Assembly: GCF_000009965.1 (NCBI RefSeq)
Contig: NC_006624.1
Location: forward strand, 1,020,001-1,052,000
Direction: 5' to 3'
Source: Thermococcus kodakarensis KOD1
Lineage (GTDB): Archaea; Methanobacteriota_B; Thermococci; Thermococcales; Thermococcaceae
Length of the DNA: 32,000 bases
Under the pieces are notes generated by a model. That model was not told where the DNA came from. It did no database searches and was given only the letters and a program-made list of their open reading frames with translations. The number at the start of each line of letters is the position of its first letter. Positions within the stretch are counted from its first letter, which is position 1. The position numbers and the translations under genes were made by a program. Of this stretch, positions 1 to 32,000 are shown one piece after another.

Positions 1-656
1 ACAAGGAAAAGCCAATTGAAATAGCAGAAAGATCAGGAATGCCTTTCTATGCAGTCCTTAACTCACAAGTCTCAATAGCTCCATACAAAGTTGGTTGGAA
101 ACATATATCCGGAGCTATAAGCGGAAAAGCCCAATTGGATGTTTTCGTGATACCAACTTTACAGGACAAACCAATGATTCCAACTCATGGCATTATGCAC
201 ATTCCCACATCCTCAGAAGACGAAGCCCACTACATCGCCTCGATACTCAACTCCACAATAGCCCGCTTTATCGTTGCCAGCTATGGCCTCGAGGTCCACA
301 TAACAACTGACGTTCCAAAGAGAATTTACATTCCGACCTTCGACCCATCTAACCAACTCCACCTCGAACTCGCGGAGCTTTCAAAGAAGGCGCACGAAAT
401 AGCGAAGGAAAAGTACGAACTCCTTGACCGGATAAAGTCCCTCAAGAAGTCCCTGAAGGGCACCAGAGGCGAGGAGAGGAAGAGAATAAAGGACGAGATT
501 AGGGAACTCGAAGAAGAACTCGCCGAGGTTGAGAAGAAGCTTGGGGAAGTCGAGAAGGAGATAGACGAGAAAGTCGCCGAGCTGTACGGCATAACCTGGG
601 AGGAGCTTGAGGAGATAGAGCGGCTCTACACCGTGCTCATGAACGCCGAACCCTGA
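1..656 (+). CDS. 3' part of an N6-adenine DNA methyltransferase / type IIG restriction-modification enzyme (C-terminal target-recognition region); 5'-truncated by the window edge
   Basis: The frame is open from the window edge: KEKPIEIAERSG precedes the listed Met at 39. 'HYIASILNSTIARFIV', 'RIYIPTF' and a long Glu/Lys coiled coil ending 'LYGITWEELEEIE' match what I associate with TaqI/Eco57I-like C-terminal specificity regions. The catalytic motifs would lie upstream of the window, so the call is partial. Confidence 0.5.
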   Translation, partial: KEKPIEIAERSGMPFYAVLNSQVSIAPYKVGWKHISGAISGKAQLDVFVIPTLQDKPMIPTHGIMHIPTSSEDEAHYIASILNSTIARFIVASYGLEVHITTDVPKRIYIPTFDPSNQLHLELAELSKKAHEIAKEKYELLDRIKSLKKSLKGTRGEERKRIKDEIRELEEELAEVEKKLGEVEKEIDEKVAELYGITWEELEEIERLYTVLMNAEP

Positions 657-718
657 TAAATAGGGCAGAGAGCAGCGAAGCCGAGAAAAACAGTATGAAA
701 ACCGGAAACTAGCGACTG

Positions 719-740
719 CCTTTTTCTTTTGTTCTGATTT
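719..740 (+). terminator. oligo-T terminator candidate downstream of the RM-like gene
   Basis: T-rich run 'cctttttcttttgttctgattt' lies about 60 nt after the stop at 654-656. Archaeal termination typically uses oligo-T tracts. Confidence 0.4.
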
Positions 741-765
741 GAGCAATCGGAGGAGGGGAGGAGCG

Positions 766-915
766 TCAGGCGACCCACTCAACCTCATAATCAACTGCCC
801 TAAAGTCCCTCATCTTCTTTCTTGCTATTTCCTCTGCCTTCCCAGGGTCGTTGGTCACGACTATGACTTCCTCGGGGAGGGAATCGGTTCTGTAGTAAAC
901 GATCCTCGCGAGCAT
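766..915 (-). CDS. small hypothetical protein, 49 aa (MLARIVYYRTDSLPEEVIVVTNDPGKAEEIARKKMRDFRAVDYEVEWVA); below the ORF-track size cutoff
   Basis: Hand translation of the minus strand: ATG at 915, TGA at 766-768. A strong RBS 'GGAGGTGA' sits 4 nt upstream, the same spacing as the CBS gene at 22471. An in-frame TGA lies 21 nt upstream. A TATA-like 'GCTTTTAAAT' lies about 55 nt upstream on the same strand. Codon usage looks like the host. Confidence 0.5.
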   Translation of the reverse strand: MLARIVYYRTDSLPEEVIVVTNDPGKAEEIARKKMRDFRAVDYEVEWVA

Positions 916-1122
916 GATATCACCTCCAGTTAATCACTCCGAGTGAAAAGCATCAGTTTCAATTTAAAAGCCTTACTGAATAATAAAAGACATCAATGAA
1001 CGAAAATTTTGCTGATTTTGGCAGGATGGATGTACATAAATGTAGTAATGGCTCAAGATGCACATCAGAAGAATCGAAGTAAAAACGTAATGATGCATAA
1101 ATTAAAGAGCTTATGCAAAAAT

Positions 1123-1130
1123 TTTTAAAT
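1123..1130 (+). promoter_or_regulatory. TATA box candidate for the small membrane protein gene
   Basis: 'ttttaaat' lies about 31-38 nt upstream of ATG 1161, consistent with a very short leader. It is flanked upstream by a 7-bp inverted repeat, TGCATAA (1094-1100) / TTATGCA (1111-1117). Confidence 0.35.
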
Positions 1131-1160
1131 TCTTCGATTTCTACTGAAAGACGTGGTACT

Positions 1161-1562
1161 ATGAAAAATAAGAACAATGACCTAGAAATAATACTGAGCA
1201 TGATAAACGTACTAATTGGAGCCTTTGGAATCATAACCATTCCTGCAATGGTCTCGCAGCTTTACCTGTATTATGTGCTAGAGAAAGGAGGAAGAGAGTT
1301 CACAAGAGAGGGCGTCCTCGGCGGATTTATAGCGCTCAACGGACTGCTGGCATTGGCGGTACGCTCGAATGATGGGATGTTCTCAGAGGTGGCAATCCTC
1401 GCGACTGCGATGGCAACCATCGCGTTTTTATTGTACGCGGTGCATCTTGAAGTGGTGTGGAACCATGAAGTTCGCGGGGATCAGCCTCAACGAGCCGAGG
1501 ATAATGGGAGTGATAAACATCTCTCCAGAGAGCTTCTACAAGGGAAGCGTCAGAAACGATGA
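1161..1562 (+). CDS. small membrane protein (about 3 TM helices), 133 aa; start chosen at MKNKNN
   Basis: Hydrophobic segments are 'IILSMINVLIGAFGIITIPAMV', 'VLGGFIALNGLLALAV' and 'VAILATAMATIAFLLYAV'. ATG 1161 follows the TATA-like box. The 3' 98 nt overlap folP in another frame, so the true C-terminus is uncertain. Confidence 0.45.
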   Translation: MKNKNNDLEIILSMINVLIGAFGIITIPAMVSQLYLYYVLEKGGREFTREGVLGGFIALNGLLALAVRSNDGMFSEVAILATAMATIAFLLYAVHLEVVWNHEVRGDQPQRAEDNGSDKHLSRELLQGKRQKR

Positions 1563-2283
1563 AGAAAAGCTGATAGAAACTGCTCTGAGAATGGTGGAAG
1601 AGGGAGCGAGCTTCATTGACATTGGGGCAAAGTCCACGGCTCCCTATCTAGAGACCCAGATACCGGTTGAAGAAGAGATTAGAAGGGCGGTCTGGGCAGT
1701 GAAAACGATCCGCAACCACGTTGACGTTCCCATAAGCATTGACACAACAAACGCGAAGGTCGCGGAAGAGGCCATAAAAGCTGGCGCTGATATAATCAAC
1801 GACGTAACTGGCCTGAAAGGGGATCCCGAGATGCCCAAAGTCGCCGCTGACTACGGTACCCCCGTTGTCCTCTGCGCCCACGGTGAGGTAAGGAACCTCA
1901 GCGATCCGGTTCGCACCGTCATGGACTTCCTTCAGGAAAGCCTCAGGATAGCCGAAAGACACGGGATTGAAGACGTTGCAGTTGATCCTGCCATCGGCTT
2001 TCTACGCCCCGAATGGCCGCCGTGGTACGTCTGGGACTCAAAGGTCATAGCCAACCTCAACCTGCTTAAGTCCCTTGGGAAGCCAATTCTGGTAGGTGTC
2101 TCGAGAAAGTCTTTCATCGGTGCAATAACAGGAAGGCAAGACCCCTCGGAGAGACTGGCAGGTAGTCTATCTGCAACGGCCATAGCGGTGCTGAAAGGGG
2201 CAGACATAATACGCACCCATGATGTCAAGGAGACAATAGATACAGTTAAGGTCGCCAGCTTCATCAGGAAGTTCTCTCCTTGA
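1465..2283 (+). CDS. folP: dihydropteroate synthase (pterin-binding domain protein)
   Basis: 'IMGVINISPESFY', 'FIDIGAKSTAP', 'ISIDTTNAKVAEEAIKAGADIINDVTGL', 'DPAIGF', 'LVGVSRKSFIG' and 'GADIIRTHDV' are the classic DHPS motif series. The start is set at MKFAGISLNEPRIMG (ATG 1465) rather than the upstream out-of-context Met at 1369. Confidence 0.85.
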   Translation: MKFAGISLNEPRIMGVINISPESFYKGSVRNDEEKLIETALRMVEEGASFIDIGAKSTAPYLETQIPVEEEIRRAVWAVKTIRNHVDVPISIDTTNAKVAEEAIKAGADIINDVTGLKGDPEMPKVAADYGTPVVLCAHGEVRNLSDPVRTVMDFLQESLRIAERHGIEDVAVDPAIGFLRPEWPPWYVWDSKVIANLNLLKSLGKPILVGVSRKSFIGAITGRQDPSERLAGSLSATAIAVLKGADIIRTHDVKETIDTVKVASFIRKFSP

Positions 2284-3259
2284 TTTCCTTCCACTCTTCT
2301 ACGAGGGTCTTCAGAAGGCCGAGTGAGACGGGACCGATTATTATCCCAACGAACCCAAAGGCTATGTATCCGCCGATGAAACCCAGGAGGCTTATGATAG
2401 CGTTTACTCCCCACTTCAAACGGCTTATCTTATCCCTCAGCAGGATATCAGGAAGGGGCGAAACAAGGGAGAACCCAAGAACCGCCAGAAGGACACCTGA
2501 AAGGATGTGGCCCTGATTGATCAGATAGGCAACACCACCAACCCAAACGATCCAGCCGCCAACGACGGGAAGAAGCTCGATTACCACCGTTAGGATTCCA
2601 GCGGCAACGGCACCACCCACGTCAGAGATTCCGAAGACCCTGAAAAACAGGGCCATTAATATGCCCTTCCCAACACCGACGAGCAGCCAGCCCCTAAGAA
2701 CTATGTGGAGCGTTTCTGCCCCACTGTCTATCAGTTTTCTGGCAAGGTCCCTGTTGGTTGGGGGAATTAAAGAGTAAACCTCCTGTTTTATGGCGTCGGC
2801 GTTCACAAGGATGCCGTAGAACGAGAACACAGTAACGATAACCTGCAGAAGCAGTGTGGGGAGTGAGTAGGTGTACCCAAGGACGTAGCTGTTAAACCTC
2901 TGGGAGATGCCGAGTGAAATTCTCTGGAGGACTTCGTAGGCGGATGGGGGCAGGTTTAAGCCAAGAAGCCAGCCAACAAAGGTGTCAACGTAGTTCGCCA
3001 GGGAGTATTTAACGTCGTTTATGAGGAGGGCGAAGCCAAAGACAAACAGAAGGGAAACCACTGTCAAAATCCCCGTTAGGGTAAGTGCCGACCACCGTCC
3101 CCCAATTTTTCCTTCAAGGCGCTCATGGACGGGATAGAGGATGTAGGCTGTAGTCGCGGCTATTATAATTGGTGAGAGAATTGGGCTGATCGTTTCCCAC
3201 GTCAGGTAAAGAACCCCGAGGGAGACGGCAACCCACACTGCAGTTTCAACTCTCATCAA
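2264..3259 (-). CDS. AI-2E family (PerM/UPF0118) transporter
   Basis: 331-aa polytopic membrane protein with family-typical layout. Its N-terminal TM pair is followed by 'AYILYPVHERL', and the C-terminal half is Gly-rich ('LLPVVGGWIVWVGG'). The last 20 nt overlap the convergent folP 3' end. Confidence 0.75.
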   Translation of the reverse strand: MMRVETAVWVAVSLGVLYLTWETISPILSPIIIAATTAYILYPVHERLEGKIGGRWSALTLTGILTVVSLLFVFGFALLINDVKYSLANYVDTFVGWLLGLNLPPSAYEVLQRISLGISQRFNSYVLGYTYSLPTLLLQVIVTVFSFYGILVNADAIKQEVYSLIPPTNRDLARKLIDSGAETLHIVLRGWLLVGVGKGILMALFFRVFGISDVGGAVAAGILTVVIELLPVVGGWIVWVGGVAYLINQGHILSGVLLAVLGFSLVSPLPDILLRDKISRLKWGVNAIISLLGFIGGYIAFGFVGIIIGPVSLGLLKTLVEEWKEIKERTS

Positions 3260-3725
3260 GCATCCCCATGTATTTCAGTATCAGTTCTCTTACCGAGGGC
3301 TTGTTGAAAATGAACAGGTAACCCCGCTCATCGAGTATGAAGTTCTTCCCAAGGGCGAGGAGGCCCTTTCCAAGCTTTGCAACCTCGGCCTTTTCAAAGT
3401 CTATGAGCTCTTTAACCTCCGCAGGAGCATCTATCTCAGAGAGGACTTTTTCGAGCCTGTTGAGGATGCTCTGGTTAAGGAACTTCACGGGGGCAAGGCG
3501 AGGTTCTTCACCGCGTATCTCCGAGGCATCCATATAGATTCCCCAGAACTCCTTGGCACATTCAAAGGGATAGACGTAGTCTTCTCCGTAGTCAGGGAGA
3601 TAGAGCTCGCGTATAACTGCGAGGAGAAGCCTCCTGGCGTCCTTTCCATAGTACTCTATCCTGAGGTTGAACTTCCCGTCCTCAAAGCCGTTTTCAAACA
3701 CCTCAAGCTTCTCCTCGCACAGCAT
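3246..3725 (-). CDS. conserved-looking acidic cytosolic protein of unknown function (159 aa)
   Basis: The ORF is wedged between sppA (TGA immediately followed by this ATG) and the AI-2E transporter (14-nt overlap). Codon usage is host-like. I recognise no motif. Confidence 0.65.
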   Translation of the reverse strand: MLCEEKLEVFENGFEDGKFNLRIEYYGKDARRLLLAVIRELYLPDYGEDYVYPFECAKEFWGIYMDASEIRGEEPRLAPVKFLNQSILNRLEKVLSEIDAPAEVKELIDFEKAEVAKLGKGLLALGKNFILDERGYLFIFNKPSVRELILKYMGMLDES

Positions 3726-4730
3726 TCAACCACCCCCAATGAGGGGAGTGAGGTAGCGAGGGTCTATGTAGAGGGCAGTGCTCCCGTAGACCCCAAACTC
3801 CTCGGGGGTCTCAAGGTCCTTGTACACCACAACCTTTGCACCGCTAACGTTCATTAACTTTTCGAGGACATCTATGGCAGTGTCCATACCCCCAAGCTCG
3901 TCGACGAGGGCTCCAGTAACGTTCTCAGCGAACCACGTCTCTCCTGTTGAGAAGTTTTTGACTTCATCAATGGTCATGTTGCGCCCCTCGCTCACTGCGC
4001 TGATAAACGCCTGGAAGTAAGTGTTCACCATCTCCGTTATCTTCTCGCGTTCTTCTGGCGTTAAATCTCTCCACTCGGCCCCCATGTCCTTGTGTTTACC
4101 AGTTTTGAATACATTTACCTTTATCCCATTCATCTCGTAGTTCTTCTCCAGGTCGTAGTGAACGTAGATAACTCCGATGCTTCCGACCTCAGCCAGCGGG
4201 CTGGCCACTATCTTCTGAGCCCCAACTGCTATGTAGTATCCCCCTGATGCTATGATATCCCCGCTGTAAGCGACGACTGGTTTAACTAAAGACAACTTTT
4301 TGATTTCGGAGTGTATGTTAATAACAGGCCCAACTACGCCACCGGGACTTTCAATCCAGAGGAGAACCCCACCAACGGACTCGTTCATGGCCAGGTTCCT
4401 CAAAAGCGGGATGACCTGGAGGGCCGTGTAGTCGTCTATGATTCCAAATATTGGAACCACGGCGATGGTTGTGCCGCCCTGGTTAGATGAAACGAGTCTC
4501 TGCAGGAAAGCGATTTGATCCCTCAGCTCGGCAACTTCGGTGCTGGTAGTGTTAACACTGCCTTCACACACGAGCGTAAAGTTTGAGGGAGTTTCTATGA
4601 CAAAGCCCGTTTGATTGGCAGGAACAGCGGGGGGATTGACCTGGTAGTAGAGAACCGCGACGCTCACGATTGATAGGGCCAGCAGAAGCGTTAGAACGGC
4701 CGAGACGTACTTCCATATCCGATCGTCCAT
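3726..4730 (-). CDS. sppA: signal peptide peptidase SppA (S49 family, 36K type)
   Basis: An N-terminal TM anchor is followed by 'LLWIESPGGVVGP', 'AYSGDIIASGGYYIAVGAQKI', 'GSIGV' and 'KTGKHKDMG', which are S49/ClpP-fold SppA motifs. Confidence 0.85.
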   Translation of the reverse strand: MDDRIWKYVSAVLTLLLALSIVSVAVLYYQVNPPAVPANQTGFVIETPSNFTLVCEGSVNTTSTEVAELRDQIAFLQRLVSSNQGGTTIAVVPIFGIIDDYTALQVIPLLRNLAMNESVGGVLLWIESPGGVVGPVINIHSEIKKLSLVKPVVAYSGDIIASGGYYIAVGAQKIVASPLAEVGSIGVIYVHYDLEKNYEMNGIKVNVFKTGKHKDMGAEWRDLTPEEREKITEMVNTYFQAFISAVSEGRNMTIDEVKNFSTGETWFAENVTGALVDELGGMDTAIDVLEKLMNVSGAKVVVYKDLETPEEFGVYGSTALYIDPRYLTPLIGGG

Positions 4731-4821
4731 TTTCCCACCCTCAAGTTGTGCACGCGTGAACTTTTAAACCTGTCCCAGAACGGACAAACTTTTATATCCA
4801 TTCTGGCGACTTCAGAGTTAG

Positions 4822-5637
4822 GTGATACCCGTGGAGATAGGAGTGACCATCTACCCGCACTTCATCACAAAGGACAAGAGCCTCGCATCGATTCTGGCGG
4901 ACATAAAAATCAAGGACTACGACTTCGTTTCACTGTTCCCGCACACTCTAGGCCTGATAAAGAACGGTGTTGTAGTTGAGAAGAAGCTCCGCAGCCTTGA
5001 AACCACCCTCAAAGGAGTGGGAATAAACTACATCATCAGGATGCCCACCTCAATGAACCTCAGGGACCACGTCTACCACAGCAGGCACTTCAGGGTGGCA
5101 AGGGCGGTTGCAGACGTAGCCATAAAGCTCGGTGCAAAGGTCATCGTCATGCAGAGCGGAAAAACTGGAAGGCTGGACCTCGAAATAGAGGCCCTTCAGA
5201 GCCTCGCCGACATGCTGAAGCCCTTCGACATCAAGATAGCCCTTGAGAACACCTTCAGCGTCAAGGACACGCTCTACGTCGTCGAAAACGTGAACAGGGA
5301 CAACGTTGGCTTTGCCCTTGATGTTGCCCACGCATTCTTGAGCGCCCAGGGCAACGAGGAGAAGCTCCTCGACGACGTCAAGCTCGGAACGGACAAAACG
5401 ATAATCCTCATGGTGCACGACAACTTTGGAAAGCTCTTCCCGCAGGTCGAGCCGGAGGATGCCCTGGCGTACGGAGTCGGTGACCTCCACCTCCTTCCTG
5501 GAGAAGGCAAGATACCCTTCGGAAAGGTTCTGAAGCTCTTCGGCGACGTGCCGATACTCCTGAAGGTCAAAGACCCCGAGAAGTTCCCGAAGATACCGAC
5601 GAAGCAGGGTCTCATAGACCTGCTCCTCAGTCTTTGA
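4822..5637 (+). CDS. sugar phosphate isomerase/epimerase (xylose isomerase-like TIM barrel, AP endonuclease 2 family)
   Basis: 'KIALENTF', '[11 protein letters not shown]', 'MVHDNFG' and '[14 protein letters not shown]' are typical metal-ligand strands of this TIM-barrel family. GTG start at 4822; a TATA-like 'cttttatat' lies about 30 nt upstream. Confidence 0.75.
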
Positions 5638-6031
5638 GTCCAAGTCTCTTTCCTATTTCTTCGTACAGGACGGCAAAGGCCTTTCCTATTGTCTCTTTCT
5701 TTCTCGTGAAGTGCGTGACGTCATCATCGAGGTTCTGGCTGAGTATCTCAACTGCCTCCTCGATTGTTATCTTCTTCTCCAGCCAGGCGTAGGCAAAGAG
5801 GGCCTCGGCAATGTCTCCCTTGCCGTGTTTGTCCGTTCTGGGGGGTATGATGTGCCTGAGTCCTGCCATCTCAAGCGCGATGGCGAGGGATGCGTTTGGA
5901 ACCCGCTCTCCCGTGGGCTTACCGAGGTACTCACTTAAGGCAAGAGAAAAGACGAGGTTGATGAGGGAGTCGCCGAGCTTGGCGAGCCCCTTGTCGGTGA
6001 AGTCCCTCGTGTAGGAGATCAACTCCATCAC
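5627..6031 (-). CDS. RNase III-domain-only protein (mini-RNase III-like, archaeal COG1939-type)
   Basis: '[14 protein letters not shown]' resembles the RNase III signature (xxLEFLGDxVL). '[14 protein letters not shown]' resembles the second catalytic-acid region (ADxFEALIGA). There is no dsRBD. The start is either GTG 6031 or ATG 6028, overlapping the rpoL stop. Confidence 0.7.
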
Positions 6032-6312
6032 TCTATAGCCGCTTTCCAGGCCTCAAGGACTTCTCTGGCCCTGTCAAATATCTTCTGCGCCGCCTCTTCG
6101 AGGGCCTTCTCGGGCGTTATTTTTCCGTCGGTAACGACCTTGAAGCGCGGCTTCCTGGCCATCGTTATCGGGTGCTCGATGGTGTATCCTGCAAAGGTAA
6201 CGTGCTCGTTCTCGTGGAGGGTCTCGGTGAGCAGGTTGGCAAAGGTGTGATCCTCTCCCTCAAGATAGAACTCAAGGAGGTTCTCTTCACGCCTTATGAC
6301 CTCAATCCTCAT
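6028..6312 (-). CDS. rpoL: DNA-directed RNA polymerase subunit L (Rpo11)
   Basis: '[17 protein letters not shown]...[12 protein letters not shown]' is the RpoL/Rpb11 signature. The start is set at [11 protein letters not shown] (ATG 6312) behind 'AAGGTGA'. The ORF-track start at 6327 is a TTG further upstream. Confidence 0.85.
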
Positions 6313-6931
6313 TCTCATCACCTTCAAGGGCTTTCAGCAACTCTTCAAGCGCCTGCTCCTTGTTCTTCACGAGTTCGTATTTAAACTTATCTTCCTTCCA
6401 CTCGGCCAGACCCAGCTCAACGAGCCTCTCAAGAACTTCCTCGGGGTCAAGGTCGTAGGCTATTGCAACGGGCAGGACGACCTCCCTTATCTGCCTGGTC
6501 GTCTGAAGGGCTATCTCCGCTAAAGCCTCTCCGAGGCGGGAAGTTACTTCCACAGCCTCCTCCCAGGGCATTGAGGTAACAATCTCGTCGTCCTTTAGCT
6601 CAACCCTTTCGCCTAAGAGCTCAAGGGTTTTGACGATTATGGGAGTTGAGACGCTGGTTCCAGCCTCCCGGAGCAGGTCGTCCACCTTGTAGCGGTAGAG
6701 ACCCATTCTGTCGGGATAGAGCTTTGCCCTGACCCTCGTGTGGATTTCTCGTATCTTCTGAATGGCCTCCCTGATCTCGTCCTTCGTGCCCTGGACGTTT
6801 ATCTTGAGCGAGTCCAGCTTGCCGTGAACGTAGATGAACGCTGGAAGACGGAGCCTCTGGAGTTCCCTCATGAACTCCTCCTTCTCCCTGTCGTCCCTAA
6901 CGTGGATCGTTATAACCCTCTTGGCCCTCAT
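6302..6931 (-). CDS. conserved archaeal protein of unknown function located between csl4 and rpoL (DUF2067-like, from memory)
   Basis: 209-aa ORF whose ATG overlaps the csl4 stop (ATGA). Its position in the csl4-rpoL cluster matches the conserved archaeal exosome/RNAP superoperon. Confidence 0.7.
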
Positions 6932-7524
6932 AGAGACACCTTCAGTTTTCTATACAGTGATGAAAGCTTTCTCGTCTCGACGTTTCCACAGCGCGGGCAG
7001 ATAAGCTTGTCGCCGCGCCTTATCAGCGGCGTCCTGCAGCGGGAGCAGAGGGCATAGACGACACCCAGATCAGGACCCTTCGTACTCAGCTGTATCGGAC
7101 TCTTCTCGTTGGCGATTACCCTCGCCCTTATTACGTCCCCAATCTTAAACTCCTTGGTGATGTCCTCGACGAAGCCCTCCTTTATCTCGGAGATGTGTAT
7201 CCCTGCTAGCTTTGAAGTGGCTATCTCCCTGTCGTTCTCCCTGCCCTCAATGCTGATGATCTGGACTATTACGGCCTGAGGCTTCACCTCAACGACCCTA
7301 CCTATGACCACGTCTCCAACCCTGGGAAGCGGCGGGACGTCGGTTACGGGTTCAACGCTTATCTCCATTTTGTCGGAGTCTATTCTTACTTTACCAGCCC
7401 TAGTGGCGTAAAGCTCACCGTTCTCCTCCCTGACACCATCTCCAGGAAGGAACTCCTCGATAACACCAAGATAATCCCCGGGCAGTACGAGGTCGCCGTT
7501 CTTCACGGTCTTTTTCTCATCCAT
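6928..7524 (-). CDS. csl4: exosome complex RNA-binding subunit Csl4
   Basis: N-terminal '[19 protein letters not shown]', a central S1 domain ('[20 protein letters not shown]') and a C-terminal zinc ribbon ('CSRCRTPL...LICPRCG'). RBS GGAGGTGGGAGG lies upstream. Confidence 0.85.
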
Positions 7525-7622
7525 CCTCCCACCTCCGAAAAGTTTCCAGCGAGGATTTTTTAAGCCTTCCCTTTGGGAAAACTTTTAGTAATCTGCCGAC
7601 GATGTCTTGGTGGTGGTTAAGA

Positions 7623-9503
7623 ATGAGAATGCTCCTTATACACTCGGACTACCTCGAGTACGAGGTCAAGGACAAGGCCCTGAAGAACCCAGAGCCTATA
7701 AGCGACGAGCAGAAGACGGGAAGGCTCGACGAGGTTCTGGCGGTCTTTATCAGCGTTGAGAAGGTTGATGAGACAAACCCCGACGAAGTTGTCGAGAAGG
7801 CCGTTAAGGAGATAGAGGACGTTGCTTCCCAGATAAAGGCCGAAAGGATATTCGTCTATCCATTTGCCCACCTCAGCAGTGAGCTCGCCAAGCCTGACGT
7901 AGCCCTCGAAGTTCTCCGCAAGATCGAGGAAAAACTGAGGGAGAAGGGCTACGAGGTCAAGCGCGCTCCCTTCGGCTACTACAAGGCCTTCAAGTTAAGC
8001 TGCAAGGGACACCCGCTTGCTGAGCTCAGCAGGACGATAGTTCCGGAGAAAGCGGTAAGCAAGGAGGAGCGCAACATAGCCCTCGAAAAGGAGGAGAAGG
8101 AGCTCAAGAGCTACTGGTACATCCTCACGCCCGAAGGCGAGCTGATTGACGTTGACAAGTTCGATTTCACCGGCCACGAGAACCTGAAGAAGTTCGTGAA
8201 CTACGAGATAGCCAAGAACAGGGTCGCCGATAGGGAGCCGCCCCACGTCAGGCTCATGCTTGAGCAGGAGCTTGTGGACTACGAGCCGGGAAGCGACGCC
8301 GGAAACCTCCGCTACTATCCAAAGGGCAGGCTCATAAAATCACTCCTGGAGCAGTACGTCACCGAGAAGGTCATCGAGTACGGTGCTATGGAAGTCGAGA
8401 CGCCGATCATGTACGACTTCGAGCACCCTGCGCTTGAGAAGTACCTGAATCGCTTCCCCGCCAGGCAGTACGTCGTCAAGAGCGGGGACAAGAAGTTCTT
8501 CCTCAGGTTTGCGGCCTGCTTCGGCCAGTTCCTCATAAAGAAGGACGCCACGATAAGCTACCGCAACCTCCCGCTGAGGATGTACGAGCTGACGAGGTAC
8601 TCCTTCAGGCGCGAGAAGAGCGGTGAGCTTTCTGGCCTCAGGAGGCTCAGGGCCTTCACGATGCCCGATATGCACACGGTAGCTAGAGACCTCAAGCAGG
8701 CCATGGACGAGTTCAAGAAGCAGTACAAGCTCAGCATGGAAGTCCTCAAGGGCGTTGGACTAACTCCAGAGGATTACGAGGTTGCAATAAGGTTCACGCG
8801 CGACTTCTGGGAGCAGAACAGGGACTTCATCGTCGAGCTGGCCAAGATAATAGGCAAGCCCGTCCTCATCGAGATGTGGGACCAGAGGTTCTTCTACTTC
8901 ATCCTCAAGTTCGAGTTCAACTTCGTTGACAACCTCGACAAGGCTGCAGCTCTGAGCACCGTCCAGATAGACGTCGAGAACGCCGAGCGCTTCGGCATAA
9001 AGTACTACGACGAGGAGGGCAAGGAGAGAACCCCGCTCATACTCCACTGCTCGCCTAGCGGAGCAATCGAGAGGGTCATGTACGCTATCCTCGAGAAGCA
9101 GGCCAAGCTCCAGGAGAAGGGCATCAAACCGATGTACCCGCTCTGGCTCAGCCCGATACAGGTTCGCGTTATCCCGGTCAGCGACGAGGTAATGGACTAC
9201 GCCCTCTACGTGGCAGGTAAGCTCGAGGGCGCCAAGATAAGGGTTGACGTGGACGACACGGGCGACAGGCTCAACAAGAAGATAAGGAAGGCGGAGAAGG
9301 AGTGGATTCCGTACATCATCGTCGTTGGAAGGAACGAGAAGGAGCAGAACACCGTCACCGTCAGAAGGAGGAGCGACGGAAGGCAGGTCGAGATGCAGCT
9401 CGAAGACCTGATCAGGGAGATAAAGGGGCAGACAGAGGGGTTCCCGTACAAGCCGAGGCCCCTACCACTGCTCCTCAGCAGAAGGCCGAAGTTCAGAGGT
9501 TGA
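7623..9503 (+). CDS. thrS: threonine--tRNA ligase with the archaeal N-terminal editing domain
   Basis: '[19 protein letters not shown]' is the Thermococcales ThrRS N-terminus. Class II core motifs are '[22 protein letters not shown]' and '[12 protein letters not shown]'. An anticodon-binding domain is present ('[12 protein letters not shown]'). The start is at 7623, behind GGTGGTGG and downstream of a TATA-like 'acttttagt'. Confidence 0.9.
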
Positions 9504-10218
9504 GAGCTTTTCGAGGTGTATCCTTTCTTCTCCCTTTCTGATTTCCAGGGAGTACACGCCCGGTTCAAAGTCAATGTTCACGGATTTAACCGTATAGAGG
9601 AGTTCTCTTATGCCCTCTTCCGTGACTTTGGAGGAGACAAAAATAGCGTAGTCACTAAGGCTAACTGTCCATGCCAGGAAGCTCCTGCTCACCACGTCCG
9701 AGTTCAGGGCTATCAATAGCACGGACTCGGGAGTTGTAACGCTCTTCTCGGCTATTGTCTGGTTCAGCAACTTTATTGTCCTGCCCTCGTCAAACATTAC
9801 GGCCACACCATCGAGGGTGTATATCATCCTGAACAGTCTCGGGCCTTTCTCCTCCACGAGCTTTGAGTAGATTGCATCTATTTTTGGATTAATGGTCTCC
9901 GGCTCGGCACTGTCCAAGTAGAAAACCCCAGGAAGCTCTACATGAACCGGTGAGTACCTGGAACCGAAGACATCAATCACGGCCATTCTACCTTTTTTTA
10001 GCTCCTTCATCATGTCCAAGCCAACGCTCCTGGCTCGGCGGACGAGGCCGCTGAAAGAACTGCTGTAGTTGGAGATTACCGGAAAATAACCCATTTCGAG
10101 AGAATGCCTCAAAAAGGAGAAAGGGGATCTGCCAAGCGGAGGAGTATGTGTCGTATATTACCGATACCACGGAGCCGGCGAGAGTTTCTGCGTTGAGGGC
10201 GTCTAGTATGGCCCTCAT
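9462..10218 (-). pseudogene. degenerate KaiC/RecA-superfamily-like protein (no Walker A) interrupted by a single-nucleotide frameshift
   Basis: Two overlapping ORFs (10218-9988 and 10112-9462) together read as one KaiC-like domain. The join is 'LAGSVVSVIYDTYSSAWQIPFLLFEAFSRNG' followed by 'FPVISNYSSSFSGLVRRARSVGLDMMKELKKGRMAVIDVFG'. Total length is 757 nt (3n+1). Removing one T from the run GGGTTATTTTCC (about 10083-10092) restores a 251-aa frame. The RBS GGGAGGATAATC-ATG lies inside the end of the upstream gene. Confidence 0.6.
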
Positions 10219-10220
10219 GA

Positions 10221-10937
<717 letters not shown>

Positions 10938-10957
10938 TTAGCGGAAAAATTTAAAAA

Positions 10958-11752
10958 CTACCTTCCAAAGCGCCGCTGTCTCTTCTGGAACTCACGGATT
11001 ATCCTAAGAAAGTCTATCTTCCTGAACTCGGGAAAGTAAACGTCAACGAAGAAAAGCTCGCTGTAGGCGATCTGATAGAGGAGGAAGTTGCTTATTCTCA
11101 CCTCGCCGCCAGTCCTGATGACGATGTCGGGATCGGGCATGTTGGGATAGTAGAGGTAGCGCTTTATGGCCTCCTCATCGATGTCCTCCGGCTTAATCTT
11201 TCCTTCAAGGACGTCCCTAACTATTTCCCTGACGGCGTCCGCTATCTCGCTCCTACCGCCGTATGCGAGGGCTATGTTGAGGTTGTAGTTGGAGTACTTT
11301 CTCGTTGCTCTCTCCGCCTCTTCAGCGGCCTTTCTCACGTTTTCGGGAAGCATGTCCTTCCTGCCGAGGACGTTCACCCTGATGCCGTAGCGATGAACCC
11401 TTTCATCCTGAACGAGTTCCTTGAACTTCTCCTCGAAGAGGTTCATGAGGGCCTCAACTTCCTCCTTTGAGCGCTTGAAGTTCTCGGTTGAGAAGGCATA
11501 GACAGTAAGCGTCCTTATGTTTAGCTCCCTGCACCACTCAAGGATTTCTTCGAGCTTCTTTGATCCGAATAGGTGGCCGTACCAGGGGGGCTTTTCAAGC
11601 TTCCTGGCCCACCTTCTGTTGCCGTCCATTATTATGGCAACGTGCTTAGGGATGTTCCCAGATTTAACCTTCTCCAGGAGGTAGCTTTCATAAGCGTCAT
11701 AGACCGGCTTAAAAAGAATGTGAGGGATGTGGGAGACCAATCTGTATAGCAT
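10958..11752 (-). CDS. uppS: cis-prenyltransferase, undecaprenyl/polyprenyl diphosphate synthase
   Basis: 'PKHVAIIMDGNRRWA', 'TLTVYAFSTENFKR', 'IALAYGGRSEI' and 'IRTGGEVRISNFLLYQIAYSELFF' are the canonical UppS motifs. Confidence 0.9.
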   Translation of the reverse strand: MLYRLVSHIPHILFKPVYDAYESYLLEKVKSGNIPKHVAIIMDGNRRWARKLEKPPWYGHLFGSKKLEEILEWCRELNIRTLTVYAFSTENFKRSKEEVEALMNLFEEKFKELVQDERVHRYGIRVNVLGRKDMLPENVRKAAEEAERATRKYSNYNLNIALAYGGRSEIADAVREIVRDVLEGKIKPEDIDEEAIKRYLYYPNMPDPDIVIRTGGEVRISNFLLYQIAYSELFFVDVYFPEFRKIDFLRIIREFQKRQRRFGR

Positions 11753-11758
11753 TTGCCC

Positions 11759-12280
11759 TCACTCTATCTTCTTCCTCTTGAGGTGCTTCTCCGCCAGCTC
11801 CATGTATATCTCGGCGTTTTTCTTCGTCCACTCAATTTCCTCCTCGCTGAGCTGCCTGACGACCTTTCCGGGAACGCCGACGACGAGGCTGTAGTCGGGT
11901 ATCTCCTTGCCCGGCGGGACGAGGGCACCTGCACCGATTATGACGTGCTTTCCAATCTTCGCACCGTCGAGGATTATCGCACCCATACCTATTATCGTGT
12001 AGTCGTCAACGGTGGCACCGTGAACGACGGCGTTGTGGCCGATGGTGACGTACTTCCCTATCTTCGTCGGAAGGCCGTGAGATGTATGAATGCTGACGTT
12101 GTCCTGGACGTTGGAGCAGCAGCCGATGTATATCTGCTCTATGTCCCCGCGAAGAACGGCGGAGGGCCAAACGCTCGTTTTTTCCTCAAGAACAACGTCT
12201 CCAATTATTGAGGCGGTTTCATCAACAAAAGCCGTCGGGTGTATCTTGGGCTTTTTACCCTCTATCTCGTAAACCGGCAT
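11759..12280 (-). CDS. gamma-class carbonic anhydrase-like / hexapeptide-repeat (LbH) protein
   Basis: 'IHPTAFVDETASIIGDVVLEEKTSVWPSAVLRGD', 'IGCCSNVQDNVSIH' and 'IGHNAVVHG' give a gamma-CA/PaaY-type left-handed beta helix. The start is set at MPVYEIEG (ATG 12280). The 74-codon upstream extension in the ORF track crosses the hjc promoter and 5' end. Confidence 0.85.
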   Translation of the reverse strand: MPVYEIEGKKPKIHPTAFVDETASIIGDVVLEEKTSVWPSAVLRGDIEQIYIGCCSNVQDNVSIHTSHGLPTKIGKYVTIGHNAVVHGATVDDYTIIGMGAIILDGAKIGKHVIIGAGALVPPGKEIPDYSLVVGVPGKVVRQLSEEEIEWTKKNAEIYMELAEKHLKRKKIE

Positions 12281-12311
12281 GAGTATCACCGAGTTATCCT
12301 CCCGGGGAGAG

Positions 12312-12320
12312 CTTATAAAT
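12312..12320 (+). promoter_or_regulatory. TATA box candidate for hjc
   Basis: 'cttataaat' lies 31-39 nt upstream of the hjc ATG at 12351, in a 70-nt divergent intergenic region. Confidence 0.4.
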
Positions 12321-12350
12321 GTAACCAGAGAATATCTGTGAGGGTGCGCA

Positions 12351-12737
12351 ATGAGGTACAGACGCGGCGCCAGTGCGGAGAGGGAGCTTGTAAAGCTCCT
12401 CGAAAGTAAAGGATTCGCAGTCCTCCGTTCAGCGGGGAGCCACAAAATAGACCTGGTGGCCGGAAACGGGAAGGAATACCTCTGCATAGAGGTCAAGAGC
12501 ACGAGGAGCAGGAAGCTCTACCTTCCCATCGAGGACGTTGAAAAGCTTGTTGAGTTTGCCGGACGTTTTGGCGGTAGGCCCGTCCTTGCGGTTAAATTCG
12601 TGAACGTAGGGTGGCGCTTTTACGGCCCCAATAGATTGGAGCACGGGGAGAAGAGCTATAAGATCGACCTCGAAACGCCTTTCATGACTCTTGATGGGCT
12701 CTTGGGGAAACAGAGAACCCTTGAGGGGGTGCTGTAG
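12351..12737 (+). CDS. hjc: Holliday junction resolvase Hjc
   Basis: '[47 protein letters not shown]' and '[17 protein letters not shown]' are near-identical in pattern to P. furiosus Hjc, including the catalytic E..D..EVK motif. Confidence 0.9.
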
Positions 12738-14318
12738 TTGAGGAAAAAGCCTGTTTTAGGACTGCTAATTTTACTAGTCATTCTGATGGGGATCAAACCT
12801 GTCTCCTCCGAAGGGAATGTGGGAGGGATTTCCCTCTCGATAACCGTTCTGAACAATGAGTTCACTGCCCTTCCAGGCGACACCCTTGTGATTCCATTTT
12901 CAATAAAGAACACGGGTAACACGACGATAACCAACATGACAGTCTACATAACGGGCCCCACGACTGGATTTCAATACAGCGGAAAGGCCATTCGGATACC
13001 CCTTCTTCCAAACGATACCTACAACGATACCCTAATTCTGAAAGTTCTGAACCAGGAACCTGGGCAGTATCTCCTTCGCATTATAGCTCGCGTTGGGGAC
13101 CAGTACTTTGAGGCCCCGGTTATAGTTACCGTCAAGGCGCTCATCGACTACGACCTGACTATAACGGCCCAGGATAGATACATCTACGGCAGGTCAGTGG
13201 AAATCTACCTGACCCTGACTTCAAAGTCAAACACTGTGATATCTGGGAGAATAGGATACTACCTAGTTGGGAACAGGACAATAATTAACCAGACCACGAT
13301 AACTTATGTAAAGCCCGACTCCCCCTGGGAAAAGAAGCTGGAGTTCAAAACACTGCCGCTCGGAAACTACACTGTGGTGCTCTGGGCGAACATGAGCGGA
13401 GTCTACAAGGAAGTTTCAAAGAATTTTGAAGTCTATAGGAGGGCGCTAAACTACTCAATCAGCTTTGAGCACGGTGCAATCCGGATTTTTGTCTACGACC
13501 GTTCCGGAAGGGGAGTTCCAGATATCACTGTCACTGTAAACGGAGTAGAACTAAAAACTGACCCCAACGGTGCGGTGACATACTCCGTGAGCACGCCTGG
13601 AGTATATCGGGTCACATTGAACCTTGATGGAAAAATCGTTTCAAAAGAACTGGTCGTAAAGTCCCTCCACATAAGCAGCATCCAGGAAGGGGAGAGGCTG
13701 ATAGTTCAGGTCACCGATGGAAAGAAAGAGGTTCCCAACGTCACGGTAACTGTGGAGGGCCCCAAAGGGAAGGACTTTGGAATAACGAACTCCACTGGCT
13801 TTGCACTCTTCAACCTTTCAAAGGTTGGCTATGGGACACTAATTGTGAAGGCTGAAAGCGCATCGTATCTTCCCGCCGAGACAATCATCACCACTGTCAG
13901 CCCTCCCTCACCAACGAAAACATCAACCACGACGCCCAAAACCTCAAACACGATGACAACTATTCCAACCACTACGACTACCCAGTATCCCCCAACCAGC
14001 TCAGAACCCTCCAAAAAGTCGGGAATTAGTACAGAGACGGCCTTAATTCTCGTAATATCAGGCATTCTGCTAGCTGCGACCTCTTACTTCGCGCTTGCAA
14101 TGCCCACAGTCCACGAGGAGACCCTCGACAGGTACTACTTCGTAAAAGTCCGTGCACCGCGCCTTAGACCCCTAAAGGACTACAAACTCGAGAGGCCTGT
14201 GAAAGCGGTAGAGGTTCGGGTCACTAAGGGTAAAGCGACGCTGAATGACGACGGAATAACCTGGGAGCTTGACCTTGAACCCGGGGAGGAGGCCTATCTT
14301 CAGGCCATTCTGGGCTGA
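12738..14318 (+). CDS. cell-surface glycoprotein-like protein with signal peptide, CARDB/NEW3-like and carboxypeptidase-regulatory-like Ig domains, Thr/Pro-rich stalk, one TM and a ~70-aa cytoplasmic tail
   Basis: Signal peptide 'MRKKPVLGLLILLVILMGIKPVSSEG' and many N-x-S/T sequons. Repeated beta-sandwich units include 'ITVTVNGVELKTDPNGAVTYSVSTPGVYRVTL' and 'VTVTVEGPKGKDFGITNSTGFALFNL'. The stalk is 'PPSPTKTSTTTPKTSNTMTTIPTTTTTQYPPTSS' and the TM is 'ALILVISGILLAATSYFALA'. The TTG start directly abuts the hjc TAG, with GAGGGGGTG 6 nt upstream. Confidence 0.75.
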   Translation: MRKKPVLGLLILLVILMGIKPVSSEGNVGGISLSITVLNNEFTALPGDTLVIPFSIKNTGNTTITNMTVYITGPTTGFQYSGKAIRIPLLPNDTYNDTLILKVLNQEPGQYLLRIIARVGDQYFEAPVIVTVKALIDYDLTITAQDRYIYGRSVEIYLTLTSKSNTVISGRIGYYLVGNRTIINQTTITYVKPDSPWEKKLEFKTLPLGNYTVVLWANMSGVYKEVSKNFEVYRRALNYSISFEHGAIRIFVYDRSGRGVPDITVTVNGVELKTDPNGAVTYSVSTPGVYRVTLNLDGKIVSKELVVKSLHISSIQEGERLIVQVTDGKKEVPNVTVTVEGPKGKDFGITNSTGFALFNLSKVGYGTLIVKAESASYLPAETIITTVSPPSPTKTSTTTPKTSNTMTTIPTTTTTQYPPTSSEPSKKSGISTETALILVISGILLAATSYFALAMPTVHEETLDRYYFVKVRAPRLRPLKDYKLERPVKAVEVRVTKGKATLNDDGITWELDLEPGEEAYLQAILG

Positions 14319-14342
14319 AATTTTCTTTTCCCTATTTTTGGC
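14319..14342 (+). terminator. oligo-T terminator candidate
   Basis: 'aattttcttttccctatttttgg' follows the TGA at 14316-14318 directly. Confidence 0.45.
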
Positions 14343-14402
14343 AGCAAAGCTTATTAAGAAATTCGAAAACATTTAGACGGACATCTAAAGGAGGCGATTG
14401 AG

Positions 14403-15443
14403 ATGGTTGACATAGAGTTGCTCAAGAGGGTTGTTGAAGCCCCTGGCGTTTCTGGATTTGAGTTCCTCGGCATAAGGGACGTCGTAATAGAGGCACTGAA
14501 GGACTACGTGGACGAGATAAAGGTCGACAAGCTCGGCAACGTCATAGCCCACAAGAAGGGGAACGGGCCAAAGGTCATGGTAGCGGCCCATATGGACAAG
14601 ATCGGCCTCATGGTAAACCACATTGACAATGAAGGCTACCTCCACGTCGTCCCGATAGGGGGAGTTGACCCGAGGACGCTCGTGGCCCAGAGGATAAGGT
14701 TCTTCACCGACAAGGGCGAGCGCTACGGTGTCGTCGGACACATCCCACCCCACCTCCAGAAGCCTGAGGACAGAAAGAAGGCCGCCGACTGGGACACCAT
14801 AGTGGTTGATGTCGGTGCAGACAGCAAGGAAGAGGCAGAGGAAATGGGCTTCCGCGTTGGAACCGTCGGCGAGTTCGCACCAGCCTTCACCAAGCTCACC
14901 GAGAACAGGATAGCCACCCCCTACCTTGACGACCGCGTCTGCCTCTACGCCATGATCGAGGCTGCCAGGGCACTTGAGAACCACGAGGCGGACATATACT
15001 TCGTCGCATCAGTCCAGGAGGAGGTCGGGCTGAGGGGAGCGCGCGTCGCTAGCTACGCAATAGACCCGGAGATCGGCATAGCGATGGACGTAACCTTCGC
15101 CAAGCAGGTCGGCGACAAGGGCAAGATCGTTCCAAAGCTCGGCGGCGGGCCAGTTATGGACGAGGTCGGCCCCAACATCCACCCCAAGGTCAGGCGCTTC
15201 GCCGATGAAGTCGCCAAGAAGTACGACATCCCGCTCCAGGTCGAGGCAAGCCCGAGGCCGACGGGAACCGACGCCAACATAATGCAGATCAACAGGGAGG
15301 GCGTGGCAACTGCAGTTCTCAGCATACCGATAAGGTACATGCACAGCCAGGTCGAAACGGCCGACCTCAGGGACATCGACCTTACCATAAAGTTCGCCAA
15401 GCACTTCCTCGAGGAGCTCAGGCCGATGGACCTAACCCCATGA
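14403..15443 (+). CDS. M42 family TET aminopeptidase (FrvX/deblocking aminopeptidase-like)
   Basis: '[23 protein letters not shown]', '[29 protein letters not shown]', 'YLDDRVC', '[10 protein letters not shown]' and 'GTDA' give the M42 metal-ligand series, close to Pyrococcus TET proteins. RBS AAGGAGG lies upstream. Confidence 0.9.
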
Positions 15444-15479
15444 GCAAAAGGTTTATTTCAACCTTTTCTTAATCTCTTT

Positions 15480-16046
15480 TTGGGTGTGCGCGTGATACTC
15501 ATAGTCCCCATCGGCTACATCCCGGAATGGCTCATAAAGGATGTGGCTGAATTCGTGGATTCCTACTACTCACGAAGGGGAGTTTCCGTTAAAGCTGGCG
15601 ATTCCCTAAGCGAGAGCCTGTTTCTATCAGCGTATCATCCATTCCGGCGTCAGTTCCTAGGTGGTGCGTTTCTACCCACGCTTTCCGAGATTGGAAGGAG
15701 AGCAGGAGCGCTGGCCACAGTGGGCATCACAAAGGTTGACCTCTACGAAAAGGGCATGAACTTCGTCTTTGGTGTAGCCAGTGAAAAGTTGAGGAGTGCC
15801 GTTGTTTCAATCCACCGGCTAAGGCCCGAGTTCTATGGAAGGCCAAGCAACGACGAGCTCCTCATAGAGAGGACTGTAAAGGAAGTCATGCACGAGCTCG
15901 GCCACGTTTTTGGGCTTTCTCACTGTCCAAACGTCCGCTGTGTTATGCACTTCTCAAACTCGGTCGATGATACGGATATCAAACTCCCCTACTACTGCCC
16001 AAACTGTGAGCGGAAACTCTTGAGGAATCTGGAGGTGGTTTTGTGA
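15480..16046 (+). CDS. amzA: archaemetzincin (peptidase M54)
   Basis: 'HELGHVFGLSHCPNVRCVMHFSNS' and 'CPNCERKL' match the archaemetzincin HExxHxxGxxHC plus Cys4 signature. The start is uncertain: TTG 15480, GTG 15486 or GTG 15492. Confidence 0.85.
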   Translation: MGVRVILIVPIGYIPEWLIKDVAEFVDSYYSRRGVSVKAGDSLSESLFLSAYHPFRRQFLGGAFLPTLSEIGRRAGALATVGITKVDLYEKGMNFVFGVASEKLRSAVVSIHRLRPEFYGRPSNDELLIERTVKEVMHELGHVFGLSHCPNVRCVMHFSNSVDDTDIKLPYYCPNCERKLLRNLEVVL

Positions 16047-16594
16047 TAGAGGTAGAACTGAAGGGATACGCCAGTGATGAAATCTTCCAGAGGGTACGGG
16101 ACGAGTTCGAGTTCATAAGGAAGGAGTACCACGAGGATACCTACTATCAGCACCCGTGCAGGGACTTTTCGGAGACCGATGAGGCACTTAGAATCAGAAT
16201 AAGGCGGTTTAACGGCCACTTTGAGGCCTTTATGACATACAAGGGTCCAAAAATTGATGAGCATTCAAAAACACGGAAGGAAATCGAAGTCCCGCTCAGC
16301 GATCCCGACAAACACGCTGAGATATTAGAAAGCCTTGGATTCGTGGAGGTTCTCACGGTTTCCAAGGTGAGGGAGAAGTACTACGTCGAGAAAGGGATAA
16401 TAATAGCCCTGGACGAGGTTGAGGGGCTTGGGAAGTTTATAGAGATAGAGGCGATGACGGAGAGAAATGAAGACGTTCCACAGCTTATAGACAAGTTGAG
16501 GGCAATACTGACTGAACTCGGCGTTGAGAGGTTCGAACGCAGATCCTATCTGGAACTTCTGCTGGAAAAGGAGGGAGCAAATGGGGAAGCTTGA
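16043..16594 (+). CDS. CYTH-domain protein (class IV adenylate cyclase / triphosphate tunnel metalloenzyme family)
   Basis: N-terminal 'IEVELKG' is the ExExK CYTH signature, followed by 'ALRIRIR', 'TYKGP', 'RKEIEV' and 'GKFIEIEA' tunnel strands. The GTG start overlaps the amzA TGA (GTGA). Confidence 0.8.
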   Translation: MIEVELKGYASDEIFQRVRDEFEFIRKEYHEDTYYQHPCRDFSETDEALRIRIRRFNGHFEAFMTYKGPKIDEHSKTRKEIEVPLSDPDKHAEILESLGFVEVLTVSKVREKYYVEKGIIIALDEVEGLGKFIEIEAMTERNEDVPQLIDKLRAILTELGVERFERRSYLELLLEKEGANGEA

Positions 16595-17414
16595 CGAGTT
16601 CTTTGGTTCTTTTATTGGTGGACGGCCAGACACGGAGGTACTCACGGAGATAGAAGACAGGCTCCTAGTGGACGACATACCCGGGGCAATTGCCCTTCTT
16701 GAAGAACTAAAGAAAGAGCAGAACCTTGTCATAGCGGTACGGCTGATTTTAAGAAAGATAACCCAGATGCTGGAGAAAGGAGATGGTCAATCATTCAGGG
16801 CACTTCCCCTCATAAAACAGCTCCTCCCTCACATCAACGGGATAAAAAATGAGCGCTACCGCGCCCTCCTTCTAGGGGAGATTTCCATTGGGTTTTACCT
16901 CGCTGGCTCCGAGCTTGAAGGGGATTTCACATTAAAGACCGCGATAAACCTTGCCCTTCAGCATCCAGACATACTGAGGGACATTCTCTTTTCCCTGATT
17001 AAGGCAGGTCTTCTCCAAAAGGCTGCCTACGCAATGAAATTCGTAAAAGACCCGGAAAAGCTAGACGTTGTCCTGTCATATCTGGCGGAGGTGTTCTACG
17101 AGAGGGGAGACATCGAAAAGGCGCTTGCAATAATAAGCCACATAACGAGCAACTTCCACAGGGCCGTTGCGCTGATGCACCTGGCACAGCTTGAGGAGAA
17201 CCGCGATAGGGGGAAAGCGCTCCAGTTCATAGAGTCAGCGATAAAGATAGCGGAAAGAATAGAAGATCCTGAAACCAGATTTGAGCTGATGCTGAAGCTT
17301 CACGACCTTAAACACGAGATAATGGGCGAACCGCTCAGCGTTGGTGAGTTACTCTCGGCTGAAACTCCTCTGGAGAAAGAAGCGGCGGAAGGCCAAGACG
17401 GTGGGAGAGTATAA
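16581..17414 (+). CDS. alpha-helical repeat (TPR-like) protein of unknown function, 277 aa
   Basis: ATG 16581 lies behind AAGGAGGGAGCAA and overlaps the CYTH gene by 14 nt. Helix-pair repeats are visible, for example 'YERGDIEKALAIISHI', 'HRAVALMHLAQLEE' and 'RGKALQFIESAIKIAERIEDPETRFELMLKL'. Confidence 0.6.
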   Translation: MGKLDEFFGSFIGGRPDTEVLTEIEDRLLVDDIPGAIALLEELKKEQNLVIAVRLILRKITQMLEKGDGQSFRALPLIKQLLPHINGIKNERYRALLLGEISIGFYLAGSELEGDFTLKTAINLALQHPDILRDILFSLIKAGLLQKAAYAMKFVKDPEKLDVVLSYLAEVFYERGDIEKALAIISHITSNFHRAVALMHLAQLEENRDRGKALQFIESAIKIAERIEDPETRFELMLKLHDLKHEIMGEPLSVGELLSAETPLEKEAAEGQDGGRV

Positions 17415-18174
17415 GGGAGTGCGGCAGTTTAATTCCAAGCCCCAAAAGTTCCCCGACCCTTCTGGCGACTTCCCTAGGCGTGCCCTCTAAAAACACTCTT
17501 CCGTCCTTGAGCACAACTATTCTGTCTGCGTTTCTGAAGAGGAAGCGGTAATCGTGTTCGACGATTATTACCGTTACCCCCTCTTTTCTCAGCCTAAGTA
17601 TCACGTTCTCGACTTCTTTCTTACCCCCAGGATCGACCTGAGAAGTTGTCTCGTCCATGACGATAATCGTCGTCTTCATGCCCAGAACTGATGCTATGCC
17701 CAACCTCTGTTTCTCCCCACCGCTGAGGTTTGGCGGGAACTCCTCCCGCTTTCCTTCCAGACCGACGACCCTCAGCGCCCAGCTGACCCTCTCTTCTATC
17801 TCTTCCCTTGGAAGGCCCAGGTTTTCAAGGGCGAAGGCCACTTCATCCTCCACCGTCATATTGAACAGCTGGCTTTCGGGGTTCTGGAGCACGAGACCCA
17901 CCACTGTGGAGAGCTTAGAAACTGGTGTTTCCAGAGTTCTCAATTCCTCTCCAGTCGAGGGATTTCTGACCAGAACCTCCCCAGAGAAATCGCCCCTGAT
18001 GGAGTGGGGGATTACCCCGTTGAACGTCAGAACAAGGGTCGATTTTCCGCTTCCGCTCGGCCCGATTATCCCAACCATCTCCCCCCTTCTAACTGACAGA
18101 TTCACACCATTGAGGGCCGGCTTTTTCGAGCGCGGGTACTGGAAGCGCAGGTTCCTGACCTCCAGAACGTTCAC
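17335..18174 (-). CDS. ABC transporter ATP-binding protein, ECF/CbiO (EcfA)-like, orphan
   Basis: Walker A 'GPSGSGKST', Q-loop 'VLQNPESQ', signature 'LSGGEKQR', Walker B 'IIVMDETTSQVD' and H-loop 'VEHD'. The C-terminal 'LPHSLILSHRLGLPPLLSPEEF' resembles the EcfA tail. The GTG start overlaps the trkH TGA (GTGA). Confidence 0.85.
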   Translation of the reverse strand: MNVLEVRNLRFQYPRSKKPALNGVNLSVRRGEMVGIIGPSGSGKSTLVLTFNGVIPHSIRGDFSGEVLVRNPSTGEELRTLETPVSKLSTVVGLVLQNPESQLFNMTVEDEVAFALENLGLPREEIEERVSWALRVVGLEGKREEFPPNLSGGEKQRLGIASVLGMKTTIIVMDETTSQVDPGGKKEVENVILRLRKEGVTVIIVEHDYRFLFRNADRIVVLKDGRVFLEGTPREVARRVGELLGLGIKLPHSLILSHRLGLPPLLSPEEFQPRVTHQR

Positions 18175-19649
18175 CTTCTCAGCCCCCTAGGGAGAAGGAA
18201 GAACACGCTTATTATGAACACGAGCGTCGAGAATATCTCAAGCCTGCCTATCCACATGAGGAGTATGTAGACGAACTTAAGGTCAGCTGGCATCGCCGGG
18301 GATGTTATACCAACGCTGAGACCGACGTTGCCCTGGGCGGAGGCCACCTCAAAGAGAGCATCCGCGAGGTTGGCGTGGACTCTAAGCATTGTGTAGAGGA
18401 CTCCCGCAAGCAAGAACGCGACGTACGTCATCGTAAAGCTCATTACCTCCTGTATATCCTCCTCACTGAAGACGTAGTTTCCGACCTTTCTCTTGATAAC
18501 GGCGCCCTTCGGGAGTATGGCGCTTTCGATCGTCCACTTGAGGCTCTCGTACATCAGGGTTATCCTTATCAGCTTTATTCCGCCCGCAGTGCTTCCGGCA
18601 CCGCCGCCGATAACCATCAGCACCGCCAGGAGAAACTTTCCAACCTCCGGATACTTGGAGAGGTCGGATATCTGGAATCCAGTACAGCTTATAGCTGAAA
18701 CCGCATGGAAAACAGCGTCCTGGAGCGCCTGGGCGAGGGAATCCCCAACCTGGACTAGTCCATAGGCGATGAGGGAAACCGCAGGGATTAGGAAGAAGAA
18801 CATGTACCTGACCTGAATGTCCGCGAAGAACGGTTTGAGAGACCTGTCCTTGAAGACCCTGTAGTGGACTGTGAAATTAACGGCACCCATTATCATGAGG
18901 AAGATCGTCACGGCGTTTATAGCCGGACTGTGGAAGAACCCTATGCTCTCGTCGTGGGTGCTCATACCACCTGTGCCAAGACCTGTCATGGAGTGTGTGA
19001 GCGCATCAAAGAGGCCCATCCCGTTGATGTAGTACAGGTAGACACCAACAAGCGTCAGGACGAGGTATATTTCAAATATGACCTTGGCCGTGTTCACCAG
19101 GTTTGGAAGGATTCTCTCGCTCCTTGCCTCAGCCCTGTAGAGCCTGGCCGCGGCAACACCTGGCCGAATAAGGACGGTGAGGGCAACCAGTACTATACCA
19201 ATTCCACCTAACCACTGCATCCAGGCCCTCCAGAACAGCAGCATCTTGGGATAGCTCTGCAGGTTGCTCATCATGGTGAGACCAGTGCCTGTCCAAGCGC
19301 TCATACATTCAAAATAGGAATCCAGCAGGGGCATGTGAGCGATCTTCACAAAGGGGACAACGCTGACGAGTGAAGCGAGGAGCCAGGTAAATGCAGCAGC
19401 AACCATCGCCTGTCTGAGGTTTACATCCTCAATCTTGCTGGAGTGTCTGCTGAGCCAGGCCCCGAACAGGATTGAGGCCATTCCGGGCAGGGCGAAGTAT
19501 GGCACATATTTTATCTCCTCGGGATAGACCCACACCAGCAGCGCGGGAACAAGGTAAGCTACCCCCACACCCTCAAGTATTGATCCAGTGAGGTTTCTAA
19601 CGACGAAGAAGTCATCGGAGACGTTGATGTGCTTCCTGAAGTCTAACAT
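18171..19649 (-). CDS. trkH: TrkH/KtrB-family cation (K+) transporter membrane subunit
   Basis: Four pore-loop motifs are present: 'WTGTGLT', 'GLGTGGMS', 'ISCTGFQ' and 'AQGNVGLSVG'. The protein is 492 aa and polytopic. Confidence 0.85.
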   Translation of the reverse strand: MLDFRKHINVSDDFFVVRNLTGSILEGVGVAYLVPALLVWVYPEEIKYVPYFALPGMASILFGAWLSRHSSKIEDVNLRQAMVAAAFTWLLASLVSVVPFVKIAHMPLLDSYFECMSAWTGTGLTMMSNLQSYPKMLLFWRAWMQWLGGIGIVLVALTVLIRPGVAAARLYRAEARSERILPNLVNTAKVIFEIYLVLTLVGVYLYYINGMGLFDALTHSMTGLGTGGMSTHDESIGFFHSPAINAVTIFLMIMGAVNFTVHYRVFKDRSLKPFFADIQVRYMFFFLIPAVSLIAYGLVQVGDSLAQALQDAVFHAVSAISCTGFQISDLSKYPEVGKFLLAVLMVIGGGAGSTAGGIKLIRITLMYESLKWTIESAILPKGAVIKRKVGNYVFSEEDIQEVMSFTMTYVAFLLAGVLYTMLRVHANLADALFEVASAQGNVGLSVGITSPAMPADLKFVYILLMWIGRLEIFSTLVFIISVFFLLPRGLRR

Positions 19650-19722
19650 TCCCTCACCTTCCTGGACTATGGGGGTGGAAATAAAAGGTTTTTCGTAAGG
19701 TTTAAGGGCAGCCTAACACTAA

Positions 19723-20628
<906 letters not shown>

Positions 20629-20658
20629 TTCACCTTTTCTGTTTTCATATTTTGTTTC
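20629..20658 (+). terminator. oligo-T terminator candidate after map
   Basis: 'ttcaccttttctgttttcatattttgtttc' follows the TAA at 20626-20628 directly. Confidence 0.45.
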
Positions 20659-20776
20659 ATGCAGGATTAAACAAACCAAACTGAGGAGAGCCTGCCCTGT
20701 GAAAGTTTACCCTCAGAAGAGCCATTGGTGAATTTAAGGATAGAGGAGGAAAGACCCGGAGGGCCAGGCCCTTGAA

Positions 20777-20863
20777 TGGCGCCGGGGCAGGGATTTGAAC
20801 CCTGGTGGGCGGACGCCCACGGGATCTCGAGTCCCGCGCCTTCCCAGGCTAGGCTACCCCGGC
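20777..20863 (-). tRNA. tRNA-Ser (anticodon CGA), CCA encoded
   Basis: Hand-folded minus strand. Acceptor GCCGGGG/CCCCGGC, D-arm GCC..GGC with an AGCCTGGGAA-type loop, anticodon stem CGGGA/TCCCG with loop CT-CGA-GA. Long variable arm TGGGCGTCCGCCCAC, T-arm CAGGG-TTCAAAT-CCCTG, discriminator G, then CCA. Length is 87 nt. Confidence 0.9.
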
Positions 20864-20892
20864 GCTCTTAACCATCAACACTCCCCGCGAGA

Positions 20893-20910
20893 GACTTTAT
20901 AAATTTTTTT
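20893..20910 (-). promoter_or_regulatory. BRE/TATA candidate for tRNA-Ser
   Basis: On the minus strand 'AAAAAAATTTATAAAGTC' lies about 33-47 nt upstream of the mature tRNA 5' end, compatible with a short leader. Confidence 0.45.
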
Positions 20911-21577
20911 AGTCCCTTATCTCTGAAAGAAGAACCGCCACACAAAATCTGGATCAATGGACGATGAAATTAGGACATACTTAGTTGGTTTTAGTCTCGT
21001 CAGGTTTAAGAGTTGAACTCATAGTTGGGGTTAATCTTAAGAGAAAGAAGACGAAGGTAAAGAGGGTGGGAAAAGTGGTCATAAAAAGTACTGATGACAA
21101 GACCAATGGACTCAGAATTCGTGGGGCACTTGAAATCCGGCTCTCGCCGGAGATTTAGTGGATTTGGTGAAATCTGGTGAGATAGATATCAGTAAGATTG
21201 AGCAGAGGCCTCTTAAACTTAAGCGATACCAGAAGTTTGACTATTGACCAAACAGATACTACCAAAGTTTGGATTATAACTGTGGAGTCGATCACAGCCT
21301 TTCTGTAAAAACGTCTTGTTTGCGGCTCTTTTTTAGTCATTGAGCCGAAAGGTATATTTTCTCCAAAATCCACAATCTCAAGCTCCCCGCCTTTCTTTTT
21401 CTCTTTTGAAAACCCTGCCCTTTAGGATAGAAGGAGTCAGCTTTCTCAACTTCAAGAGACTATAGAAACACCACTCAAACCTACTAGAGGATTTAAATGG
21501 CATTGAGTTAGAAGGGAGGAAGCATATGAAAGAAAAGTTAATAATCCAGATTTCCCAAACATCTCAAGGTGTTAAGT

Positions 21578-21880
21578 ATGGCCGTGAGTGTGAAGAATTC
21601 GGAGGGAATAAAACTTCTCATTGAGGAGGTTGCGAAGGCCGTTGGTGTTTCACCAAAAGAGCTTATCGAGTATTATGAGTGGAAGGCTAACCGGGAGAAG
21701 CTAAAGAAAATGAAACCCACGAGGATGACTAAAAAGGAGGCTAAAAACTTCATACTCTCCCAGAAGGGAAAGAGGAAGATAAGCGAGGAAGAGGCCATTA
21801 AACTCTATTATGAAGCTGAGGAGGAGATCAAGAAATGGGAGAAAATCGAAAGAAAACTAAAGAAACTCGGCTTAGAGTAG
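21578..21880 (+). CDS. putative antitoxin / small Lys-rich protein with an HTH-like N-terminus (100 aa)
   Basis: ATG 21578 lies behind AAGGTG; GTG 21569 is an alternative start. 'LIEEVAKAVGVSPKELIEYY' looks like a helix-turn-helix, and the C-terminal half is Lys/Glu-rich. It sits immediately upstream of the PIN gene and overlaps it by 46 nt. Confidence 0.5.
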   Translation: MAVSVKNSEGIKLLIEEVAKAVGVSPKELIEYYEWKANREKLKKMKPTRMTKKEAKNFILSQKGKRKISEEEAIKLYYEAEEEIKKWEKIERKLKKLGLE

Positions 21881-22329
21881 TTATTGATACTTCAGTATTA
21901 TTCTCTGGTGCAATCTCCACTCGAGGTTATGCTTTTGAGGTTCTCGAACTCTTAGCTACGGGGAAAATAACAAACTACATTTCCTCAAAAACTCTCAAGG
22001 AATATGAAGAGAAGCTTTATTCAAAAAAGGCGCTGAGGTATATTTCCCTTGAGGAAGCTAAGGGGTATATTCAATCAATGAAGGCATTATCAAAAAGGGT
22101 TCAAATTAAGCGTTCATTCCAGAAGTCTAAAACTATTCTTGAGAAAGTCCGTGATCCGAAGGATATTCCGTTTCTGGACGTTGTGTATAACGCTAAGGCC
22201 GACGTGCTGATAACCTATGACCGTAAGCATTTGTTGAGAATCAGGAACAAAGAGAAGAAGTTTAAGCTCGGAAGACATGAGTTCTATATCCTCACGCCGA
22301 AAGAGTTCATAGAATTCTACAAAAAGTAA
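21835..22329 (+). CDS. PIN-domain ribonuclease toxin (PIN_3 / COG1569-like)
   Basis: 'RVVIDTSVLFSGA' (first acidic residue), 'KEYEEKL', 'DPKDIPFLDVVYNAKADVLITYDRKHL' (distal acidic residues). 164 aa, with the RBS-like GGAGGAG upstream of ATG 21835. Confidence 0.75.
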   Translation: MGENRKKTKETRLRVVIDTSVLFSGAISTRGYAFEVLELLATGKITNYISSKTLKEYEEKLYSKKALRYISLEEAKGYIQSMKALSKRVQIKRSFQKSKTILEKVRDPKDIPFLDVVYNAKADVLITYDRKHLLRIRNKEKKFKLGRHEFYILTPKEFIEFYKK

Positions 22330-22422
22330 TAATTCCATGATAAAATTTTAGCTCTTCACTGGGCGCTGGGCGAAAGATTTATTAACCTAACGTTACTTAA
22401 ATTCTGACGGGGCCTAGCAAAG

Positions 22423-22431
22423 GTTTATATC
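22423..22431 (+). promoter_or_regulatory. TATA box candidate for the CBS/HPF-like gene
   Basis: 'gtttatatc' lies about 40-48 nt upstream of ATG 22471, with the RBS AAAGGAGGTGA in between. Confidence 0.4.
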
Positions 22432-22470
22432 ATATGCCGCCCTAATAATAACTGAAAAGGAGGTGACAGC

Positions 22471-23646
22471 ATGGTCGGAATCCAGGTGCAAGAGGTAATG
22501 ACCGACAACTTCCAGAAGATCGACATCAATGCCCCGCTTTCTGAGGCCATAGGAATCTTCGAGAAGGAAGACCCCGATCTCATTCTCGTGTTCGATGGGA
22601 ACCTGTACAAGGGTGTATTGACCCAGGACTTGATCATACGCTCCCACCTCAAGTGGGATCCAACCAAGGCCAAGGTTAGGGACGTTTACAAGCCCGCTCC
22701 CGTTATCAAGCCCGATGAGGATCTGAGCAAGGCCGCCAAACTCATGATTGAGGTTGATCTCCGCTCGCTCCCAGTTGGGGAGAGCAAGGCCGAGATAATC
22801 GGCGTTGTAAACGATATGGCCGTCCTTGAGAGAGTTGCCCAGGAGAAGTTCGGCAAAGGTAAAGTTGAGGAGTACATGACCAAGGACGTCATAACACTCA
22901 AGCCGAGCGACACCGTCGCCAAAGCCCTGGCTGTAATGCGCGACCACGCGATTTCAAGGATACCCATAGTCAACGACGAGGGCAAGCTTGAGGGACTGGT
23001 TACCCTCCACGACCTCATAATCAGGTTCATCAAGCCGCGCTTCAGGGCCCAGGCTGGAGAGGTTGCGGGCGAGAAGATACCGCCCTTCAGCATGCCCCTC
23101 AGGGACGTCATGATAAGGGGAGTCATAACCATACTGCCCGACGCAACCGTAAGGGAAGCCGTCGCAACCATGAAGGACAACGACATCGACGGCCTTGTCG
23201 TTGTCAACGAGGACAACAAGGTAGTCGGAATCCTCACGGTCAAGGACCTCCTCCTGCCGATATCAAAAATGACCGAGAAGGAGGCAAGGTTCTACCTCCA
23301 GCTCGGCGGTGATGCTTCAATACTCAGCGACTTCACGAGGGAGCGCATAATACAGGACATAAAACGCTTCGTTGATGGATACGAGGATCTCCTTGGACAG
23401 GAGGGCATCATCTACCTCTACATCCGCCGCTTCCCTGAGAAGCTCAGGGGAGTTCACCTCTACCAGGCCAGGATGAGGGTCGTCACCGACAGGGGAACCT
23501 TTGTGGCCACGGGCGAGACCTGGGGTGCCATCCAGGCAGTTCACGACGCCCTCAGGGCCATTGAGAGACAGCTCCTCCAGAAGGCCGAGCTTGAAAAAGA
23601 TGTAAGGTACGCGAAACGCTTCATCGAGAAGCTTGGCCTTGCCTGA
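22471..23646 (+). CDS. four-CBS-domain protein with a C-terminal HPF/RaiA-like (ribosome hibernation factor-like) domain
   Basis: There are four CBS repeats. CBS1 'VMTDNFQKIDINAPLSEA...GVLTQDLI', CBS2 'KPAPVIKPDEDLSKAAKLM...GVVNDMAVLERV', CBS3 'YMTKDVITLKPSDTVAKALAVMRDHAISRIPIVN...GLVTLHDLI', CBS4 'VMIRGVITILPDATVREAVATMKDNDIDGLVVVN...GILTVKDLL'. The C-terminal aa 273-375 show the pattern discussed in findings. Confidence 0.85.
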   Translation: MVGIQVQEVMTDNFQKIDINAPLSEAIGIFEKEDPDLILVFDGNLYKGVLTQDLIIRSHLKWDPTKAKVRDVYKPAPVIKPDEDLSKAAKLMIEVDLRSLPVGESKAEIIGVVNDMAVLERVAQEKFGKGKVEEYMTKDVITLKPSDTVAKALAVMRDHAISRIPIVNDEGKLEGLVTLHDLIIRFIKPRFRAQAGEVAGEKIPPFSMPLRDVMIRGVITILPDATVREAVATMKDNDIDGLVVVNEDNKVVGILTVKDLLLPISKMTEKEARFYLQLGGDASILSDFTRERIIQDIKRFVDGYEDLLGQEGIIYLYIRRFPEKLRGVHLYQARMRVVTDRGTFVATGETWGAIQAVHDALRAIERQLLQKAELEKDVRYAKRFIEKLGLA

Positions 23647-24757
23647 AGGTCTCGAACTCCCTTTCTATCATTCCTTTCTGTTTTTCATCTAGCGTTTCTT
23701 CGTTGATCACGAGTATCATAAGGCCATTGGCGTTTAGCGTCATATCCTTAAGGTTTAGGAGAAACTTCATGGTCCGCTCAAAGCCGTTCTCAATGATGAG
23801 ATACTCAACCGAGTCAATGTAAACTGTTCTGTATCCTTTTCGAAGGGCATTTGCCACGAGGTCCGTCAGTATGTCTATGCTGGTTGGACTCACGGCATAA
23901 ACCTGGGGAGTCTCGGAGATGACGCCCTCTTTTGCCCGGGTCACCCAGAACACCAGCGATCCAGGGTGAATCTTACTCATAACGTCCATGATGTTTTCCC
24001 TGGTGATAATAACGGTACCCGGCCTTGACCACACATCCCCAATGGCCTGAACTACCTCTTCCTTGCCCTTGAACATAAAGGAGCCCTTGATTGGTTCGCT
24101 CGCACCAGAGACTGAAACTGCCCTCATAGGATAAAAGACGTACTTAACCGCACCGACCGCAGCCATAAACCTGAACAGCGCCCCCAGGAGGAAACCTATG
24201 GGTGCAAACCAGTCAATAAACCGGGTCACAGGATACGTGAGGTTGAGGGCTCCCAGAAGGATTAGGCCGTAGGGGAAGAGCCTCTCGATTGACTTTGGCA
24301 TTGTTGCCTCTAAAAGAACGTATCCAAAGTATATCATGGACAACCCAAAGATCAGATAGGGAAGGGAATATGCCACTGTGAGATTCTCAAAGAGCTTAAT
24401 GTCAGACGCAACTAGGAATATCCATATGTAAGATACTACGACAAAGATTGCCACGTACGCAACATCTTTGAAGTCGGTCTTCCCATACTTTATATGAAGC
24501 GCTCCCCACAAGAACAGTATCGCCACGGCAAAGGTTGAAACAACTGATGCAACTAGATAAGCATTCTCCTTGAAAGTTATCCCAAGTGGGTCGAGCACAT
24601 AGCTCTCCATGTCCAAAGCATCTATCAAAAAGGCAGCCGACAGCAGTACCCAGCCTTTCTCCCGGGTCTTTTTGGCCTGGTATGTGGAGGCTATAAACAG
24701 CGCCCATCGCGAGATAAAATTGAGGATTGGGATAATAAGGTCATAAAGAGCGTTCAT
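23621..24757 (-). CDS. polytopic membrane protein with a C-terminal cytoplasmic DUF835-like domain
   Basis: About 7 N-terminal TM helices precede a soluble tail: 'GTVIITRENIMDVMSKI...VFWVTRAKEG...TVYIDSVEYLIIENGFERTMKFLLNLKDMTLNANGLMILVINEETLDEKQ'. This matches my memory of DUF835, a RecA/KaiC-like fold without P-loop. Its ATG overlaps the stop of the upstream GlmU-like gene (4 nt). Confidence 0.7.
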   Translation of the reverse strand: MNALYDLIIPILNFISRWALFIASTYQAKKTREKGWVLLSAAFLIDALDMESYVLDPLGITFKENAYLVASVVSTFAVAILFLWGALHIKYGKTDFKDVAYVAIFVVVSYIWIFLVASDIKLFENLTVAYSLPYLIFGLSMIYFGYVLLEATMPKSIERLFPYGLILLGALNLTYPVTRFIDWFAPIGFLLGALFRFMAAVGAVKYVFYPMRAVSVSGASEPIKGSFMFKGKEEVVQAIGDVWSRPGTVIITRENIMDVMSKIHPGSLVFWVTRAKEGVISETPQVYAVSPTSIDILTDLVANALRKGYRTVYIDSVEYLIIENGFERTMKFLLNLKDMTLNANGLMILVINEETLDEKQKGMIEREFETFRQGQASR

Positions 24758-26013
24758 AACTCCTTCACCACCTTTTCCTGTTTTACAACTACGAGAGTCC
24801 TCGGAGGTACGTTCTTATCAACTATAACTCCCGGCCCAATAAGGGAGCCGCTCCCTATCTTCCTGCCCGGGTAGATTGTAACGTTTATGCCCGTCTTGAC
24901 GTTGTGGCCGATGATTGCTCCGAGCTTGTGCCTGCCACTGTCTTCAAGCTTTCCCTTTATTTCCACCTTGATGTTGCCCCTGTCGTGTCTCAGGTTGGCG
25001 GTTATGGTTCCCGCTCCGAGGTTGCAGTTTTCCCCTATAATTGAGTCCCCAACGTAGTTCAGGTGCGGCGCGTTGGAGTTGTCCATTATTATGGAATTCT
25101 TCACCTCGACGGCGTTTCCCACGTGGCAGTTGTCGCCAATGCTAGTGTAGGGCCTTATGAAGCAGTTCGGCCCGATGCGTGAGTTCTTCCCAATCTTCAC
25201 AGGCCCAATTATATAGGCACCGCTCCTTATGACTGTACCCTCACCTATCTCAACGGGCGGTATGAGGACCGCGCCCTCTTCAACGGTGCCCCTGACTTCG
25301 TGCTTCAGCTTGGTCTTTAGGAGGTACTCGTTCAGCTCAAGGAGGTTCCAGGGTCTTCCAATGTCGTTCCAGTAGCCGGAATAAGCGGCGTAGGCAACCT
25401 TCTTTCCGGCTTCAATCATTAGGTTTATGGTATCCGTAATCTCGTACTCACCCCTCTCGCTCAGGGGAGTGCGTTCAATGAACCCGAAAACTTCCGGCTT
25501 AAAGATATACACTCCGAGGTTTGCATAACCGGGGACTTTTCCGGGCTTTTCGGTAACCCTCTTGACGAGACTTCCCTCAACCTCGATCTTTCCAAAGTGG
25601 CTTAGGTCTTCAAAATGCTTAACGAGAAGAGCCGCATCGGCCTTTTCTCTCCTAAAAACAGCAACAAGCTCCCTAACACCCTCTTCCTCGAAGTATATGT
25701 CCCCGTTGGCCACTATGAACTCCTCATCTCCAACGTGCTCCCTCGCGCTCTCTATAGCCTTTGCGGTCCCATCCCCAGGAAGCTGTTCAACGTACGTTAT
25801 TGGCTTGCCGTTGAACTCATCGCCGAGAACCTCGATCAGCTTCTCCTTCTGATACCTGACTATTATCACGAACTCATCCACAAACGGGTCGAGATTCTCA
25901 AGCACGTACTCTATTATCGGCCTGTTTGCCACTTTTAGAACGACCTTTGGCCTGTCATCAGTCAGCGGCCTCAGTCTTTCCCCTTTACCAGCGGCGAGTA
26001 TTACACCCTTCAT
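24754..26013 (-). CDS. bifunctional sugar-1-phosphate nucleotidylyltransferase / acetyltransferase (archaeal GlmU-like)
   Basis: N-terminal 'MKGVILAAGKGERLRPLTDDRPKVVL' (NTP-transferase G-x-G-x-R motif) and 'GTAKAI'. The C-terminal half is hexapeptide LbH repeats ('IGPNCFIRPYTSIGDNCHVGNAVEVKNSII...IGENCNLGAGT'). Confidence 0.85.
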   Translation of the reverse strand: MKGVILAAGKGERLRPLTDDRPKVVLKVANRPIIEYVLENLDPFVDEFVIIVRYQKEKLIEVLGDEFNGKPITYVEQLPGDGTAKAIESAREHVGDEEFIVANGDIYFEEEGVRELVAVFRREKADAALLVKHFEDLSHFGKIEVEGSLVKRVTEKPGKVPGYANLGVYIFKPEVFGFIERTPLSERGEYEITDTINLMIEAGKKVAYAAYSGYWNDIGRPWNLLELNEYLLKTKLKHEVRGTVEEGAVLIPPVEIGEGTVIRSGAYIIGPVKIGKNSRIGPNCFIRPYTSIGDNCHVGNAVEVKNSIIMDNSNAPHLNYVGDSIIGENCNLGAGTITANLRHDRGNIKVEIKGKLEDSGRHKLGAIIGHNVKTGINVTIYPGRKIGSGSLIGPGVIVDKNVPPRTLVVVKQEKVVKEL

Positions 26014-26804
26014 ATCAGCACCCCCAGATTTAACAACACCCCTATTAGTCCAAAGAGCGTTAAAAACCTCCTCGTTCCAAGATGTTGTGCTGTCCTTACC
26101 AAAACTTCCATAATCCCAAGGCTAACAAAAAACGCCGTAACAGCAGTGATAAAGCCCAAGAGAGTGTCTCCCTCGTAGGCACCAAGGTAAAGCAGCCTTA
26201 TTAGGTGGTAAGCAGGAGCAATCAAAAACCCCCATTCAAGCACGTTCTCCGCTTTGTGTCCAGGAAGGACGAGAGCCAGTGTCACGAGTCCTGTCCTTGA
26301 GGCTCCACCTGTGGAGGAGAAACTCTGGAACACTCCAGCAAGCACTGCATCAAGAAAACTCGGTTTGGAGGGTATCCTGTCCTCCGCACCTTTAAGAACG
26401 GTAAGTCCTGGCCATGTCAAGCCGAAGAATGTTATTAAGAACGCCAAGATCAAATTGAAGACATCGAAGGCAGCATTATGAGCCGTTAACGGCTTCGCCA
26501 AGGGAAGGCCAAGCAGGAGGGTTAAGAGAAACCCGAGTACAAAGTACTGGAGCTCCGATGTCTCAGCGCCCCGAAGGGCCATCAATGGCTCCTTGGATAG
26601 CCTTTCCCTATAGCGGTAGAGCACAGAGAACATAATGCCAGCATAAGCGGGCACAAGAAAGGCAGTATAACTAATCACACCGTCTATAAGGCGACCAAAG
26701 CTTCCCTCTGGGGACATGGGAAGCCACGACGTAAGTGCTGCCAGGATTCCCGAAAGCAGTGCGTCCGCTATACCCTGAAACATAGCCATACACCCGAAGG
26801 ACAT
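26010..26804 (-). CDS. UppP/BacA-family (undecaprenyl-diphosphatase-like) membrane protein with substituted catalytic motifs
   Basis: It is colinear with the UppP family. 'LTSWLPMSPEGSF' aligns to the E-x-LP-x-SS-x-x-H motif, 'FQSFSSTGGASRTGLV' to PG-x-SRSG-x-T, and 'GFITAVTAFFVSL' to the C-terminal helix. The start may be ATG 26789 or 26783 (leaderless), because a TATA-like CTAAAATAT sits only 10-18 nt upstream of ATG 26804. Confidence 0.65.
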   Translation of the reverse strand: MSFGCMAMFQGIADALLSGILAALTSWLPMSPEGSFGRLIDGVISYTAFLVPAYAGIMFSVLYRYRERLSKEPLMALRGAETSELQYFVLGFLLTLLLGLPLAKPLTAHNAAFDVFNLILAFLITFFGLTWPGLTVLKGAEDRIPSKPSFLDAVLAGVFQSFSSTGGASRTGLVTLALVLPGHKAENVLEWGFLIAPAYHLIRLLYLGAYEGDTLLGFITAVTAFFVSLGIMEVLVRTAQHLGTRRFLTLFGLIGVLLNLGVLI

Positions 26805-26960
26805 TCAAGGATATTTTAGACACTTTGTACCTATGAACCTTACGGTTAGAGGCGGAGTACCCAGCCCCAAACTGAATCTGAAAATATACTTCCAGGTCAG
26901 GCACCTTTTTAAACCCAGCCGAAAACTCTTCTCCCGCGAGAAATACGTTGAGGTGAGACC

Positions 26961-28037
26961 ATGAAGAACCCGTTTGAGAAGATGCCAACAGTCCTTACCG
27001 CTGATGAACTCATCGACAAGGCCTTCAGGAGGGCCGAGAAGGCCGCTTCTGCATTCACCCCTCAGGGAGGGAAAGTTGCCAAAGCCCGTCAGAGGGAGGA
27101 GCTGAGAGTCAGAACCGTCTCCAACGTGGTAAGGGACAACCTCAGGAAGATACTCGACAGAACACCTGGAGTATCCACCCTGCCGAAGTTCTACCGGGAG
27201 CTCGTTGATACCCTTGTCGACCGCGACCAGTTCCACCGCTCGCTGGCGAGGGTCAACTGGGCCATAAAGACGATAAGAAACCTAGAGCAGAGGTACGTGG
27301 AGAAGATACGCTACGAGAGAGACCCAATCGAGATAGCCAAGCTCAGGAGGCAGTTCTACGGCAGAGTGGCGGACATACTTAAGGACATTGGCGACGACCT
27401 TGAGTACCTCAACAGGGCAAGGGACGTTCTGAAGGAGCTTCCCGTGGTTGACCTTGAGCTTCCAACTGTGGTTATAGCCGGCCATCCCAACGTCGGCAAG
27501 AGCACCCTTTTGAGGGCGCTGACAAATGCGAAGCCAGAGGTGGCAAGCTATCCGTTCACCACCAAGGGAATAAACGTCGGCCAGTTCGAGGAGCACTACC
27601 TCAAGTACCAGGTAATAGATACGCCGGGACTACTTGACAGACCTCTAAGCGAAAGGAACGAGGTTGAAAAGCAGGCAATCCTCGCTTTGAAACATCTCGG
27701 AGACGTTATCGTCTACATCTTCGACCCGAGTGAGTACTGTGGCTTCCCGATAGAGGAGCAGATGCATCTGTTCGAGGAGATATACTCAGAGTTCGGAGAG
27801 TTCCCGTTCATCGTCGTCCTCAACAAGGCCGACATAGCCGACGAGGAGAAGATGAAAACGATCGAGGAGTTTGTTAAATCCAAGGGACTTGAACCCCTCA
27901 GGATATCCGCCCTTACAGGCGAAGGTCTCGACGAGCTCAAGAAGAGGGTCATCGAGATAGTGAAGCCCAAGGCTGAAGAGTTCGCCAGAAAGATCATGGA
28001 AAAGGAGCTGAGAAAGTTCAGAGAGGAAGCGTTTTAG
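26961..28037 (+). CDS. NOG1-family GTPase (archaeal Nog1/ribosome-biogenesis GTP-binding protein)
   Basis: A helical N-terminal NOG1 domain is followed by G1 'GHPNVGKST', G2 'FTTK', G3 'DTPGLL' and G4 'NKAD'. RBS GAGGTGA and a TATA-like 'cctttttaaa' lie upstream. Confidence 0.85.
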   Translation: MKNPFEKMPTVLTADELIDKAFRRAEKAASAFTPQGGKVAKARQREELRVRTVSNVVRDNLRKILDRTPGVSTLPKFYRELVDTLVDRDQFHRSLARVNWAIKTIRNLEQRYVEKIRYERDPIEIAKLRRQFYGRVADILKDIGDDLEYLNRARDVLKELPVVDLELPTVVIAGHPNVGKSTLLRALTNAKPEVASYPFTTKGINVGQFEEHYLKYQVIDTPGLLDRPLSERNEVEKQAILALKHLGDVIVYIFDPSEYCGFPIEEQMHLFEEIYSEFGEFPFIVVLNKADIADEEKMKTIEEFVKSKGLEPLRISALTGEGLDELKKRVIEIVKPKAEEFARKIMEKELRKFREEAF

Positions 28038-28068
28038 TTTCCTTTCATCAGTTTCTTTAGTTTTTTGA
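28038..28068 (+). terminator. oligo-T terminator candidate after the NOG1 gene
   Basis: 'tttcctttcatcagtttctttagttttttga' follows the TAG at 28035-28037 directly. Confidence 0.45.
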
Positions 28069-28127
28069 TTCACGAATTCTTTTCACGACAGCCAACAACA
28101 GATGCAAACAGAAAACACGAAAGCCTC

Positions 28128-28153
28128 AGAATACAGAGGGAAGAAAAAAGAGT
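28128..28153 (-). terminator. oligo-T terminator candidate after rps8e
   Basis: The minus strand reads 'ACTCTTTTTTCTTCCCTCTG' immediately after the TGA at 28154-28156. Confidence 0.45.
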
Positions 28154-28546
28154 TCAGGCGTTCTCTTCCTTGATGAGGACGGCGTTAACGACCCCGTCCT
28201 GGCCCGGCCTGCTGGTAACGATGGCCTTTCCAATCTCAGTCTCTATTATTGCACCCTTGGTGATGATGTTTCTCCTCGCGTACTGCCTGTTGGCCGGGTT
28301 CTCGACGACGTTGAGTATCTTGACCTTCTTGCCCTTTCCACCCTCGAAGACGTTGGCGTAGAGGGCCTCAACGAGGCGAACCTTCCTGTTGCCGCCGTAA
28401 GTCCTGATGATCTTCCTCTTCTCCCTGTCCTCGCCGACCTTGGTGTTGGCCGGCTCCCTTCCGAGCTCCCTCTTCCTCTTCTTCCTCGCGAGGATGATCC
28501 TACCACCTGAGGGTTTCTTGAGTGATCTTCCCTGCCAGATAGCCAT
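28154..28546 (-). CDS. rps8e: 30S ribosomal protein S8e
   Basis: '[16 protein letters not shown]', '[11 protein letters not shown]' and '[20 protein letters not shown]' are S8e signatures. The start is at ATG 28546, behind GAGGTGA. Confidence 0.9.
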
Positions 28547-28662
28547 TACACTCACCTCAATTAGCTTATGAACCCAACGCCACTTCGGGTAGTTCGTTTA
28601 TAAGCTTTTCTGGGTCTTCAAAAGATTTTTAAGTCTTCTCTATTACTCCCATCGGTGGTGGT

Positions 28663-31652
<2,990 letters not shown>

Positions 31653-31656
<4 letters not shown>

Positions 31657-31940
31657 CCAAAGGCGAAAAGCCTGTCGTCTTCACCCTTAAACACTCCGAG
31701 CCTCACTCCAGCGTCAATAAACCCGTGGGCATAATTGAGAGCGGCGAAAGCGGTCACGTAGTCGCCCTTCTCGTAGTAGTACTTGGCGTCCTCAAAATAG
31801 CTCCTCGCCATGGTTAAAAAGTCGCGGGCGACGCTCATAAGAAGGCTCTTCTCGTGGACGGCTATTTCAAGCCTCTCAAGGGCCTCTTCGGTTATTTTGA
31901 AATACTTCTGGAGCTTCTCATCCGTTATCTCGCGCCCCAC
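31653..31940 (-). CDS. DUF357 family protein
   Basis: The 95-aa helical protein contains '[38 protein letters not shown]', the DUF357 hallmark as I remember it. GTG start, TATA-like 'GGTTTATAAGAG' upstream, and a stop overlapping the DUF555 start by 4 nt. Confidence 0.7.
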
Positions 31941-32000
31941 CGGTCTCGCCTCGTCAGACCTTTTACAAGTCTCTTATAAACCTTACTTCAAAGGGGGGCA

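Follow-up and report, generated by a model that had tools for sequence, protein, structure and literature searches.

TK1186 of Thermococcus kodakarensis KOD1 is very probably hibA, the orthologue of the archaeal ribosome hibernation factor HibA (AHA in haloarchaea), as judged from its sequence. The coding sequence (22471..23646, + strand, of the 32,000-nucleotide stretch of DNA analysed here, hereafter the window) is an open reading frame that begins with ATG and encodes 391 amino acids plus a stop codon; it corresponds to NC_006624.1:1042471..1043646, the window coordinate plus 1,020,000 (Jaeger 2014 supplementary tables), and its product is 100% identical to BAD85375.1/WP_011250137.1 of the same strain. 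A sequence-only reading of this DNA had proposed a CBS-HPF fusion acting as a ribosome hibernation factor, and it reached the correct answer, as the fold and profile tests described below, the cryo-EM of the P. abyssi protein and the genetics of T. barophilus agree with it. The finding is already known: the HibA/AHA family has been in print from October 2025 onward, HibA having first been made public as a preprint in that month (10.1101/2025.10.11.676729), and TK1186 is named there, the HibA paper stating that HibA 'was referred to as Pab0961 and TK1186' (Madru et al., PMC13324472). No report of ribosome binding or knockout of TK1186 was found in the literature searched, and its function is assigned because of the 83-88% identity per domain and the conserved contact residues that it shares with the studied orthologues.

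Orthology and domain architecture

Residues 1-390 of TK1186 match P. abyssi HibA (chain 9SR9_H) with an E value of 3.9e-218, and the other matched HibA chains belong to 9SR9-9SRF and 9T7H, the entries described as P. abyssi HibA structures on 70S ribosomes (Madru et al., Nat Commun 2026, PMC13324472). Over the full length the identity is about 84-85% to P. abyssi HibA and 83% to T. barophilus HibA; taken by domain, the CBS module is ~83% identical to both, and the HPF domain is 88% identical to that of P. abyssi and 85% identical to that of T. barophilus. TK1186 and its orthologues are of equal length and of the same architecture, with gapless collinearity to about residue 389, and the gene order TrkH-MetAP-hibA-DUF835-NTP transferase is kept across Thermococcus, including T. 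barophilus, in which the knockout was made. Antisense ORFs within hibA, such as those at 22414-22947 and 22686-23243 (minus strand), were taken as shadow ORFs of this well supported coding sequence.

The N-terminal module spans residues about 1-269, and the whole protein matches the CBS model with an E value of 3.9e-46. The four CBS repeats noticed in the sequence-only reading were scanned separately against Pfam PF00571, and each scored above the gathering score of 24 bits: CBS1 (22486..22641, + strand, aa 6-57) with 25.3 bits, CBS2 (22675..22836, + strand, aa 69-122) with 33.8 bits, CBS3 (22864..23022, + strand, aa 132-184) with 67.5 bits and CBS4 (23101..23253, + strand, aa 211-261) with 60.1 bits. 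Using the adenosine motif patterns of the HibA supplement (h-y-y'-h-P and G-h-h'-T/S-x-x'-D/N; PMC13324472), the motifs ISRIP (161-165) and GLVTLHD (175-181) were located in CBS3 and GILTVKD (253-259) was located in CBS4, and all three are invariant across 7 Thermococcales proteins (alignment A1).

The C-terminal domain (23278..23643, + strand, aa 270-391) is basic (pI 9.3) and was identified as HPF/RaiA-like by AlphaFold2, Foldseek and a family profile. The AlphaFold2 model, with a pLDDT of 93.9, has the order β-α-β-β-β-α, with β1 at 274-280 (FYLQLGG), α1 at 287-303, β2 at 312-325, β3 at 328-339, β4 at 342-351 and α2 at 353-388, in agreement with the element-by-element HPF layout that had been read from the letters; the string quoted for that layout is present, at aa 274-373 (nt 23290-23589) rather than at aa 273-375 (nt 23287-23595), a trivial offset. 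In the Foldseek search of the PDB, the first 33 ranks are filled by HPF, RaiA, pY, PSRP1, MPY or RafH, with E values from 8.2e-7 to 6e-3 and TM scores of up to 0.81, and an unrelated fold (PelC) is not reached until rank 34. Individual matches include E. coli HPF (2RQL, E value 1.2e-4), YfiA (4V8I, 1.2e-4) and Listeria HPF (8UU4, TM score 0.81, r.m.s.d. 2.3 Å).

When the archaeal family profile was compared with PDB sequences, 17 of the 19 best non-self matches were RaiA, YfiA or HPF, aligned in register with E values of 0.0085-0.98 that are each marginal alone, and the motif common to the profile and to the RaiA/HPF chains is 'G.lvAsg..mY.AI..l..KLERQL'. The proposed check against PF02482 (Ribosomal_S30AE; gathering score 23.7 bits) gave no match to whole TK1186 or to its C-terminal 128 amino acids even at E <= 10, and Pfam and NCBIfam scans of the latter returned nothing relevant, whereas 8 of 10 stand-alone archaeal relatives match PF02482 slightly under the threshold (14-22.9 bits). 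Since the direct scans were empty, the link to HPF needed both the family profile and the structure model; judged from the modelled fold, the likeness of the domain to HPF far exceeds chance. For PDB entries 9L96, 9L98, 9L9C and 9L9V, a 406-amino-acid CBS and HPF-like protein, no publication was found, and their identification as ARC depositions was ruled out.

Promoters and upstream region

The Shine-Dalgarno sequence GGAGGTGA (22459..22466, + strand), complementary to the 3' end of 16S rRNA, lies 4 nt 5' of the ATG. Two transcription start sites have been mapped for hibA, a primary site at 1042453 (22453 in the window) and a secondary site at 1042409 (22409) (Jaeger 2014, Table S2). The proximal promoter P1 (22417..22430, + strand), with the BRE GCAAAGG and the TATA box TTTATAT, serves the primary site and yields an 18-nt leader. 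The distal promoter P2 (22371..22385, + strand) would consist of the BRE-like CGAAAGA and the TATA-like TTTATTAA, an assignment based on their spacing of 24-31 nt upstream of the secondary site. All 20 loci examined have the sequence GTTTA[A/T]AT upstream of hibA, and the P1 core and the Shine-Dalgarno core (GGAGGTG) do not vary among 13 aligned upstream regions from Thermococcus. The TATA box and strong ribosome-binding site that had been ascribed to the gene are thus confirmed, both by the start sites of Jaeger 2014 and by this conservation. The transcript gives high read counts in all libraries, being abundant in exponential and stationary phase alike, and the strong P1 probably provides a high basal level of hibA.

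A laboratory-evolved strain carries a published but uninterpreted mutation, T to C at 22430, which changes the P1 TATA box from TTTATAT to TTTATAC at its final T, an invariant position. Its position in the hibA TATA box is recognized here, and it would be cheap to follow up because T. kodakarensis is genetically tractable.

The palindromic form of the Phr consensus is TTTAnnnACnnnnnGTnAnnAAAA. A candidate Phr-like palindromic operator, TTTATTAACCTAACGTTACTTAAA, is found at 22378..22401 (no strand assigned). It shares bases with the P2 TATA box, and the P1 start site follows 52-75 nt downstream of it. The palindrome occurs once in the 32-kb window, against a chance expectation of 0.04-0.05 matches, and of the 20 hibA loci examined, the present window counted, 16 have kept it; among 16 Thermococcus loci, 12 have it between -86 and -105, and it is also found in P. 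furiosus, P. abyssi and T. barophilus. The palindrome fits the published Phr elements, quoted in PMC6316755 as TTTA...TGGTAA...AAAA, with an exact fit in one locus (L008), and a statement in the HibA paper places hibA under Phr control (PMC13324472). The candidate site overlaps neither mapped start site, unlike the classical Phr geometry. Such a geometry would result from a third, distal hibA promoter at TTTTATAAAT, a sequence conserved 5' of the palindrome in other genomes of Thermococcus; this promoter was rejected, and TTTTATAAAT is read as a tRNA promoter because its TATA box is 21-23 nt from the 5' end of the divergent tRNA-Ser(CGA) gene. P2, with its TATA box under the conserved palindrome, probably adds heat- or stress-inducible expression.

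Further upstream, the low-GC islet that had been noticed next to the gene extends over ~20950-22450, with a GC content of 0.36-0.43 compared with 0.52-0.58 inside hibA. A PIN cassette of 1.46 kb interrupts this upstream region and parts hibA from its ancestral tRNA-Ser neighbour. No flanking direct repeats were found around the low-GC cassette, and an Rfam scan of 20500-24000 returned the tRNA alone.

Ribosome contacts and control of binding

The loop between CBS3 and CBS4, RFRAQAGEVAGEKIPPFS (23038..23091, + strand, aa 190-207), corresponds to the 'PTC loop' of P. abyssi HibA, residues 190-207, which is described as reaching the peptidyl-transferase centre (PMC13324472), and 15 of its 18 residues are identical to those of P. 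abyssi. Taking the ribosome-contact residues from Supplementary Data 1 of the HibA paper, 46 of the 53 on the 30S side (C-terminal) and 24 of the 28 in the PTC state (N-terminal) are identical between TK1186 and P. abyssi HibA, a joint total of 70/81. The non-conservative changes are Tyr195 to Ala and Phe325 to Leu; in the published description of P. abyssi HibA, Tyr195 stacks on A2834 and Phe325 contacts A1461 and uS12 (PMC13324472). With Ala195 and Leu325, the PTC pose of TK1186 may therefore be weaker than, or different from, that in P. abyssi.

By analogy with the orthologues, the HPF-like domain of TK1186 would contact h44, h18, h24, h28, h31, uS12, uS9, uS19, uS7, uS11 and eS28, and would thereby obstruct the mRNA path as well as the A and P sites. 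The four-CBS disc, joined to this domain by a tether, would fill vacant tRNA sites of the 50S subunit in three alternative poses (PTC, uL5 and L1 stalk), with the CBS3-CBS4 loop entering the peptidyl-transferase centre in the PTC pose. Spanning both subunits, the protein would hold idle 70S ribosomes together in a silent, protected state, and ribosomes protected in this way would allow faster regrowth following stationary phase or stress. The evidence for 70S/30S binding, translation inhibition and preservation of the 70S pool comes from P. abyssi, T. barophilus and H. volcanii (PMC13324472, PMC12934967). As reported in the HibA paper, translation inhibition requires the C-terminal domain, and the T. 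barophilus ΔhibA strain shows a lag of 4 h versus 2 h and ~60% fewer 70S ribosomes (PMC13324472); in H. volcanii, ΔAHA cells show poorer stationary-phase survival and recovery (Souza et al., PMC12934967).

How binding is controlled depends on what the adenylate site does. From its intact motifs, the CBS3/CBS4 pair of TK1186 is predicted to bind adenylates, AMP most tightly; the Kd values given for P. abyssi HibA are 12 µM for AMP, 65 µM for ADP and 113 µM for ATP, with GMP and GTP listed as unbound (PMC13324472). The sequence-only reading had called the factor ligand-gated, and of this claim the ligand has been borne out for the P. abyssi orthologue and the gating has not: in the reconstitutions described in the same paper, 5 mM AMP or ATP left the ribosome-bound states unaltered, the three poses and their proportions being essentially the same.

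We lean, with modest confidence, towards a simple occupancy of vacant sites, in which control is exerted mainly through the amount of HibA (promoters and Phr) and through competing tRNA and mRNA, with a structural or vestigial part for adenylate binding. The lack of a nucleotide effect at equilibrium favours this reading, as does the published observation that conservation is found in the CBS core and not on the ribosome-contacting surfaces, the poses following the vacant tRNA sites; it is also consistent with a transcript plentiful in both growth phases and with the conserved candidate stress-type operator upstream of hibA. It sits less easily with the strict conservation of the adenosine motifs across Thermococcales, with the reported selection of adenylates over guanylates and with the response of related CBS factors to ATP in published accounts.

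In another reading the same protein is a true adenylate-gated switch, with high AMP/ATP loading HibA onto ribosomes or freeing it from a sequestering partner and ATP rebinding causing release. The intact CBS3/CBS4 motifs and the micromolar affinities quoted above agree with such a switch, as do the two AMP molecules on H. volcanii AHA, the mobilization of the CBS-only ARC factors that is described as triggered by ATP binding in Methanolobus, and the extra, weakly populated uL5 state that ATP is reported to have given in P. abyssi HibA. However, the native HibA-ribosome complexes are described as showing no visible nucleotide, and the HibA authors report no clear nucleotide effect on ribosome binding; together with the unchanged poses, this makes gating possible but rather unlikely.

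TK1186 also co-purified with His-tagged GINS23 (Mascot score 451, 26% coverage) and with the primase Pri-L (185, 24%), and Pab0961 is found in the genome-maintenance pull-down network of P. abyssi. A wider scheme, which we regard as speculative and doubtful, would make HibA an energy-gated hub whose residence on the ribosome or on the replisome (GINS23, primase) is set by the AMP/ATP ratio, coupling translational shutdown to replication, with its dosage coming from a constitutive and a Phr-gated promoter and being under selection. A main role in DNA replication or recombination complexes, with ribosome association being secondary, is highly improbable, given that pull-downs are often contaminated by abundant proteins, that the orthologues have atomic structures on ribosomes, inhibit translation and show a 70S-pool phenotype, and that the HPF-like fold is a ribosome-binding module. 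Finally, although orthologues are named 'inosine-5-monophosphate dehydrogenase' or 'Dehydrogenase' in databases and the C-terminal domain has no Pfam or NCBIfam match, a generic CBS regulatory protein or IMP-dehydrogenase relative, with a C-terminal ACT or other ferredoxin-like fold unrelated to HPF, has next to no probability, being refuted by the IMPDH model TIGR01302 (72.1 bits versus a cutoff of 481.5, with the alignment confined to CBS residues 71-186, and the catalytic domain therefore absent) and by a structure search that returned HPF/RaiA/pY ahead of any unrelated fold. An ACT or similar fold was the outcome that the sequence-only reading had set as its own refutation, and the search left that reading standing.

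Comparison with known systems

The sequence-only reading had repeated the former textbook view that HPF homologues are absent from archaea, a view overturned by the HibA/AHA family: HibA is given as present in 47% of archaeal genomes (PMC13324472), and AHA/HPF homologues have been found across 17 phyla. The importance of the family, in which one factor guards the PTC together with the A, P and E sites, has already been argued in print for close orthologues. What is added here for hibA of T. kodakarensis is the domain anatomy, the contact-residue differences, the two mapped promoters and the conserved candidate Phr-like operator, together with the evolved-strain mutation in the TATA box.

The nearest relatives are HibA of P. 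abyssi (Q9UYR4/Pab0961) and of T. barophilus (F0LKU5), with which TK1186 has in common the PTC loop, the AMP motifs and the 70/81 contacts, as well as the upstream palindrome and proximal TATA box and, in T. barophilus, the genomic neighbourhood. TK1186 differs from them in having Thr in place of Arg347 in addition to the changes at residues 195 and 325, and in the PIN insert upstream of its gene. AHA (AMPKgamma-HPF from Archaea) of H. volcanii (HVO_2384/D4GWN2) is a distant orthologue, likened to TK1186 by its published description: it has the same two-module architecture and 30S/50S binding logic as HibA, a loop into the PTC and AMP at the CBS3/CBS4 pair (PMC12934967), but it shows two AMP molecules, whereas the ITC reported for P. 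abyssi HibA indicates one site. For the Haloferax protein, the AHA authors report a profile-profile (HHpred) match to PF02482. As to the origin of the HPF domain, the AHA authors argue for LUCA (PMC12934967) and the HibA authors are cited as preferring an early bacterial transfer (PMC13324472).

Bacterial HPF/RaiA (YfiA, pY) and plastid PSRP1 (PF02482) share the β-α-β-β-β-α fold (TM scores of up to 0.81, r.m.s.d. 2.3-3.8 Å) and the bacterial proteins share the β4-α2 motif 'KLERQL' with TK1186; the 30S channel that they bind is, by the published account, also bound by the HibA orthologue. The bacterial proteins are only 9-22% identical to TK1186, under the Pfam threshold, and TK1186 has two archaeal insertions (β1-α1 and the β2-β3 hairpin) and a longer terminal helix. 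In TK1186 the HPF domain follows an N-terminal CBS module, whereas bacterial HPF/RaiA stands alone or carries a C-terminal dimerization domain. HibA is described as holding single 70S ribosomes, and the available text of the HibA paper reports no 100S dimers.

Dri of Thermoproteota (9E6Q), SriA-D of Methanosarcina (9ZNF-9ZNI) and ARC-P/ARC-A of Methanolobus are described as placing four-CBS modules at ribosomal functional sites, like HibA, and PDB chains 9znf, 9zng and 9zni match the CBS part of TK1186. Dri, like HibA, has its CBS3-CBS4 loop at the PTC, and adenylate sensing has been proposed in published accounts of these factors as it has for HibA. Unlike HibA, they have no HPF/RaiA-like domain, and their poses are different, with Dri located on the PTC in the opposite orientation; these CBS-only factors are stated to co-occur rarely with HibA (PMC13324472). 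The γ subunit of eukaryotic AMPK is likewise a four-CBS adenylate sensor, with a weak but significant match to TK1186 (E value about 1e-5), but it is a kinase regulatory subunit without a ribosome-binding domain, and it is the HibA/AHA family that ties bacterial ribosome hibernation to CBS/AMPK-γ-type energy sensing.

The hibA product and its C-terminal domain

The hibA gene (TK1186) occupies 22471–23646 (+) of the window and encodes a protein of 391 aa that is 100% identical to T. kodakarensis KOD1 BAD85375.1/WP_011250137.1. In the T. kodakarensis transcriptome map (Jaeger 2014, supplementary tables), TK1186 is at NC_006624.1:1042471..1043646 (+), and TK1182, tRNA TKt14, TK1184, TK1185, TK1187 and TK1188 are likewise found there at the window coordinate plus 1,020,000, so that the window corresponds to NC_006624.1:1,020,001–1,052,000. 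The computed average mass of the protein, 43,984 Da, fits the 43,957 Da that a proteomics table from 2010 gives for TK1186 (PMC2962436). Four stretches of the protein matched CBS in Pfam (E 3.9e-46), and when four fragments were scanned separately, each of repeats 1–4 (aa 6–57, 69–122, 132–184 and 211–261) scored above the Pfam gathering score of 24 bits. The IMP-dehydrogenase model scored 72 bits (cutoff 481.5) and aligned to CBS residues only, which explains why some orthologues carry IMP-dehydrogenase names in databases. The last 128 residues had no match in Pfam or NCBIfam. The C-terminal domain has a basic pI of 9.3 and the CBS module an acidic one of 5.2.

With the C-terminal 128 aa as the query, exhaustive HMMER searching yielded 100 cluster representatives, most of which are 370–400 aa long with the domain at the C-terminus; the stand-alone form, of ~105–140 aa, accounts for about a quarter. 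Pfam PF02482 (Ribosomal_S30AE) was matched just under threshold by eight of ten stand-alone relatives (best 22.9 bits versus 23.7). When a profile of 39 archaeal HPF-like C-terminal domains (A2) was run against PDB sequences, two archaeal entries came first, and RaiA/YfiA/HPF chains made up 17 of the next 19 matches, in register and with E values of 0.0085–0.98. The strongest segment common to A2 and these chains, 'G.lvAsg...mY.AI..l..KLERQL', is the helix that the sequence-only reading had singled out as the hallmark of the family; the peptide quoted in that reading is present at aa 274–373 (nt 23290–23589), a few residues from where it had been placed. The AlphaFold2 model of the C-terminal domain based on the A2 alignment (pLDDT 93.9) has the elements β 274–280, α 287–303, β 312–325, β 328–339, β 342–351 and α 353–388 (aa). 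In a Foldseek search against the PDB, ranks 1–33 were HPF, RaiA/YfiA/pY, plastid PSRP1, mycobacterial MPY and RafH (E 8.2e-7 to 5.6e-3, TM ≤0.81), with the first unrelated fold at rank 34. An ACT or other ferredoxin-like fold, which had been named beforehand as the outcome that would speak against an HPF/RaiA domain, is excluded.

Promoters and surroundings of hibA

Differential RNA-seq gives a primary hibA transcription start site (TSS) at 22453 and a secondary one at 22409 (Jaeger 2014). The proximal promoter P1 (+) has the TATA box TTTATAT at 22424–22430, preceded by the BRE GCAAAGG, with the primary TSS 23 nt beyond the TATA box and a leader of 18 nt that carries GGAGGTGA. The distal promoter P2 (+) has TTTATTAA at 22378–22385 with CGAAAGA directly 5′ of it, and the secondary TSS lies 24 nt beyond. 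GTTTA[A/T]AT and a Shine–Dalgarno sequence are found upstream of the gene in all 20 hibA loci examined. The hibA read counts were 1390 in exponential growth on pyruvate, 2027 on pyruvate after sulfur addition, 2599 in exponential growth on sulfur and 360 in stationary phase (Jaeger 2014), and in the stationary library ~97% of transcription units fell below 300 reads; hibA transcription is thus high during growth and still relatively high in stationary phase. In a laboratory-evolved T. kodakarensis strain able to grow in the absence of sulfur or pyruvate, an intergenic T has changed to C at NC_006624.1:1042430, a mutation labelled only 'upstream of tk1186' in a table that offers no interpretation of it (PMC12628685). 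This position, 22430 of the window, is the last T of the P1 TATA box (TTTATAT to TTTATAC) and does not vary among 13 aligned Thermococcus promoters. Separately, 14 of the 16 bases of the leader and Shine–Dalgarno region at 22448–22463 (ATAACTGAAAAGGAGG) match 21725–21740 within TK1184 (ATGACTAAAAAGGAGG); the likely explanation is chance or an internal site resembling an RBS.

The 24-nt palindrome TTTATTAACCTAACGTTACTTAAA at 22378–22401 is the sole match in the window to the pattern of Phr, the Thermococcales heat-shock repressor (0.04–0.05 expected by chance). Counted from the ATG, it recurs at −86 to −105 in 12 of 16 Thermococcus loci, and the hibA upstream regions of P. furiosus, P. abyssi and T. 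barophilus have it too, although the upstream gene is a different one in Pyrococcus; the window and the compared loci L001–L009, L013, L015, L016 and L027–L029 bear it. Several orthologous loci fit published Phr elements exactly, for example L008 (TTTA-N8-TGGTAA-N2-AAAA; PMC6316755), and the HibA authors place hibA under Phr control (PMC13324472). The Phr-like palindrome covers the putative P2 TATA box, lies 52–75 nt upstream of the P1 start and overlaps no TSS, a placement that is unusual and not the classical Phr geometry. From this arrangement we infer that Phr would gate P2, with P1 being constitutive. The T. kodakarensis RNA-seq libraries cover growth on pyruvate, sulfur addition, growth on sulfur and stationary phase.

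The gene order TrkH(−), MetAP(+), hibA(+), DUF835 membrane protein(−), NTP-transferase/hexapeptide(−), BacA(−) is conserved across Thermococcus. Most other Thermococcus genomes have a divergent tRNA-Ser(CGA) gene ~135 nt upstream of hibA; in T. kodakarensis it is at 20777–20863, 1.6 kb from hibA, and a low-GC cassette (~20905–22368, ~1.46 kb, GC 0.36–0.43) lies between the two. The cassette contains TK1184 (103 aa by ORF call) and TK1185 (PIN-domain, PIN_3), and its insertion end is ~10 nt 5′ of the palindrome; direct repeats flanking it were looked for and none were found. A gene pair of the TK1184/TK1185 type is also upstream of hibA at one compared locus (L004). Four orphan TSSs (20925+, 21034+, 21187− and 21382+) lie within the cassette, and an antisense TSS at 21868 (−) falls across the TK1184/TK1185 overlap (Jaeger 2014). 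Downstream, hibA converges on the DUF835 gene TK1187, and the 3′ ends of the two share 26 nt (23621–23646). Overlaps of a similar kind, judged by match coordinates, are present in L001–L003 and L008, and no hairpin terminator was found within 23560–23800. For TK1187, TSSs at 24463 (−) and 24494 (+) are listed as an internal and an antisense TSS (Jaeger 2014).

Relation to published HibA and AHA

The hibA protein matched 9SR9 chain H over its full length (E 3.9e-218), and the identical chain sequence is in 9SRA–9SRF and 9T7H; these entries are Pyrococcus abyssi HibA on 70S ribosomes (Madru et al., preprint 11 October 2025, then Nat Commun 2026; PMC13324472). Since this paper names exactly TK1186, stating in its discussion that HibA 'was referred to as Pab0961 and TK1186' in prior pull-down studies, TK1186 as HibA is already known and not new. 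A 2010 pull-down study of the T. kodakarensis replisome recovered TK1186 together with His-tagged GINS23 and with primase Pri-L (PMC2962436); a sequestering partner for HibA is suggested by the HibA authors (PMC13324472). An independent preprint on AHA, the Haloferax volcanii family member, reports two bound AMP molecules and homology to HPF by HHpred and Foldseek (PMC12934967). Chain a of PDB 9L96, 9L98, 9L9C and 9L9V, a 406-aa 'CBS domain-containing protein', has the same CBS and HPF-like architecture (E 8e-39 with the full hibA protein, 6.8e-30 with the C-terminal profile); no publication describing these entries was found, and they are distinct from the ARC depositions.

According to the HibA paper (PMC13324472), the P. 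abyssi protein consists of a four-CBS module (1–269) and a C-terminal domain (270–392) with the β-α-β-β-β-α fold of bacterial HPF/RaiA. The C-terminal domain lies in the 30S mRNA/tRNA channel, and on the 50S subunit the CBS module is seen at three places, the PTC (reached by loop 190–207), uL5 and the L1 stalk. The same paper reports that HibA inhibits translation in lysate, for which the C-terminal domain is required, and that T. barophilus lacking hibA has a regrowth lag twice as long and ~60% fewer 70S ribosomes in stationary phase. At the CBS3/CBS4 interface it gives Kd values of 12 µM for AMP, 65 µM for ADP and 113 µM for ATP, with no binding of GMP or GTP to the CBS module, and the ribosome-bound states that it describes were unchanged by either AMP or ATP. 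The sequence-only reading of four CBS repeats joined to an HPF/RaiA domain is confirmed as an observation and its interpretation as a hibernation factor is supported, except for its 'ligand-gated' part, which is still hypothetical.

Compared with P. abyssi HibA, the hibA protein is 82.9% identical over the CBS module and 87.7% identical over the HPF-like domain. The adenosine motifs as defined in the supplement to the HibA paper (ISRIP 161–165, GLVTLHD 175–181 and GILTVKD 253–259) are present and invariant. By the atom-level contact table of that paper, 46 of the 53 C-terminal contact residues (16S rRNA, uS7, uS9, uS11, uS12, uS19 and eS28) and 24 of the 28 N-terminal residues contacting the 50S subunit in the PTC pose are identical in the two proteins, as are 15 of the 18 residues of the PTC loop. 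Three differences are non-conservative. Tyr195, a loop residue of P. abyssi HibA that makes 11 contacts with A2834/C2833 and stacks on 23S A2834 at the PTC (PMC13324472), is replaced by Ala here (nt 23053–23055), as in P. furiosus. Phe325, which in P. abyssi touches the decoding base A1461 and uS12 (PMC13324472), is replaced by Leu (nt 23443–23445), a change that none of the other six proteins compared shows. At position 347, Arg in P. abyssi and Thr here, the outlier among the seven proteins is P. abyssi HibA itself.
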